A stretch of 64,000 nt of DNA, taken from assembly GCA_964565475.1 (NCBI GenBank), contig CAZMFB010000011.1, positions 12,137 to 76,136 of the forward strand. Direction: 5' to 3'. The notes below the pieces were generated by a model that did not search any database, was not told the origin of the DNA, and was given only the letters and a program-made list of their open reading frames with translations. The DNA is from an uncultured Opitutaceae bacterium. Lineage in GTDB: Bacteria; Verrucomicrobiota; Verrucomicrobiia; Opitutales; Opitutaceae. This document shows positions 1 through 64,000 of this stretch, one piece after another. Made by a program: the position numbers and the translations under genes. The first letter of the stretch is position 1, and each line of letters begins with the position of its first letter.

Positions 1-873
1 TGGTTCTGGCCGCTTTTCGCCGCGGTGCTCGGCGCCTGTGTCGGGAGCTTCCTGAACGTCTGCATCTACCGCATCCCGAAGGGCGAGTCGGTCGTGTCGC
101 CGGCCTCGCACTGCGGCTGCGGCCAGCCGATCCGGTGGCACGACAACATCCCGGTGCTGAGCTGGCTGCTGCTGCGCGGCCGGGCGCGCTGCTGCGGGCG
201 CGCGTTCAGCGTGCGCTATCCGGCGGTCGAGCTCCTCACGGCGCTCCTGTTCACCGCCTGCGTGCTGCTCTTCCCGGCCGGCAAGGCGGCCGGGGCGATG
301 GTGCTGTGCGCGATCGTGATCTGCGCGGTCTTCATCGACCTCGACCACATGATCATCCCCGACGCCTTCACCATCGGCGGCGCGACCGCGGGCCTGGCGC
401 TGTCGCTGCTGCTGCCCTCGCTGCACGGGCAGCAGCACGAGTTTCATTTCCTCGCGGGGATGCGCGCGGCGAAGGAGGCGCTGCTGGGCCTGTTCATCGG
501 CTCGGGGGTGGTGCTGTGGATCGCGCTTTTCGCCGAGGCCATCCTGAAGAAGGAGGCGATGGGGTTTGGCGACGTGAAATTTCTCGGCGCCGTCGGCACC
601 TTCGTGGGCTGGAAGGGCGCCGTCTTCGGCATGTTTGCCGGCGCGATGCTGGGCACGGTCTGGTTTCTCGCCGCCGTGCTGTGGCAGAAGACGACGGGCA
701 GGGCCGCCCCCATCGCGCCTCGTGCGGAAACTCCTGAGGGTCAGCCCGCGGACCTCGGTCTCGGCGTGCACGTGCCCTTCGGCCCGATGTTGGGCGTGGC
801 CGGCCTGCTCTACCTCTTCGGCGCAGACCGGTGGGTTGACGGCTATTTCGCCAGCCTCGCGCAGTTGTTCTAA
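1..873 (+). CDS. pilD: Prepilin peptidase/N-methyltransferase (A24 family), probably 5'-truncated by the window edge
   Basis: GSFLNVCIYRIP, Cys-rich SHCGCG/RCCG, DLDHMIIPD, MGFGDVKF and VPFGP motifs; frame is open from base 1. Confidence 0.93.
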   Translation, partial: WFWPLFAAVLGACVGSFLNVCIYRIPKGESVVSPASHCGCGQPIRWHDNIPVLSWLLLRGRARCCGRAFSVRYPAVELLTALLFTACVLLFPAGKAAGAMVLCAIVICAVFIDLDHMIIPDAFTIGGATAGLALSLLLPSLHGQQHEFHFLAGMRAAKEALLGLFIGSGVVLWIALFAEAILKKEAMGFGDVKFLGAVGTFVGWKGAVFGMFAGAMLGTVWFLAAVLWQKTTGRAAPIAPRAETPEGQPADLGLGVHVPFGPMLGVAGLLYLFGADRWVDGYFASLAQLF

Positions 874-1085
874 GGCCCGCCTCCACCGTGGCCATCGGGG
901 GGCCGGCCCGAGCGGCCCTCCCCTATTTTCCGCAGCAGTTCGTCCAGCGCCTGCTCGCGCGGAATGCCCCGTTCGGCCGCCACCTGGTCGGCGCGCCTAG
1001 CCAGCTGACGGGCCATCGTCGCGGCCTGCGTCGCATCAGCGCCCAGGCTCCGGAAAAAATCGCTCAAGCCTGCCGGCTCACTCAT
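870..1085 (-). CDS. Small hypothetical protein (71 aa)
   Basis: Start overlaps the ygfZ stop; helical-looking sequence. Confidence 0.6.
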   Translation of the reverse strand: MSEPAGLSDFFRSLGADATQAATMARQLARRADQVAAERGIPREQALDELLRKIGEGRSGRPPDGHGGGGP

Positions 1086-1989
1086 GGCGCAGGATCTCGA
1101 TATCCGCCGGGCCGCCGGGCGCCGGAGACAACGGGCGCGCCGGGTCCAGTCCCGCCAGGGTCAGCATCGCGAGTGCAAGGTAGCCGGTGTCGTCCGGCGC
1201 GCTGCTGCGTATTTCCCCGGCCTTTTTCCCATCCTGGAAGAGCGGCGTGCCGGGCGGCGGCGCGGTCCCGGGTCCGCGCACGGGGTGCAGGCGTCGGCGC
1301 AGCCGCCCGCGGTTATTCAGCCGCGCCATCACCTCCTGCCCGAGAAAGCAGCCTTTCGTGAAGGAAATCGCCTCGAGCTCCAGGCCGCCTTCCTGGGGTA
1401 AGTCGGCCGGTCCGATGTCCTGCGGCACGACGGCCACGCCATGCCGGATCCGCACGCGCTCAAATTCCACCGCTGCTGCGGCCGGGCCGGCGGCTTGCTG
1501 CAGCTGCTCCACGAACCCGGCGGCGGCCGCCACCGGGAAGAAAAACCGAACCGAACAGGGTTGAGGGACACGCGAGCGGATGACAATGGTGCCATCGCGC
1601 TCCGCGAAGCGATCCGGCAGCGGCGGGTTGGATTTCAGGTGGGGAAAAATCTCCTCCAACTCGGGACCCCAGGCCACCGCGCTCCTCCACAGCGGTGTCT
1701 CATCACGGACATCGACCTCGTCAGCGATGATGGACCGGTTCAAGTGGCGGGCCAGCTGCTCCCCGGTCGCCGAATCGCTGAAGCAGAGCCAGTCATTCTC
1801 GGCGAGCTTCAGGAGGTGGCCATCGGCCTGGACCCGGCCCTTGTGATCGAGCCACAGACCATACCGCACGAGCCCGACCACGCCCGACAAGTCGTTGCTG
1901 AACTGCCCCTGAAGGTATGTATTAGCATCAGCACCACTAATGCGCAGTGCTGCTGTTTGGTTGTGTAAAACAAGCATTGGCAAAGACAT
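1078..1989 (-). CDS. ygfZ: YgfZ/GcvT-like folate-binding Fe-S maturation protein
   Basis: ISFTKGCFLGQEVMAR signature; N-terminal ISGADANTYLQGQFSND. Confidence 0.92.
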   Translation of the reverse strand: MSLPMLVLHNQTAALRISGADANTYLQGQFSNDLSGVVGLVRYGLWLDHKGRVQADGHLLKLAENDWLCFSDSATGEQLARHLNRSIIADEVDVRDETPLWRSAVAWGPELEEIFPHLKSNPPLPDRFAERDGTIVIRSRVPQPCSVRFFFPVAAAAGFVEQLQQAAGPAAAAVEFERVRIRHGVAVVPQDIGPADLPQEGGLELEAISFTKGCFLGQEVMARLNNRGRLRRRLHPVRGPGTAPPPGTPLFQDGKKAGEIRSSAPDDTGYLALAMLTLAGLDPARPLSPAPGGPADIEILRHE

Positions 1990-2160
1990 GTAATGTCAAT
2001 CACACCTTCTAATTCTGTGGTTTCACATGCCCGTAACAGATGAACTTAAGGAAAAGCACGGGGCTTGGTTGACGAACCAAAGGAACAACCTACCTGTGTG
2101 GCAATCCAACTTTACGCTTCTCCCGCCTAGCGGGAGTTTTGGGGTAACTAAGAAAGCAAT

Positions 2161-2200
2161 GGCGGGCCGTCTAGGGGTAGGCGGCCCGCCTTTTCTTTTC
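2161..2200 (+). terminator. Intrinsic terminator with no upstream + strand CDS
   Basis: 13-bp stem GGCGGGCCGTCTA/TAGGCGGCCCGCC (one G-U pair) followed by TTTTCTTTT. Confidence 0.7.
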
Positions 2201-2315
2201 CCCGCTTTGAATGCCGGTTCCGGGCATTATCGCCGGCATTCAGCCCGCTAAAACCCGTGGCGCGGAAAAATTCAGCCGTGTGTTCGCGGGGCCGCATGCT
2301 TAACTGCGCCCTCGT

Positions 2316-3299
2316 ATGAAAGCACCCCTCCGTGTCGCAGTCACCGGCGCCGCCGGCCAGATTGGTTACTCGCTCCTCTTCCGCATCGCCTCTGGCGCGA
2401 TGTTCGGTCCCGACCAGCCCGTCATCCTCCAATTGATCGAGGCGCCGATCGAGAAGGCCCTCAAGGCCCTCGAGGGCGTCGCCATGGAGCTCGACGACTG
2501 CGCCTTCCCGCTCCTCAAGGGCATCGTCCAGACTTCCGACGCCAGCGTCGGCTTCAAGGACGCCAACTGGTGCCTCCTCGTCGGCGCCAAGCCGCGCGGC
2601 CCGGGAATGGAGCGCGCCGACCTCCTCAAGGACAACGGCAAGATCTTCATCGAGCAGGGCCGCATCATCGATGCCGTCGCCGCCGCCGATGCGCGTGTCG
2701 CCGTCGTCGGCAACCCGGCCAACACGAACTGCATGATCGCCGCCTCGCAGGCCAAGCGCCTGCCGGCGGAGCGCTTCACCGCCATGGTGCGCCTCGACCA
2801 GAACCGCGCCCAGACCCAGCTCGCCAAGAAGGCCGGCGTCGACCTCACCGCCGTGAAGGACATCTTCATCTACGGCAACCACAGCCCGACCATGTTCCCG
2901 GCCTATGCGCATGCCACGATCAACGGCAAACCGGCGACACAGGTCATCACCGACACCGCCTGGCTGCAGGGGCCGTTTTGCGAGACTGTCGGCAAGCGCG
3001 GCGCCGCCATCATCGCCGCCCGCGGGCTTTCCTCAGCCGCCTCGGCCGCCAACGCGCTCGTGGACCATGTCCGTTCGCTCGTCACGCCGGGTGTCATCCA
3101 CTCGGTCGCCGTGAAGTCCAACGGCCACTACGGTTTCGACGCCAACGTCTGGGCCGGCATGCCGGTGAAGACCACAACGCCCGGCAGCTACGAGGTCATC
3201 ACCGGCTACGCCATGGACGACTTCGCCAAGTCGAAGATCGCCACCACGAACAAGGAGCTGGTCGAGGAGCGCGCCTTCGTGGCGGACATGATCAAGTGA
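2316..3299 (+). CDS. mdh: Malate dehydrogenase (type 2)
   Basis: [46 protein letters not shown] motifs. Confidence 0.97.
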
Positions 3300-3313
3300 C
3301 GCACAGCCTTCCC

Positions 3314-3360
3314 AGAAAAACGGAGCGGCGGTCCCTGGCGGAACCGCCGCTTTGCTTTTG
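3314..3360. terminator. Probable bidirectional terminator between mdh and a convergent gene
   Basis: AGCGGCGGT/ACCGCCGCT stem flanked by A-rich and T-rich tracts. Confidence 0.65.
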
Positions 3361-3381
3361 CCCCTGTTGCTGCGGAAAATT

Positions 3382-3672
3382 TCAGGCCGCTACCACCGGC
3401 GGGTTGGCGGGCTTGGCCGTCAGCTTCTTGATCAGCCAGATCAGGCCGCAGATGCAGAGCACCGGGATCCAGATGGGGGACAGCGCGCCGATCAGGGCCA
3501 GGGCCAGGGCGGCGAGGCCCGCAAGGAGGATCAGACCCAGCACACCCAGCACCACGCCCACAGCGAGGCCGACGAAGGCCAGGATGATGACCGGCACGAT
3601 CAGCACCGGAGCGAAGTGCCAGATGACCGCCACGAGGGCGATGGCCGCGAGGATTTTCAGGAAAGTTTTCAT
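3382..3672 (-). CDS. Small hydrophobic membrane protein
   Basis: About 96 aa, almost entirely hydrophobic, MKTFLKILAAIALVAVIW start. Confidence 0.75.
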   Translation of the reverse strand: MKTFLKILAAIALVAVIWHFAPVLIVPVIILAFVGLAVGVVLGVLGLILLAGLAALALALIGALSPIWIPVLCICGLIWLIKKLTAKPANPPVVAA

Positions 3673-3740
3673 GTTCAACCTGAGCACACCGCGCCGGGAG
3701 AAAAGTTGCAGCCGACCACACCCTCCGCTGGGAATGACGC

Positions 3741-4145
3741 ATGCCCGCCCGTCCGCCCGTGGTTCCCGTGGTCTGTGCCGTCATCGAGCGCGGCGGCCGC
3801 GTGCTGCTGGCCCGGCGCCCGGCCCACAAGCATCTGCCGCTGAAGTGGGAATTCCCCGGCGGGAAGGTCGATTCAGGTGAGACACCTGAGGCGGCCATCG
3901 GGCGCGAAATCCGCGAGGAACTGGGCTGCGCCATCGCCATCACACACGCACTGCCACGCTTCCAGCACGACTACGGCACCGTGGTCATCGAGATGATCCC
4001 GTTTGTCTGCGCGTTGGCCGAGGGCTCGGCCGAACCACATCCACACGAACACGTGGCGGTGGCCTGGTGCGAGCCGGCGCGTCTGCGGGACTACGACCTT
4101 GCCCCGGCCGACCTGCCGGTGGTGGCGGCGCTTCAGGCCGGGTAG
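3741..4145 (+). CDS. NUDIX hydrolase, MutT/NudG-like
   Basis: Nudix box WEFPGGKVDSGETPEAAIGREIREELG. Confidence 0.92.
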   Translation: MPARPPVVPVVCAVIERGGRVLLARRPAHKHLPLKWEFPGGKVDSGETPEAAIGREIREELGCAIAITHALPRFQHDYGTVVIEMIPFVCALAEGSAEPHPHEHVAVAWCEPARLRDYDLAPADLPVVAALQAG

Positions 4146-6223
4146 AATCTGGCCGAGGCCGCCGCCATCGCGCGGAGCTTGTCGCAGGGTGCGAAATGCG
4201 GGGCGACCTCGCGCGCGAGCCGGTCGAGCTGCGCGGTGATGTCCGCGACGCCGCGCGCGTCGGCGTAACGCAGCGGGCCGCCGCGGAACGGCGCCCAACC
4301 CGTGCCGAAGATCATGCCGAAATCCACGTCCTCCGGCGCCGCGACCACGCCCTCCTCGAGGCAGCGCGCGGCCTCGTTGACCATCACGAGCATCATGCGG
4401 TCGCGCAGCGTGGCGTCGTCCTGGCCGGGCGCGGCGCCCCGGGTCTGCACGAAGCCCAGGTCCGGGTTCACCGATTCTTTTTTGCCCGCGAAGACATGGA
4501 AACCGCGGCCGCTCTTCTTGCCCAGCCAACCCTTCTCCATCAGGCGGACGAGCGTGTCGTTGATCGGCACGGGCTTCGCCAGCCGCGCCTGCAGGTCGGC
4601 CGCGACATGTTGCGCGACATCGAGCCCGACCTCGTCGGTCAGCCGCAACGGGCCCATCGGCATGCCGAAGTCGAGCATGAGCCGGTCGATGCGCTCTACC
4701 GGGCAGCCTTCCCAGAACAGCCGCACGGACTCGACCATGTAGGGCAGGAGCACGCGGTTGACGAGGAAGCCGGGGCTGTCCTTCACGAGCACCGGCAGCT
4801 TGCCGATGCTTTTCACGAACTGCAGGGCGGTCGCGACGGTGGCGGGCGCGGTGCGCGGGCCCTGCACGATCTCCACGAGCTGCATGCGGTGCACCGGGTT
4901 GAAAAAATGAATGCCCACCACCCGCCCCGGGTCCGCCAGTCCGCTCGCGATCGCATCGATGGAGAGTGCCGAGGTGTTGGTCGCCAGCACGGTGTGGGGA
5001 CCGGCCTGGCGTTCGAGCTGCTGGAAAATCTTCTGCTTCACGTCGAGCTTCTCGAGGGCGGCCTCGATCACGAGGTCCACGCCGCCGAGCGGCACGTCCC
5101 CGGCGACGGGCCGGATGCGGTCGAAGCCCGCGGTTGCCTCCGCCTCGGTGAAGACGCGGCGCTTGGCCGCGTCGCGGTAGATTTTCTCCGCGGCCTTCAG
5201 GCCCTTGGCCAGCGCGGCCGGGGCGACATCCTTCAGCAGCACCCCGTGCCCGCGCGCACTGGCCCACTGGGCGATGCCGGCGCCCATCACCCCGGCGCCG
5301 ATCACGGCCACCTGCCGCACAGGACGCGCCTCGGCCTCGGCGGGCGGCTTCATCTTTTTCGCCCGCTCCTGGAGGAAGAAGATGCCCATCAGGTTCCGGC
5401 ACTCCGGTGTGCGCACGAGTTCGAGGAAAGCCGTGCGCTCCAACGCCAACCCAGCCTCCAGCGGCCCGCCCATGGCGGCGGCGCAGACTTCCAGCGCCTT
5501 GAGCGGCCCCGGATAATGGCCGCGCGTCTTGGCGAGCACGTCGCGCCGCGCCTTGGCGGTTACGAGCGGACGCAGCACCGCCCAGTTGAGCGCGCTCTTC
5601 GGAGCCGGTGCCGGGCGCTTGCCGCGCTTGAGCAGGGCGCGTGCGGCGGCCTCGAGGTATTCGGGGTGGGTGATATCGTCCACCACGCCGGCTTTCAGGG
5701 CCTGCTGGGAGACGAGCTGCTTGCCGGGCAAAATGAGGCCGAGCGCCGCGGGCAGGCCAATGAGCCGGGGCAGACGCACACAGCCGCCCCAGGCCGGCAG
5801 GATTCCGAGCTGGGTCTCGGGGAGGCCGATCTTGACGGACTTGTCGAGCGCGGCGACGCGCCAGTCGCAGGCGAGGGCCAGCTCGCATCCGCCGCCGAGG
5901 CAGACGCCGTTGATCGCGGCGACCGAGGGGAAGGGCAGCCGCTCGAGGCGCGTGAAGATGCGGTGCCCGTGGTCCACGATGCGGCCGAGCGCCTCCGGCG
6001 AGAAGTCCTTCGCGAAGGAATTCAGGTCGGCGCCGGCGATGTAGATCCGCGGCTTGGCGCTGAGCAGCAACACGCCCTTGAGATCGCGGCGTGCCTCCAG
6101 TGCCGTGATGCGCTCCTCGAGTTCAAGCAGCACGGCCTCGTCGAACACATTGGCCGAGGAACCGGCGCGGTCGAAGGTCAGCACCGCCACGCCGTCGCCA
6201 CCGAAGTCGAGATGGATGTTCAT
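4133..6223 (-). CDS. fadJ: Fatty acid oxidation complex alpha subunit (enoyl-CoA hydratase/3-hydroxyacyl-CoA dehydrogenase)
   Basis: AGADL, GGGCELALACD, LPETQLG, VIGAGVMGAGIA, GIHFFNPV, PGFLVNR; ATGA overlap with the thiolase stop. Confidence 0.93.
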   Translation of the reverse strand: MNIHLDFGGDGVAVLTFDRAGSSANVFDEAVLLELEERITALEARRDLKGVLLLSAKPRIYIAGADLNSFAKDFSPEALGRIVDHGHRIFTRLERLPFPSVAAINGVCLGGGCELALACDWRVAALDKSVKIGLPETQLGILPAWGGCVRLPRLIGLPAALGLILPGKQLVSQQALKAGVVDDITHPEYLEAAARALLKRGKRPAPAPKSALNWAVLRPLVTAKARRDVLAKTRGHYPGPLKALEVCAAAMGGPLEAGLALERTAFLELVRTPECRNLMGIFFLQERAKKMKPPAEAEARPVRQVAVIGAGVMGAGIAQWASARGHGVLLKDVAPAALAKGLKAAEKIYRDAAKRRVFTEAEATAGFDRIRPVAGDVPLGGVDLVIEAALEKLDVKQKIFQQLERQAGPHTVLATNTSALSIDAIASGLADPGRVVGIHFFNPVHRMQLVEIVQGPRTAPATVATALQFVKSIGKLPVLVKDSPGFLVNRVLLPYMVESVRLFWEGCPVERIDRLMLDFGMPMGPLRLTDEVGLDVAQHVAADLQARLAKPVPINDTLVRLMEKGWLGKKSGRGFHVFAGKKESVNPDLGFVQTRGAAPGQDDATLRDRMMLVMVNEAARCLEEGVVAAPEDVDFGMIFGTGWAPFRGGPLRYADARGVADITAQLDRLAREVAPHFAPCDKLRAMAAASARFYPA

Positions 6224-7506
6224 AGGGCCTCCAGCCAAAGGGCGCCGCCCTGCCCGCCGCCGACACAGAGCGAGACGAGGGCGCGTTTTGCCTTCCGGCG
6301 GCGGAGCTCCTTCAGTGCGGTCAGCACCAGCCGCGCGCCGGAGGCGCCGACCGGATGCCCGAGGGCGACGGCGCCGCCGTTGACGTTGAGTTTGCCGTCC
6401 GGAATCTCGCCCAACGCGGTGTCGCGCCCGAGGTATTTGCGGCAGAATTCCGCCGAAGCGGCGGCGGCGCGGCAGGCCAGCACCTGCACGGCGAAGGCCT
6501 CGTTGATCTCGATGAGGTCGGCGTCGTCGAGCGTAAGGCCGGTGCGCTGCTCCGCCCGGGCCATGGCGTAGACCGGTCCCAGGCCCATGCGGGCCGGTTC
6601 ACAGCCTGCGTAGGCGTAGCCGGTGAGCCGGCCGAGCGGAGCCAGGCCGGTCTGCTTCAGTCCGGCCTCGGTGGCGACGAGCAGCGCCACGGCGCCGTCG
6701 GTGACCTGCGAGGCGTTGCCGGCGGTAACGGTGCCGCCGCGCTTGTCGAAGACGGCGCGCAGCTTCGCCAGCGCCTCCATGGTCTGGCCGTCTCGCACGC
6801 CGTTGTCGGCCTCGACGGCGGCGGCCTCTTTGCCGCCGCGCGGATAGACCGGGGTGATCTCCTCGGCGAACCGGGCGCGCGCGGCCTCGGCGCGCTGGTG
6901 CGAGCGGAGCGCGAAACGGTCCTGCTCCTCGCGGGAAATCTTCCAGTCGCGCGCCAGCACCTCGGCCGTCTGGCCCATGCCGAGGCCACAGACGGGATCG
7001 GTCAGGCCGAGCATCAGGCTGATGCGCGGGGCGAAGTCCGCTGGGCGGAACTTCAGGAGGGTGCCGATTTTCTGGCCCGCGGTCTTCGCCTTCGCGAGTT
7101 CGCCGTATTTCCTCGTGGCGCCGGCGTTGTAGAGCAACGGGTAGTTGCTCATGCTCTCGGCGCCGCCGACAAGGAAGAGGTCGCCGTCGCCGGCCGCGGC
7201 CTTCTGCGCGGCGAGGGTGACGGCCTCGAAACCCGAGGCGCAGTTGCGCGACACCGTGATCGCGGGCACGGCCTCGGGCACGCCGGCGCGCAGGGCGATG
7301 ACGCGCGCGACGTTGGCCGCCTCGACCGGGTTGCCGACGCAGCCGAAGATGACCTCGTCAAGCCGGGCGGGGTCGAGCCCGGTGCGGGTGAGGAGGGCGG
7401 CGGCGGCGGTGCGGCCGAGGTCGTCCGCCGGGCAGGCGGCGAGGGTGGTGCCCATGCGCGCGAAGGGCGTGCGCAGGCCGTCGACGATGTAGAGCGGTTC
7501 CTTCAT
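6220..7506 (-). CDS. fadI: Acetyl-CoA C-acyltransferase (thiolase, FadI-like)
   Basis: RTPF, NCASG, NEAFA, GHPVGASG, CVGGGQG; real start MKEPLY lies inside the long track ORF. Confidence 0.92.
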   Translation of the reverse strand: MKEPLYIVDGLRTPFARMGTTLAACPADDLGRTAAAALLTRTGLDPARLDEVIFGCVGNPVEAANVARVIALRAGVPEAVPAITVSRNCASGFEAVTLAAQKAAAGDGDLFLVGGAESMSNYPLLYNAGATRKYGELAKAKTAGQKIGTLLKFRPADFAPRISLMLGLTDPVCGLGMGQTAEVLARDWKISREEQDRFALRSHQRAEAARARFAEEITPVYPRGGKEAAAVEADNGVRDGQTMEALAKLRAVFDKRGGTVTAGNASQVTDGAVALLVATEAGLKQTGLAPLGRLTGYAYAGCEPARMGLGPVYAMARAEQRTGLTLDDADLIEINEAFAVQVLACRAAAASAEFCRKYLGRDTALGEIPDGKLNVNGGAVALGHPVGASGARLVLTALKELRRRKAKRALVSLCVGGGQGGALWLEAL

Positions 7507-9017
7507 GGGCGGGGAGGCGGGGGTTGGTGCGGGGCGGCGACGGCCTTGGGGCGGTTGTCCACGACCTTCTGCTCCTTGAGCGCGACACCGACCTTCTGCA
7601 GCTCGCGGATTTTTTCGGGTGAATGGAAGAGGATCTTGTTGGGCCGGATCTCGAAATGGCTGTGCAGCATGTTGGTGATCGACAGGCGCAGGGCCTCCTC
7701 GTCCACGCCGTCGCTGCGCGTGGCATGGATGTTGATCTCGTCGAGTTCGAGGGGATCGTCGTGGGCCTTGCGCAGCTCGATCTGCCAGGAGCCGAGGCCG
7801 CGCACGTCGTCGAGGGCGTGCTCGAGTTCGTTGAAGTCGATGATGGTGCCCTTGACCTTTTGGAAACGCAGCGAGCGGTAGTCCGACACGCGCGAGATGC
7901 GGCCGAGCAGGCGCGGCATGCGCCGCCCGCAATAGGGGCACGGCTCGTAGGTCAGGCCGTTCTCGATGTGGTCCCCGGTGCGGTAGCGGAGCACGACGGT
8001 GCCGCGCTGCTCCAGCGGCGTCCACACGATCTCGCCCGGCTGATCGTCGGGCAGGACCTGGCCGGTCTCGGGATCGATGACCTCGAAGATGCCCATGTCG
8101 GGGTAGAGATGGTAACCGGGCGGGGTATGGCCGAGCGGGAAGGGGCATTCGGTGAACGCCAGCTTGGCCTCGGTGAAGCCGTAGGTGGCCACGACGTTGA
8201 CGCCGGGCGAACCGAGCTGCGTGAGCAGCTCCGCGACCTTCCGGCGCGTGCCGTCGGCCACCTTCTCGCCGCCGAAGAGCACGCCGCGCACGCCCTCGAT
8301 GCGGAGCTTCTCCTCCACGGCCTGGGTCAGCACGTGGTAGAGAAAGGTCGGCATGGCGGTCAGGTGCTGCGGGCGGATCTTCTGGATGGCGCGGAGGTTG
8401 CCCTCGGTGCCCATCACCTTGCCGCCGCCGGTCGCGAGCGCGAAGATGTTCCGCTCGATGCCGGAGTAATACATATACCAGAACGCCAGGTGCGGGGCGA
8501 AGGGGAACATGTTCAGCATGCGCTCCTCGCGCGTCACGCCGCAGAGGTCGGCCACCCGGCCGCTGCCCTTGCCGAGGTTGGCGATGTCGTGTTGCGAGTA
8601 GAGGAAGGGCACCGACTCGGTCGAGCGGCCGGTCGTCGCGGTCATGAACGTCGGGCGCCACTCGCGGTCGAGCTCGTCCTGCACGCGGGCCTTGCCGCGC
8701 AGGAGCGCGCGCAGGATGACGCCGGGACGGCGTGCCAGCACGGCCTTGTCGGGGATGAGCGCGAAGTCGAGCGAGCGCCGGGGGTTTTCCGGGGTCGGCA
8801 GGAGGTCCTCCTTGGAGGTGAAGGGTAGTTTCGCCAGGTCGTCGACGGAGCGGATGCTGTCGGCTGTGAGCCCGGCGTCGGCAAAGACCTTCCGGTAGTG
8901 CTGGGAAAACGGCAGCACGCACTCGCGCAGATACCAGTGCAGCTTGCGGCCCTGCAACGCGCGCACGGCCTCGCGGTCGAGGCTGTGCCAGTGCCGGGTC
9001 AGTTGTGTGTGCGCCAT
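7503..9017 (-). CDS. Phenylacetate-CoA ligase-like adenylate-forming enzyme
   Basis: LAKLPFTSKEDL, ATTGRSTE (P-loop variant), TYGFTE, LRYRTGD. Confidence 0.85.
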   Translation of the reverse strand: MAHTQLTRHWHSLDREAVRALQGRKLHWYLRECVLPFSQHYRKVFADAGLTADSIRSVDDLAKLPFTSKEDLLPTPENPRRSLDFALIPDKAVLARRPGVILRALLRGKARVQDELDREWRPTFMTATTGRSTESVPFLYSQHDIANLGKGSGRVADLCGVTREERMLNMFPFAPHLAFWYMYYSGIERNIFALATGGGKVMGTEGNLRAIQKIRPQHLTAMPTFLYHVLTQAVEEKLRIEGVRGVLFGGEKVADGTRRKVAELLTQLGSPGVNVVATYGFTEAKLAFTECPFPLGHTPPGYHLYPDMGIFEVIDPETGQVLPDDQPGEIVWTPLEQRGTVVLRYRTGDHIENGLTYEPCPYCGRRMPRLLGRISRVSDYRSLRFQKVKGTIIDFNELEHALDDVRGLGSWQIELRKAHDDPLELDEINIHATRSDGVDEEALRLSITNMLHSHFEIRPNKILFHSPEKIRELQKVGVALKEQKVVDNRPKAVAAPHQPPPPRP

Positions 9018-9174
9018 GGCGGGTCAGCGTCGCGCGGGCCGCCCCGCGCCGACGTTGCCAACGTAGCCTCGCGGCCACTGGCGTCAACCAAGCGTGGTCG
9101 TGAAAGGGGCGGTTAGAATCTGCTCGCCGCTGTGCATTAGGAGGAGGAAACTGCCACCCCAACCCGCTTACCCC

Positions 9175-9666
9175 ATGGCCGAATCGTGGCGCACACGCCT
9201 GCTGCGGTGGAAATTCAACCTCTATCCGGCCTTCCGCCGCACGGGGGCGCGCGTGGAATACATCGCGGAGGACCGCCTGGAGTGCCGCGTCCGGCTGCCG
9301 CTGAGCCGGGCGACGCGCAACCTGCACGGGACCATCTTCGGCGGCGCCATGTATGCGGCGGTGGACCCGCTGCACGCCGTGCTGCTGGCCGCCAACCTCG
9401 GACCCGACTACCTCATCTGGATGAAGCGGGCCGAGATCGAGTTCCGCCGGCCCGGCCGCGGCGTGCTCCGGGCCACCGCGCGCATCACCCCGGCGGAGCT
9501 GGACGAGCTCCGGCGCGCCTTGGCGGCCGCGGCGAAGATCGAGCGGCGCTACGAGATCGCCCTCATGGACGAGGCGGACCAGACCGTGGCCGTGTGCCTG
9601 CTCTGGCTGCACCTGCGCCGCAGGGCCCCGGCCGAGACGCCGATGGAACAGGTGGTTTTCTCATGA
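9175..9666 (+). CDS. Hotdog-fold thioesterase-like protein (DUF4442/PaaI-like)
   Basis: FNLYPAFRRTGARV, TRNLHGTIFGGAMYAAVDP. Confidence 0.82.
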   Translation: MAESWRTRLLRWKFNLYPAFRRTGARVEYIAEDRLECRVRLPLSRATRNLHGTIFGGAMYAAVDPLHAVLLAANLGPDYLIWMKRAEIEFRRPGRGVLRATARITPAELDELRRALAAAAKIERRYEIALMDEADQTVAVCLLWLHLRRRAPAETPMEQVVFS

Positions 9667-10493
9667 AACGACTCCAAGACCGCGTCCTCCTCATCACCGG
9701 CGCCAGCCGGGGCATCGGCCGCGCCATCGCGCTGGCGGCCGCGCGCGAGGGCGCGCACATCGTCATCGCCTCCAAGACGGCCGAGCCCCACGCCAAGCTG
9801 CCGGGCACCATCCACACCGTGGCCGACGAGGTGCGCGCGCTCGGCGTCCGCGCCCTGCCGCTGCAGGTGGACGTGCGCGAGGAGTTCCAGGTCAATGAGG
9901 CCCTGGCGGCCGTGCAGCGGGAATTCGGCCGCCTCGACGCGCTGATCAACAACGCCGGTGCCATCTCGCTGACCAACGTCGAGAACACGCCGGTGAAGCG
10001 CTTCGACCTCATGCAGCAGGTCAACGCCCGCGCCCTCTTCGTCTGCGCCAAGGCCGCCCTGCCGCTGCTGCGCCAGTCGCCCGCCGGGCACCTCATCAGC
10101 CTGTCGCCGCCGGTCAACCTGGCGGCGAAGTGGCTCGCGCCCTACGCGCCCTACACCCTGTCCAAGTATGGCATGACGCTGCTGGCGCTCGGCATGGCCG
10201 GCGAGTTCGCGCAGGCCAAGATCTCCGTCAGCACGCTCTGGCCGCGGACGACGATCGCGACCTCCGCCATCGAGTTCGCCGTGGGCGGGCCGGCCCTGCT
10301 GCCGCGCTGCCGGACGACGGACATCATGGCCGACGCGGCCCTGGAAGTCCTCGCGACCACCGACGGCTCGCTCAACGGCCGCTGCCTGCTCGACGAGGAC
10401 CTGCTGCGCACGCGCGGATGGACCGATTTCCGTCGCTACGCCGTGAATCCCGCGCACGCCGACACTCCGTTCCCCGACCTGTTCGTGGATTGA
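9663..10493 (+). CDS. SDR oxidoreductase, HSDL2-like
   Basis: ITGASRGIG, KTAEPHAKLPGTI, NNAGAI, YTLSKYGM, LWPRT; ATGA coupling to the upstream gene. Confidence 0.9.
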   Translation: MKRLQDRVLLITGASRGIGRAIALAAAREGAHIVIASKTAEPHAKLPGTIHTVADEVRALGVRALPLQVDVREEFQVNEALAAVQREFGRLDALINNAGAISLTNVENTPVKRFDLMQQVNARALFVCAKAALPLLRQSPAGHLISLSPPVNLAAKWLAPYAPYTLSKYGMTLLALGMAGEFAQAKISVSTLWPRTTIATSAIEFAVGGPALLPRCRTTDIMADAALEVLATTDGSLNGRCLLDEDLLRTRGWTDFRRYAVNPAHADTPFPDLFVD

Positions 10494-10505
10494 ACGGCAG
10501 CCGGG

Positions 10506-12401
10506 TCAGAGGATGCCGCCCTCGAGCCAGGTGTGCTCGTGGCGGGCGATCTGCTGGGCGAGGTCGTAGCCGTGCTCGTCGGCGTTGCGGCCGACCCCGT
10601 CGAAGTTCTGCCTGATGCGGATGTGCGCCTGCAGGGCGAAATCGTCGACCAGGGTGAAGACCTTTTCGCCTTCGGCGCCTTCGTTGAGCAGCTTCTGCGC
10701 GTAGGCGCACGAGGCCGCGAGGCCGAATAGGTCGGAGCCGATGTCGGCGATACGGCCGAGCAGGACCTGGCGCCCCTCCAGCTTGGGACCGAAGCGGACC
10801 ATCTGGTGGAAGAGGGTGCGGGCCAGGCGGCGCGCCCCGGCGGCGACGTCGTCGAGGTGGGTGGCGAGGCGGGGATGCATGTCCGCCGGGGCGCCGCCAT
10901 CGAAGGGCAGCCACTGGCGGGGATACCACAGCGCGTAGAAGGCGGCGGCCTGCAGGGCGCTCCGGATCCGCTCACCCCAGGGACGCTCGGTGTTGAGGGC
11001 GACGCCGGCGACCGTGAGGTGCGGGTCGAGCGCCTCGCGCATGATGAAGAGGCGCATGATCTCGGAGGAACCCTCGAAGATGGTGGTGACGCGCGCGTCG
11101 CGCATGAGGCGCTCGACGGGATAGGGCTTCTCGCCGCGGTTGCGCAGCGACTCCTCGGTCTCGTAGCCGCGGCCGCCGCGGATCTGCATGACGTCGTCGA
11201 GGCAAGTCCACGATTTCTCGGTGCCCCAAAGCTTGCACATGGCGGCCTCGAGGCGGATGTCGGCGTGCTTGTCGCGGTCGACCATGCGGGAGGTGACAAG
11301 GAGCATGGCCTCCATGGCGAAGGCGTGGGCGGCGATGCGGCGGATCTTCTCGGCGATGGCGGCGTGGCGGGCGATGGGCACGCCCCACTGGGTGCGGTCG
11401 GCGCTCCACTCGCGGGCGATCCGGAGGGAGCGCTTGGCGAGGCCGATGCTGGCGGCGGGGATGGAGAGGCGGCCGGCGTTGAGGGTGGAGAGGGCGACCT
11501 TGAGCCCGCGGCCCTCGCCGCCGACGATGTGGGCGCGGGGCACGCGGACGTTGGTGAAGCGGATGACGCCGTTGTAGAGGGCGCGGTGGCCCATGAACTG
11601 GCAGCGGTGCGCGACCTCGATGCCGGGCGAGTTCGCCTCGACCACGAAGGTGGTGATCTGGTCGCGCGCCTTGCCGCCGACCGTCTTCGGCGGGGTCTTG
11701 CAGGCCACGATCATGAGGCCGGCCTTGAGGCCGTTGGAGCACCAGAGTTTCTCGCCGTTGAGGATGAAGTCGTCGCCGTCCGGCTCGGCGCGGGTCGTCA
11801 TGCGCGCGGGGTCGGAGCCGACGCCACCCTCGGTGAGGGCGAAGGCGGAGAGCTCGCCGCCGGCGACGCGGGGGAGGAATTTCCGCTTCTGCTCCTCGGT
11901 GCCGAAGAGCATGAGCGGCTGCGGCACGCCGACGGACTGGTGGACGGAGAGGTGGGCGAAGATGTTGGAGCAGTAGCTGCCGATGAGCGTGCAGGCGCGG
12001 CAGTAGGTGGTCTGCGAGAAGCCGAGGCCGCCGTATTCGCGCGGCACCTTGATGCCGTAGGCGCCGAGCCGGGCAAGGCCGGCGCGGACGGCGTCGGGGA
12101 TTTCGCCGGTGGCGTCGATGGCGGCCGGGTCGACGTGCTCGCGCAAAAAGGCGCCGAGTTGGGCGAGGAACTGGTCCGCCCGCGCCTTCTCCCCGGGATC
12201 CACGTCGGTCAGGGGGTGGAGCTTGTCCGGCCGCCAGCGGCCCATGAACAGGTGGGCGACGAAGCTGAGGTCGTCGTGCGACTCGCGGGCCGCCTCGGTG
12301 ATCTCGAGCGCGGCGCGCTGCCCCTGGTTCATCTTCGACATGTCGATGACGGACCGGGTGTCCTCGGCGGGCTTGGGCTTCTCGGGTGCGGCGGTGGGCA
12401 T
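10506..12401 (-). CDS. Acyl-CoA dehydrogenase (long, VLCAD/ACAD9-like)
   Basis: AFALTEGGVGSD, LNGEKLWCSNG, QIRGGRGY, IFEGSSEI. Confidence 0.93.
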   Translation of the reverse strand: MPTAAPEKPKPAEDTRSVIDMSKMNQGQRAALEITEAARESHDDLSFVAHLFMGRWRPDKLHPLTDVDPGEKARADQFLAQLGAFLREHVDPAAIDATGEIPDAVRAGLARLGAYGIKVPREYGGLGFSQTTYCRACTLIGSYCSNIFAHLSVHQSVGVPQPLMLFGTEEQKRKFLPRVAGGELSAFALTEGGVGSDPARMTTRAEPDGDDFILNGEKLWCSNGLKAGLMIVACKTPPKTVGGKARDQITTFVVEANSPGIEVAHRCQFMGHRALYNGVIRFTNVRVPRAHIVGGEGRGLKVALSTLNAGRLSIPAASIGLAKRSLRIAREWSADRTQWGVPIARHAAIAEKIRRIAAHAFAMEAMLLVTSRMVDRDKHADIRLEAAMCKLWGTEKSWTCLDDVMQIRGGRGYETEESLRNRGEKPYPVERLMRDARVTTIFEGSSEIMRLFIMREALDPHLTVAGVALNTERPWGERIRSALQAAAFYALWYPRQWLPFDGGAPADMHPRLATHLDDVAAGARRLARTLFHQMVRFGPKLEGRQVLLGRIADIGSDLFGLAASCAYAQKLLNEGAEGEKVFTLVDDFALQAHIRIRQNFDGVGRNADEHGYDLAQQIARHEHTWLEGGIL

Positions 12402-12544
12402 GGCGGGCGGCCTTGTGTCATAGACCGCGCCCGCGTGCCGTCAACGGGTGCCGTGGGATATTAAGCGACGGCGCACCGCCGGGTCGCGGGCTAATGCCCG
12501 CCGGGACGGCGGGCAGGGCCAAGCGTGACGGTCCATGCGGACAG

Positions 12545-12572
12545 GCCCGCCTTCGCCAAGGCTACGGCGGGC
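12545..12572. repeat. REP-like hairpin with GTA/GAA internal loop, just past the GIY-YIG stop
   Basis: GCCCGCC TTC GCC AA GGC TAC GGCGGGC; core CCTTCGCCAAGGCTACGG identical to the copy at 17610-17635. Confidence 0.85.
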
Positions 12573-12578
12573 AGTATT

Positions 12579-12827
12579 CTATTTCGGCCAGAGTCGTTTG
12601 ACGGCAAAGGCCTTGCCGGAATGCGACTTCAGGTAGTGCTCAAAAGCCAAGGCCTGATGTTTGTCACTGAAGGCCAGATAGGTCTCCAGGCGCCAAGGGA
12701 TGAACTTCGAAGTATGCGGGACCAATCCGGCGTTGTGAAACGGTAGGCGCTTCCTCAAGTCACGGGTGTAGCCCACATAGGTTTGCTCAGGGCGGGTTTC
12801 GCTGCGGAGGAGGTAAACGTAGTGCAT
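12579..12827 (-). CDS. Stand-alone GIY-YIG nuclease family protein (82 aa)
   Basis: YVY..YVG motif pair, conserved R, HN, E and YLKS; lower GC than flanking genes. Confidence 0.9.
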   Translation of the reverse strand: MHYVYLLRSETRPEQTYVGYTRDLRKRLPFHNAGLVPHTSKFIPWRLETYLAFSDKHQALAFEHYLKSHSGKAFAVKRLWPK

Positions 12828-12835
12828 GACAAGTA

Positions 12836-12959
12836 GAGCCCGTGCTTCGCTCTACGAGCTTCGCAGGGCTCCATTCTTCGCTCGTAATTTTGGGAGCGAA
12901 ACAGAGCGTCACCTGATTGGCAATGGCAGCGCCATGCGTAGCCCCAAAGGGGCGAAGAA
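12836..12959 (-). repeat. Structured element abutting the tmRNA 3' end; homologous to 63510-63618
   Basis: Two internal-loop hairpins; 13-bp inverted repeat 12869-12881/12952-12964; GCGCCATGCGTAGC shared with the tRNA-Gly copy. Confidence 0.85.
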
Positions 12960-13309
12960 TGGAGGTGAGGGGAGTTGAACCCCTGTGCCCCGGGCCTTCA
13001 CGCACAGCATCTACCTATATAGCGTCGGTTTGGATCTCGCCTCGGGCGGCGCGTGGACGCGCGCTCCGCCTTCGGCCAGCCGTGGTTGAAGATACGGCGG
13101 CGGGGTCACGACGGCCCCCACCGCTATTCCTGCTGTCGACGTTCCCAGCCCCTAGCAGGAGTCAGAGTGGGAACGTGACCGCACTTAGGCGGCCATTAGC
13201 ATTTCTTCGTTGTTGCCATTTGTTTTTTCGAAGGGGGATTAACGAGAGGCCCCCGACTCTCGACAGGCAGCTGCGCGCTCCAACCAAGGGTCGAATCCGG
13301 AACACCCCC
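12960..13309 (-). ncRNA. ssrA: tmRNA; tag peptide (A)GNNEEMLMAA at 13217-13185; CCA not encoded
   Basis: 5' GGGGGTGTTCCGGATTCGAC, acceptor stem GGGGGTG/CACCTCC with G3-U, T arm GGTTCAACTCC, tag ORF ending AA-stop. Confidence 0.96.
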
Positions 13310-13362
13310 GAAAGGGATAAGTGACGGAGACCGGTGTGGGTGACACGCGGTCAAAGAACGGG

Positions 13363-13401
13363 CCCGTTCGACAAGCTCAGGATCCCGAGCCCGGTCGAGG
13401 G
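13363..13401. repeat. Palindromic REP-like element (TCGACAAGCTCAGG type)
   Basis: TCGACAAGCTCAGG-AT-CCCGAGCCCGGTCGA imperfect palindrome. Confidence 0.7.
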
Positions 13402-13457
13402 AGAGGCGGACGGTGGGCGGCCCCCGGCAAATTGCAAGGCCGGCGTTTCGAGGCCGC

Positions 13458-14768
<1,311 letters not shown>

Positions 14769-14879
14769 AAGAAAGCGCGCGGAGCGTGGGGGCCGGGTCC
14801 GCGGCCGGCAATGCCGCAGTTGCAGGTGGTCGAGGGTCGTTCCGCGAATCGACAGCTGCAGTTTGCGCAGGATTTCTTT

Positions 14880-15016
14880 ACCACGGATTTCGCGGATAAA
14901 GGCGGATGATTCGGATCAGAAGCTCGCTGCCCTCGCTTTGCCGGAAATTGAACCACTTATCTTCACTGATGGGCCCTGATTCAGGCATCAGTGTTCATCC
15001 GTGCAATCCGTGGCTA
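14880..15016. repeat. Inverted arrays of 9-10 bp units ending CGGAT
   Basis: CCACGGAT-TTCGCGGAT-AAAGGCGGAT-GATTCGGAT ... ATCAGTGTTC-ATCCGTGCA-ATCCGTGG. Confidence 0.75.
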
Positions 15017-15045
15017 AGAAGCGGTCTTTCGGAAACTGAATGACT

Positions 15046-15135
15046 CACAGAAGGACGCAAAGGTCGCGAAGGACTAAGCCGCGAAAGACAACAGAAGCAC
15101 TGAATCCGCTTTGCGATCTTGGCGGTCTTGGTGTG
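15046..15135. repeat. Inverted arrays of 9-bp units (CGCnAAG/CTTnGCG)
   Basis: CACAGAAGG-ACGCAAAGG-TCGCGAAGG ... CTTTGCGAT-CTTGGCGGT-CTTGGTGTG; related copy at 24478-24547. Confidence 0.75.
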
Positions 15136-15148
15136 AAGACGATGGCCG

Positions 15149-16456
15149 TCAGCGGTCGAGCGCGGCGCCGCGGTCCTCGTGCAGGAAGAAAAGACCGATG
15201 AGAAAGCTCAGCGCAGCGACTGCGATGGGATAGGCGAGGCCGGCATAGGGGTTGCCCGTGACCGCGACGAGCTTGGTGGCGACGTAGGGAGTGCAACCGC
15301 CGAGCACGCCGATGCCGAGGTGGTAGGGCAGCGACAGCGCGGTGTAGCGGATGCGCGTCGGGAACATCTCCACCAGCCACGCGGCCATCGGACCGTAGGT
15401 CATGGTGCCGAAGCTCATCTGGAGCAGGATGAGCGCGAAGAGCGCGGGCTTGTTCACCGGCGCGGCGTAGTGCGCGAGCCCGAGATAGATCGGATAGAAG
15501 GCCACGGCGCCGAGGAAGCTGCCAGCCAGCACGACGGGCTTGCGGCCGATGTGATCGGAGAGCCAGCCGAAGAACACGTAGAGCGGCAGCGTGGCCACGA
15601 GCGCCCAGGTGAAGAGCGAGTTGACGGTCACGAAATCCAGCCGGGCCGTGCGCTGCAGGAAGAGGGTCGCGTAGAAATGGCCGACATACCAGACGACGGC
15701 GTGGCCGGCGATGAAACCAAACATCGCCAGCAGGACTTTCCGCCGGTGCTCGGGCTGGAGGAAACTCTCGGCGAGCGGATTGGCGCTGAGCTGCCCGGCG
15801 GCCTTGGCGCGGGCGAAGAGCGGCGACTCGTCCATGCGCCGGCGGATCCAGTAGGAAAGCACGACCAGCACGGCCGACACGAGGAACGGCACGCGCCAGC
15901 CCCAGGCCTCAAAGGCGGATTTTCCCAGCAGGTTGCGGGTGACGAGCATGACGACGAGCGCGGCAATGAGGCCGAGGGTCGCCGTGGTTTGGAGCACGCC
16001 GGTGTAGAAGCCGCGGCGCGCGTCGGGCGTGTGCTCGGCCACGTAGGTGGCGGCGCCGCCGTATTCGCCGCCGATGGAGAGGCCTTGGATGAGCCGCAGC
16101 AGGATGAGGAGGGCGGGGGCGAGGATCCCCGCCTGCTGGTAGGTGGGCAGCAGGCCGATGGCAACGGTCGAGCCGCCCATGAGCACGAGCGTGACGAGGA
16201 AGGTATGTTTGCGGCCGACGAGGTCGCCGAGCCGGCCGAAGACGAGCGCCCCGAAGGGCCGCACGATGAAACCCGTGGCAAAGACGCCGAGCTGGTTCAG
16301 CAGCGCCGCCGTCTCGTTCTGGGCGGGGAAGAAATGTCCGGCCATGACGGTCGCCAGCAGCCCGAAGACGAAGAAGTCATACCACTCGATCATCGTGCCG
16401 GCCGACGCAGCCGCGATGATCTTCCAGAGGCCCTTGGGGGTGGAGGTGCCGGACAT
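15149..16456 (-). CDS. MFS transporter (MHS family), paralog of 13458-14768
   Basis: Same motifs; GGEYGGAATYVAEHTPD is identical in both. Confidence 0.93.
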   Translation of the reverse strand: MSGTSTPKGLWKIIAAASAGTMIEWYDFFVFGLLATVMAGHFFPAQNETAALLNQLGVFATGFIVRPFGALVFGRLGDLVGRKHTFLVTLVLMGGSTVAIGLLPTYQQAGILAPALLILLRLIQGLSIGGEYGGAATYVAEHTPDARRGFYTGVLQTTATLGLIAALVVMLVTRNLLGKSAFEAWGWRVPFLVSAVLVVLSYWIRRRMDESPLFARAKAAGQLSANPLAESFLQPEHRRKVLLAMFGFIAGHAVVWYVGHFYATLFLQRTARLDFVTVNSLFTWALVATLPLYVFFGWLSDHIGRKPVVLAGSFLGAVAFYPIYLGLAHYAAPVNKPALFALILLQMSFGTMTYGPMAAWLVEMFPTRIRYTALSLPYHLGIGVLGGCTPYVATKLVAVTGNPYAGLAYPIAVAALSFLIGLFFLHEDRGAALDR

Positions 16457-16495
16457 GCGCCAGACCGTGGGCGGTCCGGCATGGATTGGCGAGTG

Positions 16496-17419
16496 TCAGT
16501 TGACCGGGGGCGTGAAGGCGAAGGACTCGATCGTCATCGGCTCGTTGAGCCGGATGTTGCGGAGCTGCATGACCTGTTGCCCCGGTTGGCCGCCGGAAAT
16601 GAAATGCAGCTCGTAGCGCACGATCAGGCCGTTCGATGCGATGAAGATCCGGTGCGTGAAGGCCGATCTCCCGCCGCCCTCGACGTTGCCGTGCGGATAA
16701 TAATACGAGATGACCTGGCAGGCGACGCCTTCGAGCACGCACGGATCCTCGAGGCGGAAGTTCTGCGGGTAGCGGGTGAAATGATAGAGGTGGCTGATCC
16801 CGTCGTTGAAATTGAAGAAGGTCTGGAGCGCGATGCTGTCCCAGAGGCGGATATTGCCGCCGTCCTTTTTGGTGCGCTCGGTTTGAATCAGCCCGCCCGC
16901 CGCCAACCCGGAGGCCTGCCTGGCGGCGAGGGCCGGGTCGTGCGGACCGGGTTCGAAGAACGGCAGCTCGAAAACGTGATCGGTTTGGCGGGCGAATTGC
17001 GCCGCCTGCACATCGAGCCCGCCGGCGGAAGGATCGGCGGTCACGACCAATCCGATCGGGTTGGTCGTGGGCTGCCACTTGCGCTCGCGGTTGAAGTTCT
17101 TCGGCACGTAGGTGTAGGTCAGCTCGCCGTCGGAACCGATGACGTTGGGGAAGGCCGGTTCGGCCATGCGGGTGAAGATGAGGCGCGCGTAGTTGGGCTT
17201 CAGCAGCCGCGCGTGGCCTTCGACGACCTGTTTGCGCAGGTCGGAGTTCACGGTGTAGGTGAAGTCGGCCGACATGGTCTGCAACGCCGCGTAGGCGGCG
17301 CTCATCTGGGTGAAGATCTCGGCCACGGCCTTTTCGGTCTCGGGGTCGGCGCGGAGCAGCGATGTAGGCGAGCCGAAGAACAGAATCGCAACCAAGGCGG
17401 AGAGCGGGCGCGTTTTCAT
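16496..17419 (-). CDS. Secreted protein with a LolA/DUF2092-like N- and C-terminus
   Basis: Signal peptide; TMSADFTY...LLKPNYARL, SDG and C-terminal ESFAFTPP resemble LolA-fold proteins. Confidence 0.6.
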   Translation of the reverse strand: MKTRPLSALVAILFFGSPTSLLRADPETEKAVAEIFTQMSAAYAALQTMSADFTYTVNSDLRKQVVEGHARLLKPNYARLIFTRMAEPAFPNVIGSDGELTYTYVPKNFNRERKWQPTTNPIGLVVTADPSAGGLDVQAAQFARQTDHVFELPFFEPGPHDPALAARQASGLAAGGLIQTERTKKDGGNIRLWDSIALQTFFNFNDGISHLYHFTRYPQNFRLEDPCVLEGVACQVISYYYPHGNVEGGGRSAFTHRIFIASNGLIVRYELHFISGGQPGQQVMQLRNIRLNEPMTIESFAFTPPVN

Positions 17420-17493
17420 GGTCGGGTGAGATTTGCAATCCTGCCGATGGCGGAAGTTTCGCCGGCTTCAGCAGAGTTCGCAAGCCGTGATCC

Positions 17494-17523
17494 AAAACAA
17501 AAGGCGCGCTGACGGCGCGCCTT
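17494..17523 (-). terminator. Intrinsic terminator after the distal putA end copy
   Basis: AAGGCGCGC/GCGCGCCTT stem followed by TTGTTTT on the minus strand. Confidence 0.75.
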
Positions 17524-17546
17524 GATGGGATAGCTAGAGCGAAAGT

Positions 17547-17609
17547 TTACTCTTCGTCCGGCGGGGTGAAACCGCGACGTAGGGTATTTTCGGCGATGAG
17601 CCGCGGGAA
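17547..17609 (-). repeat. Second copy of the putA 3' end ([24 protein letters not shown]), synonymously diverged
   Basis: Encodes the same 20 aa plus TAA as 17653-17715; 16 nt differences in 63, all silent. Confidence 0.95.
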
Positions 17610-17635
17610 TCCTCCTTCGCCAAGGCTACGGAGGA
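17610..17635. repeat. REP-like GTA/GAA hairpin abutting the duplicated putA end
   Basis: TCCTCC TTC GCC AA GGC TAC GGAGGA; outer stem covaries with the 12545-12572 copy. Confidence 0.85.
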
Positions 17636-17652
17636 CGGGGCTAGTGCGAAAA

Positions 17653-20652
17653 TTATTCCTCGTCGGGGGGAGTAAAGCCCCTGCGTAGCGTATTTTCCGC
17701 AATGAGTCGTGGAAACAGGAAGTTCTCGAGGTATTCGCGGCCGCCGGCCTTGGTGCCGCCGCCGGACATCTTGAAGCCGCCGAACGGGTGGCGTTGCACG
17801 ATGGCGCCGGTGCAGCCGCGGTTGATGTAGAGGTTGCCGACGAGGAACTCCTGCCGCGCGCGCTCGATGGCCTTGGGACTGCGCGAGAAGAAGCCGCCGG
17901 TGAGGGCGTAGTCGTTGTCGTTGGCCCAGGCGAAGGCTTCGTCAAGGTCCTTGGCCTTGAGGATGGCGAGCACGGGGCCGAAGATTTCCTCGCGGACGAT
18001 CTTGTGGTCGGGCTTGCAGCCGGTGAACACGGCCGGGGGCACGTAGTAGCCGCCGCTGGCGACGAGCTCGGGGGACAGCGTGGCCTGCCACGCGAGCTTC
18101 GACTCCTTCTTGCCCGCCTCGATGTAGCCGAGGATGGATTTCTGCGCGGCCTCGTCGATGACGGGGTTGACGATGGTGCCGGGCAGCGAGGGATCGCCGA
18201 CGGGGATGGTCGGGCAGGCGGAGAGGAAGCGCTCGACGAAGTGGTCGTAGACGTCCTCGAGCACGATGAGGCGGGAGAGGGCGGAGCACTTCTGGCCGGC
18301 GAAGCCGAAGGCGCTGTAGAGCGCGGCGGGGATGGCCTCGTCGAGATCGGCGTCGTTGTCGATGATCATGGCGTTCTTGCCGCCCATCTCGCAGACGACC
18401 TTCTTGAGGTTGAGCTGGCCGGGCTTGGTCTGGCCGGCTTCCGCCCAGATGCCGAGGCCGACCTCGCGCGAGCCGGTGAAGGCGATGAAGTCCACCTTGG
18501 GGTGCGCGACGAGGTGCGCGCCGGCGTCGGCGCCGGAGCAGGGCAGGTAGTGCAACGCGCCCGCGGGCACGCCGGCGGCCACCATGATCTCCATCAGGTA
18601 GGCGCCGATGATGGAGGTCTGGCGCGCGGGCTTGATGATGACGCAATTGCCGGCGACGAGCGGGGCGACGGTGAGGCCGGTGAGGATCGCCAGCGGGAAA
18701 TTCCACGGCGCCACGGCGACGCCGACGCCGCGGGGCGTCCAGACCTGCACGCAGCTCTCGCCGGGCACGGCCTGCGTGACGACGGGCTTGGCCATGCGGC
18801 GCATCTCGACGGCGTAGAAGCGGAGGAAATCGATGGCCTCGGAGGTGTCGCCGTCGGCCTCGACCCAGGGCTTGCCGCCCTCGAGGATGAGGAGCGAATT
18901 GATCTCCAGGCGGCGCGACTCCATGAGGTCGGCGGCTCGCTCCAGGATCTTGGCGCGTTCGTCGACGGGTGTGACGCGCCATTTCGGGAAGAAGGCGACG
19001 GAGGCGGCGACGGCGTCCTCGGCGTCCTGCACGCTGCCCTTGGCCCAGTAACCGACGACCTGCTTCGGGCGGGCGGGATTGACGGAGGGCAGGAAGGGGC
19101 GGTCGGTGACTTTTTTGCCGTTGATGATGCAGGGCCATTTCTGGCCGAGCTTGGTGGTCTCGAAGTCCTTCAACGCGGCGCGCTGCTTCTCGCGGTTGGT
19201 GGCGAGGGTGTAGTCGGTATTGGCGGCGTTGACGAACGAGCCGGCGGGGCGCGGTTTGCGGGCGAGCGGCTCGGGAGCGGCGGCGATCTGGTCGACGGGG
19301 TTGCCGAGGAGGGCGGTGAGGCTGGCCTCGCCCATATTTTTGATGCGGAGGAAGCCTTCGTTGGAGGTGTTCTCGAGGAGGCGGCGGACGAGGTAGGCCA
19401 TGCCGGGCAACAATTCGCCGACGGGGCAATACTCGCGCACGCGGTGGCCCATCTGGAGGAGCGACAGCTTCAGCTCGTCGGCCATGCCGTAGAGGGCCTG
19501 GAACTCGTAGTGCTTCGGGTGGACGCCGAGGCGCTCGGCCTGCGCGATGGCATGGGCGCAGGAGCGGACGTTGTGCGAGGCGAAGTTGGGCGTGACGAGG
19601 TCGGCGTTCTCGAGGAGGAAGACGGTGAGCTTCTCGTAGTTGGCGTCGGACTCGGGCTTCTTCGACCAGACGGGGATGGGCCATTCCTTCTGCTGGGCGT
19701 TGACGGTCTCGTAATCCCAGTAGGCGCCCTTGACGAGGCGGACGTTGAGCGGGCGGTTGTGCTTCCGCGCCCAGGCGACGAGGTCGCGGAGGTCGGCCTC
19801 GCAGTCGCGCAGGTAGGCCTGCATGGCGATACCGATGGCGGGCTTCTGGCGGAATTCCTCCTCCTCGAAGATGGACTTGAAGAGCGCGAGCGTGAGGTCC
19901 TTCAGCTTGTAGCTCTCCATGTCGAAGTTGACGAGCGCGCCGACCTCGGCGGCCCGGCGGAGAATGGGGCGGAGGCGGAGCTTGAGGGCGTTGATGGAAT
20001 TCTCCGGGTCGGCCGGATGCACCTCGGGCGTGAGGGCGGAGATCTTGACGGAGAGGTTGAGGCGCGGCAGCGGGCCCTTGGGGCCGACGTCGGAGACGCA
20101 GGGCTCGGACTCCTTGGCGTAGAACTTCGAGACCGAGTCGAGGATCTCGAGGTTGCGCTTCAGGAAGACGTCGGCCTCGGCCTCGCTCACGACCGCCTCG
20201 CCGAGGAGGTCGATGGTGGTGGCGAGCCCGAGCTTCATGTTCCTCTTGATCTGCTTGAGCAGGTCCTCGCCGGTCTCGCCGGCGACGAACTGGCCGGCCA
20301 TGTCCACGATCTGGGCCTTGACCGGGCCGGCGACGAGCGCGGGCGCGAAGGACGAGGCGGCGAGGCCGGCCTTGAGGGCGGGGTTGAGCTCGACGGCCTT
20401 GTCACCTAGGTATTCCTGGAGATGGCGGACGATTTCGCCGGAGGAATTGAGCGAGGGGAGGACGTCGACGAAGCGGAAGAGCTGGGTCTTGAAGGCCGGA
20501 TCCTTCATCGACCAGTCCATGAGGCGGGCGTAGGCGCCCTTCTTGGAGAACAAGGCCGGGGGCGGCTGCTTGTCCATCAGGGCGAAGAGCTGTTCGCCCT
20601 TGGCGCGAACGGCGGCTTCGATCTTGGGGTCGGGGACGAGGAAGGTGGTCAT
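17653..20652 (-). CDS. putA: Bifunctional proline dehydrogenase/P5C dehydrogenase
   Basis: [66 protein letters not shown]. Confidence 0.96.
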
Positions 20653-20873
20653 GGCGAGGGCGGGGCGGGCAGGGTGGCCCGGGGTCACGTGGTTTGGCAA
20701 GCGGACGAAGGACGCCCGCGCGCGGGTTGAACCGCCACTTATGCAGCGGGTTAGGCGGGCGTGCCGGCGAAGCGGATTCGAGCGGCGGTCGAGACCGGTT
20801 ATGAGCTTGGCGGAGCGCGATTTAGGTGACAGGAGGAATCTGCAACTTAACTACGTCGCGCCGTGTATTGAGC

Positions 20874-21467
20874 GTGAATGAATCTCTCACAGTGCAAGCC
20901 ACCCACACGGGCATAGCCGCTCCGACCGATTTCACGACGTTCATGCGCAATTACCAGGACATGGTCTACTCCACCGCCGTGCGCCTCATCGGCAACGAGA
21001 CGCAGGCGGAGGACATTGCGCAGGAAGTATTCATCAAGGCGCACGAGCACTGGGACAACCTCAGCGGCAGCACCACCGCCGGTGGCTGGCTCAAGACTGT
21101 CGCGACCAACCTTTCGATCAACCACATCCAGCGCTACAAGAAGCGCTGGAGCTTCTTCTCCGACCTCGTGCACAAGGACGACGAGGGCGGCGAGAAGGAG
21201 GTCGAGTTCGCCGCCCCCGACACCTTCTTCGCCGGCATGGACGCCGCCGAGCGTCGCGAACACCTCGAGGCCGCCCTCGAAAAGCTGCCCGACCACCAGC
21301 GCATCCCGCTCGTGCTCTTTCATTTTGAGGACATGCCCTACGAGGACATCGCGAAGAAGCTCCGCGTCTCGCTCAGCAAGGTGAAGACCGACATCCTGCG
21401 CGGCCGCGAGGCGCTGGCGAAGATCCTCCTCCGCAGCGGCACCCCGCACGAAACCTTCCAACCCTGA
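20874..21467 (+). CDS. ECF RNA polymerase sigma factor (start uncertain, 20826-20943)
   Basis: AEDIAQEVFIKA, WLKTVATN, LPDHQR, MPYEDIA, VKTDILRGR. Confidence 0.92.
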   Translation: MNESLTVQATHTGIAAPTDFTTFMRNYQDMVYSTAVRLIGNETQAEDIAQEVFIKAHEHWDNLSGSTTAGGWLKTVATNLSINHIQRYKKRWSFFSDLVHKDDEGGEKEVEFAAPDTFFAGMDAAERREHLEAALEKLPDHQRIPLVLFHFEDMPYEDIAKKLRVSLSKVKTDILRGREALAKILLRSGTPHETFQP

Positions 21468-21477
21468 GGCGCGCGCC

Positions 21478-22065
21478 ATGAACGATCCCAAGAAAATGTC
21501 CCCCGGGGAGCTGGAACAATTCATCCACCGCGAGCTGCGCGCGCTCCCGGCCCGCAAAGCCCCCGCCGGTTTTGAGGCCCGATTCCAGGCCCGGCTCGAG
21601 GCGCAGCGCACGCCGGCCGCTACCCCGTCCGTGCAATGGGAGCAGCTGGTCCATGCCGAGCTGCGGGCGCTGCCGCTGCGCAAGGCCCCCGCCGGCTTCG
21701 AGGCCCGCGTGCTCGCCGAGATCGAGCGCCGCGCCGCCGTGGCCTGGTGGCACAAGTCCTGGCAACACTGGCCGGCCGCCGCCCGCGCGGCATTTCTCGC
21801 CGCCAGCACCGGTGTCACCGGTGCGGTCATGGCCGCAATCTTCGTCTACACCCGCGGGGTCGACACCACCACCGCCGCCGTGCAGGTCACCGACCGCCTC
21901 ACGCCGCCCTCGTGGATCGGCACCGTGTTCCACTCCCTTTTCACCGCCGCGGGCAACATCCCGTCGCTCTGGCTCTGGGGCGGCCTCGCCGCGCTCATGG
22001 CCATCTACGCGGCCACCTTCACCCTCGGCGCCACCGCCTACCGCCTGCTTTACCGCAACAACTGA
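21478..22065 (+). CDS. Putative membrane anti-sigma factor with an internal repeat
   Basis: Directly follows the ECF gene; APAGFEARV motif, two hydrophobic segments. Confidence 0.7.
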   Translation: MNDPKKMSPGELEQFIHRELRALPARKAPAGFEARFQARLEAQRTPAATPSVQWEQLVHAELRALPLRKAPAGFEARVLAEIERRAAVAWWHKSWQHWPAAARAAFLAASTGVTGAVMAAIFVYTRGVDTTTAAVQVTDRLTPPSWIGTVFHSLFTAAGNIPSLWLWGGLAALMAIYAATFTLGATAYRLLYRNN

Positions 22066-22073
22066 AAGACGAC

Positions 22074-23882
22074 ATGAAACAACCCGGCACCAAGACCCTT
22101 TTGCCTCTGGGCCTCGCGTTGCTGCTGGCATTCGGTGCCCTCACCGGCTCCGTTTTCGCCCAGTCCACCGAAGAGAAAAAGCCCTCGACGCCCCCGGCCG
22201 AGGAAAAGACCGCGGCAGAGTCCGAAGCGGACAAGACCAAGGTTGAAACCAAGCTCACCGAGGCGGTCGACAAGGTCGCCGCCAAGCTCGGGGAGGCCGC
22301 CGCGAAGATCGAGGCCAAGGCCGACGAGGCCGCGACCAAAGCGGCTGATGACGAAGCGGAGATGCGCAGTCTCGACGGCGAGGACTCCGCGCCGAAGCCC
22401 GCCCGCAAGGGCCGTTCCCGCAGCCGCACCCAGGGCACCAGCAGCGGTGATCCCAAGTTCGGCGGCCAGACCGTGTCCGCGGAAAAGCGCCAGGGTGAGG
22501 CGGTCACGATCATGGGCGACACCGTGGTCGATGGCGAGGTGATGGACGCCGCCGTCTCCATCCTCGGCAACACGACCGTCAACGGCCGGGTGCATGACGC
22601 CGCGGTGTCGGTGCTTGGCACGACCACGGTCAACGGCCGGGTCGGCGACGCGGTGGTCGCCGTGCTCGGTGATGTGGTCCTCGGCCCCGAGGCGGTGGTC
22701 GAAGGCGAGGTTGTGGTCGTCTTCGGCAAGCTCAAGCGCGCGCCCGGCAGCCAGGTGAAGGGCGGCATCCAGGAAATCGGGGGATTCGGCCCGTTCCAAG
22801 GCTCGGCCTGGCTGCATGCCTACGTGAAGCAGTGCGTGATCTGGTTCCGACCGCTCTGGTTCGGTGAAAACCTCGGCTGGGCCTGGCTTGTGGCCGCGGG
22901 CTTCCTCGTGCTCTATCTCTTCCTCACGCTCATCTTCCCGGGCGGGGTCGCACGCTGCGCGGAGATGCTCGAGCAGCAGCCGGGCAACACGATCATCGCC
23001 ACGGTGCTGACGACGATGCTGACGCCGCTGGCCATGATCCTGCTGGCCATCACGGGCGTGGGCCTGGCGCTGGTGCCGTTCCTCGGCGGGGCCTTGTTTT
23101 TCGCGGGATTGTTCGGCAAGGCCGCCGTGCTGGCCTGGCTCGGCCGCCGCATCATCGGCAAGCCCGGCCCCGAGGCCCTGGTGCGCAGCACGCTGCTCGC
23201 CGTCCTCCTCGGCGGCCTGATCGTGATGCTGCTCTATTGCATCCCCGTGATGGGTTTCCTGCTCTACAAGGTGTTCGGCCTCCTCGGCACCGGCATGGTG
23301 GTCTACGCCATCGCCCTCGCGGCCCGGAAGGACAAGCCGGCCAAGGCGCCCGCACCGATCCTTGCCGCGCCCGCGGTAATGCCGGCGGCGAGCGCGGGTT
23401 TCACCGGAGCCACCGCCGAACCGTCCCCCGCAACGGGAGGTTCGCCCTTCACCGCGCCGGCCGCGCCGCCGGTCCTCATCAGCGCCGACACCCTGCCACG
23501 CGCGGGCTTCTGGGTGCGCACGGGCGCAGCCTTCCTCGACTTCCTGATGATCGGCATCGGCTGCGGCATCCTCGACAATTTCGTCAGCCTCAACATGCCC
23601 GGCTTCCTCTTCCTCGCGCTCGCCACCTACAGCGCGGTGATGTGGAAGAACAAAGGCACGACCATCGGCGGGGTCATCTGCGGCCTCAAGGTCGTGCGCC
23701 TCGACGACCGGCCCATCGACTGGACCATCGCCATCGTGCGCGCGCTGTCGGCCTTCCTCTCGTTCTTCACGGCCGGCATGGGCTTCATCTGGGTCGCCTT
23801 CGACGACGAGAAGCAGAGCTGGCACGACAAGATCGCCGGCACGACCATCGTCAGGGTGCCGAAGGGCACGTCGCTGCTGTGA
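22074..23882 (+). CDS. Multi-TM protein with a beta-helix (bactofilin-like) region and C-terminal RDD domain
   Basis: Repeats DAAVSILGNTTVNGRV; AGFWVRTGAAFLD, TIGG..GLKVV, SWHDKIAGT. Confidence 0.85.
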   Translation: MKQPGTKTLLPLGLALLLAFGALTGSVFAQSTEEKKPSTPPAEEKTAAESEADKTKVETKLTEAVDKVAAKLGEAAAKIEAKADEAATKAADDEAEMRSLDGEDSAPKPARKGRSRSRTQGTSSGDPKFGGQTVSAEKRQGEAVTIMGDTVVDGEVMDAAVSILGNTTVNGRVHDAAVSVLGTTTVNGRVGDAVVAVLGDVVLGPEAVVEGEVVVVFGKLKRAPGSQVKGGIQEIGGFGPFQGSAWLHAYVKQCVIWFRPLWFGENLGWAWLVAAGFLVLYLFLTLIFPGGVARCAEMLEQQPGNTIIATVLTTMLTPLAMILLAITGVGLALVPFLGGALFFAGLFGKAAVLAWLGRRIIGKPGPEALVRSTLLAVLLGGLIVMLLYCIPVMGFLLYKVFGLLGTGMVVYAIALAARKDKPAKAPAPILAAPAVMPAASAGFTGATAEPSPATGGSPFTAPAAPPVLISADTLPRAGFWVRTGAAFLDFLMIGIGCGILDNFVSLNMPGFLFLALATYSAVMWKNKGTTIGGVICGLKVVRLDDRPIDWTIAIVRALSAFLSFFTAGMGFIWVAFDDEKQSWHDKIAGTTIVRVPKGTSLL

Positions 23883-23984
23883 GTCAGCGGTGAGCAGCAA
23901 GCAGGACCGGCGAAAGCCGGTCTTTTGCTTTGCCGGAAGTTGCAGTTGAACCGCTCACCGCTCACTGCTTACTGCTTACTGCGC
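23880..23984. repeat. Inverted heptamer tandem arrays around a central hairpin
   Basis: AGCGGTG-AGCAGCA-AGCAGGA ... ACCGCTC-ACCGCTC-ACTGCTT-ACTGCTT-ACTGCGC; GACCGGC-GAAA-GCCGGTC-TTTT between them. Confidence 0.75.
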
Positions 23985-23988
23985 ACCA

Positions 23989-24474
23989 ATGAAACCTCTC
24001 GTCGGCATCGTCATGGGCAGTGTCTCCGATTGGGAGACGATGCGGCACGCGGCCGGGCAGCTCGCGGCGCTGGGAATTCCCTATGAGAAGCGCGTCGTCA
24101 GCGCGCACCGCACGCCGAAGCTGATGGTGGCCTACGCGGAGTCGGCCGAGAAGCGCGGGCTCAAGCTCATCATCGCGGGCGCGGGCGGGGCGGCGCACCT
24201 GCCGGGCATGACCGCCTCGCTCACCACCCTGCCCGTGCTCGGCGTGCCGGTGGAGTCGAGGGCGCTGAAGGGTCTCGATTCGCTGCTCTCGATCGCGCAG
24301 ATGCCCGCGGGCGTGCCGGTGGCCACGTTCGCCGTGGGCAAATCCGGCGCGGTCAACGCCGCGTTGTTCGCCGCGTCACTGCTCGGGCAGAGCGATGCGA
24401 AGACGAGGCGCGCATGGGAGAAATTCCGGGCCGCGCAGACGAAGAAGATTCTGAGGGCCAAACTGCCGAAATGA
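23989..24474 (+). CDS. purE: N5-CAIR mutase
   Basis: [38 protein letters not shown]. Confidence 0.97.
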
Positions 24475-24477
24475 AAA

Positions 24478-24547
24478 ACACCAAGATCGCCAAGGAAGCA
24501 AAGCTGGCTTTCGGTTGGAACTTTGCGGTCTTTGCGACCTTTGTGTG
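24478..24547. repeat. Inverted 9-bp unit arrays filling the purE-purK gap
   Basis: CACCAAGAT-CGCCAAGGA-AGCAAAG ... CTTTGCGGT-CTTTGCGAC-CTTTGTGTG. Confidence 0.75.
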
Positions 24548-24553
24548 GTTCAA

Positions 24554-25675
24554 ATGATTCTCCCGGGCAAAACCATCGGCGTGCTGGGCGGCGGGCAGCT
24601 CGGGCGCATGCTGGCGCAGGCGGCCAACCGTGTCGGTTACCGCGTGCATGTCTACGAGCCGCAGGCCAACGGCCCGGCCGGCGCCGTGGCGCAAAAGGAG
24701 GTCAACGCCCCCTACGACGACCTCGCCGCCCTGTCGGCCTTCGCGCAGGAGTGCGACGTGCTGACCTACGAGTTCGAGAACGTGCCGGCCGCTCCGCTCA
24801 AGGCCATCGAGGGCCTGACCAAGCTGCGCCCGCATTGGAGCGTGCTCGAGACCTGCCAGAACCGCTCGCGCGAGAAGCGCTGGTTGCGCGATCACAAGTT
24901 TCCGCACGCGCGCTTCGAGGAGGTCGCCGCCGGTGGCGACCTCGCGGCGGGCATCCGTGCCGTGGGTGTGCCCTGCGTGGTGAAGACGGCGGACTTCGGC
25001 TACGACGGGAAGGGCCAGCTCAAGGTCATGGCGGAAACCGACATCACCGCCGCCGGGGCGCGGTTCGCCGGGCAACCGGTGGTGATCGAGCAGTTCGTGG
25101 ATTTCGCGTGCGAGATCTCCGTCGTGCTGGCCCGCAGCGAGTCGGCGGCCGTGCGGGTGTTCCCCGTGGTGGAGAACATCCACACGAACCACATCCTGGA
25201 TTTTTCCATCGTGCCGGCGCGCGTGCCGCCGGAGTCTGCCGCCGCGGCGGAGAAGATGGCGCGCGTGCTCGCGGAGAAGATCGGGCTCGTCGGCGTGATG
25301 GGTGTGGAGATGTTCGTGACGCAGGACGGCGCGGTGCTGATCAATGAGCTGGCGCCGCGCACGCACAACAGCGGGCACTACACGATCGACGCCTGTCCGG
25401 TGTCGCAGTTCGAGCAGCAGGTGCGGGCCATCTGCGGCCTGCCGCTGGGCGACACGCGCCTGCTCACGCCGGTCGTGATGGTGAACATCCTCGGCGACGC
25501 GTGGTCGCGCGGAGAGCCCAACTGGAAGGACCTGCTCGCGCAACCGGCCGCGCGGCTGCATCTTTACGGCAAGGCCGAGGCGCGGCCCGGCCGGAAGATG
25601 GGCCACTTCACCGTCACGGCGCGCGACGCCGACATGGCCCTCGAGATGGCGCAGAAATACCAGGCGCGGTTGTGA
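24554..25675 (+). CDS. purK: N5-CAIR synthase
   Basis: GGGQLGRM, TYEFEN, GYDGKGQ, NELAPRTHNSGH, HLYGK..RKMGH. Confidence 0.97.
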   Translation: MILPGKTIGVLGGGQLGRMLAQAANRVGYRVHVYEPQANGPAGAVAQKEVNAPYDDLAALSAFAQECDVLTYEFENVPAAPLKAIEGLTKLRPHWSVLETCQNRSREKRWLRDHKFPHARFEEVAAGGDLAAGIRAVGVPCVVKTADFGYDGKGQLKVMAETDITAAGARFAGQPVVIEQFVDFACEISVVLARSESAAVRVFPVVENIHTNHILDFSIVPARVPPESAAAAEKMARVLAEKIGLVGVMGVEMFVTQDGAVLINELAPRTHNSGHYTIDACPVSQFEQQVRAICGLPLGDTRLLTPVVMVNILGDAWSRGEPNWKDLLAQPAARLHLYGKAEARPGRKMGHFTVTARDADMALEMAQKYQARL

Positions 25676-25733
25676 GCAGAGCGTGTCTGTCCCGCCGCTT
25701 GACTATGCTTGGGCGGGAAACATCGTTCCGCGC

Positions 25734-25922
25734 ATGAGCACGAGCGCCCAGCCCGCGATACGCGAAGTCGGTAAGCTGACCGCTTCCGCGCTGGAGCGTT
25801 TCGGCCGCAATCAACGCCGGACGGCGCTCGTCGCACCCAAAGCAGGATGGCCGAAGGGGGTGCAGCGTTTCCGCGACTGGCGGGAATTCGAGACATGGCA
25901 ACGGCGCCGCCGAGCGGACTGA
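25734..25922 (+). CDS. Small basic protein preceding a nucleotidyltransferase (putative TA-like partner)
   Basis: 62 aa, C-terminal PKGVQRFRDWREFETW; overlaps the downstream gene start. Confidence 0.65.
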   Translation: MSTSAQPAIREVGKLTASALERFGRNQRRTALVAPKAGWPKGVQRFRDWREFETWQRRRRAD

Positions 25923-26380
25923 CAAGGCCGCCGGACGACCACGATCTCGTGGCGCTGGCCCGGGAATTGAACCGGTTGGGCGCGCGCTATGTGGTGATCG
26001 GCGGCGTGGCGATGAATCGCCTCGGTTTCATCCGGGCCACGGAAGACTTGGACCTGCTGATCGCGCGGGACCGGGAAAACCAGACCTTGGTGCGCCGGGC
26101 CTTGGAAATCCTGCCCGACAAGGCGGTGCGCGAACTCGGTCCGGACGAGGATCTCGCCACTTGGGTGGTGGTGCGGGTGAACGACGTTATCACGGTCGAT
26201 TTGATGACGGAGGCCTCGGGCATCGGCTACGCCGAGGCGGAGACAGGCATCGAGTGGATTGAGCTAGAGGGGGTGAAGGTGCCGTTCGCCAGCGCCGAAC
26301 TGATGCTCCGCTTCAAGCAGAGCAAACGCGAGAAGGACGTGTTGGACAGGCAGTTTCTGGAGAACCGAAGAAAATCATGA
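25895..26380 (+). CDS. Pol-beta-fold nucleotidyltransferase (DUF6036/AbiEii-like)
   Basis: YVVIGGVAM..G..RATEDLDLL; C-terminal K..SKREKDVLD. Confidence 0.85.
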   Translation: MATAPPSGLTRPPDDHDLVALARELNRLGARYVVIGGVAMNRLGFIRATEDLDLLIARDRENQTLVRRALEILPDKAVRELGPDEDLATWVVVRVNDVITVDLMTEASGIGYAEAETGIEWIELEGVKVPFASAELMLRFKQSKREKDVLDRQFLENRRKS

Positions 26381-26382
26381 AC

Positions 26383-26439
26383 GCCCGCGACGCCGACATG
26401 GCCCTCGAGATGGCGTGGAAATACCAAGCACGACTGTGA
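26383..26439 (+). repeat. Second copy of the purK 3' end (direct repeat of 25619-25675)
   Basis: ARDADMALEMAWKYQARL-stop versus ARDADMALEMAQKYQARL-stop. Confidence 0.93.
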
Positions 26440-26443
26440 CGTT

Positions 26444-26920
26444 CTACTCTACGTTACCTGTGCGTAGGTGCTTCTCGCCCTGAATTGGCACGCGCAATTC
26501 AAACCTCATGGGGAAAACATCTCTTTCCGATGCCTGTATTGATTTGAGAAGCGCATCACGGTTTTTGATCACCCATGTATGCTTATCAGCCAGTGCTTGC
26601 CTGCGGGATTGATGCGGGAGAACTTTATAACCGAAATCACCTATTACTGCTCCCGGTGTTATCTCAACTTTCGAGCCAGCAGTGGGGACAATCATAAATC
26701 CACAGAAAACGCTGCCGTTTGCCGCAGTAAAATTGGCGGCGACTATTTGAGAATAGCCACCCCTGGGGACGGCCTTGTTCGTTACAGGTTGGACCCACGT
26801 CTCGTCTTGTTCGGTATCCGCGCCTTCATCATCGATGGCGTATTCCCACACGGGATATTTTCTTAGATCCTCGATCACCAGTTGATCGACAGGTTTACGA
26901 GTCCGCTTTGTCACACTCAT
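26444..26920 (-). CDS. Hypothetical protein, low GC (158 aa)
   Basis: ATG ORF with AT-rich codons filling a compositionally distinct segment. Confidence 0.75.
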   Translation of the reverse strand: MSVTKRTRKPVDQLVIEDLRKYPVWEYAIDDEGADTEQDETWVQPVTNKAVPRGGYSQIVAANFTAANGSVFCGFMIVPTAGSKVEITPGAVIGDFGYKVLPHQSRRQALADKHTWVIKNRDALLKSIQASERDVFPMRFELRVPIQGEKHLRTGNVE

Positions 26921-26942
26921 TTTCTTCTCGTAACTTGATTCT

Positions 26943-27797
26943 TCAACCGAGCCCGTAGAACGCGTGCTGCCCGGGATAGTCGGGGACGGGGTGCGAGCCT
27001 AGAGCTTTGGCTTCGGCGACGAGGTTGAGTGACTCGGCGGCGGGTTCGCTCAGCACGCAGCGCGAGCCGAGCTGCTTGGTGCATTTCTCAATGCGGAAGA
27101 GGAAGATGACGTCGCTACCCGTGAGCGATTCGCCCTGCAGACCGCCGGCGATGGCGACCTTGCCGTAGTGCAGGATGGTGCGGAAGGGACGTGGGCTGGT
27201 GGCTTGGAGGGCGACGATTTCGCGGAAGGCGGGGGCGACTTTGTCGGCGGGGTGGCGGTCCTGACGCCAGTAGGCGAAGAGAGCGTCGCCGAGGTAGGCA
27301 TTGATGGTGGCGCCGGAGCGGACGAGGACGGGACGAACGAGCTCAAGCCAGCGCTTGAAGTCGGCGGAGGCGGCCTCGGCACCGACGGCGTGGGTGTGGG
27401 CAGTGTGGCCGATGAGGTCGAGCATCAGCAGCCAGACATGGCCGGAGTGGATCTGGACCGAAGTGGCGCCGGCGTCCGAGGACGGGGCCCCGGAATCCTG
27501 TTGGCAACGGTAGGTGAGCTTGACGCCGCCAACCTCGATCACGTCGCCGTCGTGCAAGGCGGTGCTGCGCTCAAGGCGGAGGCCGTTGAGGTAGGTGCCG
27601 TTGGTGCTGTGGAGGTCGGTGATGACATGGCCGCCGCGTTCGCCCGGCTGGATGACGGCGTGGTTGCGGGAGATGCCCGCGACGTCGACGACGAGCTGGT
27701 TGGTGGCGGCGCGACCAAGCGTGCACACGCCGGCATCGAGCCACTGCATGCGTCCGTCCGCGAGTTCGAGCCAGGCTTGGGGAAGGGCGTCGGGCAT
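26943..27797 (-). CDS. FHA domain plus class III nucleotide cyclase-like domain
   Basis: LGR, ISRNHA, STNGTYLNG (FHA); LMLDLIGHT and YLGDALFAYW (cyclase). Confidence 0.88.
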   Translation of the reverse strand: MPDALPQAWLELADGRMQWLDAGVCTLGRAATNQLVVDVAGISRNHAVIQPGERGGHVITDLHSTNGTYLNGLRLERSTALHDGDVIEVGGVKLTYRCQQDSGAPSSDAGATSVQIHSGHVWLLMLDLIGHTAHTHAVGAEAASADFKRWLELVRPVLVRSGATINAYLGDALFAYWRQDRHPADKVAPAFREIVALQATSPRPFRTILHYGKVAIAGGLQGESLTGSDVIFLFRIEKCTKQLGSRCVLSEPAAESLNLVAEAKALGSHPVPDYPGQHAFYGLG

Positions 27798-27814
27798 GGA
27801 GGTGTAATCAGATG

Positions 27815-27850
27815 GATTGCTTCGTCGTCCGGAGGACTCCTCGCAATGAC
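27815..27850. repeat. REP-like hairpin GATTGCTTCGTC...CTCGCAATGAC
   Basis: ATTGC/GCAAT outer stem and GTCC/GGAC inner stem with internal loops. Confidence 0.65.
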
Positions 27851-27854
27851 GCGC

Positions 27855-29660
27855 TTACTTCAGCCGGAGGCGCCAGAGGTTGTAGGCGCCGCCGCGGTTG
27901 GACATGAAATAGACGACGCTGGGGTCGGTGGGGGACCACGATGGGGCGATGTCGTCCGAGCCGTTGGCAGTGAGCTGCTGGATGCCGGAGCCGTCGGCGT
28001 TCATGACGTAGATGTTGTTGTTCCGGCGGCCCTGGTCGTCGACGTCGCGATCGGAGACGAAGAGGATGCGCACGGGGCTGCTGAAGCTGGCGACGGGATG
28101 GACGCAGTGGGCGGAGAGGAAGGAGTCGTCGGAGATGACGTTGGTCTCGAGGCGGCCGTCGGGCTCGACGGAGAAAATCTGCTTCTTGCCGGAAGTCTCG
28201 TCGGTGCGGGTGAAGTAGATCTTGGCGGGCTCGCGATGGGAGACCTCGTGCGCGGTGATCTGGAACTGGGTGGGGAGGGCGCCGTCCATCTTGACGGTGC
28301 TGAGCTGCGGGGTGGCGAGCGGGTAGGCCGGCTCGACGGAGAGGTAGACGACCTCGCGGTTGCTGTCGGTGTAGGTGGGGCCGTAGTTGAAACGCTGGTC
28401 GTTGGTGATGCGCGCGACGCCGCCGGAGGTGCGGTTGTCGGCGAAGTTGATGCGGAAGATGTCGGGCTTGGCGGGGTCGCCGCGGTTGGACTGGAAGACG
28501 AGGATGTTGCTGGAGTCGGGGGCGATGACAGGCGCGGCGTCGAGGTAGCGCTTGGAATTGTCGATCAGGCGGCCGAGGCCGCCGGAGTCATCCTCGATCT
28601 TCTTGATGAAGAGGGCGGAGTAGAACTTGCCGGCATCGTCCTGCATGGTGAGCGAGAGGATGGCCGAGGCGCCGTCGGGGGTGATGGCGTAGGAATTGAG
28701 GGCCTGGAGCGGGGCCCGGGCGTTCTGGTCGCGGCGGGCGAAGCGCGTGAGGCGGGCGAGGCCGGTGATGTCGGCCGCGCGCTCGCCGGTGGCGAGGAGG
28801 GCGAGGCGGTTGGCCTGGTCCACGGTCATGCGTGCGCCGGTGGCGGTGACCTCGACGACGGGGGCGAGCAGCGGCACGGGCAGCTCGGTGATGGGCCTGA
28901 GGGTGAGCGAGAGGATGTTGGGCGAGTCGTGTGTGAGCGTGGCGGTCGCGGGTTGGTAGATGGTGGGGATCTCGGCCTGCAGCGCGTAGGAGTTCCAGGG
29001 CTTGGTCTTGTCGGCCCGGGTGAAGACAAGGGGGATCCGGGCGGGGGCGCTGCCCTTTTCCTGGCCGTTGACGGCGAGCATGGCCTCGATGGCGGCGCCG
29101 TCGGGGGCCTTGGTCTCGATGCTGAACGTCTTCTCGAAGCGCAGGAGGCTGAGGGCAACGGCCGGCGGGGCGGGTTGCTCGTAGGCGAGGCGGAAGGACT
29201 CGCCCTGGTGGTCGGCCTTGGCGAGGGCCACGGTCTGGGGTTTCCACGGCGAGGTCTTGGTTTCGCGGTGGAAGGTCACCTTGGTGGTCAACGGCGTCAC
29301 GCCGGTGGCGCGGCCGTCGATGGTGACGCTTGCGCCTTCAGGGGAGGACTTGATGGAGACCTCGCGCTCGAGCTGCAGCGGTTCGAGCGCGACGGCGATC
29401 TCCTTCTGCTTGGACTTGGTGGAGAAGGTGACGCTCTCGCTTTGGTAGCCGGCGAGCTCGACGGAGAAGGTGTAGGGTTTGTCGCTGCGCTTGACGTCGA
29501 AGTTGGCGGGGGCGGGCAGGCGCTGCCCGGTTTCCTGCAACACCACGGTGGCACCGGCGGGCGTGGCGACGATGCGGATGGGCACGGCCGGGGCGGTCAA
29601 CACGGCGGCGAGCAGCAGGGCAAACAGCGCGGCGGGGCGGAGCAACGGGCGCGGCATCAT
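27855..29660 (-). CDS. Secreted PEGA-domain protein with a TolB/PD40-like propeller
   Basis: Signal peptide, SSPEGASVTIDGRATGVTP, LFVSDRD..IYVMNADGSGIQQLT..PSWSP. Confidence 0.85.
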   Translation of the reverse strand: MMPRPLLRPAALFALLLAAVLTAPAVPIRIVATPAGATVVLQETGQRLPAPANFDVKRSDKPYTFSVELAGYQSESVTFSTKSKQKEIAVALEPLQLEREVSIKSSPEGASVTIDGRATGVTPLTTKVTFHRETKTSPWKPQTVALAKADHQGESFRLAYEQPAPPAVALSLLRFEKTFSIETKAPDGAAIEAMLAVNGQEKGSAPARIPLVFTRADKTKPWNSYALQAEIPTIYQPATATLTHDSPNILSLTLRPITELPVPLLAPVVEVTATGARMTVDQANRLALLATGERAADITGLARLTRFARRDQNARAPLQALNSYAITPDGASAILSLTMQDDAGKFYSALFIKKIEDDSGGLGRLIDNSKRYLDAAPVIAPDSSNILVFQSNRGDPAKPDIFRINFADNRTSGGVARITNDQRFNYGPTYTDSNREVVYLSVEPAYPLATPQLSTVKMDGALPTQFQITAHEVSHREPAKIYFTRTDETSGKKQIFSVEPDGRLETNVISDDSFLSAHCVHPVASFSSPVRILFVSDRDVDDQGRRNNNIYVMNADGSGIQQLTANGSDDIAPSWSPTDPSVVYFMSNRGGAYNLWRLRLK

Positions 29661-29753
29661 GCTCCGGTTAAACCCGGGCGCGGAAGACCGGTCAACGGGT
29701 TTTGTTTCAGTCTGGCGTCAGGCAGGGCGCGGCGTTGTATCGGCCCGCGCCCC

Positions 29754-32081
<2,328 letters not shown>

Positions 32082-32087
32082 GGGGAC

Positions 32088-32597
32088 TCAGGGTTTGGGC
32101 AGGTCGGGCCGGGCGAAGAACTGTTGCAGGCGCTCGGGCGGATCGATGCGCGGGCCACCGTCGTAGACGAATTTCCACGTGCCGTCGGCCTGCCGCTTCC
32201 AGATGGTCAGGTAGAGGCCGCTGCCGGACGGGGGCTGCGTGCCGTCGGGGGCGGGCGCCGGCGTGAACTCGTATTTGCCCCACGTATAACCGAGGGTGCC
32301 GTCGTCGGACACGTCGATCATCATGGGGGTCCAGACCAGCTTGACGCCCTTGGGCGCGGGGCCGCGGGCGCGTGCGGCCTTGAGACCCTCGCCGTATTCG
32401 GAACGGCTGAGGGTAAGACGGTTGGCATCGAAGGCCTGCTCGGCCATGTAGGCGTGAAAGCCTTCCCCGATGCCGGCCTCGGCGACCTTGGCGCAGAATT
32501 CCGCCTCGGCCCGCGCCAGCTCGGCCTTGAGTTTTTCTTTGTTGGGTGCCGCCAGCACCGAGGCGGCGGCCAGGAGGAAGAAGACAGCGATTTTCAT
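32088..32597 (-). CDS. Secreted NTF2-like/DUF4440 (YybH-like) protein
   Basis: SDDGTLGYTWGKY, YLTIWKRQADGTWKFVYDGG. Confidence 0.85.
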   Translation of the reverse strand: MKIAVFFLLAAASVLAAPNKEKLKAELARAEAEFCAKVAEAGIGEGFHAYMAEQAFDANRLTLSRSEYGEGLKAARARGPAPKGVKLVWTPMMIDVSDDGTLGYTWGKYEFTPAPAPDGTQPPSGSGLYLTIWKRQADGTWKFVYDGGPRIDPPERLQQFFARPDLPKP

Positions 32598-32701
32598 GGG
32601 TAGGGGCGGGGAGTGTGTCCGGTGGATTCCACGCGGGTCGAGGGTGGCGCGACCAAACAGAGGGCCGGAGTGCCAAATTGCGCCATGGCGGCGACCAGTG
32701 G

Positions 32702-34009
32702 TCAGGCGGGAGCCACCGTCCCGCGACACTCACCGAGTCCGAGGCGGATCATCCCGGACCTTTCCGCATAGCCGCGCAGGATGACCTCGTCGCCATCGGC
32801 GAGGAATCTGCGCTCCTCGCCATGGGGGAGCTTGATCGGCTCGGTGCCGCGCCAAGTGAGCTCGAGCAGGCAACCGCGCGAGTCCTTGGTCGGGCCGGAG
32901 ACGGTGCCGGTGCCGAGGAGATCGCCGGGCTGGAGGTTGCAGCCGTTGCTGGCGTGGTGGGCGAGCAGCTGGGCCAGCGTCCAATACATCGATTGGAAAT
33001 TGCCGGAGGAAAGCCGATGGGGCGGCAGCTTGGCCTCGCGCATCTGCGCGGTGCGCAACCAGACCTCGAGGGTGAGATCGAGCCCGCCGGCGGCCTGATC
33101 GCCCGCGTCGGACAAATAGGGCAACGGTGCCGGATCGCCGGCCGGACGTGACGGGGCGGCGACCCGGTAGGGCAGGAGGGCTTCCATCGTGACCACCCAG
33201 GGCGAAATCGTGGTGAGGAAATTCTTCGCGAGAAAGGGCCCGAGCGGCTGGTATTCCCAAGTCTGGATGTCGCGGGCGGACCAGTCGTTGAGGAGCACGA
33301 CGCCGAAGAGATGCCCGCCGGCCTGACCGATGGGGATGGTCTGGCCGGGCGGATTGCCGGGGCCGACGAAGACACCGAGTTCCAGCTCGTAGTCGAGGTT
33401 TCGGCAGGGGGAATAGACCGGGGCGGCCGCGTCGGCCGGCTTGAGCTGGCCGTGGGGGCGGCGGACGGGCGTGCCGCTGACCACGATGGACGAGCCGCGG
33501 CCGTGGTAACCGATGGGCACCCACTTGTAATTGGGCAGGAGGGGATTGTCGGGCCGGAGCATCGAGCCGACGTTTTGCGCATGGCAGATGCCGGCGTAGA
33601 AGTCGGTGTAATCCCCGATTGTCGCCGGCAGGAGCATCTCGGCTGAAGCCTGCGGCACGAGGCAGGCCCGCGCGGCACGCCGGGTTTCGCCCGCCGGGCA
33701 GGTGTCGGCCCCCAGGAGTTCACTCAACCGTGAGCGCAATGAGGTCCAAAAGGATGCCCCGGCCGCCATGAGCGGATTGAGCGTGGTGGCCCGGCAACAG
33801 GCAGCCACGCCATCGGGAAGCAGGCCGGCGTTGGCCGCCGCGGCTAGGTCGAGGATCTGGTCGCCGATGGCCACGCCCAGTCGCGGGGCGGCCGCCGGTG
33901 CCGGGCGAAAGACGCCATAGGGCAGGTTTTGCAGCGGGAAATCCGAGGCGTCGTTGGCAGAATCCAACCAGCTGCGGCGGGACGGGTCGTGGGTGGGGTT
34001 GAGATTCAT
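32702..34009 (-). CDS. fahA: Fumarylacetoacetase
   Basis: DFPLQNLPYGVF, GDYTDFY, PIGYHGR, LDYELE, NDWSARDIQ.WEYQPLGPFLAK, GTGTVSG. Confidence 0.95.
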   Translation of the reverse strand: MNLNPTHDPSRRSWLDSANDASDFPLQNLPYGVFRPAPAAAPRLGVAIGDQILDLAAAANAGLLPDGVAACCRATTLNPLMAAGASFWTSLRSRLSELLGADTCPAGETRRAARACLVPQASAEMLLPATIGDYTDFYAGICHAQNVGSMLRPDNPLLPNYKWVPIGYHGRGSSIVVSGTPVRRPHGQLKPADAAAPVYSPCRNLDYELELGVFVGPGNPPGQTIPIGQAGGHLFGVVLLNDWSARDIQTWEYQPLGPFLAKNFLTTISPWVVTMEALLPYRVAAPSRPAGDPAPLPYLSDAGDQAAGGLDLTLEVWLRTAQMREAKLPPHRLSSGNFQSMYWTLAQLLAHHASNGCNLQPGDLLGTGTVSGPTKDSRGCLLELTWRGTEPIKLPHGEERRFLADGDEVILRGYAERSGMIRLGLGECRGTVAPA

Positions 34010-34884
34010 AGCCAGTGGAGTGCTTGCAGGCCTTCGATGGGCTCGGTGAACGAGCACGAACCGTAGGAGCGGAGAAGGGCGCGGCGTGTCGAGGTGATTT
34101 GCGCGGTGCTGAAGCGATGCCCACACCAACTGAGGGCGTCATCGGTCACGGCAAAATTCCGGGCCGTGGCGTCAACGAGCAAGCGAGTGGCTGAGTCCAC
34201 GGTGCCGCCATTCTGCAGTAAGGTGGCCGCCAGAAAGACGTTGAGAAAGCCGAACATCCGGCCGGTGGGGGCATTGGGTTCCTGGCTCAGACGGTAATCC
34301 CCGCACAAGGGGTGATGCAGACCGGCGGTGGCCTTGGCCACCACCCCTCGCTGATGGCAGGCCTGCAGGAATCCGGAAACGATCTCCGGAGCGGGAAAGG
34401 CGTCCTGTGTGATGCCGCCGGTCCGGATTTTCACGCCGCGCCCCGAGGCCTGGATGACGTCGAGAAATCTGGCGGGATCGGGTCCGGCGGGAATTTCAAT
34501 CCAGACTTCCAACACGGGCGGAAATGTCCTGGCGATGGCCTCGAGGGCAGAGACCTGAGGGGCCTTGGCCTCCACTGAGACAATGCGGGCGTGACGGTGG
34601 CGGCCGTTAAAGGCGACGATCGAGGCGTGATCGGATTCAGGAGAAGCATCGGAAAGCACGCTCAACCGCCAGTCTACCTGCGACTCCGGGTTGAGTTTGG
34701 AATATTCAGCCTCGAACTCAGCCAGACGGGAAATCGGCACGATGAACCGGCCCAGCATACCGGCCTGGGCACCCCGCAGATAGGAGGCGAAATTGCCGAC
34801 CGCGACATTCATCGGAAGCTTGGACGGGGGGAAAAGCCCGGCATAGTCGATGAGTCCATTCAGCAGGGCAGCAATCGGAGTCAT
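34006..34884 (-). CDS. Conserved hypothetical protein coupled to fahA
   Basis: LIDYAGLFPP, KIRTGG, KATAGLHHPL, GFLNV, SYGSCSFTEP; ATGA overlap with fahA. Confidence 0.8.
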   Translation of the reverse strand: MTPIAALLNGLIDYAGLFPPSKLPMNVAVGNFASYLRGAQAGMLGRFIVPISRLAEFEAEYSKLNPESQVDWRLSVLSDASPESDHASIVAFNGRHRHARIVSVEAKAPQVSALEAIARTFPPVLEVWIEIPAGPDPARFLDVIQASGRGVKIRTGGITQDAFPAPEIVSGFLQACHQRGVVAKATAGLHHPLCGDYRLSQEPNAPTGRMFGFLNVFLAATLLQNGGTVDSATRLLVDATARNFAVTDDALSWCGHRFSTAQITSTRRALLRSYGSCSFTEPIEGLQALHWL

Positions 34885-35072
34885 TGTGCAAGAGGTTAGG
34901 ACGAGGCGAGGCAGTGTCAACGCCCGCACATCAGTGATTTAGGAAAGTCATGAGGGTGATTGTAAAATAAAGTCTTGTTACGCCCAGCAGGTCATTTTAT
35001 CCATTCCCGGCAGTCGAACGAGCGGTCACACAACCCGCCTGATTCCGATCAAACCCTACACCCTGATATACT

Positions 35073-38045
35073 ATGAATAATAGCTCCGTAAGGAACTTAC
35101 GGGCAGCGCTTGCTCTTATTGCAGGCATGTCCCTCGCGGCGACCGGCTTCAGCCAGTCTACCGCTTCGAACGAGGAGGCGGTCAAGCTCGAGAAGTTTGT
35201 CGTCACCGGTTCGAACATCCCGTCGACCGAGACGACGGCCGAGGCGCGCACCTTCCCGGTCGCGACCATCGACCGCCGCCTCATCGACCAATCCGGTTTG
35301 GGCAACACCACCGAATTGCTCCAGAAGATGACGCTTTCGAACGCGGGCAGTGTGCCGCTTTCGAACAACGCCACCGGCTTCACGCCCGGCGGCACGTCCA
35401 CCTCGCTCCGCGGCCTCGGGCCCGAGGCGACGCTCGTGCTCGTCAACGGTCGCCGCATGCCCTTCTACCCGATTGGCACCGGCGGCACCACGGCCTTCGT
35501 CGACCTCAATTCCATCCCCCTCGCCGCCATCGAGCGCATCGAGGTGCTCAAGGACGGCGCCTCCGCCGTCTACGGTGCCGATGCCGTCGCCGGCGTGGTG
35601 AACATCATCTTCCGCAAGGGTTATGATGGCGCCGAGTTCACCGTCAGCTACGGCAACACCACCGACAAGGACTCCTCCGAGTTCGCCGCCAACGTCATGT
35701 ATGGTGTCACGACCGACAAGAGCAGCATCATGGTCGGCGTGAACTACTACAACCGCGAGCCGATCTTTAACCGCGACCGTGAATACTCCGCGGTGCCCGC
35801 CTTCCTCAGCTCGAACTCCTCGCCGCCGAACCTTCAGGTGACGCGCGCGGCGGTGCTTGAGGCCCTCGGCCTGCCGGCCGGCTCGCCCATCACCATCAAC
35901 GGTGCGGCCAACTCGACCACGCCCGTGTTCTTCGCCACCTCCGGCCCGAACGTGCCCGGCACCATCACACCCGCCGCGGGCAATCAGAACGCCAACAACC
36001 AAGGCAATGTGCCGGCCAATCTCTACACGTTCACCACCGGCCGCCGCTCGACCTTCAATTACAACGAGTTCTCCGGCTCCTTCCCCGAGATCACCCGCAA
36101 GGGCGCTTTCGCGGCCTGGGAGCGCACGTGGAGCGACAACGTCAAGACCTATGGCGACATGTTCTTCTCGAACGTGCACCAGATCGACGAGCTCGCCCCC
36201 TACGCCACCGGCAGCTTCGAGACACCCGGCCAGTCCACGATCGTGATCCCGGCCCGCACTACCAACCCCATCCTGACCGCGTCGGAAACGGCCAACGGCC
36301 GCCGCACCGCTGCCCCGGGCGCGTTCAATCCGTTCAATCCTTTCAATCAGGACATCTCCGGTGGCTCCCGCATCCGTCTCGCCGAGTGGGGCAACCGCGT
36401 TTACCGCAACCGCAACACGGCCTTCGCCGTCACCGGCGGCATCAAGTTCGACAACATCATGGACAAGTGGAACCTCGATGCGGGCATCCGCTACGGTCAG
36501 ATTGACAACAACGGCCGCGCCAAGCTCATCGCCACCTCGCGGTTCCTGCGCGCGCTGAACGCCAACGACCCGATCTTCAACCCGGCCAGCCCGAGCTACA
36601 TCGGCACGACCGTGCCCTACAATCCGTTCGGCTACTTCCGCAACCCGATCGCGACGAACTTCGCCCCGGTCGCCTTCGCCACGCACTACACGCGGGACGA
36701 GAACCGCTCGGCCACGATGCAGGCCAACTTCCTGCTCAACACCGCCAGCCTGATGGAAGTGCCCGCCGGTGACGTCGGCTTCGCCTTCGGCGCCGAATAC
36801 CGCCGCGAAAAGGTGCACCAGGCGCCGGACTCGACCCAGCTTGCGGGCGATCTCCTCGGCGCCAACGTCGGCACCTTCACCATCGCCCAGCGCAAGATCG
36901 CCTCCTACTTCGGCGAGATCGAGATCCCGATCTTCAGCGACAAGCACAGCATGGACTTCGCGCACAACCTGTCGCTCAACGTCGCGGCCCGTTTCGAGGA
37001 CTTCCTGACCTCGAGCCGCAACGCCTTCGTGCCGAAGTTCGGCCTCCGCTGGGAGCCGCTCTCCGACGGTTCGATCGTCGTTCGCTCGAGCTGGGGTGAA
37101 GGCTTCCGCGAGCCCTCGCTCTTCGAGCTCTACTCGGGCCGCACCTCCGGCCTGACCCCGATCAACGACCCGCTCACCAACACCACTGAGACCGAGCAGA
37201 ATGTCGTGACCGGCGGCAATCCCCGCCTCGAGGCCGAGGACACCGAGTCTTGGAATGTCGGCATCGTCTGGTCGCCCAAGGGCAAGCTTGAGGGCTTCAC
37301 CGCCTCGTTCGACATGTGGCGCATCGAGCGCAACGGCACCGTGGCCGCGAACAACCAGGACACCGTCGACCGCTCCGTCGGCCGCGACAGCCTGGGCAAC
37401 CCGCGCCCGGGCGGCCTCCGCCCCGGTGAGAGCGTGGTCCGTGACCCCGCCGGCTTGATCGTCCAGGTCAACTCGGTCTTCCTCAACGCCGGTCAGACTG
37501 TCGCCGAGGGCTTCGACGTATCCGCCAGCTATGCCTGGAACACCACCGACTGGGGCCGCTTCGACTTCGGTGTGAACGCCTCCTACCTCGGCTCTTACAA
37601 GTCCTCCACCGTCCCCGGCATCGCCCCGGTTGAATTCATCGACGCGGCAATTTCGCCCGGCGACGACGGCTATCTCCGCTGGAAGGCGCAGGGCTTCGTG
37701 GGCTGGAACTGGAAGGGCATCAACGCCAGCATCACCGCCAACTACACGCACAGTTTCGATGACCTCGGCGGCGACCCCGCGGCCGACAACTACGGCGACC
37801 TGCCCTTCCGCGTCGACAGCACCCTCTTCTGGGACGTGCAGATCGGCTACAAGCTGTTCCCGTCGAAGAGCCGCCAGGACGTTTCTTGGTATTCCGACAT
37901 CAAGCTCACGGCGGGTTGCAACAACCTCTTCGACGAGGAGCCTCCCTACGTCGCGGATTGGGGCAACAACTCGACGAACTATCCGGGCTTCCTCTACAAC
38001 AATACCGGTCGTTGGGTTTACTTCCGCCTCGAGAAGAAGCTCTGA
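35073..38045 (+). CDS. TonB-dependent receptor
   Basis: LEKFVVTGS, LRGLG..TLVLVNGRR, IERIEVLKDGASAVYGADAVAGVVNII; barrel-type C-terminus. Confidence 0.95.
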   Translation: MNNSSVRNLRAALALIAGMSLAATGFSQSTASNEEAVKLEKFVVTGSNIPSTETTAEARTFPVATIDRRLIDQSGLGNTTELLQKMTLSNAGSVPLSNNATGFTPGGTSTSLRGLGPEATLVLVNGRRMPFYPIGTGGTTAFVDLNSIPLAAIERIEVLKDGASAVYGADAVAGVVNIIFRKGYDGAEFTVSYGNTTDKDSSEFAANVMYGVTTDKSSIMVGVNYYNREPIFNRDREYSAVPAFLSSNSSPPNLQVTRAAVLEALGLPAGSPITINGAANSTTPVFFATSGPNVPGTITPAAGNQNANNQGNVPANLYTFTTGRRSTFNYNEFSGSFPEITRKGAFAAWERTWSDNVKTYGDMFFSNVHQIDELAPYATGSFETPGQSTIVIPARTTNPILTASETANGRRTAAPGAFNPFNPFNQDISGGSRIRLAEWGNRVYRNRNTAFAVTGGIKFDNIMDKWNLDAGIRYGQIDNNGRAKLIATSRFLRALNANDPIFNPASPSYIGTTVPYNPFGYFRNPIATNFAPVAFATHYTRDENRSATMQANFLLNTASLMEVPAGDVGFAFGAEYRREKVHQAPDSTQLAGDLLGANVGTFTIAQRKIASYFGEIEIPIFSDKHSMDFAHNLSLNVAARFEDFLTSSRNAFVPKFGLRWEPLSDGSIVVRSSWGEGFREPSLFELYSGRTSGLTPINDPLTNTTETEQNVVTGGNPRLEAEDTESWNVGIVWSPKGKLEGFTASFDMWRIERNGTVAANNQDTVDRSVGRDSLGNPRPGGLRPGESVVRDPAGLIVQVNSVFLNAGQTVAEGFDVSASYAWNTTDWGRFDFGVNASYLGSYKSSTVPGIAPVEFIDAAISPGDDGYLRWKAQGFVGWNWKGINASITANYTHSFDDLGGDPAADNYGDLPFRVDSTLFWDVQIGYKLFPSKSRQDVSWYSDIKLTAGCNNLFDEEPPYVADWGNNSTNYPGFLYNNTGRWVYFRLEKKL

Positions 38046-38076
38046 GTATCTAGCCTGACCACAGGTCAGTTTTCCC

Positions 38077-38113
38077 AACTCCTGCCCTCACAAGGGGCGG
38101 GAGTTTTCTTTTG
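38077..38113 (+). terminator. Intrinsic terminator
   Basis: AACTCCTGCCCT/GGGGCGGGAGTT stem followed by TTCTTTT. Confidence 0.75.
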
Positions 38114-38283
38114 AGACGAACTGTCACATATATGTTCATCGCGGTATTCCTGCGTCCTGGCGCAAATTGACATACTTTTGTCTTGCCGAATGAGCCTTGA
38201 GCGATTGGCTGATTTTTACACACCAAGCTTATGCGGCTCCTAACCCGCGTTGGCTTAACACAACTGCAACACACTGATACCCT

Positions 38284-41034
38284 ATGAACGCACGTTCCGT
38301 ATGGAATCTGCGGGCATTGTTCGCGCTGATTGTTGGCGCGAGCTTTATCCCCGCCGCGGTGGCCCAACCGGCCGCTGCCTCCAAGGAAGATGAGACGGTC
38401 AAGCTCGAGAAGTTCGTGGTCACCGGATCGCTGATCCCGGTCGCCGCCGACTCCCCCGCTGTTCCGATCACCATCCTTAGCTCGGTCGACATCGCCAAGT
38501 CCGGTGTCGCCACCGACATCCTCCAGGTCCTCAAGAAGACGGAGCCGTATTTCTACGGTGCCAACAACATTGGCTCCGACAACGGCAACATCTCCTCGGG
38601 TTCGACCAACGGCGGTTCCGCCGTCGCCCTCCGCAACCGCGCCACGCTGGTGCTGATCAACGGCCGTCGCGCCGCGGTCGCCCCCGTGCTCGCCTCGGGT
38701 GGTGGCAACTTCGTCGATGTGAGCCTCATCCCGATCGCCGCCGTGGAGCGCATCGAGATCCTCTCCGACGGCGCTTCCGCGACCTACGGCTCCGATGCCG
38801 TCTCGGGCGTGGTCAACATCATCCTCAAGACCAACTACCAGGGTGGCGAGGTTTCCGGCCGCTACGGCTTCAGCACCGCCGAGGGCAAATACCGTGAGCG
38901 TTCCTACTCGGGCGTCTTCGGTGCGGGCAATGACAAGACCAATGTCACCATCTCCACCGAGTGGAAGAAGTCCGATCCGCTGATTCAGTTCCAGCGCCCG
39001 TGGGCCCGCGGCCAGTTCCGCACACCCTCGTTCGCCGGGTCGATCAACATCGGCCTCGACTTCTACTACCTCAATCCGAGCCTCAACGCTCCCCCGACCA
39101 CCGGTCTGGATCTCTCGCCTGCTGCACTCGTGGCCGGTGGCACCTATGCCGGTCCGCTGACCCAAGGCGCGGTTGCGCTGAACTTCGATCTCGCGGCCTA
39201 TCCGACCATGCTGATTTCGGCCCAGCGCCGCAGTGTCGTGGCCGCCATTGACCACCAGTTGACCGACAACATCAAACTGTTCGGAGACTTCATTTATACG
39301 GTCAACAACACGGAGTCCGTCCTCAACGCCCAGCCCGTGGCCGGCAATGTGGCCGCTGGTCACGCGTTCAATCCCTTCGACGTCACCGTCACCGCCCGCA
39401 ACCGTTTTATCCGGTTCCCCCGCATCTATGAGGCGGAGTCCACCAGCACGCGCGGCGTCGTGGGTGTGAAGGGCACCATCGGGTCCAACTGGAATTATGA
39501 GGTCGCTGGCGACTTCAACCGCACGCTCCAGAAATTCCGTAATCACAACCTGATTGATGCCGATCGCTACACCGCCTTGGTCAACAGCGGCGCTTACAAT
39601 CCATTCGCCCGCAACCAGGCCCCTGGAGTCATTGAGAGCATGCTGGGCACCAGCTTCCGCGACTACGTCAGCGAGCTGAACAGCTTCGACGTCCGCGTCA
39701 CCGGCGAGGTCATGGAACTTCCCGGCGGTCCGCTCCAGATGGGCTTCGGTGCCGAGACCCGCTGGGAGTCGCTGTCGTTCATGAACGACCGCTTTGACCA
39801 GACCGGCCAGTGGCTGCAAGCCACCCCGCGTCAGCCGTTCAATGCGCGCTCGACCACCGACGGCTTCTTTGCCGAGGCCCGCGTCCCGATCTTCGACAAG
39901 GGCAACGCCATCGACGGCGCCCAGCTCCTCGAACTCTCCGTCGCCGGCCGCAAGGACATCTACAGCCGCACGGCCGATCCGTTCGTGCCGAAATACACCG
40001 TCCGCTGGCTGCCCTTCAACAACGAGTTCGCCGTCCGCGGCACCTACTCCGAGTCATTCAGCGCTCCCACGCTGTTTGACCTGCTCGGGCCGGTCAGCCA
40101 AGGGTTCACCGCTTCGATCAACATCGCCCGTTACGACACCGCGGGCAACCCGCTCGGCGTGAACACCGGCTCCCGCCAATATCGTTCCCGCTCCGGCTCC
40201 AACGCCCTCCTGAATCCTTCCGAGTCCCGCAACTGGACGGCCGGCTTTGTCTGGTCGCCCACCAAGAGCCAGCTCAAGGGTCTCGAGGTTTCATTCGACT
40301 GGTTCGACATCGATGAGCGCGACCTGATCTCCACGATCTCGTCCACCACCATCGTCAACAGCGTCGAGCGCCTCGGTCCGGCCTCACCTTATGCCAGCCT
40401 GGTCCGCCTTGGACCCAGCTTGGCGGGTGAGACGCACTTCACCGATGGCGCGCCCATCACCACCCCGGGCCAGATGACCAACCGTCCCTCCGACGAGGTC
40501 TGGATTTCCAACCAGCTCGTCAACGTCGCCGGCGTCTGGCAGTCGGGTGCCGACATCCGGGTCCGCTACAAGTGGGATACGGAGTCCATGGGCAAGTTCA
40601 ACGCCGCCCTTTCGATGGTGTATCTGCACAACTACAACATCCAGAGCCTCCCCGGCGGGACGAGCTTCAACTACACCGACAGCTTCTCCGGCTCCAGCGT
40701 GTATCCGCGTTTCCGCACCTACACGACCCTGGGCTGGAACTACAAGAACTGGGAAGCCGGCCTGGCCCACACGTTCATCCCCGAGGTGGACGACGTCGCC
40801 AACGCCGTCGAGCTGCCGGTCAAGTCCTACCACAACTTCGATCTCCAGGCTAGCTACAGCTTCTCGGGTTCGAACAACAAGTGGCTGGACGGCCTCTCCT
40901 TCGCCGTGGGCATCAACAATGCCCTCGACGAGGAGCCCCCGTTCATCACCTCCGAGGGCAACCAGAACCACGACATCAACACCTACGACCCCATCGGTCG
41001 TTTCTTCTGGGTGTCGGCCCGCTACAAGTTCTAA
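38284..41034 (+). CDS. TonB-dependent receptor (tandem paralog)
   Basis: Same plug motifs; ends in ARYKF (C-terminal Phe). Confidence 0.95.
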   Translation: MNARSVWNLRALFALIVGASFIPAAVAQPAAASKEDETVKLEKFVVTGSLIPVAADSPAVPITILSSVDIAKSGVATDILQVLKKTEPYFYGANNIGSDNGNISSGSTNGGSAVALRNRATLVLINGRRAAVAPVLASGGGNFVDVSLIPIAAVERIEILSDGASATYGSDAVSGVVNIILKTNYQGGEVSGRYGFSTAEGKYRERSYSGVFGAGNDKTNVTISTEWKKSDPLIQFQRPWARGQFRTPSFAGSINIGLDFYYLNPSLNAPPTTGLDLSPAALVAGGTYAGPLTQGAVALNFDLAAYPTMLISAQRRSVVAAIDHQLTDNIKLFGDFIYTVNNTESVLNAQPVAGNVAAGHAFNPFDVTVTARNRFIRFPRIYEAESTSTRGVVGVKGTIGSNWNYEVAGDFNRTLQKFRNHNLIDADRYTALVNSGAYNPFARNQAPGVIESMLGTSFRDYVSELNSFDVRVTGEVMELPGGPLQMGFGAETRWESLSFMNDRFDQTGQWLQATPRQPFNARSTTDGFFAEARVPIFDKGNAIDGAQLLELSVAGRKDIYSRTADPFVPKYTVRWLPFNNEFAVRGTYSESFSAPTLFDLLGPVSQGFTASINIARYDTAGNPLGVNTGSRQYRSRSGSNALLNPSESRNWTAGFVWSPTKSQLKGLEVSFDWFDIDERDLISTISSTTIVNSVERLGPASPYASLVRLGPSLAGETHFTDGAPITTPGQMTNRPSDEVWISNQLVNVAGVWQSGADIRVRYKWDTESMGKFNAALSMVYLHNYNIQSLPGGTSFNYTDSFSGSSVYPRFRTYTTLGWNYKNWEAGLAHTFIPEVDDVANAVELPVKSYHNFDLQASYSFSGSNNKWLDGLSFAVGINNALDEEPPFITSEGNQNHDINTYDPIGRFFWVSARYKF

Positions 41035-41058
41035 GCTGACCGCTTAGGCTTCAACTTC

Positions 41059-41088
41059 AGGCCGGTCCTTCGGGACCGGCCTTTTTTT
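41059..41088 (+). terminator. Intrinsic terminator
   Basis: AGGCCGGTCC-TTCG-GGACCGGCCT followed by a T run. Confidence 0.9.
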
Positions 41089-41202
41089 GCCCCCCGCCAC
41101 GCGCTTTTTGCGTGAAACTTTTTCCGTCCTGACAATGCTGGTTCCGCGGTGGCCGGTCTCGTCGGCTTCGCTCACACAACACACCCTCGGTCGGCTACGA
41201 AC

Positions 41203-43239
41203 ATGTTTACCCTTCCCCGCCCATCCCATGCGCGGCATCTCGCCGCACTGACCTTCCTCACCCTTGCCTGCTTCTGCCGGGCGCTGGACGAGGCTCCGGT
41301 CGTCGTCCCGCTCAATGCCTTCTTTGACTCCCAGTCCATCCGGCAGATGGCCCTCTCGTCGGATGGCAACAAGGTTGCCATGATCGCGCCGAACAGCGGC
41401 CGCTACAGCCTCGCCGTGCTCGACACCACCAACGGCAAGGTCAGCGTCGTGGTGCACTTCAAGGACGAGAATATCCGCAGTGTCTTCTGGAAGGGCAACG
41501 ACCGCCTTATCTTCACGTCCGCCGTCGAGGGCCATGAGATCCCCTTGCTTGCCTCCACCGACCTCGCCGGCAAATCCGTGAAACGGATCCTTGAGCCCCG
41601 CCGCAACAAGGACGATTTCTCCATCTTTTTTGGCAGTCTCGCCGACCGCTTCCCTTCCAGTGAGGATCACATCCTCATCACCGGACTCACGGGTGAATCC
41701 GACGGCCGGAAGATCAATCCCAGCATTCCGCGCAGCATCTCCCCTTTCGTCTACAAGGTGAATGTCGAGACCGGTAAACGCCAGCAGGTCATCGGCCTGG
41801 ATCGGGGAGTTTCAGCCGGTTATTTTGATGCCAACGCGCAACAGCGCCTCACGGCCGTGGAAGAGAACGGGAAGGTCTTCTTCAAGGTCCGCGAGAAGAA
41901 CGACCGGCCGTTGCAGACCCTCGCCTCCTTCGATCCGTTGGATATCCGTTGGGGCGTCCTCGGTATTCTGGCGGATGGCCGCACGGCCTACGTCGTGGAT
42001 GCCACCGAGCAGGATCGGGGTGTCCTCCGGACACTCGACACCGACACTGGACGGCTGGGTGACATCCTGCTCGATCCGCCCGAGGGCGAGATCAACGCCG
42101 CCATCTTCTCCCCGAAGCGGGACCGCCTGCTCGGCGTCGCGGTCGAGAGCGACAGGCTCAGGTTCCATTGGTTTGACTCCAAGTGGAAGGCCGTGGCCCA
42201 GGCCATCGAGTCGCAGATGCAGAATGCCATTGTCAGCATCGGATCGATCTCGGATGACGAAAAGCGCTTCCTCTTCAGGGTCTCCTCGGATCGCGATCCC
42301 GGGGCCTATTTTCTGGGCGACCTGAGGGGTGAGGGACTGCGCGTGCAGCCGATCAACGCCGTCCGCCCGGCGATCAAACCCGAGCTGATGAGCCCGATGG
42401 AGCCGATCAAGTTCAGGGCGCGGGATGGCATGGTGATCCATGGCTATCTGACCAAGCCCCGCGGTTTCGCCAGCAACAAGACCCCCTTGCTGGTCAATCC
42501 GCACGGCGGTCCCTTCGGTCCCCGCGATTCCTGGGGTTTCAACCCCGAGGTGCAGTTTCTGGCCAACCGCGGGTATGCGGTCCTGCAGGTTAACTTCCGG
42601 GGCTCGGGCGGCTACGGCGCCGCCTTCACCCAGGCCGGTTTTCTGGAGTGGGGCGGCAAGATGCAGGACGACCTCACGGATGCCGTGAAATGGGTCATCG
42701 CCCAGGGCTGGGCCGATCCTGACCGGGTTGGCATCATCGGGGCCAGCTATGGCGGCTATGCGGCGCTCGCCGGTGTTACCATGACGCCCGAGCTTTACAA
42801 GGTGGGCATCAATTATGTCGGGGTTTCCGACCTGAGGCTTATCACACGCTACGATCTCGGCCCGCGCGGCTCCACCAAGACCTTCTTCGAGAAGGCCGTG
42901 GGCAAGGACCCGGCATTCCTGGCCGCGCGTTCACCCGTTGAGCATGTGTCCAAGATCCGGGTGCCCACGCTGCATGCCTACGGACGCAATGACCCCCGCG
43001 TTGAATTCGTGCATTGGGAGGCCCTTGAGCGGGAACTCAAGAAGCACGGCAAGACCTACGAGATCCTCATCGAGGATGCCGAGGGGCACGGCTTCGAAAA
43101 GGAGGAGACGGCCAGCAAGTTCTATGGCGCCGTGGAGGACTTTCTCGCCCGCTACATGCCGTCCGACACCCTCAAGGCCCGCATTGAAATCGGGCCGACC
43201 AAGGCCCTTGAGCTGCCCGCCAAGGCCAAGACCGAGTAA
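41203..43239 (+). CDS. S9 family (prolyl oligopeptidase-like) serine peptidase
   Basis: PHGGP, NFRGSGGYG, GASYGGY nucleophile elbow, DPRV, EGHGF. Confidence 0.93.
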   Translation: MFTLPRPSHARHLAALTFLTLACFCRALDEAPVVVPLNAFFDSQSIRQMALSSDGNKVAMIAPNSGRYSLAVLDTTNGKVSVVVHFKDENIRSVFWKGNDRLIFTSAVEGHEIPLLASTDLAGKSVKRILEPRRNKDDFSIFFGSLADRFPSSEDHILITGLTGESDGRKINPSIPRSISPFVYKVNVETGKRQQVIGLDRGVSAGYFDANAQQRLTAVEENGKVFFKVREKNDRPLQTLASFDPLDIRWGVLGILADGRTAYVVDATEQDRGVLRTLDTDTGRLGDILLDPPEGEINAAIFSPKRDRLLGVAVESDRLRFHWFDSKWKAVAQAIESQMQNAIVSIGSISDDEKRFLFRVSSDRDPGAYFLGDLRGEGLRVQPINAVRPAIKPELMSPMEPIKFRARDGMVIHGYLTKPRGFASNKTPLLVNPHGGPFGPRDSWGFNPEVQFLANRGYAVLQVNFRGSGGYGAAFTQAGFLEWGGKMQDDLTDAVKWVIAQGWADPDRVGIIGASYGGYAALAGVTMTPELYKVGINYVGVSDLRLITRYDLGPRGSTKTFFEKAVGKDPAFLAARSPVEHVSKIRVPTLHAYGRNDPRVEFVHWEALERELKKHGKTYEILIEDAEGHGFEKEETASKFYGAVEDFLARYMPSDTLKARIEIGPTKALELPAKAKTE

Positions 43240-43269
43240 ACCGCCCGGCGGACCGCCCGCCCGGGTCTT

Positions 43270-44226
43270 TCATCCGCGTTTTTGGGCGATGAGCTGCTCC
43301 AGCTTCACGATGTCCGCAGCGAAAAGGCGGATGCCCTCCGCCGTCTTGTCCACCGCCATCGGATCCTCATTGAACGCGTAGCGGAAACTTTTCTCGTCGT
43401 AACTCACCCTGCCCAGGCTGGCACCGGCCGCAACCGAAGGGTCGAGCTTGCGCGGCAGCGGCTCCGTCGAAGCCTGCAGTTCACCCAGTAATTGCGGGCT
43501 GATGGTCAGCAGGTCGCAGCCGGCCAGCTCGGTGATCTGGCCCTTGTTGCGGAATGACGCCCCCATCACCTCGGTTTGGTGGCCGAATTTCTTGAAATAC
43601 GTGTAGATCTGGGTGACGGATTTCACGCCCGGGTCCTCGGCCGGGGCATAATCCTTGCCCGTGTTTTTCCTATACCAGTCGAAAATACGGCCGACAAAGG
43701 GTGAGATGAGCTGCACCTTCGCCTCCGCACAGGCCACCGCCTGGGCGAAAGAGAACAGCAGGGTCAGGTTGCAATTGATGCCTTCCTTCTGGAGTTGCTC
43801 GGCCGCCTTGATGCCCTCCCAGGTGGCGGCCAGTTTGATCAGGATCCGTGCCCGTGGCGTGCCGCTCTTCTCGTAACGCGCGATGATCTCACGGGCCTTG
43901 GCGACACTGCCGTCACGATCGAAGCTCAGGCGCGCATCCACCTCGGTCGAGACCCGGCCGGGCACGATCTTGAGGATCTCATTGCCGAATAGGACGAGCA
44001 GGCCGTCGATCACCTGCCCGGGAGGCGCCGCCTTGCCCGCGTCGGCGACCGCTTTGTCCAGCAGCCAGGCGTAGCCGGGCATCGCCGCCGCCTTGAGGAT
44101 CAGGCTGGGATTGGTTGTCGCATCCCGGGGTGCATATTCCTGCATGCTCGCGAAATCACCCGTGTCCGCTACCACCACGGTCATCTGCTTCAGTTGTTCG
44201 AGTTGCGATAGGGCGGTGGTGCTCAT
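43270..44226 (-). CDS. tal: Transaldolase
   Basis: [52 protein letters not shown]. Confidence 0.97.
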
Positions 44227-45659
44227 GATAGGGTTGCAAGGGTGAGCCCCGGCGGCTGGGTCCGCAAATAATTTTCCAACCACGTTACGGCGCCGGCCTC
44301 GTCGTTGAAGGCACCGTCGAGTTGCGACTCGAAGGCCGCGTCGAGCGCCACCTTGAAGGCTGGCCCCGGCGCATAGCCCTTCGCCACCAGATGGCGCCCC
44401 TGCAGGATGGGGCGCGGCGCGGCGCGCTCGACCTCCAGCCTGCCGGCCACCGTCCGCAGCTGATCGATGCGCCGCATGGTGTCGTGCGCGATCAACGGCG
44501 GACGCCCCAGATGGTCCGCCGTCATCACGGCGATCAATTCCTCGAGGGTGGCGGGTGCGATCTTGCGTGCCAGCCGTCGCACAGTCGTGTCCCTGAACTC
44601 CGTCTGGCCGTGATGATGCGCCAGGTGATGCACCACCAATGGAGGCACACGCTCGACCACGGCGGCGGGCGCTCCGATGCGGCGCAAAAATGCCTCGGCC
44701 ACCGGCCCGCCCGCGGCCTCATGGCCGGGGCTGACCCAGCGCAGCATTCCCCGCCGCTCTGCGTGCGCCGTGGTTGTGGCCTTGCCGAAATCATGCGCCA
44801 GCACCGCCAGCATCAGGACGCGCCGGGTCTCGGCCCCGGCGTTCTGCCAGACCGGCAGTCCGGCCAGTGCGTCCACGCAGTGGGCTGTGTGGGTCAGCAC
44901 ATCCCCTTCCGGATGCCACTCCGGTTCCTGGGGCACGCCGTCAATCGCTGCGAGTTCAGGGAAGTGCTGCAACCACCCGCATTCCTTCAAGGCGCGCAGT
45001 CCGAACGAGGGTTTGGCGGACTTCACCGCCCATTTGTCCCACTCGCCCCAGATGCGCTCGACCGGCAGCTCGGCGAATGTCCCGGCGATGGCCTCGCATT
45101 CCCGCGCCGTCTCCGGGGCCAGCGTCAGCTCGAATCGTCCCGCCAGCTGAAAACCCCTCAATACACGCAGCGGATCGTCACGGAAAGCCGGACCGGCGTG
45201 ACGCAGCACGCGCAGCTGCAGGTCTCGCCGGCCGCCCAATGGATCGATGATCCGCCCGTCGAATGGATCGTAGGCGATGGCGTTGATGGTAAAGTCGCGC
45301 CGGGCGGCGGCCTCTCTTTCCGTGATAATTGGATCGGGCTCCACGGCAAAGCCCCGGTGTCCGGCACCGGTCTTGGACTCGCGTCGCGGCAGGCTGAAAT
45401 CGTATTCCACGCCGGCGATGCGCAGCTTGATCACACCGAAACTGCGTCCGACCAAGTTGGTCGCGCCGAACGGCGCGAGGATCCGGCCCAGCGCGTCCAA
45501 TCCCAAGCCGAAGACTTCGATATCAAAATCCTTGGGTTCCAGGCCGAGCAACCAGTCGCGCACCCCGCCACCCACGATATGCGGCCGTCCTCCACCGGCG
45601 CGCACCGCCTCCAATGCCGCCCGCAGGGGCTGGGAGATGGGCAGGGCGGCGGTTTTCAT
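44223..45659 (-). CDS. CCA-adding enzyme/poly(A) polymerase family protein with HD domain
   Basis: [43 protein letters not shown]. Confidence 0.9.
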
Positions 45660-45744
45660 GGCAGTGCCCAACGTGGCCCCAATTTCCGGTGGTGCAAGGC
45701 CAGTGGCAGCTTGCGCTTCCGGCCTGATGGCTCAGATTACGGCC

Positions 45745-47262
45745 ATGAAAACCCCGAACTGGCTGCTTGTGCTGGTGGGCGTGCTCTTTCTGGCCAACGG
45801 CGCGGCATTGATCGCCACGTGTGGCGGCGGGGGCGGGGGCGGAGCAGGCGGGGCCGCCGCCGGGGGCATGCAACGCCCGGCAGGCAAGCCCGAGGTCTAT
45901 CGCGTGCCTTGGACGCTGCATCAGGAAGGCGTCCTTCCGGTCAAACCGGACACCGTGCTGGTGCTGCTTTGGTTTCCGGCCAGCCTGGATGCCGCCGGCA
46001 CATCGCCGCTCCTGACTTCACGCACGCTGACGCAAGCGGCGGCCCGGGGCATCACCCCGATCTTGATCCGGCCCGAAGGGGAGGAAATTCGCGGCCATTA
46101 CCGGATCAACGCCGACCAGCAGGCCGCCGTTTTGGTCGCGCCCGATGGAATGGAAATTGGCCGGGTGGCCGCAGGAACTTTTGACCCCGTTGCGGTGGAG
46201 AAATTGGTCTCCAGGGAAATCAACGACCGCGAGAAGACCGCCAAGGCCTTGCTTGATGCGGCGGAAAAACGGGTCAAATCAGGCGACAAGTCAGCGCTTG
46301 CGGATTTGCAGGCAGTGTGGGCCCAGCGCGCGTTGTTTCCCGCCCTCGGCAAGCGGGCGGCAAAGGCCCTGCAGAAATTGGGCGTCAAGGTGGGATGGGT
46401 CGAGCTCGAACGCCTCGGACCCGATGCACTCTCCGATCCCGACGTCACTGGACTGCATGGAAGGGTCGAGGAGGTGCTGCGGCTTGGCTTGGATGCAGAA
46501 TTGGCGGCCAACTACGAGGAGGCCCGGCGTTATTATGAGCAGGCCGTCGAGCTCGACCCGGCGGATGTGACCGCATTGCGGTTCCTCGGCGAATTCTACC
46601 GGCACCACACCGGGGAGTGGAACAAGGCCGGCCGCATCTTCCGCCGCATCATCACCCAGCCCGCCGATCCGGTCGCCCGTGCCGTGGCCCTCCACGGCCT
46701 CGGCAAGATGACGATCCACGCCGGGCGCTACGCCGCCGGCCTCAAGCTGTTCGAAGAGTCTCTCGCCGAGTATCCGCTCCCGATTACCCACCGCAATCTG
46801 GCGGTATTCTGGTTTTCCGAAAAGGAAGACCAGAAGGCCGCGTCCTACATGCGACAGGCCCTGGCCCTTGCGCCCGACGATCCCTACAACCAGGTGTTCG
46901 CCGCCGTCTATCTGGCCGCCGCCGGTCAGACCGCCGAGGCGGTGAAGATTGCCGAGGCCAACCACGGGTTGATGGACGCAAGTTACAACCTTGCCGCCAT
47001 CTGGGCCCAGGCGGGGGACCGGGGAAAAGCGATGCGCTACCTGCGCCGGCATTTCCTCGAATACGAGCGCTACGAGGCCGTCCGGGCCATGGAGATGAAG
47101 GAGGCGCGCGAAGACTGGATGTTCGCGAATCTCTATCCGGTGCGCGAGTTCGATGAGCTCACGCAAGGGGCGAAAAACGCGTGGATGGTCGGCCTCGAGT
47201 GGTGTGACCCCAGTCAACTCACCCCTGTGCTGGGCCCGCCCGGTCCCCGGACCATGCGTTGA
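45745..47262 (+). CDS. Secreted tetratricopeptide-repeat protein
   Basis: Signal peptide, Gly-rich linker, TPR-like helices (YEQAVELDP, QALALAPDDP, YNLAAIWA). Confidence 0.75.
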   Translation: MKTPNWLLVLVGVLFLANGAALIATCGGGGGGGAGGAAAGGMQRPAGKPEVYRVPWTLHQEGVLPVKPDTVLVLLWFPASLDAAGTSPLLTSRTLTQAAARGITPILIRPEGEEIRGHYRINADQQAAVLVAPDGMEIGRVAAGTFDPVAVEKLVSREINDREKTAKALLDAAEKRVKSGDKSALADLQAVWAQRALFPALGKRAAKALQKLGVKVGWVELERLGPDALSDPDVTGLHGRVEEVLRLGLDAELAANYEEARRYYEQAVELDPADVTALRFLGEFYRHHTGEWNKAGRIFRRIITQPADPVARAVALHGLGKMTIHAGRYAAGLKLFEESLAEYPLPITHRNLAVFWFSEKEDQKAASYMRQALALAPDDPYNQVFAAVYLAAAGQTAEAVKIAEANHGLMDASYNLAAIWAQAGDRGKAMRYLRRHFLEYERYEAVRAMEMKEAREDWMFANLYPVREFDELTQGAKNAWMVGLEWCDPSQLTPVLGPPGPRTMR

Positions 47263-47307
47263 TCCAGGGCCGCTTCGGTCAGCGAGGCAGCCTGGCCGTC
47301 GGCCGGC

Positions 47308-47697
47308 CTATTTTGCGCTGAATGCACTCCACGCCAGCAGGGCCCAGCCGGCGAGGAAGGCGAGTCCGCCCAAGGGTGTGACGGGGCCCAACAGCTTCGG
47401 GCCGCCCAGTGCCAGCCAGTAAAGCGAGCCGCTGAATAGGATCACCCCACCGGTCCAGAACCAGCCCGCCCACAGGGCAGGGGAGGGCACGCTTGCCGTG
47501 CCGCGCCAATATGCCGCCAAGGCCAGCAAGGCCACGCTGTGCACCAGATGGTAGAGCACGGCAGTCTGCCAGGTCCCGGTGCTGCCACGTTCGGCAAGGG
47601 TGTCCTTGAGTGCATGTGCCCCGAAGGCCCCGAGCGCCACACCTAGAAACCCGAGCACACCCGCGGCCACGACCAGACCTCTGATGGATTCCTGCAT
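47308..47697 (-). CDS. DUF423 (YgdD/TMEM256) membrane protein
   Basis: GAFGAHAL, TAVLYHLVH, FSGSLY, VTPLGG. Confidence 0.92.
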   Translation of the reverse strand: MQESIRGLVVAAGVLGFLGVALGAFGAHALKDTLAERGSTGTWQTAVLYHLVHSVALLALAAYWRGTASVPSPALWAGWFWTGGVILFSGSLYWLALGGPKLLGPVTPLGGLAFLAGWALLAWSAFSAK

Positions 47698-47874
47698 GGA
47701 CTGCAGGGTGTGCTGCCAGGGGTGCTTTTGCAAAGCTCCAAGAACCGGGAATCTGTGCCCGGCTTAACCCACTTGCCGCCAGTGGTTAATCACATTCACC
47801 CCCGATCCGGGTTTGTTCATGCTTCATAGTTGACAGGCCAAATCGAAATCCTTCCCTTTGGCCCCTTTCCGCAA

Positions 47875-48300
47875 ATGAAAACGTATTTGGCCAAGAAAGA
47901 AACAGTGCAGCCGAAGTGGTATCTGATCGATGCCGACGGCAAGGTCCTCGGCCGTCTCGCCGTCCAGATCGCCAACCTCCTCCGCGGCCGCACCAAGGCC
48001 ACCTACACCCCCCATGTCGACACCGGCGACTTCGTCATTGTCATCAACGCCCGCAAGGTGGTGCTGACCGGCAAGAAGGAGACTTCGACCAGCTACATGT
48101 CGTTTTCCGGCTACGTCGGTGGCGAGAAATACCGCAAACTCACCGAGGTGCGCACGCGCAAGCCCGAATTCATCATCATGCAGGCCGTCAAGGGCATGCT
48201 CCCCAAGAACTACCTTGCCCGCAAGATGCTCACCAAGCTCCGCGTCTTCCCCGGAGCTGAGCACCCCCATGTCGCGCAGAATCCCGTGACCCTCAAGTGA
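47875..48300 (+). CDS. rplM: 50S ribosomal protein L13
   Basis: [36 protein letters not shown]. Confidence 0.98.
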
Positions 48301-48308
48301 GTTTATCC

Positions 48309-48707
48309 ATGAGCGCTGAAACCACCGTTTTTCTCGGCACCGGCCGCCGCAAGACCTCCACCGCCCGCGTCCGCCTCGTCGCCGGCTCGGGCAAGCTGAC
48401 GGCCAACCGCCTCGGCTTCGACGCCTACTTCAAGCACGAGAATTTCGCCCGCCGGGCCGCCGCCCCGCTCGGCACCGCCGATGCCAAGGACAAGTTTGAT
48501 GTCATCGCCAACATCTCCGGCGGCGGCACCAGCGCCCAGGCCGGCGCCGTGGCCCACGGCATTGCCCGGGCCCTGCTCAAGTTCAATCCCGAGCTGCGCG
48601 TGCAGCTCAAGAAAGCCGGCCACCTCACCCGCGATCCCCGCGAGAAAGAGCGCAAGAAGGCCGGCCAGCCCGGCGCCCGCAAGCGCTTCCAGTTCTCGAA
48701 GCGCTGA
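48309..48707 (+). CDS. rpsI: 30S ribosomal protein S9
   Basis: [38 protein letters not shown]. Confidence 0.98.
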
Positions 48708-48831
48708 GCGCCCGTCGCGCAGTCCAAACTTCCCGAAGCGGAGCGCCCCGGCGGCCTCCGCTTCCTTCATTTGGGCGTAACGAAACTTCTCGATTCGGAC
48801 GCCCATCTGCTCAAGTCTCCCCACCCCAGAA

Positions 48832-49863
48832 ATGAACGTCGGCGTTGTCGGTGCCGCCGGTTACTCCGGCGAAGTTCTTGTCAGGCTCCTCCTCGGCCAT
48901 CCCCGCGTGAAGTTGGTGGCCGTCACCTCACGCCAGCATGCCGGCAAGACCGTCTCTCTCGTCATCCCCGCCCTCCGCGGCACCGCGGCCGATGCGCTGA
49001 ATTTCAGCGATTCCGATCCGGCCGCACTCGCGGCCCGCGCTGATGTGATCCTCTGGTTTCTCGCCTTGCCGCACGGCGCCGCGGCGGATTTCGCCAAGGT
49101 TCTCGTCCCGGCCGGCCGGCGCGTCATCGACCTCAGCGCCGACTTCCGGGTCGCCACGCTCGCCATCTACGAGAAATACTATGGCGCCCACCACGCCCCG
49201 GCGCTGCTGCCGCAAGCCCGATTCGTCCTGCCCGAGTTGACCGACCCGAGATGGCGCAACGAGATCAAGCTCGCCGCCGCCCCGGGCTGTTATCCGACGG
49301 GAGCGCTCGTCCCGCTGGCTCCGCTCCTGCGCGCGGGCCTCGTGTCGCGCGAACATGTCGTCATCAACTCCTTTTCCGGGGTCAGCGGCGCGGGCCGGAA
49401 GGCGGAGGAGCAATACCTCTTCGTCGAGCGTGCCGAAAGCGCCAAGGCCTACGGTCTCACCAGGCACCGCCATCTCGCCGAGATCGAGGAACAGCTTTCT
49501 TTGGCCGCCGGTGCACCCGTGATAGTCCAGTTCAATCCGCACCTTGCCCCCATGCGCCGTGGCATCGCCACGACCATCACCGTGCCCGCCGTGCCCGGCG
49601 CCACGCTCGAGGCCGTGTTCGCCGCCTGGCGCGCAGCCTACACCGGCCGGCCCTTCGTGCACATCCTGGCGCCAGGCGAAACCCCCGACACCGCGCTCGT
49701 CACCGGCACCAATCGCATCGATCTGGGCGCCGCCCACGACCCCCGCACCGGCAACTTTGTGCTCACGTCCGCCGAGGACAACCTCGTGAAGGGTGCCAGC
49801 GGACAGGCCGTCCAGATCATGAACCTCTGGTGCGGCTTCGCTGAGACGGACGGGCTGCACTGA
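48832..49863 (+). CDS. argC: N-acetyl-gamma-glutamyl-phosphate reductase
   Basis: GAAGYSG, LALPHG, IDLSADFR, PGCYPT, DNLVKGASGQAVQ. Confidence 0.97.
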   Translation: MNVGVVGAAGYSGEVLVRLLLGHPRVKLVAVTSRQHAGKTVSLVIPALRGTAADALNFSDSDPAALAARADVILWFLALPHGAAADFAKVLVPAGRRVIDLSADFRVATLAIYEKYYGAHHAPALLPQARFVLPELTDPRWRNEIKLAAAPGCYPTGALVPLAPLLRAGLVSREHVVINSFSGVSGAGRKAEEQYLFVERAESAKAYGLTRHRHLAEIEEQLSLAAGAPVIVQFNPHLAPMRRGIATTITVPAVPGATLEAVFAAWRAAYTGRPFVHILAPGETPDTALVTGTNRIDLGAAHDPRTGNFVLTSAEDNLVKGASGQAVQIMNLWCGFAETDGLH

Positions 49864-49880
49864 CTTTCGGACACGCATCC

Positions 49881-51113
49881 ATGACACAACTCATCCTGCA
49901 TCCTGACTCAGCCGGCATCACCGATGTGCCCGGGTTCGAAGCGGCCGGCGTCGCCTGCGACATCCGCCAAAAAAACGACCTGAAACGCCTGGATCTCGCG
50001 CTGCTCTTCTCGTTGCGGCCCTGCACAGCCGCGGGCACCTTCACGAAGAATGCGGTCAAGGCCGCACCCGTGGTGCTCAGCCAGAAACACCTCGCGGAAG
50101 GAAGTCCCTTTCATGGCATCGTCGTGAACAGCGGCAACGCCAACGCCTGCACCGGCGCCGCCGGCCTGCGTGACGCCCAGGCCATGGCGCAGCGCGCGGC
50201 CGCCTCCCTCAACCTCAAGCCCACGTCGTTCTTCGTCGCCTCCACCGGCCGCATCGGCCAACCGCTCCCCATGGACCGCGTGCTCAAGGGCCTTGAGCGC
50301 GCCGTCACGGAGAAGGGCCGGACACCGGCCCACGGCAAGAAGGCCGCCGAGGCCATCCTCACCTCCGACACCCGGGCCAAGACCGTCACCGTCTCCTTCA
50401 CCTACGACGGCAAGAAGCACGTCGTCGCCGGATTCGCCAAGGGTGCCGGCATGATCCAGCCCGACATGGCGACCATGCTCGCTTTCCTTGCCACCGATTT
50501 CTCCGTGCCGAAGAGCTTTCTCCAGAAGACGCTCTCCGAGGCGGTTGCGGGCACTTTCAACTGCATCACCGTCGACGGCGACATGAGCACCAATGATACC
50601 GTGTTCATCCTCGCCAACGGGCATTCCGGGGTGAGCGTCGGCGACAAAAGCCCCCGTGCCCTGCGCGAGCTCTTTGCCGAGGCCGTCTGGAAGGTCTGCG
50701 AACAGCTGGCCGAGAAAATCGTCTCCGACGGAGAAAAGATCACCAAGGTTGTCGAGGTGAAGGTGCAGGGGGCGGTTTCGGACGAGGAAGCCGAAAAGGT
50801 GGCGCGTGCGATCGGCAACTCCTTGCTCGTGAAATCCTCCTGGTATGGCGGTGATCCCAACTGGGGCCGCCTCGCCGATGCCGCCGGCTACGCGGGTGCC
50901 AGACTTAACGAGGCCAAGCTCGACATCTACTATAACGACACGCCCGCCATGACCGCGGGCACGCCGCATCCCGAATTGAAACCGAAGTGGAAGGAGATCG
51001 TGGCCGCGCGCCGGTTCACCGTCCGCCTTGACCTGCATCTCGGCAAGGGCGCTTTCCGCCTCCTCGCCACCGACCTCAGCGAAGGCTACGTGAATTACAA
51101 CAAGAGCGAGTGA
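49881..51113 (+). CDS. argJ: Ornithine acetyltransferase/N-acetylglutamate synthase
   Basis: NSGNANACTG, KGAGMIQPDMATML, VDGDMSTNDT, DPNWGR. Confidence 0.97.
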   Translation: MTQLILHPDSAGITDVPGFEAAGVACDIRQKNDLKRLDLALLFSLRPCTAAGTFTKNAVKAAPVVLSQKHLAEGSPFHGIVVNSGNANACTGAAGLRDAQAMAQRAAASLNLKPTSFFVASTGRIGQPLPMDRVLKGLERAVTEKGRTPAHGKKAAEAILTSDTRAKTVTVSFTYDGKKHVVAGFAKGAGMIQPDMATMLAFLATDFSVPKSFLQKTLSEAVAGTFNCITVDGDMSTNDTVFILANGHSGVSVGDKSPRALRELFAEAVWKVCEQLAEKIVSDGEKITKVVEVKVQGAVSDEEAEKVARAIGNSLLVKSSWYGGDPNWGRLADAAGYAGARLNEAKLDIYYNDTPAMTAGTPHPELKPKWKEIVAARRFTVRLDLHLGKGAFRLLATDLSEGYVNYNKSE

Positions 51114-51227
51114 GGCCACCGCGGCGTATTTTTTTCGTGTAATCGCGACGCGTTGGCTTAGAAAATCACGCTTCCTCATCCGCTCGATGCGCGCCGCGCC
51201 CCCCACCTGTTACCCTGCCTGATTGCG

Positions 51228-52109
51228 ATGGACGTCAACGAAGTCATCGCCAAGTCGCGCGTGCTGCTTGAGGCCCTGCCCTACATCCAGGACTTCCGCG
51301 GTTCCACTTTCGTCGTCAAATACGGCGGCAGTTTCATGGACGACCCTGATCCCGCGGTGCGCAACCGTGTGGCCACCGATATCGCCTTCCTCGCCGCCGT
51401 GGGCATCAATGTCGTGGTGGTGCATGGGGGCGGCAAGGCCATCAGCCGGGCCATGGACGAGGCGGGATTGAAGCCGAGTTTCGTCAACGGCCTTCGCGTC
51501 ACGGACGAGGCGACCGTCGCCATTGTCAAAAAGACCCTTGATGAAGTCGTGAACCGGGATGTCTGCGACACGCTGACGGCGGTCAAAGCCAAGCCGAAGG
51601 GGCTGCCGGGCGACACCGTGCTCGTGTGCAACAAGCTGACGGCTGACGACAACGGCAATCCCTGCGACCTCGGCTTCGTCGGCGATGTCGCCGAGGTGAA
51701 GGTGAAGCTCATCAAGAAGGAGATCGCCGACGGGTTCATGCCGGTCATCTCGCCCGTGGCCGAAGGCTATGACGGCAAGCCCTACAATGTGAACGCCGAC
51801 ACGGTCGCCGGCCGCGTGGCCAGCGCGCTTCGCGCCCGCCGCCTCGTCTATATGAGCGATGTGCCCGGCCTGCTCTCCGACCCGAAGGACACCGCCTCCC
51901 TCATCTCCACGCTCAAGATTGAGGAGATCGACGGCCTCAAGAAGAGGGGTGTCATTGAGAAGGGCATGCGCCCCAAGGTGGCCAGTGCCGCGCGGGCACT
52001 GGAGGAGGGCGTGCAACGGGTCCATTTCATCGATGGCCGGCTGCCGCACAGCCTGCTCATCGAGATTTTCACCGACAAGGGCGTGGGCACGGAGATCGTC
52101 CTTGCCTGA
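51228..52109 (+). CDS. argB: Acetylglutamate kinase
   Basis: EALPYI, VVKYGG, VHGGG, GLRVTD, YNVNAD, GMRPKV. Confidence 0.97.
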
Positions 52110-52143
52110 GGCAGCGTCCATCCCCGGCGGTGCCACCTGTTCC

Positions 52144-53367
52144 ATGAACCAACCCACCATCGTTCGCACCAACACCGCCGAGCTCTACGACGCGTATGTG
52201 ATGAAGAATTTCGCGAAGGCACCGCTCACCCTCGTGCGCGGCGAGGGCGTGTGGGCTTGGGATGATACGGGGAAGAAATATCTCGATTTCGCCGCGGGCA
52301 TCGCGGTCAACGCGCTGGGCCATTGCCATCCCGACTGGGTGGAGGCGATCCGCCGGCAGGCGGGCGAGTTCGTCCATTGCAGCAACCTCTACCGGAACCC
52401 CAACTACGGGGAACTGGCGCGGCGGATCGTGCAGCAGGCCGGCCCGGGCCGAGTCTACCTCTGCAATTCCGGCACCGAGGCCAACGAGGCGCTCATCAAG
52501 CTCGCGCGCCTGCACGGTATCCGCAAGAGTGGCGAGGAGGGCAAATGCCTCCGCATCATCTGCGCAAAGAACGCCTTCCATGGCCGCACTTACGGCGGCA
52601 TGAGCGCGACGCCGCAGGAGAAGATCCAGAAGGGATTCAAGCCCTTCGTGCCCGGATTCGTCTTTGGCGAACTGAACAACCTCCAGAGCTTCACCGAACT
52701 GGTAGACGAGAACACGTCCGCGATCTTCATCGAGACGGTGCAGGGTGAAGGCGGGCTCATGCCCTGCACGGATGAGTTTCTCCACGGTTTGCGCAAGCTG
52801 TGCGACCGGCACAACCTCCTGCTCATGCTTGACGAGGTGCAATGCGGCATCGGCCGCACCGGTGCATTCTATGCGTTTCAGCACAGCGGCATCCGGCCCG
52901 ATGCCATCGGCATGGCCAAGGGCATCGGCAACGGCTACCCGATGGGCGCCATCTGGGCCGCCGAGAAGCATGCCGAGCTGTTCACGCCCGGCTCACACGG
53001 CACCACCTTCGGCGGGTCACCGCTCGCCTGCGCCGCCTCCTTGGCCACCCTCGATGTCATCGAACGCGACGGGCTGATTGCGAAGGTCAAGACCTACGGC
53101 ACCGTCTGGCGCGCGGACCTCGAGAAACTCGCGGTCGAATTTCCGAGGCAAGTCGCCGGCGTCACCGGCCGCGGCTATATGCTGGGCCTCAAGCTCACGA
53201 GCGATCCCGCGGCCTACCTGCCGCTGCTCCGCGAAAGCGGCCTGCTGTGCCCGGTGGCCGGCGGCAACGTCATCCGCCTGCTCCCGCCGCTCATCGCCAC
53301 ACCGGAACACCTCCGGCTCGCCACCGACATCATCCGGGGCGTGCTCAGGAAGAAGGAAGCCGCCTGA
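52144..53367 (+). CDS. argD: Acetylornithine aminotransferase
   Basis: GIAVNALGHCHP, NSGTEANE, FHGRT, DEVQCGIGRTG, MAKGIG, HGTTFGG. Confidence 0.95.
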   Translation: MNQPTIVRTNTAELYDAYVMKNFAKAPLTLVRGEGVWAWDDTGKKYLDFAAGIAVNALGHCHPDWVEAIRRQAGEFVHCSNLYRNPNYGELARRIVQQAGPGRVYLCNSGTEANEALIKLARLHGIRKSGEEGKCLRIICAKNAFHGRTYGGMSATPQEKIQKGFKPFVPGFVFGELNNLQSFTELVDENTSAIFIETVQGEGGLMPCTDEFLHGLRKLCDRHNLLLMLDEVQCGIGRTGAFYAFQHSGIRPDAIGMAKGIGNGYPMGAIWAAEKHAELFTPGSHGTTFGGSPLACAASLATLDVIERDGLIAKVKTYGTVWRADLEKLAVEFPRQVAGVTGRGYMLGLKLTSDPAAYLPLLRESGLLCPVAGGNVIRLLPPLIATPEHLRLATDIIRGVLRKKEAA

Positions 53368-54311
53368 TGCCTGCCCGCAGCTTCCTAGCCGAGACGGATT
53401 TCAGCGCCGCCGAGGCCGCGCAGATCTTCTCGTTGGCGCGGCGCTTCAAGCGTGAGCGCGGCAAGCACGAGAAGCCGCTGGCCGGCCAGACCTGGGCGCT
53501 GGTCTTCTCCAAGAGCAGCACGCGCACGCGCGTCTCGTTCGAGGTCGGCATCCACGAGCTGGGCGGCAACCCGCTTTTCCTCTCGAAGAACGACATCCAG
53601 CTCGGCCGGGGCGAGACGCTGCCGGACACGGCGCGGGTGCTCTCGCGGTTTGTCCACGGGCTGGTGGTGCGCACCTACGCCCACAGCGACATCACCGAGC
53701 TGGTCCGGCATGGCACCACGCCGGTGGTGAACGCGCTGACCGACTTCCTGCATCCGTGCCAGATTTTCGCCGACGCGTTCACTGCTGCCGAACGTTGGGC
53801 CGGTTCGGCCGGCGATCTCTTTTCCGCCCTGCGCGGGCGAAAAATCGCCTACCTGGGCGATTGCAGCTTCAACATGGCCAATTCTTGGATCCTCGGCGCG
53901 CACCTCTTCGGCATGAAGGTGGCGCTGGCCGGCCCGGAGGGATTTGGACCCGGAGCGGAGATCTGTGCCGCGGCGGCGAAGCTCGGTGCCCAATTCGAAT
54001 TCACCTCCGATGCCCGCGTGGCGGTCGCTGGTGCCGACATCGTCTACACTGATGTCTGGGCCAGCATGGGACAGGAGGATGAACAGGTGAAACGGGCGGC
54101 CCGTATGCTGCCCTATCAGGTCGATGCCAAGTTGTTTGCCGCGGCCAGGCCGGATGCGTTGTTCATGCATTGCCTGCCGGCGCATGCGGGAGAAGAGGTC
54201 ACCCAGGAGGTGCTCGACCATCCGCGCTCGGTCATATTTGACGAAGCGGAGAACAGGCTGCACATCCAAAAGGCCATCATGGCCTACCTCGCCCAAAGCG
54301 CCGGGCGCTGA
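53367..54311 (+). CDS. argF: Ornithine carbamoyltransferase
   Basis: SSTRTRVSFE, HPCQ, YTDVWASMG, HCLPAH, AENRLH; TGATG overlap with argD. Confidence 0.97.
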   Translation: MPARSFLAETDFSAAEAAQIFSLARRFKRERGKHEKPLAGQTWALVFSKSSTRTRVSFEVGIHELGGNPLFLSKNDIQLGRGETLPDTARVLSRFVHGLVVRTYAHSDITELVRHGTTPVVNALTDFLHPCQIFADAFTAAERWAGSAGDLFSALRGRKIAYLGDCSFNMANSWILGAHLFGMKVALAGPEGFGPGAEICAAAAKLGAQFEFTSDARVAVAGADIVYTDVWASMGQEDEQVKRAARMLPYQVDAKLFAAARPDALFMHCLPAHAGEEVTQEVLDHPRSVIFDEAENRLHIQKAIMAYLAQSAGR

Positions 54312-54317
54312 ACCGGC

Positions 54318-54797
54318 TCACTCCTCGAGGATCAGCATCACCCGCGTCGGGGATATCTTCCGGAAAATGCCCGTCGACAGGTCACCGTCATCGATCCGGT
54401 TGTCGATTACCAGCAACTGATCGTCGCCGGCGGTAAATCCTGTGACCGCAATGCCGGCGGTGACTCCGAAGGTGTAGGCGTCCCAGTTCCAGCGCCCGCC
54501 AATCGGGGTTTGCGCCTCCCACACGTCGGCCTTGATGGCGCGGGCCATGCCGACGGGAACGACACCGGTGCCGGCATTGGGGGGCCACTCGCCGTTTTCG
54601 GCGGCAAACTGTTCATAGGCCTGTGCGAAGGTGCGGAAGTCGCTCATCATGCGGCCCAACCTGGCGTTGTTGCCCACCCGTTGCACGGCCGGGACGGCCA
54701 TGGCGGCGAGAAATCCGATGATCACCACCGCGATCATGATTTCCAAGAGGGTAAAGCCACGACTGGTCCGGCGGGGCAGGCAGGGGTTCACTGACAT
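54318..54797 (-). CDS. Type IV pilin/type II secretion pseudopilin
   Basis: RGFTLLEIMIAVVIIGFLAAMAVP N-methylation motif. Confidence 0.9.
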   Translation of the reverse strand: MSVNPCLPRRTSRGFTLLEIMIAVVIIGFLAAMAVPAVQRVGNNARLGRMMSDFRTFAQAYEQFAAENGEWPPNAGTGVVPVGMARAIKADVWEAQTPIGGRWNWDAYTFGVTAGIAVTGFTAGDDQLLVIDNRIDDGDLSTGIFRKISPTRVMLILEE

Positions 54798-54913
54798 GCG
54801 CCCGTGGATAGCAGGGCCATTCGGCAAGGCAAACCCTAAGGTGTAATCGCCCCGTAAACCTGTTTTACGATTGCTCGGCGCGACACACGGATTTCACATA
54901 CCCATTCTCCACC

Positions 54914-56146
54914 ATGAAGATAGTCCTCGCCTATTCCGGAGGCCTCGACACCTCCGTCATCGTCAAGTGGCTCCGTGAAACCTACGACGCTGAAATCGTC
55001 ACGTTTGCGGCCGACATCGGTCAGGAGGAGGAATTGAAGGGCCTCCCGGCCAAGGCGAGGAAGACCGGGGCTTCGAAGCACTACACCCTCGATCTGGTCG
55101 AGGAATTCGCCCGCTACTTCATCTACCCGATGATCCGAGCGAATGCGATCTACGAGGGCCAGTATTATCTCGGCACTTCGATCGCGCGACCGCTCATCGC
55201 CAAGGCCCAGATCGACATCGCCCGCAGGGAAAAGGCCGACACCGTCGCGCACGGCGCCACCGGCAAGGGCAACGACCAGTGCCGCTTCGAGCTCACCTAC
55301 ATGGCACTTGCCCCGCACCTGCAGATCGTCGCGCCCTGGAAGATCGATTCCTTCCGCGCACAATTTCCCGGCCGTGCCGAGATGATCGCATACTGCAAGG
55401 CCAACCGGATCCCGGTCGAGGCCTCGCTCAAAAAGCCGTATTCGATGGACCGCAACCTTCTCCACATCTCCTACGAGGCGGGCATCCTCGAGGACCCGTG
55501 GTTCGACCCGACCACCAAGGAGAACAAGGGCATGTTCAAGCTCTCTGTCTCCCCTGAGGACGCCCCCGACAAGGCCGAATACGTCGAGCTCACGTTCGAG
55601 AAGGGCAACTGCGTCGCCGTGAACGGCCGGAAGCTCAGCCCCGCCGGCGTGCTCAAGGCCCTCAACAAACTCGGAGGCAAGCACGGCATCGGTCGCGTCG
55701 ACCTCGTCGAGAACCGCTTCGTCGGCATGAAATCCCGCGGCGTCTACGAGACCCCCGGCGGCACCATCCTCATGCACGGCCACCGCCAGATCGAATCGCT
55801 CACGATGGACCGCGAGGTCATGCACCTGCGCGATTCACTCATCCCGAAGTATGCCGAGCTCGTCTACTACGGATTCTGGTTCGCTCCGGAGCGCGAGGCC
55901 CTCCAGGCCCTTGTGGACGAGTCGCAGAAGCACGTCAGCGGCACCGTCCGTCTCAAGCTCTACAAGGGCAACATCATCACCTGCGGCCGCAAATCGAAGT
56001 ATTCCCTCTACGACATGAAGATCGCGTCGATGGAGGGCGTGAAGAGCTGGTATAACCAAACCGACGCCACCGGCTTCATCCGACTCAACGGCCTGCGTCT
56101 CCGTGCCCGTTACTACGCCCAGGGCGGCGCCCGGATCGGCCGGTAG
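54914..56146 (+). CDS. argG: Argininosuccinate synthase
   Basis: [46 protein letters not shown]. Confidence 0.98.
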
Positions 56147-56249
56147 GAGACCGGCGGCTGGTCGCGCCAATCCACCGGTAGGTCGCACGAACCCGGAAAT
56201 TGGGCGATTGCCGCTCGGCCCCGAGGTGCGGGCGGCACAGGCTGCGGGC

Positions 56250-56771
56250 ATGACCAAGCGAATCCTGCCCCTGTTGCTCCTGCCCCTCGCGCTCCTGGCC
56301 CAGCAAAGCCCGCCGGCGGCTCCCTCCACGCCCCCAGTCCCGCCCGTCAACCACGACTTTGATTTCTGGATTGGCGACTGGGAGGTGACCGTCCGCGCCA
56401 CCGGCAAGCTCGCCGGCCACAACAGGATCGAGGCCCGCCACGGCGGACGCGTGCTGGTCGAGAATTACACCACGCCCGGTGCTTACACCGGCATGAGCCT
56501 TAACGGCTACGATGCCGCCACCAAGCGCTGGCACCAGTGCTGGATGGACAACGGAGGTCTCGTGCTCGACCTCTACGGCGGTCTCGAAAACGGCAGCATG
56601 GTCATGACCGGCGAGACTATTTTGCCCAACGACACCAAACAGCAGGAGCGCATCACGTGGACCCCCAACCCCGACGGCACCGTCCGCCAGCACTGGGAGC
56701 AATCCACCGATGTCGGCAAGACCTGGACCACCGCCTTCGACGGCCTCTACCGGCGCAAGTCGACAAACTAA
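56250..56771 (+). CDS. Secreted hypothetical protein (DFDFWIGDW family)
   Basis: Signal peptide; DFDFWIGDWEV, WHQCWMDN, QHWEQSTDVGKTW. Confidence 0.8.
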   Translation: MTKRILPLLLLPLALLAQQSPPAAPSTPPVPPVNHDFDFWIGDWEVTVRATGKLAGHNRIEARHGGRVLVENYTTPGAYTGMSLNGYDAATKRWHQCWMDNGGLVLDLYGGLENGSMVMTGETILPNDTKQQERITWTPNPDGTVRQHWEQSTDVGKTWTTAFDGLYRRKSTN

Positions 56772-56778
56772 TAATTCC

Positions 56779-57528
56779 TCAACCGGCGAAAAACTTCAGG
56801 AACGTGCGGGTCTCGGCGGGCACCGCGGGCGACAGGTTGGGCAGGACCCAGCGATAAAGCTGGCAGATCTCGTCGTGCAGCCCACCCGAGGTATCGAAGA
56901 CCGGCCGGCTGACGGCGGCATCGTGTTCACCATGGGATTCCAAGGCATAGGCGCCGGGACGGTCGAGCTGCAGTTTCCCGCGGCAGAAATAGTCGGCCAT
57001 GCGGAATTCAAAGCGGTTGGGCGGGAAACCGGGCCGCTCCTCGTGCCACATGGTGAGCATGGAGTCGGAATCACCGACATAGACCCGCTTGGTGAAGCCG
57101 ATGGTATCCTGGATGATCTGCTCCGGGGCCATGACCCGCAGGGATTGGCCGATGACGACCGGTTGCATGAGCTGGTAATAGGTCTTCTGCGGCTCGGGCT
57201 CCTTGAAGATGAGGCCCAGCCCAAGGCTCAGCTGGACTTTCAGGTCCTGCAGGTGGGCGATGCGCGCTTCCAGCTCAAGGCGGTGCTGGGCCAGCAGCAA
57301 ATCCACGCGGACGTGGTGGCCGGGCTGAAGGTCGCCGCGGGCCGCCAGCAGCAGGCGGACGCCATTGCCCGAGATATCCTGCACGGCCGCGGGGCTTTCG
57401 CGCCCGGCATTGTGGAGGACGGCCCTCAGGGGGAAGCCCGGGCCGGGCGCATAGCGTTGATTCAGGCGCTTTTCGAGCTGTTCGACCTTGGCCCGCTCAA
57501 AATTGAAAATGCGCCGGAAAATCGACAT
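56779..57528 (-). CDS. PilZ-domain protein
   Basis: RxxxR (RLNQR) and DISGNG motifs. Confidence 0.8.
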   Translation of the reverse strand: MSIFRRIFNFERAKVEQLEKRLNQRYAPGPGFPLRAVLHNAGRESPAAVQDISGNGVRLLLAARGDLQPGHHVRVDLLLAQHRLELEARIAHLQDLKVQLSLGLGLIFKEPEPQKTYYQLMQPVVIGQSLRVMAPEQIIQDTIGFTKRVYVGDSDSMLTMWHEERPGFPPNRFEFRMADYFCRGKLQLDRPGAYALESHGEHDAAVSRPVFDTSGGLHDEICQLYRWVLPNLSPAVPAETRTFLKFFAG

Positions 57529-57578
57529 GCCGCTTGTTAGCGGACCGGCCCCGTCCTGACAAGCCCGCGGGCGCGGGA

Positions 57579-57959
57579 TTATTCCCTGACGTTGTGCCCT
57601 GCGGCCCGCAGGGCGGCGAGGGCGGGTGCCAGGGCGGCGGACTTGATCAGCAGATGGTCGGTGTCGAACGTGGCCACGGCGAGCGAGCTGACCCTGGCGG
57701 CGGCCAGCGGGGCGAGCACCGAGGAGAGGATGCCCACGGCGCCAAAATCGAACGGGCCGACCAACTGCAACAAACGCCAATCACGCTCCAGCTTCTCACC
57801 GGCGGGCACGCGCGTGACCGGACAGATGATCGAGAGCTCTTCCGGTGTTCGCGTGATGGAGCAGAAGCCCGGGCCGTCGGCCCACGCGGGTATGGCGTCT
57901 CCGGGCGCAAGCCGGCACACGGCGTATTCGCCGGGGTGAAGCTGGAGGGTGAGGGCCAA
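57579..57959 (-). CDS. ACT domain protein (CASTOR/ACT_7-like)
   Basis: SITRTPEELSIIC, GPFDFGAVGIL, ATFDTDHLLI. Confidence 0.88.
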   Translation of the reverse strand: MALTLQLHPGEYAVCRLAPGDAIPAWADGPGFCSITRTPEELSIICPVTRVPAGEKLERDWRLLQLVGPFDFGAVGILSSVLAPLAAARVSSLAVATFDTDHLLIKSAALAPALAALRAAGHNVRE

Positions 57960-57988
57960 GAACGGTGAGCGATTGCGTGCGCCGGGCG

Positions 57989-58978
57989 TCAGAACAGGGC
58001 GTTGGCGGCGACGCCCACGGCGGTGATGGGGCCCTGATCGTTGAGGCCTTCGAGCGCGCGGTCGGCCTTCTTCATCAGGTTCTGCGCCTCCTTGTAGAGC
58101 GTGTCATCGGCGAGGAGCTTGCCGAAGGTGCCCTGACCGCTGGTGAGCTTGGCGGAGAGGTCGCGCAGATTTTGCGCGGTGACCTTGATGTTGCCGGCGG
58201 TGGCCTCGTCGTAGAGCAGCACGCCAAGCGTGCCCTTGCCGGCCTTCACGTCGGCGACGATGCCCTTGGTGTCGCTGACAAAGGTGCGGGCGTCGGCTGC
58301 GGCGGTCTTGATCTCGCCGACGGCGCTGAGGAGCTCGTCGTGGAGCTTGGGGTCGTTGACGAGGCGGCCGAGCGTGCCCTCGCCCTGCTTGAGCTTGTCG
58401 GTGATGTCGCGGAGATTGCTGATGGTCTCGGTCAGCTTGGGGCCGTTTTCCTCGACGAGCTTGTCCACGCGCGAGAAGAGCGAACCGGAGCCGCCGTCGC
58501 CACCGAGGGCCTTGCCGATGTCGCCGGCGACCTGCTCGAGCTTGGACCCGAGGGAGCCGAGCCGCTCGATGACCTCGTTCATGTCGGTCGTGGTGGCGGT
58601 CTTGATCTCGGCGCCGCCGGCCAGGAAGGTGCCGGAGCGGCCGAAGCTGACCGCGAGGTGCTGGCTGCCCAGCAGGCTCGAGGTCTGCACGGAGGCGACG
58701 GCGTCGTCGGGGATCTGCACGCCGGGTTGGATGATGAGGATGGCCTCGACGCGCTGGGCGCCGAGTCGGGTCTCCTTGACGGAGCCGATCTTGACGCCGG
58801 CCATCTGGACCTCGTCGCCGGCCTTGAGGCCCTTGAGGTTGGCGAAGGGCGCAACGAGGGTGTAGCCCTTCGGACGGAGGATCTGGCCGCCGTTGAGGGC
58901 CTGCAGGGTGATGAAGGCAAGCGCGAGACCGAGGACGAAGAAGAGTCCCACGCGGACGGTTTGCAGGTTATTGTTCAT
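57989..58978 (-). CDS. mlaD: MCE/MlaD family protein with a long helical extension
   Basis: VGLFFV TM, GLKAGDEVQMAGVKIGSV, TSSLLG; three GxGT(L/F)GxL repeats. Confidence 0.9.
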   Translation of the reverse strand: MNNNLQTVRVGLFFVLGLALAFITLQALNGGQILRPKGYTLVAPFANLKGLKAGDEVQMAGVKIGSVKETRLGAQRVEAILIIQPGVQIPDDAVASVQTSSLLGSQHLAVSFGRSGTFLAGGAEIKTATTTDMNEVIERLGSLGSKLEQVAGDIGKALGGDGGSGSLFSRVDKLVEENGPKLTETISNLRDITDKLKQGEGTLGRLVNDPKLHDELLSAVGEIKTAAADARTFVSDTKGIVADVKAGKGTLGVLLYDEATAGNIKVTAQNLRDLSAKLTSGQGTFGKLLADDTLYKEAQNLMKKADRALEGLNDQGPITAVGVAANALF

Positions 58979-59783
58979 GGCTTTGCTCCAGTTGTTTGAA
59001 TCGGGGATTGGCGAGGTCGATGGCCGGGTTGAGGAAATTGGCGATGGCGGGATCCGTGGGCTGGGTGAAGTCCGCCGGCTTGCCGATGGCGCGGATCCGG
59101 CCGTCCATGATGATGGCGATGCGGTCGGTGATGTTCAGCGCGAGGTTGCGGTCGTGCGTGACGACGATGCTCGTGACGGCAGTCTGCTCGCGCAGAGTGG
59201 CGATGATCTCGCTGATGGTGGCGCTCATCACCGGGTCGAGCTCCGAGGTGGGCTCGTCGTAGAGCAGGAGCTGCGGCTCCATGACGAGGGCGCGCGCGAT
59301 GGCGACGCGCTTGCGCATGCCGCCGGAAAGCTCGGAGGGAAACTTGTTCACGGCCTTCTCGAGCGAAAGGATGGACAGGGCGTGCAGGACGCGCTCGCGG
59401 ATGCCGGCCTCGTTGCAGAGGCGGTGCTCGCGGGGGTAAAGCGCGAGGTTTTCGTAGACCGAGAGCGAACTGAAGAGGGCGCCGGCCTGGAAGACGAGGG
59501 CGAGGTGCACCTTGTCACGCGTCGCGGGATCGGCCGCGTCGAACCCGCCGATGCGCACCTCGCCGCGGGTGGCCTTTTCGAGGCCGGCGACGTGCTTGAG
59601 GAGGACGCTCTTGCCGGAGCCGCTGGGACCCATGATGCAGAAGATCTCGCCCGGGCGCACCTCGAGGTTGATGTCATGCAGCACGGTGGTGCGACCGAAA
59701 CTCTTGGTCAGTCCCGCGACGGTGACGCCGTAGGTCTTGCCGACGAAAGGCGAGGCGGTGTAAGGGGTGGACGTGTTGGCCAT
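58968..59783 (-). CDS. mlaF: MlaF/Ttg2A-type ABC ATPase
   Basis: GPSGSGKS, LSGGMRKRVAIARA, LLYDEPT, VTHD. Confidence 0.93.
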   Translation of the reverse strand: MANTSTPYTASPFVGKTYGVTVAGLTKSFGRTTVLHDINLEVRPGEIFCIMGPSGSGKSVLLKHVAGLEKATRGEVRIGGFDAADPATRDKVHLALVFQAGALFSSLSVYENLALYPREHRLCNEAGIRERVLHALSILSLEKAVNKFPSELSGGMRKRVAIARALVMEPQLLLYDEPTSELDPVMSATISEIIATLREQTAVTSIVVTHDRNLALNITDRIAIIMDGRIRAIGKPADFTQPTDPAIANFLNPAIDLANPRFKQLEQSHEQ

Positions 59784-59791
59784 GGGGCGGG

Positions 59792-60544
59792 TCACATGAG
59801 GGCCTTGGTGACGAAGAAATCGAGCACCAGGATGAGGATGAGGGAGGCCACCACGGCCTTGGTGACGGAGGCGCCGATCTCGCGCGGGCCGCCGCGGGTA
59901 TTCAGGCCCGTGTAGCAGCAGACGAGCACGACGACGAAGCCGAAGACCTCGGCCTTGATCAGGCCGTCGAACAAGTCCCACATGTCCATGTAGCGTTTGA
60001 GGGCGGTGAAGTAGGCCTCGCTGTCCACGGCGATGGTGGCGGTGTATTGGCAGATGAGCGCGCCGCCGAACCAACCGCAGAGCACGCCGATGAGCGTGAG
60101 CACGGGCATCATGACGAGCACGGCGGCGAGGCGCGGGAGCACGAGGATGCGCTCGGGCGGGATGTTCATCGTCACGAGCGCGTCGACCTCCTGGTAGACC
60201 TTCATGGAGGCCAGCTCCGCGGTGATGGCCGAGCCCACGCGCCCGGCCACCAGGATGGCCACCATGACCGGGCCGAGCTCGCGCACCACGGACAGGCCGA
60301 CCAGCGTGCCGATGAACTGCTTGGCCCCGAAATTCTCCATGCTGTAACCGCTCTGCAACGCGAGCACGCTGCCGATGAAAAAGGTCAGGATGGTGACAAT
60401 GGGCAGCGACGTGTAACCGATGACGTAGCACTGGTCGATGAAGCGGCCGAACTGGTGCGGGAGCGTGGGCGTGTAACGCGCCGCGCGGACGGCGAGCAGC
60501 ACCGTGCCGCCGATATGGCCGAGGACATTAGTGAGCTGGTTCAT
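59792..60544 (-). CDS. mlaE: MlaE-type ABC permease
   Basis: RELGPV, AGRVGSAITAELASM, VLPR, TKAVV. Confidence 0.94.
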   Translation of the reverse strand: MNQLTNVLGHIGGTVLLAVRAARYTPTLPHQFGRFIDQCYVIGYTSLPIVTILTFFIGSVLALQSGYSMENFGAKQFIGTLVGLSVVRELGPVMVAILVAGRVGSAITAELASMKVYQEVDALVTMNIPPERILVLPRLAAVLVMMPVLTLIGVLCGWFGGALICQYTATIAVDSEAYFTALKRYMDMWDLFDGLIKAEVFGFVVVLVCCYTGLNTRGGPREIGASVTKAVVASLILILVLDFFVTKALM

Positions 60545-61994
60545 GCGGGAGGTTCGCGGAGGAAACGGTAACCGGCGGACGGGAGAAATCGAACAGGAAG
60601 GGACGCCAACCGGCGGCGGTGCGCTTCAGGCCGAGCAGGCCGCCAAGGAGGGCGGCCCGGGTTTCGCCCGGCGAGGCCCGCAGCCCGAAGAGGGGGCCGA
60701 GGTGGAATTCCCGTTCGCCAACGGTGCGGTGCCAGGTGACGGCACCCCAGAGGAGGGAGGCGTGCGTCTCGTCATCACTGCGGCGGTCATGACGGTAGAG
60801 CGCGAAGAGCGGGGTGTAGAGCTGGCGCACCCGGTCGTTGTGCGGGAAAAAGACCTCGACGGGGCTGAGGAGCTGGAACTGGCGGCGTCCGGCCCCGTTG
60901 TCCCATGCGCTGTAGAGTGGCCAGAGGTGGCGCTTGGAAGCGGTGGGGGCGGTGGGGTTGGTCAGACTGCGCTGCTCGAGCGACCACCAGAGGAAGAACA
61001 GGAGCTCGGCGCGCTCGTGCGCGAGGCCCTTCTCCTCCCACGCCGCATGGCGCAGCAGGGGCCACAGCACCCAGGTCTTGTCATAGCCGCGCACGACGGA
61101 GCGGGAAAAGAAAGGCGCCCAGCGATTGACGGTCTTGTGGTCGCCACGGCCCTGCACGAGGAAGGGCCAGAGCCAACGCTGTTCGTCATAGCGGTAGGGG
61201 GCCGTGCGGTGTGTGTAGCCGAAGAAGGGCCAGAGCCAGTTCTCGCTCCTGTGCCCGGGGCCGGCGTCGCGCGTGTAGAAGGGCAGCACGCCGAATTTCT
61301 CCTCGGGCTCGGCGGTGTTGAGTCCGGTGCGCTGTGCGTAGATGAGCGGCCACAGTGCGTAGGAGAAGGTGGCTTCGCCTTCTTTCTCGCGGCGGCCGCC
61401 GAGGGGCCAGAATTCGAATCCGCTCTGGCCCGCGCCGTGGGTGCGCCGGATGAAGGGCCACGGGGTATAGGTGGTGTGCGTGCCGTTCTTGGCGACGTCG
61501 GCGTAGAGCGGGAAGAGGGTCCAGCTCAGCGTGTCACGTCCGAAGCGGTTCCTGATCGTGCCGTGCAAGGGCAGGAGGGCGCGGTAGGAGGTGGCGGGGT
61601 CGCCGGTGTCGCGGGAAAAGTAGAGGGGCCAGAGATCGAAGCCGCGGACCGTGGGGCCATGCACGGGGATGTCGCGCCGGGAGTTGATGAGCTTGAAGAA
61701 ACTGGCGTGCGAATAGTTGGGGCCGCGCTCGGCGCTGAAGAAGGGGAACAGGAAATAATCCCGCGTGCTGTCCGGCTGGTCGACATGCAGGTGCAGCGGG
61801 CGCAGGCCGGTGAGGGTGGATCCCTGAGGTCCCGGTTTGCCGAAAAGGAACGGACCGGCCGCCTGCCAGCCCTCATCCCGTCCGTCCGGATGCTGGTAAC
61901 CGACAAAGAGCGGCCACACGTTCAGTTCGGCGGCGTGCAGGCACGGCGCGAAAACGAACGCTGCGAGCAAGCCGAAGGTCGGTCGGTAGCGCAT
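60528..61994 (-). CDS. Secreted aromatic-rich repeat protein heading the Mla operon (alternative start 62033)
   Basis: Signal peptide; many W/F-P-L/F units; overlaps the mlaE start. Confidence 0.8.
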   Translation of the reverse strand: MRYRPTFGLLAAFVFAPCLHAAELNVWPLFVGYQHPDGRDEGWQAAGPFLFGKPGPQGSTLTGLRPLHLHVDQPDSTRDYFLFPFFSAERGPNYSHASFFKLINSRRDIPVHGPTVRGFDLWPLYFSRDTGDPATSYRALLPLHGTIRNRFGRDTLSWTLFPLYADVAKNGTHTTYTPWPFIRRTHGAGQSGFEFWPLGGRREKEGEATFSYALWPLIYAQRTGLNTAEPEEKFGVLPFYTRDAGPGHRSENWLWPFFGYTHRTAPYRYDEQRWLWPFLVQGRGDHKTVNRWAPFFSRSVVRGYDKTWVLWPLLRHAAWEEKGLAHERAELLFFLWWSLEQRSLTNPTAPTASKRHLWPLYSAWDNGAGRRQFQLLSPVEVFFPHNDRVRQLYTPLFALYRHDRRSDDETHASLLWGAVTWHRTVGEREFHLGPLFGLRASPGETRAALLGGLLGLKRTAAGWRPFLFDFSRPPVTVSSANLPHEPAH

Positions 61995-62185
61995 GCGTGG
62001 TGTAGGTTTGCTATTGGTGTCGGATACAGCCACTAGAGGGCCGGCCTAGGGACGACAACAGCGGTCTCCAAAACCGCAATTGCCGCAGGCCATGATATGT
62101 TACAACCGCCACCATTGCAAAGAGTTCCCCGAAACTACGACTTTGGCCCAATGACGCGCGCCACCGGCGACAAGGGGGGACAGAC

Positions 62186-62761
62186 GTGAGGATCACCGGA
62201 GGCAGGGCAAAAGGCATACCGTTGGTTCTGCCAAAAGGGGACGCGGTAAGGCCCGCCACGGATGCGATGCGGCAGGCGGTGTTTTCAAGCCTGGCGGCCG
62301 TGGTGCCCGGCGCGGTTTTCTGGGATATGTTCGCCGGCAGCGGTGCCTACGGACTGGAGGCGCTGAGCCGGGGCGCGACGGGCGGTATTTTTGTGGAGGC
62401 GAACGCCAAGGCGCTGACATGCGTTCGCACCAACCTCGCCGCCGTGGCGAAGAGTCTGGGCGTCGAGGGGGACTGCGCGCGGGTGGTGCAGGCGGATGCG
62501 ACCAAGGGGGCCTGGATCGGCGGCCCGGTGCCGGACCTGGTGTTCGTGGATCCGCCGTATGAGATCATCGAGGGAGTTGCACCGCAGTTGTTCGGGATGT
62601 TTGATGAATCGCTCGCAGCGAACCCGGATGCACTCGTCGTGTTCGAGATGCCCGGTGAAACGGAGCTCGCACCATCTGGCTGGGAATTGATCAAGCGTCT
62701 GGGCAAAGGCGCCCGGCAGCCGACGGCGTGCTTCTACCGGAAGGCGCGCGGCCCGGGCTAG
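62186..62761 (+). CDS. rsmD: 16S rRNA m2G966 methyltransferase
   Basis: MRITGG, RPATD, DMFAGSGAYGLEALSRGA, VFVDPPY. Confidence 0.93.
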   Translation: MRITGGRAKGIPLVLPKGDAVRPATDAMRQAVFSSLAAVVPGAVFWDMFAGSGAYGLEALSRGATGGIFVEANAKALTCVRTNLAAVAKSLGVEGDCARVVQADATKGAWIGGPVPDLVFVDPPYEIIEGVAPQLFGMFDESLAANPDALVVFEMPGETELAPSGWELIKRLGKGARQPTACFYRKARGPG

Positions 62762-63489
62762 GGCTCACCTGTCTTGGCACGGATCAGCGAGAGGGCGGCG
62801 ACCACGGCGGTCTCGGTGCGCAGGACGCGGCGGCCGAGATGCGCAAAGCGGAATTGCCGGCGGCGCAGCGCCTCCCGGTCGCGCTGGGTCCAGCCGCGCT
62901 CGGGTCCGATTGCAATGGCTACGCCCCGCTGCGGGGGCACCGCGACATCGGCCAAGCGCTCCGAGGCCTCGTAGTTGTCCAAGGCCAGGCAGATGGATTC
63001 CGGGGCCAGAGCCGCGAGGGCGGCGAAGGCGGCTTCAAGGGTGTCACCTGACCGCACCTCGGGCATAAAGGTGCTGCCGGCCTGCTCGGCGCCGGCGAGC
63101 ACGTGCTGTTTCCATTCGCCGGTGGACCAGAGTCTGCTGGCGGCATAGCTGGGTTCGCTGCGTTCGGTGGCGACAAACCAGAGCGCCGTGGCGCCGAGCG
63201 TGGTGGCGTCGCGGAGAATGTCCCGCGCGGTCTGCGGACGGGGCAGGCCCACGATCAATGTGTGCGAATGCGGCGTGGGTGGGGCGATGGTGTCCCAGAC
63301 AAAACCGAGGTGCAGCGCCTCGGGGGCGTCGTGCACGAGCGTGGCCTTGCCGAGCGGTCCATTGACCAGCCCGACTTGGAAGGAGTCACCGGGTTTCCGT
63401 CGCAGGACTTTCAAGATGTGGGCGGCGCGACGGTCTGCGCGGGGCAGGGGCCGGGCGATTTCGTCGGGCGAGAAGAGGACGAGATTCAA
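62758..63489 (-). CDS. rsmE: 16S rRNA m3U1498 methyltransferase
   Basis: HILKVLR, AEQA, IGPERGW, LGRRVLRTETA; TTG start. Confidence 0.93.
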   Translation of the reverse strand: MNLVLFSPDEIARPLPRADRRAAHILKVLRRKPGDSFQVGLVNGPLGKATLVHDAPEALHLGFVWDTIAPPTPHSHTLIVGLPRPQTARDILRDATTLGATALWFVATERSEPSYAASRLWSTGEWKQHVLAGAEQAGSTFMPEVRSGDTLEAAFAALAALAPESICLALDNYEASERLADVAVPPQRGVAIAIGPERGWTQRDREALRRRQFRFAHLGRRVLRTETAVVAALSLIRAKTGEP

Positions 63490-63509
63490 GGGGAAACAAT
63501 CAAGAGGCG

Positions 63510-63618
63510 GCCTTACTTCGCTCTTCGAGCTACATAGGGCATGCTTCGCATTCGATGGCGCTAATGATTAAAATATTTGGGCTGGCTGCGCCATGCGTAG
63601 CTGCGCCGCAGCGAAGCA
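63510..63618 (-). repeat. Structured element abutting the tRNA-Gly 3' end; homologous to 12836-12959
   Basis: Two internal-loop hairpins, 10-bp inverted repeat 63540-63549/63611-63620, shared GCGCCATGCGTAGC. Confidence 0.85.
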
Positions 63619-63692
63619 TGGTGCGGGCAGACGGAATCGAACCGTCGACACCTGCTTGGAAGGCAGAGGTTTTACCACTAAACTATGCCCGC
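63619..63692 (-). tRNA. tRNA-Gly(TCC), CCA encoded
   Basis: GCGGGCA/TGCCCGC acceptor stem, anticodon loop CTTCCAA, GGTTCGATTCC T arm. Confidence 0.96.
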
Positions 63693-63807
63693 GGGAGCGG
63701 CGCGTAGCCTGTGTCGGCCGCAGGGCGCGGCAAGCTTTTGTTAAGTGCAAGCCCGGGGCGAGAAAGGGGTTGCGGGAGGGCGGGCCATGCGCTTTAACCG
63801 GCGCACT

Positions 63808-64000
63808 ATGGCGACCCCCCAAGCTGGCAAGGCTCAGTCCAACGTCAAAGCGGCGCAAGCGATGGCCAAGCAGAAGGCCCTCGAGAAGAAATCAAAGACC
63901 TACAAGCTGCCGCTCGGCGAACTGGCGCTGTTCACCAACCAGCTGGCCTCGTTGCTGCAGGCCGGCCTGCCCCTGGTCTCGTGCTTGGAAGCCCTGCAAG
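63808..64000 (+). CDS. pilC: Type II secretion F family/PilC protein, 3'-truncated by the window edge
   Basis: Manual translation: ELALFTNQLASLLQAGLPLVSCLEALQ. Confidence 0.85.
   Translation, partial: MATPQAGKAQSNVKAAQAMAKQKALEKKSKTYKLPLGELALFTNQLASLLQAGLPLVSCLEALQ

Follow-up and report, generated by a model that had tools for sequence, protein, structure and literature searches.

Organization of the ssrA locus

The window (the whole stretch of 64,000 nucleotides of an uncultured Opitutaceae genome that was analyzed) carries a tmRNA gene (ssrA) followed, on the same strand, by a hairpin-rich leader, an 82-aa stand-alone GIY-YIG nuclease gene and a third hairpin (Table 1). The tmRNA gene terminates at its discriminator A, with no encoded CCA, and is the host anchor of the cassette formed by leader and nuclease gene: the tmRNA gene contributes its final CCA letters to the outer three pairs of hairpin 1, and the distal arm of the 13-bp inverted repeat is a locus-specific, conserved complement of the letters directly after that CCA. 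The ATG of the GIY-YIG gene lies 9 nt from hairpin 2, and its last codons and stop are probably provided by a hairpin arm of an older leader (12573-12587), the putative right joint of the cassette. The GTA/GAA face of hairpin 1 is on the + strand, opposite to the tmRNA, with hairpins 2 and 3 facing the - strand.

An earlier note, made from the letters of this DNA alone, had placed the three hairpins, the tmRNA end and the 82-aa open reading frame exactly where we find them, and the 13-bp inverted repeat that it described (12869-12881 and 12952-12964) is perfect and overlaps the tmRNA end as claimed. Its hairpin letters were correct, but they had been quoted from the + strand, opposite to both the tmRNA and the gene (-). 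The cassette is flanked by acyl-CoA dehydrogenase and MFS transporter genes (Pfam), and the open reading frames and Pfam matches between these two genes agree with the same note that no integrase gene is present there. Within 12300-13500, Rfam matched the tmRNA alone and placed the leader in no family. No terminator-like site was found between the tmRNA and the GIY-YIG gene, and the single promoter-like site (9/12) falls within the GIY-YIG gene. In six RNA runs, a fraction of 0.20 to 0.24 of words was present.

Three minor features were seen at or near the locus. The ssrA gene is preceded by a tandem pair of similar MFS transporter genes (13458-14768 and 15149-16456, the first confirmed by Pfam). 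A 41-nt hairpin ahead of the tmRNA gene (13362-13402), skipped by contigs in four of the four sequencing runs compared, is a polymorphic insert from another repeat family. The letters from hairpin 2 through the ATG (12825-12835) agree with the sequence leading into two solo hairpins elsewhere in the genome (C13:54736 and C20:2106), from their 5′ flank to the first letters of the stem; the start of the GIY-YIG gene may be a hairpin remnant.

Table 1. Coordinates of the cassette at ssrA and of related features in the window.
Feature	Position	Strand	Basis or remark
Decayed direct repeat of hairpin-1 arm	12512..12526	-	13/15 letters vs 12925-12939
Hairpin 3, GTA/GAA	12545..12572	-	Likely piece of an older gene-less leader
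Likely right arm of the first hairpin of an older resident leader	12573..12587	-	Judged from alignment with G008, G004 and G010 and the joined form in X8
82-aa stand-alone GIY-YIG nuclease gene	12579..12827	-	PF01541
Hairpin 2, GAA/GAA internal loop on the gene's strand	12836..12871	-	Conserved hairpin before start codon
Distal arm of 13-bp perfect inverted repeat with 12952-12964	12869..12881	n/a	Sequence
Variable spacer	12882..12924	-	With arm, 43/48 letters match a stretch behind the gene-less G008 ssrA leader
Hairpin-1 3′ arm and conserved tail	12925..12939	-	Repeated downstream of gene, 12512-12526
Hairpin 1	12932..12962	+	6-bp outer stem, 3x3 internal loop, 5-bp inner stem
tmRNA gene (ssrA)	12960..13309	-	ARAGORN; Rfam RF00023, 141 bits
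Solo hairpin copy distant from any tRNA	17609..17636	-	Same as C11:29745-29772
Gene-less version of this leader, immediately after the CCA of tRNA-Gly(TCC) (63619-63692)	63510..63618	-	

A minimal Slx1-like nuclease

The 82-aa protein consists of a single domain, which bears out its earlier designation as GIY-YIG (PF01541, E = 5.7e-14); NCBIfam assigns it to no family. In an alignment of 48 sequences Y5, R27, H31 and E63 are invariant and Y17 is nearly so, and we take these five to be the catalytic residues. Mutants Y6A, Y17A and E64A of SsnA, reported in the accessible text of PMC11893778, bear on the catalytic role of the equivalent residues. The structure model is confident (pLDDT 96.8). 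Foldseek ranked 1zg2 (UPF0213), At-HIGLE and Slx1 highest (E = 3e-4 to 4e-3), with UvrC at E = 0.43; phmmer gave the families in the same order, and in fold Slx1/UPF0213 are nearer to the protein than UvrC or the homing endonucleases are. Judged by sequence and modeled fold, it belongs to the Slx1-like branch of the GIY-YIG superfamily. Stand-alone Slx1-like and UPF0213 proteins (PDB 1zg2; a Dunin-Horkawicz-type survey, PMC1564403) are thus its best matches in both respects and share the minimal domain. Prokaryotic Slx1-like proteins were described in that survey as mostly vertically inherited, with a predicted role in DNA repair, and the portion of its text at hand gives no link of these proteins to tRNA ends or hairpins.

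GC content at third codon positions is 0.72 in the GIY-YIG gene vs 0.95 and 0.96 in the flanking genes. The sequencing run of a related strain (X10) also carries the cassette, with at least 11 nucleotide differences within the gene; among the differences listed, 9 of 11 are on third positions and one changes an amino acid. Given the residue conservation, the confident model, the low GC3 and the predominance of third-position differences, the gene is real, and it looks foreign to its host and conserved at the protein level.

Homologs at the 3′ ends of tRNA and tmRNA genes

A scan of GTDB returned 199 relatives, the best 80 of which were used as the homolog set. In 53 of these 80, the 600 nt preceding the nuclease gene include a same-strand RNA gene called by ARAGORN (29 tmRNAs and 24 tRNAs of eight amino acids), and none of the 80 had an RNA gene on the opposite strand in that interval. 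Of the remainder, 11 had a T-arm motif upstream, 11 were cut by a contig end and 5 lacked an RNA call despite ample upstream DNA, these last counting against the cassette model. The link of the element to structural-RNA 3′ ends drawn in the earlier note is supported by the 53 loci and the 11 with a T-arm motif. In 59 of these 64 anchored loci the leader starts with CCA-NN-C-TWC-G at the last CCA. Of the 64, 54 use an encoded CCA at this point, and in the other 10, as in the window, it consists of the acceptor CC plus the discriminator; where CCA is not encoded, the leader start is displaced by 3 nt (10/10).

On the protein tree (73 labeled proteins; 82 columns, with many open forks and quick tree methods, Ssn-type rows and five distant rows left out, and genus genomes labeled by inference), the type of RNA gene changed 23 times vs 35.0 in shuffles (minimum 32) and 34.0 in shuffles within phyla (minimum 30). 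Phylum changed 20 times on the same tree vs 29.8 shuffled. Cassette lineages tend, as far as the alignment resolves them, to keep one RNA type, yet they switch repeatedly. Copies at tmRNA genes occur in seven named phyla. The nearest homologs among the best 80 of 199 (72-76%) are mostly at ssrA in records labeled Opitutaceae, so that an old residence with repeated loss fits this observation as well. Two peptide patterns run over 2.9 million viral contigs gave a single locus. The cassette is widespread: a leader that takes its start from the final CCA of the RNA gene (tRNA or tmRNA), followed by an ∼80-aa Slx1/UPF0213-like GIY-YIG gene.

Covariation in the leader and its link to the gene

In an alignment of 29 hand-picked rows (including L032, which is not a junction sequence), 96.2% of hairpin-1 cells pair, and 28 two-sided changes were counted vs 7.1 after shuffling (0 of 500 shuffles, which ignore kinship, reached 28), with only 2 wobble changes. 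By this measure the leader stems covary; hairpin-1 arm counts from the 64-locus count were noisy, and the statement therefore rests on the 29-row test. A perfect distal complement (≥7 nt) of the letters right after CCA was found in 50 of the 64 anchored loci, and it fitted its own locus in 47/59 cases vs 378/2,458 for loci with another arm. An association of homologs with GTA/GAA hairpins, on which the earlier note had made its reading depend in advance, was found: a hairpin of this type lies within 150 nt before the start codon in 55 of 77 loci vs 5 of 277 control windows. The GCGNAGC mini-hairpins of PMC13037366 (as described in the text available) were also considered as the recognition element; they occur in hairpins 1 and 2 and were set aside because they are absent from hairpin 3 and from the consensus of the solo copies.

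Filled and empty sites in relatives

The earlier note would have been contradicted by vertical inheritance of the gene at ssrA in all relatives. We compared the ssrA loci of 17 genus relatives, and none of the 15 with downstream DNA carries the gene; in more distant genomes it was present at ssrA in 1 of 12. Within the genus, 16 of 28 genomes have some homolog, the copy in the window being the only one at a tmRNA. A second copy in the source genome, 49% identical and of the same layout, lies behind tRNA-Arg(TCT). This tRNA gene forms a collinear pair with tRNA-Pro(GGG) in 13 genus genomes, and the gap between them is empty in nine (65-96 nt), holds a cassette in two (440 and 412 nt) and other inserts in the remaining two. 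In both filled sites the stop codon of the gene falls within host sequence that the empty alleles retain.

At ssrA itself, the close relative G008 (tmRNA 99% identical) has a leader without the GIY-YIG gene. From the tmRNA end it runs through a short AT-rich hairpin, hairpin 3 and the linker known from the window into a second version of the hairpin-1 arm and spacer seen there. Similar gene-less leaders are present at ssrA in G004 and G010. In one contig of sequencing run X8, a short hairpin of this sort connects the tmRNA end with hairpin 3 (depth 3.1, 26 letters on the short side); this empty joint is weak, and the contig may come from a related organism. The difference between the window and G008 may represent a gain in the lineage of the window or a loss in G008.

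Asymmetric ends of the cassette

In alignment, the 3′ end of the GIY-YIG gene falls on the right arm of the short AT-rich hairpin in the G008-type leader, and in the X10 contig both positions at which the repeat at 12512-12526 is mismatched read leader-like. X10 also carries an additional insert within the loop of hairpin 3. The earlier description of a unit flanked by hairpins on both sides was not sustained: a same-facing hairpin follows the stop codon in only 3 of 77 homolog loci (reversed in 5 of 77), for which reason hairpin 3 was rejected as a right end, and hairpin 3 matches the gene-less leaders of G008, G004 and G010. Hairpin 3 is likely, from these alignments, to be part of an older gene-less leader displaced downstream by a cassette entering at the CCA. 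Given the CCA start and conserved upstream hairpin, as against the rarity of hairpins after the stop, only the left end of the cassette is fixed.

The earlier statement that there is no att duplication holds for the tmRNA end, as the last 14 nt of the gene occur once in the genome and classical att duplication is thereby rejected, but fails for the leader, of which a decayed 15-nt repeat exists. Leader repeats of at least 14 nt (14-70 nt) just past the gene were found in 10 of the 64 anchored loci; their occurrence is in favor of the cassette model, and their restriction to these 10 counts against it. Among 20 hand-picked regions, G237 and G098 each contain three near-identical leader-gene units behind a tRNA, followed by a further leader copy, with the repeats beginning at varying points inside the leader hairpins. 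One locus (L052) contains copies of the tmRNA 3′ end within the leader and again past the stop (19-nt repeat), so some members do duplicate the RNA end.

Solo hairpins and gene-less leaders

The hairpin core occurs in 29 copies in the source genome and in none when the pattern is reversed, placing the hairpin layout beyond chance. Six of the 29 copies follow an RNA gene at a distance of no more than 450 nt, where 0.19 would be expected; the other 23 are not near a tRNA, which speaks against the cassette model. Of 43 RNA genes (three doubtful ARAGORN calls having been dropped), 13 carry the leader, only 2 of them together with the nuclease. As an imperfect palindrome of 20-40 nt that is present in 29 copies and varies between relatives, the hairpin is REP-like. 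In G008 (91% complete), where many hairpins and no gene were detected, the pattern matched 38 times; of the 30 matches examined, 19 have collinear flanks in the source genome, 3 of these being chance matches in genes, and 13 of the remaining 16 are absent from the source genome. Several solo hairpins are located inside other palindromic repeats.

Across 201 genomes of the phylum that are at least 90% complete (kin among them not being independent), the gene was found in 79, and its presence rose with the number of core copies: 17/98 genomes with none, 20/53 with one or two, 12/16 with three or four and 30/34 with five or more. The 4 of 34 hairpin-rich genomes with no gene match and the 17 of 98 hairpin-free genomes with one are against the cassette model, as are the many hairpins of G008 in view of its lack of a detected gene. 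Both stand-alone GIY-YIG genes of the source genome have a hairpin core in front.

Other hairpins were met in the same genome. Three tRNA-Ser genes and one tRNA-Gln gene (C4:54117, C9:3105, C20:5476 and C31:6470) carry a different family of hairpin trailers, which begins with a short perfect stem directly after CCA. One solo hairpin common to G008 (C1:535053-535080 and L314) is located where an integrase-like gene has its 3′ end.

Comparison with known systems

Ssn (SsnA, cd10448; Chenal et al. 2025, PMC11893778), as far as the accessible text describes it, likewise pairs a single-domain GIY-YIG protein of <100 aa with an oriented hairpin repeat dispersed through the genome, and its authors raise a mobile-element origin. 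In contrast, the SRM pattern of that paper occurs within 500 nt in none of the 80 homolog loci and is absent from the window. Four NTS-linked proteins from viral contigs, used as stand-ins for SsnA, form a separate long branch (support 100), only one of the four gives a blastp match (over 32 aa), and the C terminus of the cassette protein is shorter than theirs. Cassette hairpins, moreover, are conserved on the 5′ side only and are strictly anchored at the CCA of tRNA and tmRNA genes, and the word “tRNA” has 0 occurrences in the main text of the Ssn paper (PMC11893778). On these sequence comparisons the cassette is of the hairpin-linked small nuclease kind and not an Ssn member. Ssn is the nearest working analogy, and the supplementary trees of its paper may include cassette proteins.

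For tRNA linkage and amplification the nearest system is SegB of phages T4 and T6, described in the text available of PMC2330249 and PMC13096335 as a lone GIY-YIG gene beside tRNA genes with no integrase; like the cassette, it shows no overall preference for tRNA type and amplifies in tandem, and the cassette shares with it filled and empty alleles beside tRNA genes. SegB differs in being a phage double-stranded DNA endonuclease with a 27-bp site (PMC2330249; PMC13096335), whereas the cassette is chromosomal (one viral locus, and a copy in the window between housekeeping-type genes), minimal and Slx1-like, with its own CCA-fused leader.

REP/RAYT REPtrons (Di Nocera et al. 2013, PMC3733652) resemble the cassette in the linkage of a nuclease gene to hairpins that also occur solo in tens of copies, and some REPs insert within other palindromes, as several solo hairpins do. 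They differ in that the cassette has a GIY-YIG enzyme (PF01541) and no HUH Y1 transposase gene between REPs, and in that GTA lies in the internal loop of its hairpin. Since the enzyme is a GIY-YIG nuclease rather than an HUH tyrosine transposase, we presume that no covalent strand transfer is to be expected. GTAG repeats are listed for O. terrae in PMC3733652, and the solo hairpin may be one of these families; “GIY” does not occur in the part of that article available. Integrase-type islands at tRNA and tmRNA genes differ from the cassette at ssrA, which has no integrase gene and no duplicated RNA 3′ end. The titles and abstract openings of the literature searched, mostly outside subscription journals, yielded no description of a tRNA-end cassette.

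Proposed mode of spread and alternatives

The cassette is a real, conserved and probably selfish nuclease-hairpin unit at tRNA and tmRNA CCA ends. Starting from the observed anatomy, anchoring, covariation, patchiness, repeats, arrays, hairpin polymorphism and gene-hairpin co-occurrence, we favor, at a probability of roughly 55%, the interpretation that this ∼370-bp cassette (CCA-fused hairpin leader plus minimal GIY-YIG gene) spreads as a selfish element via predicted hairpin nicking and copying by host repair. The predicted nuclease would nick single-stranded DNA at a GTA/GAA-loop hairpin, for which SsnA, cutting single-stranded DNA beside its own hairpin, offers a precedent in the accessible text of PMC11893778, after which host repair would place a copy of the cassette at the nick in a one-sided, homing-like manner. 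Homology within the conserved RNA gene or the leader would create the left joint and so hold each lineage to a single RNA type. An illegitimate right joint would fall inside a hairpin of the resident leader, whose displacement downstream could have produced hairpin 3 and the 15-nt repeat at ssrA. Recombination between leader repeats would yield gene-less leaders and arrays, and the same nicking may move solo hairpins in a REP-like fashion, often into other hairpins.

A homing process of the SegB type is unlikely. The enzyme would here cut duplex DNA in or beside the tRNA or tmRNA gene of empty alleles, with the hairpins as immunity or scar sequences and not as substrate. Phage SegB recognizes the T-stem-loop motif of tRNAs, acts in homing and brings about the amplification of tRNA-segB segments (PMC2330249 and PMC13096335, in the text available), and the fidelity to RNA type and the tandem arrays of the cassette are compatible with this. 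The protein is, however, a bare 82-aa Slx1/UPF0213-like domain, too short to hold a DNA-binding domain as well, solo hairpins distant from tRNAs are polymorphic and track the gene, and a single locus was found in viral contigs.

It is rather unlikely that the gene serves a domesticated host function, whether Ssn-like restriction of single-stranded DNA or processing of tRNA and tmRNA trailers, and is kept at tRNA loci for read-through expression. SsnA limits transformation in Neisseria (PMC11893778, accessible text), and apparent conservation at the protein level, a gene that is always on the strand of the RNA gene and the lack of a terminator-like site between tmRNA and gene would all suit such a role. 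Against it stand the patchy distribution (a match in 16/28 genomes of the genus and 79/201 of the phylum), the many different RNA genes occupied, and the broken copies and arrays; the near-exclusive two-sided Watson-Crick swaps and the opposite facing of hairpins 1 and 2 suit DNA better than one RNA.

A similarly unlikely history is that of an old resident which entered ssrA once in the family ancestor, was inherited vertically and deleted repeatedly, and is no longer mobile. The nearest homologs among the best 80 of 199, mostly at ssrA in related taxa, the phylum signal in the protein tree (20 changes vs 29.8 shuffled) and the leader remnants kept in G008 agree with this history; yet it requires loss in 15 of the 15 genus relatives examined and has to accommodate tmRNA-located copies in seven named phyla, codon usage unlike the host's, and near-identical tandem units and polymorphic hairpins that show recent activity in the element family.

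That the GIY-YIG gene is a passenger on hairpins spread by a RAYT/Y1 transposase or recombinase is very unlikely: the hairpin includes GTAG, and RAYTs process GTAG REPs (PMC3733652, in part), the genome has four Y1 transposase (PF01797) matches and G008 has hairpins with no gene detected, but the hairpin core lies within 1 kb of 0 of the 4 Y1 matches, leaving a RAYT partner unsupported, and in front of both stand-alone GIY-YIG genes, and GTA is here an internal loop and not a terminal tag.

Returning to spread by hairpin nicking and repair, we suggest tentatively, at somewhat short of even odds, that the cassette represents an undescribed class of autonomous mobile DNA, at <400 bp among the smallest known, made up of a bare 80-aa Slx1-like nuclease and a hairpin leader that borrows the CCA of the host tRNA to complete its stem. 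Needing neither integrase nor transposase nor terminal repeats, it would home to tRNA and tmRNA 3′ ends across phyla through single-strand nicks and repair from one side, and would be the missing mobilizer of a widespread family of REP-like hairpins that insert into other hairpins. If correct, this would give a function to many “hypothetical” stand-alone GIY-YIG genes presently assumed to encode repair enzymes, add to Ssn a second nuclease-hairpin pair with another structure code, and describe a route to occupying tRNA ends with no integrase. It is also a testable answer to how short REP-like repeats originate and spread in the absence of an HUH transposase. An 80-aa structure-directed nickase of single-stranded DNA, if real, would be a compact tool, and the window offers defined substrates in the filled allele, the empty allele and the solo hairpin.

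Distant relatives with other layouts

Five genes from genus relatives (L042, L043, L044, L045 and L049; ∼40% identity) form a separate clade of ∼95-aa GIY-YIG genes that are not at tRNAs and are placed between a different hairpin repeat. An integron-integrase-like frame is interrupted by the gene in L042 and L043, and the gene precedes the end of this frame in L044 and follows it in L045. This clade is possibly another nuclease-hairpin pair, targeting integrase genes. Four distant homologs (L331, L335, L336 and L337; E of about 1e-17 to 1e-20) lie behind partial copies of tRNA-Ser or tRNA-Asn and carry other hairpins, some in tandem and preceding an intact tRNA; these are other subfamilies with other layouts.

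Follow-up and report, generated by a model that had tools for sequence, protein, structure and literature searches.

The window analysed here, the whole stretch of 64,000 nucleotides from an uncultured Opitutaceae bacterium (genome G000), carries on its minus strand a host putA gene, whose last 20 codons and stop recur 106 bp downstream, beyond a short imperfect hairpin (Table 1). As a previous sequence-only reading of this DNA had reported, the two copies differ at 16 nucleotides in 15 of the 20 codons, with identical translation and stop. They form a 63-bp direct repeat of 75% identity with no cargo between them, the insert consisting of 43 non-coding bases in which no ORF fits. Just 3' of the two stops, in the spacer and after the orphan respectively, 11 of 12 bases are identical, and the two copies also have rare Leu and Asn codons in common.

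Table 1. Features of the putA locus and of the small GIY-YIG locus, in window coordinates
Feature	Position	Strand	Basis
putA, bifunctional proline dehydrogenase / P5C dehydrogenase, host gene	17653..20700	-	extent as ORF; Pfam PutA_N, Pro_dh, Aldedh
In-use 3' end, allele A: last 20 codons and stop, rare codons	17653..17715	-	copy comparison, codon scores
Stretch replaced in allele B	17671..17716	-	runs X6, X7, X8; partly X10
17-nt spacer 3' of the in-use stop, closing with a 4-nt tag ahead of the hairpin	17636..17652	-	
26-nt imperfect hairpin of a widespread repeat family; foot at 17610 touching the orphan	17610..17635	.	
Orphan 3' end: same 20 codons and stop, out of frame with putA	17547..17609	-	
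Terminator-like stem (17501-17523) and T run, 3' of the orphan	17492..17523	-	
Single-domain GIY-YIG gene of 82 aa, 3' of tmRNA; candidate nuclease acting in trans	12579..12827	-	
Hairpin of the same family just 3' of the GIY-YIG gene; no displaced tmRNA end after it	12545..12572	.	

Codon usage and alleles of the putA ends

Silent changes make up 26% of the possible single changes in the orphan, so that 16 silent changes out of 16 have a probability of about 5e-10 under neutral decay, which bears out the earlier argument that decay cannot yield silent-only changes and that both copies were once working ends. The in-use end, correctly described as atypical in its codons, has a codon adaptation score of 0.24 as against 0.79-1.00 for the nine 20-codon blocks preceding it, and equally low scores occur in 3 of 1620 gene ends, itself included. 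The orphan, at 0.50, is more host-like as had been claimed, but only moderately so, this value being the 12th percentile. Between G000 and its sister genome G008, same-residue putA codons differ at 47 of 388 positions in the gene body, 8 of 17 in the orphan and 15 of 17 in the in-use end; rapid change is common to gene ends, with a mean codon difference of 41% over 253 orthologue pairs and a maximum of 73%. Were both ends drawn independently from host codon usage, about 9 of 20 codons would be expected to differ (p 0.003-0.012 for the observed 15); uniform codon usage predicts 13.6 (p 0.33). The sole terminator-like site in positions 17400-17800 does lie 3' of the orphan; the scan alone is weak, shuffled sequences giving 0.8 such sites, and the stem folds with a z of -4.4. 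It is likely that the orphan is the displaced resident end, and that the hairpin insert is the mark of a tiny mobile element which replaces gene ends without breaking the gene. A 307-aa LolA-like gene (NCBIfam match weak, below the cut-off) lies at 16496-17419 on the minus strand between putA and a transporter gene, unlike in G008, where the transporter is directly 3' of putA; the orphan itself may have arrived with this gene.

Runs from other studies contain the same layout. A single contig of run X4 (study P2; 17310-17746) spans both copies with 0 differences from G000, and one of run X5 (study P3; 17250-17746) does so with 2; at contig level the layout is therefore no assembly chimera, the mixture of strains that would have refuted the earlier reading. 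In each of runs X6, X7 and X8, all of one study, a single contig covers 17470-17740 and has 17 differences from G000, of which 16 were located, at 17671-17716. These define an allele B with 15 changed nucleotides in 11 of the 20 codons (one a Thr-to-Val change) and one in the codon before; the last five codons, spacer, hairpin, orphan and terminator are without located differences. Run X10, from another study and at a depth of 2.6, equals G000 up to 17670 and then has letters fitting allele B. Allele B uses common codons, and by hand counts differs from G008 in 3 of 15 codons, as against 13 of 15 for allele A. It is probably the later patch, because allele A and the orphan have rare codons and post-stop bases in common. 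The in-use putA end has been overwritten again within the species, with the hairpin and orphan unchanged. No collapsed or empty putA allele was seen in seven runs, whose contigs drop rare variants. At 17878-17995 of the window X4, X5 and X7 have several differences from G000 in common, which suggests more short recombination patches in putA.

The hairpin family and orphan ends at other genes

The 18-nt core of the putA hairpin is, as had been noticed, identical to that of the hairpin beside the GIY-YIG gene. It has 8 exact copies and 19 with one mismatch in G000, and therefore represents a repeat family rather than a private link between the two loci. The family has matches in 55 of 200 family genomes, and its copies span many phyla among the matches listed in a GTDB scan. 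Usually a 4-nt tag lies 5' of the hairpin, two spellings covering 81 of the 122 GTDB copies listed. Folding of the putA hairpin within 53 nt of context is no more stable than that of shuffled sequences (z -0.5 and -0.6); pairing of the arms is supported because 109 of the 122 listed GTDB copies stay complementary at the single position that the search pattern let vary. An Rfam search returned one chance-level match, at 15.8 bits against a cut-off of 45, and no RNA family. By eye, the hairpin is often inserted cleanly into other repeats. At L038:1019-1074 and at Bradyrhizobium loci, units lie within another copy of themselves and within other palindromic repeats, and no target duplication is clear.

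A scan of 2007 G000 genes for their own ends downstream returned 23 matches, comprising 5 paralogues, 1 N-gap artefact and 17 orphan ends (control, 0 of 900). The hairpin foot lies at the junction in 6 of the 17 against a background of 0.7%, in keeping with the predicted genome-wide association of end duplications with hairpins; as 11 of the 17 have no foot signal, other routes make similar scars. All seven short inserts (up to 125 nt) in G000 contain a hairpin, that of the seventh, at an aldehyde dehydrogenase gene, being reversed, and in the parC-like case the hairpin lies just outside the scored interval. Apparent duplications at C26:15111, C12:43267 and C14:27602 were set aside as N-gap artefacts. 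The name putA alone is Pfam-based; purL-like, parC-like, purK-like, leuS-like and aldehyde dehydrogenase serve here as provisional labels. Among 159 distinct hairpins of relatives, an orphan lies at this foot in 9 (4 previously found cases and 5 new ones) and on the other side in 0. Among hairpins at most 60 nt after a same-strand stop an orphan is present in 8 of 25; hairpin insertions are mostly without duplication. Beside the 122 listed GTDB hairpins no convincing orphan was found at a score of at least 35, about one third of these loci having little flank, and inspection by eye found two 3-codon orphan cases at a leuS-like gene.

The direction of replacement is clearest at the purL-like gene, which is duplicated in 2 of 20 loci. 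Here the orphan and the DNA downstream match the single end of G008, so that the orphan is native and the in-use copy, which differs from it by 4-5 residues, is the incoming one. Junctions differ between lineages at the parC-like gene, and between loci L303 and L391 at a second gene, from which it follows that the events recur. The parC-like gene has 1.5 kb of cargo between its copies in G000 and a minimal insert in G008, where its odd codons reach about 12 codons past the junction; locus L385 likewise has cargo between its copies, as have several hairpin-free orphans, where it consists of small gene pairs. The parC-like pair of L210 (G010) is as extreme as that of putA, with 17 silent differences and 1 amino-acid difference over 23 codons, and its junction is unlike those of G000 and G008. 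Gene ends with a hairpin and no orphan mostly have ordinary codons, and codon scores are lower on the in-use side in no more than 9 of 14 pairs (p 0.42).

Three readings of the orphan were considered and rejected. Frameshift or read-through use was dismissed on the orphan-to-hairpin offset, which varies from -4 to 0, and on the repeat spacing at putA, which is 105 or 106 across cases. Active avoidance of the orphan's codons predicts anti-correlation, and two-fold sites in 14 pairs gave independence (odds ratio 1.4, p 0.59), in an underpowered test whose pool was without the pairs from relatives G009, G302, L038, G010 and G008, of which that of G010 has a suggestive pattern by eye. RNA-guided self-avoidance with the orphan as guide was set aside given 0 matches to PF07282 (TnpB-type) in the one genome searched and young pairs that are identical at the junction.

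At 25673-26439 of the window (plus strand) a purK-like gene has its final 17 codons repeated 764 bp further on, beyond two small ORFs of 62 and 177 aa that are nucleotidyltransferase-like by eye and have no NCBIfam match; there is no hairpin at this junction, and the orphan begins right after the stop of the cargo gene. Further hairpin-free orphans of G000, at C14:52174, C23:24184, C30:7430, C2:111908 and C13:44967, flank toxin-antitoxin-like pairs or a transporter (labels by eye). These five possibly represent a second route to the same scar.

The putA junction in relatives and the candidate nuclease

The putA layout is present in 3 of 23 loci with an intact putA end (G000, G009 and G004). 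Searching 401 family genomes with a pattern joining the hairpin to the putA junction gave 4 matching genomes (control 0), the new one being G302 from another genus; one metagenome contig, L038, has the layout as well. The patterns that found G302 and L038 could detect this putA junction only, and two of the five cases were thereby selected for having the same junction. In all five the junction is the hairpin foot, where the sequence-only reading had placed the breakpoint, and all five inserts are minimal. The cargo that it had proposed to look for between the copies in relatives is absent from these five, and its idea that putA may hold the empty remnant of a larger cassette is not supported; a displaced tRNA end was found downstream of 0 of the 21 tRNA- or tmRNA-adjacent small GIY-YIG genes, although cargo is present at other genes. 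On a tree of 27 PutA proteins, built with the duplicated end removed, the four genome cases are scattered, and empty sisters group with two of them (G008 with G000, 100/98; G027 with G004, 99/99). The putA layout is real and recurrent and is no artefact.

Each putA pair mostly has residues of its own lineage, lineage-specific ones being found in both copies of G302, G004 and L038. The pairs range from near-identical to saturated, with 1 to 16 differences: 1 of the first 54 nt in G302, whose copies also have common post-stop bases, 5 silent codons in G004, 7 in L038 (hand count) and 15 in G000. In G009 decay of the orphan has begun; the in-use end has Thr as in G000 and G008, and the orphan Val as in most of the clade. 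The spacers of the five cases are similar in length and unlike each other in sequence, and the hairpins are mostly of the same minority arm variant (33 of the 122 GTDB copies listed). The earlier proposal that an incoming end replaced the resident one is supported by the native purL-like orphan, but its donor was usually close kin rather than a distant lineage, because the G302 copies are nearly identical and those of G000 have the rare Leu and Asn codons and the post-stop bases in common.

Besides the GIY-YIG gene in the window, G000 has a second small one on contig C29. Small GIY-YIG genes are found in 40 of 55 hairpin-positive as against 36 of 145 hairpin-negative genomes (odds ratio 8, kinship ignored). 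A hairpin lies within 300 nt of 13 out of 30 of these genes; of 92 control loci, taken whole and including several with orphans of their own, 10 have one. The gene is just 3' of a tRNA or tmRNA in 21 of these 30 (loci L395-L424), and likewise at 12579-13309 of the window. At such loci the hairpin often abuts the CCA end and a second, opposite hairpin precedes the gene; no description of this tRNA/tmRNA-hairpin-GIY-YIG arrangement, a REPtron-like unit, was found in the literature. Only 2 of 281 hairpin loci have a small GIY-YIG gene nearby, 0 of 96 gene-end loci have a GIY-YIG match, and G009 has the putA insert yet no match to the window protein at E 1e-12. The nearest solved chain to that protein is the UPF0213 protein 1ZG2 (E 2e-5). 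To our knowledge GIY-YIG enzymes cut, and joining activity is not established for them. Alternative candidates are provided by four Y1 transposase matches in G000, which also has a ComEC-family gene; in REP systems with a RAYT transposase, a GTAG-tagged palindrome adjoins a gene of the Y1 type. The window GIY-YIG protein is a candidate for a nuclease that acts in trans on the hairpin.

Origin of the insert and comparison with known systems

The reading we favour, at a probability of about one half, is a one-ended, homology-anchored insertion joined at the hairpin foot and followed by repeated overwriting of the in-use end, the enzyme being a candidate only. What has been observed of it is the layout, the foot junction, its recurrence, the one-sided orientation, the native purL-like orphan and the two in-use alleles. 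In some cell a hairpin unit of about 30 nt would have landed 10-35 nt after a stop codon; single-stranded DNA from such a hairpin-bearing cell, probably acquired through transformation, would pair by homology with the putA of a relative, and cleavage and joining at the hairpin foot would then connect the strand to a position within the final codons. A small GIY-YIG nuclease probably acts in trans at this step, and the other end would be resolved by ordinary recombination. Near-identical pairs would then tend to collapse and diverged ones to persist, and short patches from other lineages would later overwrite the in-use end, with selection acting on the protein; of these steps, uptake, the enzyme and collapse are inferred. 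Foot-joining leaves unexplained the fivefold use of the same putA codon, the excess of rare codons and the 15 of 20 differences against some 9 expected under host codon usage; the reversed hairpin at the aldehyde dehydrogenase gene, the lack of a nuclease match in G009 and the small number of hairpin loci with a GIY-YIG gene nearby also tell against it. In addition, SsnA cuts 5' of its tag, which by analogy would correspond here to the tag side on the sense strand and not to the foot (PMC11893778, partial text). A bolder extension, which we regard as doubtful, is that a coding-free hairpin mobilised by GIY-YIG makes the last codons of conserved genes exchangeable. It would spread in the manner of a recoded gene drive, but a natural one: arriving with a rescue end of its own, recombining by way of the end that it displaced, and kept stable by silent divergence.

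The same codon in five scattered cases, with spacers of similar length and, for the most part, one minority arm variant, could also reflect a junction that arose once in an old putA cassette, which has since spread as a unit by two crossovers or homing; the gene body would be its left arm, and the orphan, refreshed in each host, its right arm. The Thr and Val of the G009 copies are in line with such spread, and fungal mitochondrial hybrids work likewise (PMC3630166, partial text). We nevertheless consider it rather unlikely: the spacer sequences are unlike each other, both copies in G302, G004 and L038 have lineage-specific residues, two of the five cases were selected for the junction by the pattern used, other genes have different junctions, and seven runs contained no empty allele. 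Less probable again is a local long target duplication, in which insertion of the hairpin duplicates 60-80 bp of the host cell's sequence; rapid mutation of the upstream copy, next to the hairpin, would follow, with selection removing amino-acid changes. This is suggested by the near-identical G302 copies with their common post-stop bases, by the rare codons and 11 of 12 post-stop bases common to the G000 copies, by the odd codons past the parC-like junction in G008, and by a hand count against G008 which assigns 8 codon changes to the in-use side, 2 to the orphan side and 5 to neither with certainty. It is at odds with the 4-5 residues separating the purL-like in-use end from its native orphan, with the ordinary codons of most hairpin-bearing ends that have no orphan, with allele B as a block replacement resembling G008, and with the many hairpin insertions that lack a duplication.

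The remnant of an integrase island of the e14 kind, which delivered a new gene end and was then stripped of cargo until the hairpin was left, would explain the cargo between copies at the parC-like gene of G000, at L385 and at several hairpin-free orphans; but inserts end at the hairpin in all five putA cases and in all seven short cases of G000, and deletion would not stop there every time. Nor is any motif common to the seven left junctions by eye, or any integrase-sized ORF present within the inserts shown, and we disfavour this origin as improbable. An assembly chimera of two strains might be invoked from the three other apparent duplications that flank N gaps and from the existence of two alleles of the in-use end; with single contigs from studies P2 and P3 across both copies and the layout in four other lineages, it may be practically dismissed.

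Two questions are addressed by the putA locus, namely the spread of 30-nt palindromic repeats and the role of stand-alone GIY-YIG proteins outside the Ssn clade. As a candidate enzyme, a candidate substrate and a base-exact junction are in hand, one cleavage assay can test the enzyme link. The hairpin layout is a route to new 3' ends for essential-type genes without breakage, in a slot that is polymorphic within one species, and scars of this kind bias what codon usage and gene trees suggest about gene ends.

Several known systems resemble the putA locus in part, as judged from the available portions of the articles cited here. The e14 element in icd of E. coli is a 15 kb prophage with site-specific, SOS-induced excision and a displaced icdC; its insertion in the 3' part of the gene supplies a working end and leaves the other one behind as a fragment whose differences are mostly silent (PMC13626634). 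The same order of a working end upstream and a displaced native end downstream is found here, with its polarity clearest at the purL-like gene. Unlike e14, the putA insert is 43 non-coding bases, with no integrase or large island in any of the five minimal cases, ends at a hairpin foot, and has counterparts in many unrelated genes, with two junctions in one gene (contexts by eye), rather than one specific att core. Mobile endonuclease ORFs have generated fungal mitochondrial gene hybrids (Allomyces atp6; Glomus atp6, atp9, cox2 and nad3), in which an imported C-terminus is in use, the native one is displaced downstream, and the nuclease is of the GIY-YIG or LAGLIDADG type (PMC3630166). There the nuclease gene lies between the copies and its product cuts the double-stranded DNA of the empty allele, whereas the putA ends have no ORF between them; young hairpin pairs are also not recoded at the junction, and the near-identical copies of G302 argue against immunity of the filled allele by recoding.

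Long target duplication of restriction-modification genes yields repeats of more than 30 bp, often spanning the stop, with no integrase and mostly in competent species (PMC2853133). The putA locus likewise has a repeat above 30 bp, an empty relative (G008) and no mobility gene; however, the repeats of that system are near-identical and flank kilobase genes, in contrast to 75% identity and no cargo here, and the available part of the account mentions neither a hairpin junction nor silent saturation. SsnA, a small GIY-YIG nuclease, cuts single-stranded DNA beside its hairpin during transformation (PMC11893778), and a small single-domain GIY-YIG gene associated with a directional hairpin repeat of 20-50 nt is common to both systems. 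The Ssn substrate is likewise incoming single-stranded DNA; SsnA reduces integration instead of joining, gene-end duplication goes unmentioned in the portion at hand, and by eye the SRM pattern does not fit, since its post-tag position needs A or T and the hairpin has C. Homology-facilitated illegitimate recombination (PMC3240628) similarly combines homology at one end with a non-homologous join at the other, but at putA the join is fixed at the foot of a repeat and resident DNA is apparently not lost. The available main text of a survey of GTAG/CGTC repeats (PMC3733652) is without mention of GIY-YIG or duplication, and a search of the open-access literature found no description of hairpin-only gene-end replacement in bacteria. 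Gene-end replacement itself is already known, and the minimal hairpin form is a new variant of it.

Follow-up and report, generated by a model that had tools for sequence, protein, structure and literature searches.

The window, meaning the whole stretch of DNA that was analysed, comprises 64,000 nucleotides from an uncultured Opitutaceae bacterium. The genome is labelled G000, the window corresponds to G000:C11:12137-76136, and the closest sampled relative is labelled G008. Towards the end of the window, the tRNA-Gly(TCC) gene is followed by a gene-less cassette of short repeats and then, 21 nt after the last hairpin, by the start of an rsmE-type RNA methyltransferase gene. A second cassette is placed behind the tmRNA gene and is followed by the gene of a small GIY-YIG nuclease (P0001). 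The features are listed in Table 1.

Table 1. Features of the window that belong to, or adjoin, the two cassette copies.
Feature	Position in the window	Strand	Remarks
tRNA-Gly(TCC) gene, anchor of the gene-less copy	63619..63692	-	supplies its genomic CCA to the outer pairs of the first hairpin
Arm A, Gly copy	63611..63620	-	CA of CCA, variable dinucleotide, CTTCGC
Hairpin unit 1 (arms A and B), Gly copy	63591..63621	+	GTA/GAA internal loop on the + strand, opposite the tRNA transcript
Mini-hairpin E, Gly copy	63583..63593	-	TGGC-n-GCCA
Spacer, Gly copy	63550..63582	.	33 nt, AT-rich, 36% GC
Arm C, Gly copy	63540..63549	-	exact reverse complement of arm A
Hairpin unit 2 (D), Gly copy	63511..63539	-	GTA/GAA internal loop and cGAAg loop on the tRNA strand
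rsmE-type RNA methyltransferase gene	62758..63489	-	neighbour only, outside the element
tmRNA gene, anchor of the gene-bearing copy	12960..13309	-	without genomic CCA tail
Gene-bearing cassette copy behind the tmRNA	12839..12959	-	arms A to D
Arm A, tmRNA copy	12952-12964	-	with the tmRNA end
Arm B, tmRNA copy	12932-12942	-	
Mini-hairpin E, tmRNA copy	12924-12934	-	
Arm C, tmRNA copy	12869-12881	-	
Hairpin D, tmRNA copy	12839-12868	-	
GIY-YIG nuclease gene P0001	12579..12827	-	82 aa, single domain, Slx1/UPF0213-like fold
Further D-type hairpin unit, immediately after the nuclease gene	12546..12571	-	
Solitary hairpin unit of the same family, away from tRNA	17610..17635 (approximate ends)	-	

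On the strand of the RNA gene the cassette opens with arm A, made up of CCA, a variable dinucleotide and CTTCGC; an inner hairpin follows, and then arm B, which is composed of GCTACG, the dinucleotide and TGG. Subsequently come the mini-hairpin E, which ends in GCCA, a spacer, arm C (the reverse complement of arm A) and the hairpin D. The cassette consists of two copies of one polar hairpin unit, arranged head to head on opposite strands. In the Gly copy, arm A pairs imperfectly with arm B and perfectly with arm C, the 3' TGG of unit 1 is the complement of the tRNA CCA, and E terminates in a new CCA, the position at which other copies stack further modules. The spacer is unique, both within the genome and among the comparison loci searched. 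The Gly copy contains no ORF remnant and, when inspected as a possible tRNA-integrating island of the attL/attR type, neither an integrase ORF nor a tRNA-end duplicate. In the tmRNA copy, the pairing of arm C extends over 13 bp and includes the last five bases of the tmRNA.

The sequence-only reading of the window had pointed to a common architecture behind the tmRNA and the tRNA-Gly genes. The two copies stand in the same orientation, 50.7 kb apart, with all of the named motifs in place, among them the match of 18 out of 19 nt and the common CTTCGCTCT.CGAGCT. The swapped inner stems, the covarying long-range inverted repeat and the unrelated central spacers are present as well. The anchoring CCA of the tmRNA copy is the acceptor C71-C72-A73 of a gene without a genomic CCA tail. 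The compensatory changes ascribed to the Gly copy do not extend throughout: the outer stem of its hairpin D, read from the sequence, is decaying, with one mismatch and one wobble left uncompensated.

Of the 114,638 CCA sites in the genome, 48 precede an arm A, and in 8 of these 48 cases arms B and C are present as well. All eight full copies start exactly at the CCA of one of the 46 tRNA or tmRNA ends called by ARAGORN, while the same A+B+C search in the reversed genome returns none. Copies beyond the original pair are present, and their placement is not random. They are anchored at the genes of tRNA-Gly, -Asp, -Tyr, -Val and -Leu, of two tRNA-Arg and of the tmRNA, and two of the eight carry a GIY-YIG gene of 80-86 residues, the second one behind tRNA-Arg(TCT). 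Two orders of the cassette occur (A-B-C-D and A-C-D-B), together with partial and T-rich versions. The T-rich version, an A/C inverted repeat with hairpin D, is found in G000 behind tRNA-Ala(CGC) (C29:26400), tRNA-Gly(CCC) (C1:291167) and tRNA-Cys (C1:451419). In G008 it is found behind tRNA-Gly(TCC), tRNA-Ala(GGC) and the tmRNA, and at tRNA-Gly(TCC) it takes the place of the standard cassette. A different tRNA-end element of about 135 nt, which ends in a duplicated tRNA 3' end, occupies three further sites of G000, namely C4:54117 (tRNA-Ser(CGA)), C9:3105 (tRNA-Ser(GCT)) and C20:5476 (tRNA-Gln(TTG)); it is not present behind tRNA-Ser(CGA) in G008.

Contigs of public sequencing runs from two studies other than the possible source study cover all or most of the Gly cassette with two letters differing, so the cassette is not an assembly error. 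In a related organism (run X8), 89 letters differ in the interval 63490-63619, the divergence beginning at the CCA. The neighbouring rsmE gene shows a 9-nt in-frame deletion (window positions 63019-63027) in the contigs of runs X4 and X8 and not in those of X3 and X6, which is strain variation.

Among 151 genomes of the family, 67 contain the A+B pattern, versus 4 matches in the control. The 30 loci that were fetched contain 32 pattern matches: ARAGORN calls an RNA-gene end at 18 of them, a further 10 follow sequence that is evidently the 3' part of a tRNA, one is stacked 36 nt behind a tRNA and three are located elsewhere. The anchors comprise more than 30 different tRNA types and the tmRNA. 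Anchoring on C71-C72-A73 with the genomic CCA missing is seen clearly in three, and in two other, of the 43 element-bearing genes that read CCA at positions 71-73; the comparison with element-free genes is not significant, the cases being too few. At one tRNA-Val(TAC) locus (L100) a genomic CCG stands in place of the CCA, and the compensating base is found in arm B as well as in arm C, from which it follows that the stem of the element can override the CCA encoded by the tRNA gene. In Rfam searches, only tRNA and tmRNA reach the gathering score in the window, and the cassette has no hit at E<=1 in 20 loci; no described family covers it. The motif list of Weinberg et al. 2017 (PMC5737381), which reportedly includes a COG2827 motif, was compared by way of Rfam.

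The occupation of individual sites changes rapidly. Among 11 tRNA-Gly(TCC)-rsmE loci, four have the element, one has a decayed form and six have none. Between G000 and G008, 18 RNA genes bear an element in at least one genome; read by eye, seven do so in one genome only, five have different versions (tRNA-Gly(TCC) is one of these) and six are common to both. Behind tRNA-Arg(TCT) of G008, a new A-B-E module is placed between the CCA and a remnant of the G000-type arm A. Modules are stacked on the GCCA of E at other loci too, which indicates that each module provides a new CCA at its end. Eleven tandem duplications have their start in the interval from -17 to +12 relative to the CCA, some of them enclosing the nuclease gene, and duplicates of the tRNA end of 8-17 nt accompany some other copies. 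The spacer of the tmRNA copy is common to G000 and G008, so that spacers can be inherited. At two sites of G000 a solitary unit is nested in hairpin D (C20:53466, tRNA-Arg(CCG), and C1:501440, tRNA-Asp), and the tRNA-Arg(CCG) ortholog in G008 is without the nested unit.

The hairpin unit itself is about 30 nt long and comprises a CYTG-like leader (mostly CTTG, CCTG or CGTG), a covarying stem of 6 bp, a GWA/GAA internal loop and an inner hairpin closed by GC. The genome holds 55 units, against two in the reversed control, and 38 of them are located away from tRNAs. In DNA, high stability is characteristic of the mini-loops cGNAg and cTTg and of sheared G.A pairs. In hairpin D, the loops cGNAg and cYNg lie on the tRNA strand (19 and 30, against 2 and 0 in the reverse forms; n=75). 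In the CCA-containing hairpin (unit 1), they lie on the opposite strand (23 and 12, against 1 and 0; n=68), and the mismatches of unit 1 fit that strand by 10:3, with small counts. Since one transcript cannot hold both orientations, the opposed polarity of the units points to single-stranded DNA rather than to a pre-tRNA as the folded form.

Solitary units are inserted in frame in four genes of G000 (C20:38920, C20:14878, C1:677909 and C5:77380; loci L207-L210), which we take, from sequence motifs, to be uvrA-, mnmA-, rnr- and gamma-glutamyltransferase-like. The four orthologous coding sites of G008 lack the unit, and the same coding loops take other insertions in other species. The empty-site junctions in uvrA, mnmA and rnr fall in variable loops and have no clean ends. 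Duplications with a score >=12 flank 3 of 38 solitary units on the 3' side and 4 of 38 on the 5' side, compared with 1.3% of random sites, and are suggestive only.

The pairing between the arms is strongly maintained. The dinucleotide pairs are fully Watson-Crick in 70 of 78 trailers for A-B and in 52 of 61 for A-C (shuffle means of 16.8 and 12.7). In 34 aligned A-B hairpins, 97.6% of 340 cells are paired, with 48 two-sided changes, no one-sided change and a single G-U, a level of pairing reached in none of 500 shuffles. The compensatory changes that had been proposed for the tmRNA and Gly pair are indeed found between arms A and C; the local arm B of the tmRNA copy, on the other hand, is uncompensated, A and C having changed together to TT/AA while B keeps the older dinucleotide, CA. 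The same situation is found at tRNA-Val(CAC) in G008.

In 11 true cases among 70 elements, arm C is additionally 3-4 nt longer, the extra bases being complementary to the end of the resident tRNA (13 rows, of which two are filter artefacts, and one further row without the extension); many of these cases are related Bradyrhizobium-type tRNA-Ala loci that are not independent. A swap control, with the artefact rows included, gives 13 observed against a mean of 7.8 and a maximum of 12. The extensions match three acceptor ends, GTG behind CCACCA, GCG behind tRNA-Asp and GAG behind the tmRNA of the window, and reach 11 nt in two Mesorhizobium tRNA-Ser loci (L133, L140). Part of the covariation is probably templated copying, in which the distal arm would sometimes copy the resident tRNA end. 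The statement that structure and not sequence is conserved is, for this reason, only partly safe: the covariation is strong, but the local junction can serve as template for arm C, and compensation that is at least sometimes written in this way need not mean selection on an RNA structure.

The nuclease P0001 is an intact single-domain GIY-YIG protein, with PF01541 spanning residues 1-72 of its 82 and with the conserved Y17, G19, R27, H31 and E63. Its predicted structure (pLDDT 93.8) has HIGLE, UPF0213 and Slx1 as nearest solved structures (E 3e-4 to 4e-3), is far from I-TevI (E 2.1) and shows no extra domain. NCBIfam has no model for any of the 19 proteins searched. Among the best 80 relatives of P0001 in GTDB genomes, 64 have a tRNA or tmRNA gene on the same strand within 700 nt upstream, and in nearly all of these 64 loci the same cassette starts at the CCA. 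The 80 relatives belong to Alphaproteobacteria, Acidobacteria, Desulfobacterota-type deltas, Nitrospirota, PVC phyla, Marinimicrobia, Parcubacteria and others; among the relatives named in public records, those ranked highest are largely Opitutaceae. The hairpin unit lies beside the GIY-YIG gene in 57 of 64 loci with full flanks.

On a quick tree of 75 proteins, poorly resolved with one starred branch of 72, the tRNA label changes 33 times, the minimum being 13 and the shuffled mean 49.5. Judged from these sequences, the nuclease gene is clustered by tRNA and yet has moved between tRNAs many times. Gene-less matches are found in 38 of 58 family genomes with the GIY-YIG subfamily versus 19 of 93 without it (Fisher p 4e-8; a hand tally at a subfamily cut-off of E <= 1e-27, with p overstated, related genomes not being independent). 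G008, which is 91% complete, has many elements and no match to P0001, and this counts against a strict dependence. Pseudogenised copies of the nuclease with internal stops occur, and at one locus (L012) the nuclease copy is placed behind a displaced 3' fragment of a tmRNA. Viral contigs seldom encode the P0001-type protein (4 loci), and plasmids gave no match to it at E 1e-12; neither result points to a vehicle for the spread across phyla.

Other small GIY-YIG genes were encountered in the neighbourhood of tRNA genes or repeats. At one locus (L011, G014:C83), three of them lie behind three consecutive tRNA genes, the third one directly after tRNA-Pro, without a cassette and followed by a partial copy of tRNA-Pro. 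A more distant subfamily (L025, L026, L028, L029) is located beside or inside integron-integrase-like sequence and has a different flanking repeat.

The Gly cassette is a gene-less copy of a family of tRNA-end hairpins and, with fair confidence, is interpreted as a non-autonomous selfish DNA element that the small GIY-YIG nuclease encoded by other copies would mobilise in trans. The sequence-only reading had already offered the Gly copy as a non-autonomous partner of the GIY-YIG element, and this proposal is sustained by the common cassette, the absence of an ORF remnant, the co-occurrence and the fast turnover. Anatomy, exact anchoring, polarity, turnover and linkage to an intact nuclease gene are direct observations, and mobilisation by the nuclease is the step that we infer, by analogy. 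Lacking a gene and with its D stem in decay, the Gly copy itself is best read as a passenger. Some aspects fit the interpretation less well: the cassette is always in the orientation of the tRNA and its perfect A-C helix could form in a pre-tRNA, and pattern matches occur in the 19 genomes, mentioned above, that are without the subfamily.

In the proposed mechanism, the nuclease would bind the unit when the DNA is single-stranded (at the replication fork, in a transcription bubble or in incoming DNA), by analogy with SsnA (PMC11893778), and would cut a few bases 5' of it. Both cuts, one per strand, would face the spacer, which would explain why the spacers are unrelated. A CCA-ending 3' end at a tRNA gene would then pair with the TGG of the unit, repair synthesis would copy the unit, and the copying would return to the chromosome at the terminal GCCA of the unit. 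As an outcome, the cassette would follow the CCA, and the next insertion would have a fresh CCA at its disposal. Arm C, the duplications of tRNA ends and a large part of the covariation would be created or renewed when the strand folds back and is copied at this junction. With the insertion behind its gene, the tRNA remains intact, and the nuclease gene would acquire a promoter. The choice of the CCA of tRNA ends among all CCAs is the least certain step.

For this last step, a mature tRNA could itself act as primer: its CCA-3'OH would pair with TGG on single-stranded DNA released by the nuclease and prime synthesis, and the resulting tRNA-DNA chimera would anneal to its own gene and deliver the cassette behind the CCA. 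The exact anchoring to more than 30 tRNA types and the tmRNA, with the CCA as the sole common sequence, would be explained in this way. The modules, nevertheless, also stack on the internal GCCA of the cassette, which is no RNA end, several copies stand on C71-C72-A73 with the genomic CCA missing, and arm C and the duplications hold sequence of the tRNA gene that is most simply copied from DNA. Priming by tRNA is consequently regarded as improbable. Given the stacking on the internal GCCA and the few genes anchored on positions 71-73, a cue at the DNA level, such as a hairpin next to the CCA in a single-stranded tRNA gene, is favoured.

The same hairpins could have been adopted by the host as recognition marks. 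The nuclease would then cut single-stranded DNA at tRNA 3' ends and limit or steer recombination and the integration of islands, and the Gly copy would be a functional mark. The 3' ends of tRNA genes are the usual integration sites of islands, the nuclease behind the displaced tmRNA fragment of L012 is in line with this, and the motif is conserved across phyla; moreover, SsnA limits transformation in Neisseria (PMC11893778). Such a function is, on the other hand, hard to reconcile with the patchy presence (67 of 151 family genomes), the replacement between sister genomes, the decaying distal hairpin of the Gly copy and the pseudogenised nuclease copies, and a benefit to the host does not account for copies reaching new tRNAs. 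A domesticated system of this kind is considered unlikely, although it is not exclusive of a selfish element. Less probable again is an RNA 3'-trailer motif, the other possibility raised by the sequence-only reading, in which the pre-tRNA fold would sequester the CCA (through A-B or A-C) and tune 3' processing, termination or read-through into rsmE or, elsewhere, into the nuclease gene. The constant position on the 3' side, the orientation of the RNA gene, the strong A-B and A-C covariation and some CTTCGG loops on the sense strand are what an RNA motif would show. The special loops of the CCA hairpin, however, are on the non-transcribed strand, G-U pairs are almost absent (one in 340), no terminator-like site is found on the tRNA strand, six of the 11 tRNA-Gly(TCC)-rsmE loci lack the element, Rfam has no match, and the hairpin unit also stands alone inside coding genes. 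The RNA fold of tRNA and trailer is no better than that of shuffles (z -1.12), and the DNA fold gives z of -0.6/-0.7 for the Gly copy and about -2.9 for the tmRNA copy, values that are uninformative in that the energy model gives no reward to sheared G.A pairs or GNA loops. A side effect of the cassette on tRNA processing may nonetheless exist.

If the repeats were an ordinary REP/BIME family, with a RAYT (HUH) transposase as the agent of spread and the GIY-YIG gene as a bystander, the inverted doublets and the in-frame solitary copies, which resemble REPs, would be accounted for. The genome has four Y1_Tnp genes, and an abundance of GTAG repeats is reported for Opitutus terrae (PMC3733652). 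The 1.5 kb around each of these four genes, however, contain no unit, compared with 57 of 64 GIY-YIG loci that have one beside them, and the GTAG/GAAG letters of the unit form an internal loop in the stem and not an unpaired terminal tag; a spread by RAYT is thereby left as very improbable.

Taken beyond the window, the interpretation as a selfish element mobilised by the nuclease leads to a wider proposal, for and against which the weight is about equal: a minimal mobile element of an undescribed kind, in which an 80-residue single-strand nuclease and a G.A-hairpin DNA unit, without integrase, transposase or reverse transcriptase, would insert exactly behind any tRNA or tmRNA CCA by pairing with it, rebuild the target, seed gene-less copies and scatter 30-nt hairpins into genes across many phyla. 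If this is true, the Ssn principle of a tiny GIY-YIG protein and a single-stranded DNA hairpin would be extended to a second, cross-phylum subfamily with its own hairpin, and part of the many unassigned Slx1-like bacterial proteins would obtain a role. The insertion behind any tRNA CCA by a protein of 80 residues would constitute a new targeting rule, and the spread of short palindromic repeats that have no transposase would receive a testable account. It would also be a caution that covariation in tRNA trailers can arise by copying at the DNA level and not from RNA function. The biology of the Gly copy on its own is probably slight, as it looks like a decaying passenger.

Several known systems have features in common with the element. 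The REP, BIME and REPIN sequences with their RAYT are likewise polar palindromes of 20-40 bp that occur as singletons, inverted doublets or clusters, some of them in frame in genes, as described in the available text of Di Nocera et al. 2013 (PMC3733652). That text describes CGTC repeats that end in CCA tails and have no known transposase, and it describes no anchoring at tRNA genes (PMC3733652). In contrast to the GTAG and CGTC families, the unit described here is without the terminal tag and is tied to a GIY-YIG gene and not to RAYT. The O. terrae families listed in that survey may include the solitary unit (PMC3733652). The search for terminal inverted repeats common with an IS transposase was negative for the element. 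Rickettsia palindromic elements and bacterial MITEs are short palindromes found in frame in housekeeping genes, an insertion like that of the solitary units, and they differ from the cassette in not being known to have a fixed target at tRNA ends.

The SegB protein of phage T4 is a free-standing GIY-YIG gene product tied to tRNA genes, and its cleavage drives spread and segmental amplification; it is reported to cut double-stranded DNA at a 27-bp site with the T-arm motif and to home between allelic loci (PMC2330249, PMC13096335). The element described here differs in moving between non-homologous tRNA genes, in having gene-less copies and in the Slx1-type fold of its nuclease. P0001 has no I-TevI-like domain and no added DNA-binding domains, in which it departs from a homing endonuclease of the SegB type. 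The prokaryotic Slx1-like and UPF0213 proteins are also minimal stand-alone domains and give the best sequence and fold matches to P0001; in the available portion of PMC1564403, they are described as probable DNA-repair proteins, without a link to repeats or tRNA genes.

The closest parallel is offered by the Ssn nucleases (cd10448), where a tiny single-domain GIY-YIG gene also stands beside a polar imperfect hairpin that has a conserved 5' leader and belongs to a dispersed repeat (PMC11893778). According to the main text of that study, SsnA binds the polar hairpin as single-stranded DNA only and places its cut within the variable flank, a few bases upstream, and the authors liken the NTS/SRM unit to IS200/IS605-REP elements (Chenal et al. 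2025, PMC11893778). With 82 residues, P0001 is of Ssn size (single-domain GIY-YIG proteins of about 80-100 aa), and the strand polarity of the loops in the unit would fit recognition of the Ssn type. The SRM pattern, on the other hand, is found at neither of the two copies in the window, at none of the 55 units and at none of the 64 subfamily loci, a weak test in that the pattern also missed the flanks of 8 of 8 likely Ssn-type control genes. Most of these eight have, by eye, CGTC/TGTC-tagged hairpins, whereas the units described here lack such a tag. P0001 is weakly similar to the CGTC-flanked GIY-YIG proteins of the same genomes, with at best 36% identity and 35 bits, compared with 58-66% identity and 97-107 bits within its own subfamily, and is without their C-terminal extension. 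The CGTC-flanked proteins are presumably those of cd10448. The small GIY-YIG genes at L259, L260, L262, L263, L266, L267, L271 and L272, of a subfamily other than that of P0001 and with inverted hairpin flanks of the CGTC/TGTC type that the SRM pattern does not match, likely represent further Ssn specificities.

The position of the gene differs as well, as it lies downstream of a head-to-head doublet here and not between two repeats. Exact anchoring at the tRNA or tmRNA CCA sets the element apart, neither tRNA nor tmRNA occurring in the main text on the Ssn system (PMC11893778). The portions of the literature consulted describe no GIY-YIG hairpin element anchored at a tRNA CCA, while the solitary repeat may figure in the figures of PMC3733652 or in the supplements of PMC5737381 and PMC11893778. 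By analogy, the element likely works as a selfish pair of nuclease and hairpin of the Ssn type, with a different GIY-YIG subfamily, a different repeat and an undescribed rule of targeting to tRNA ends.
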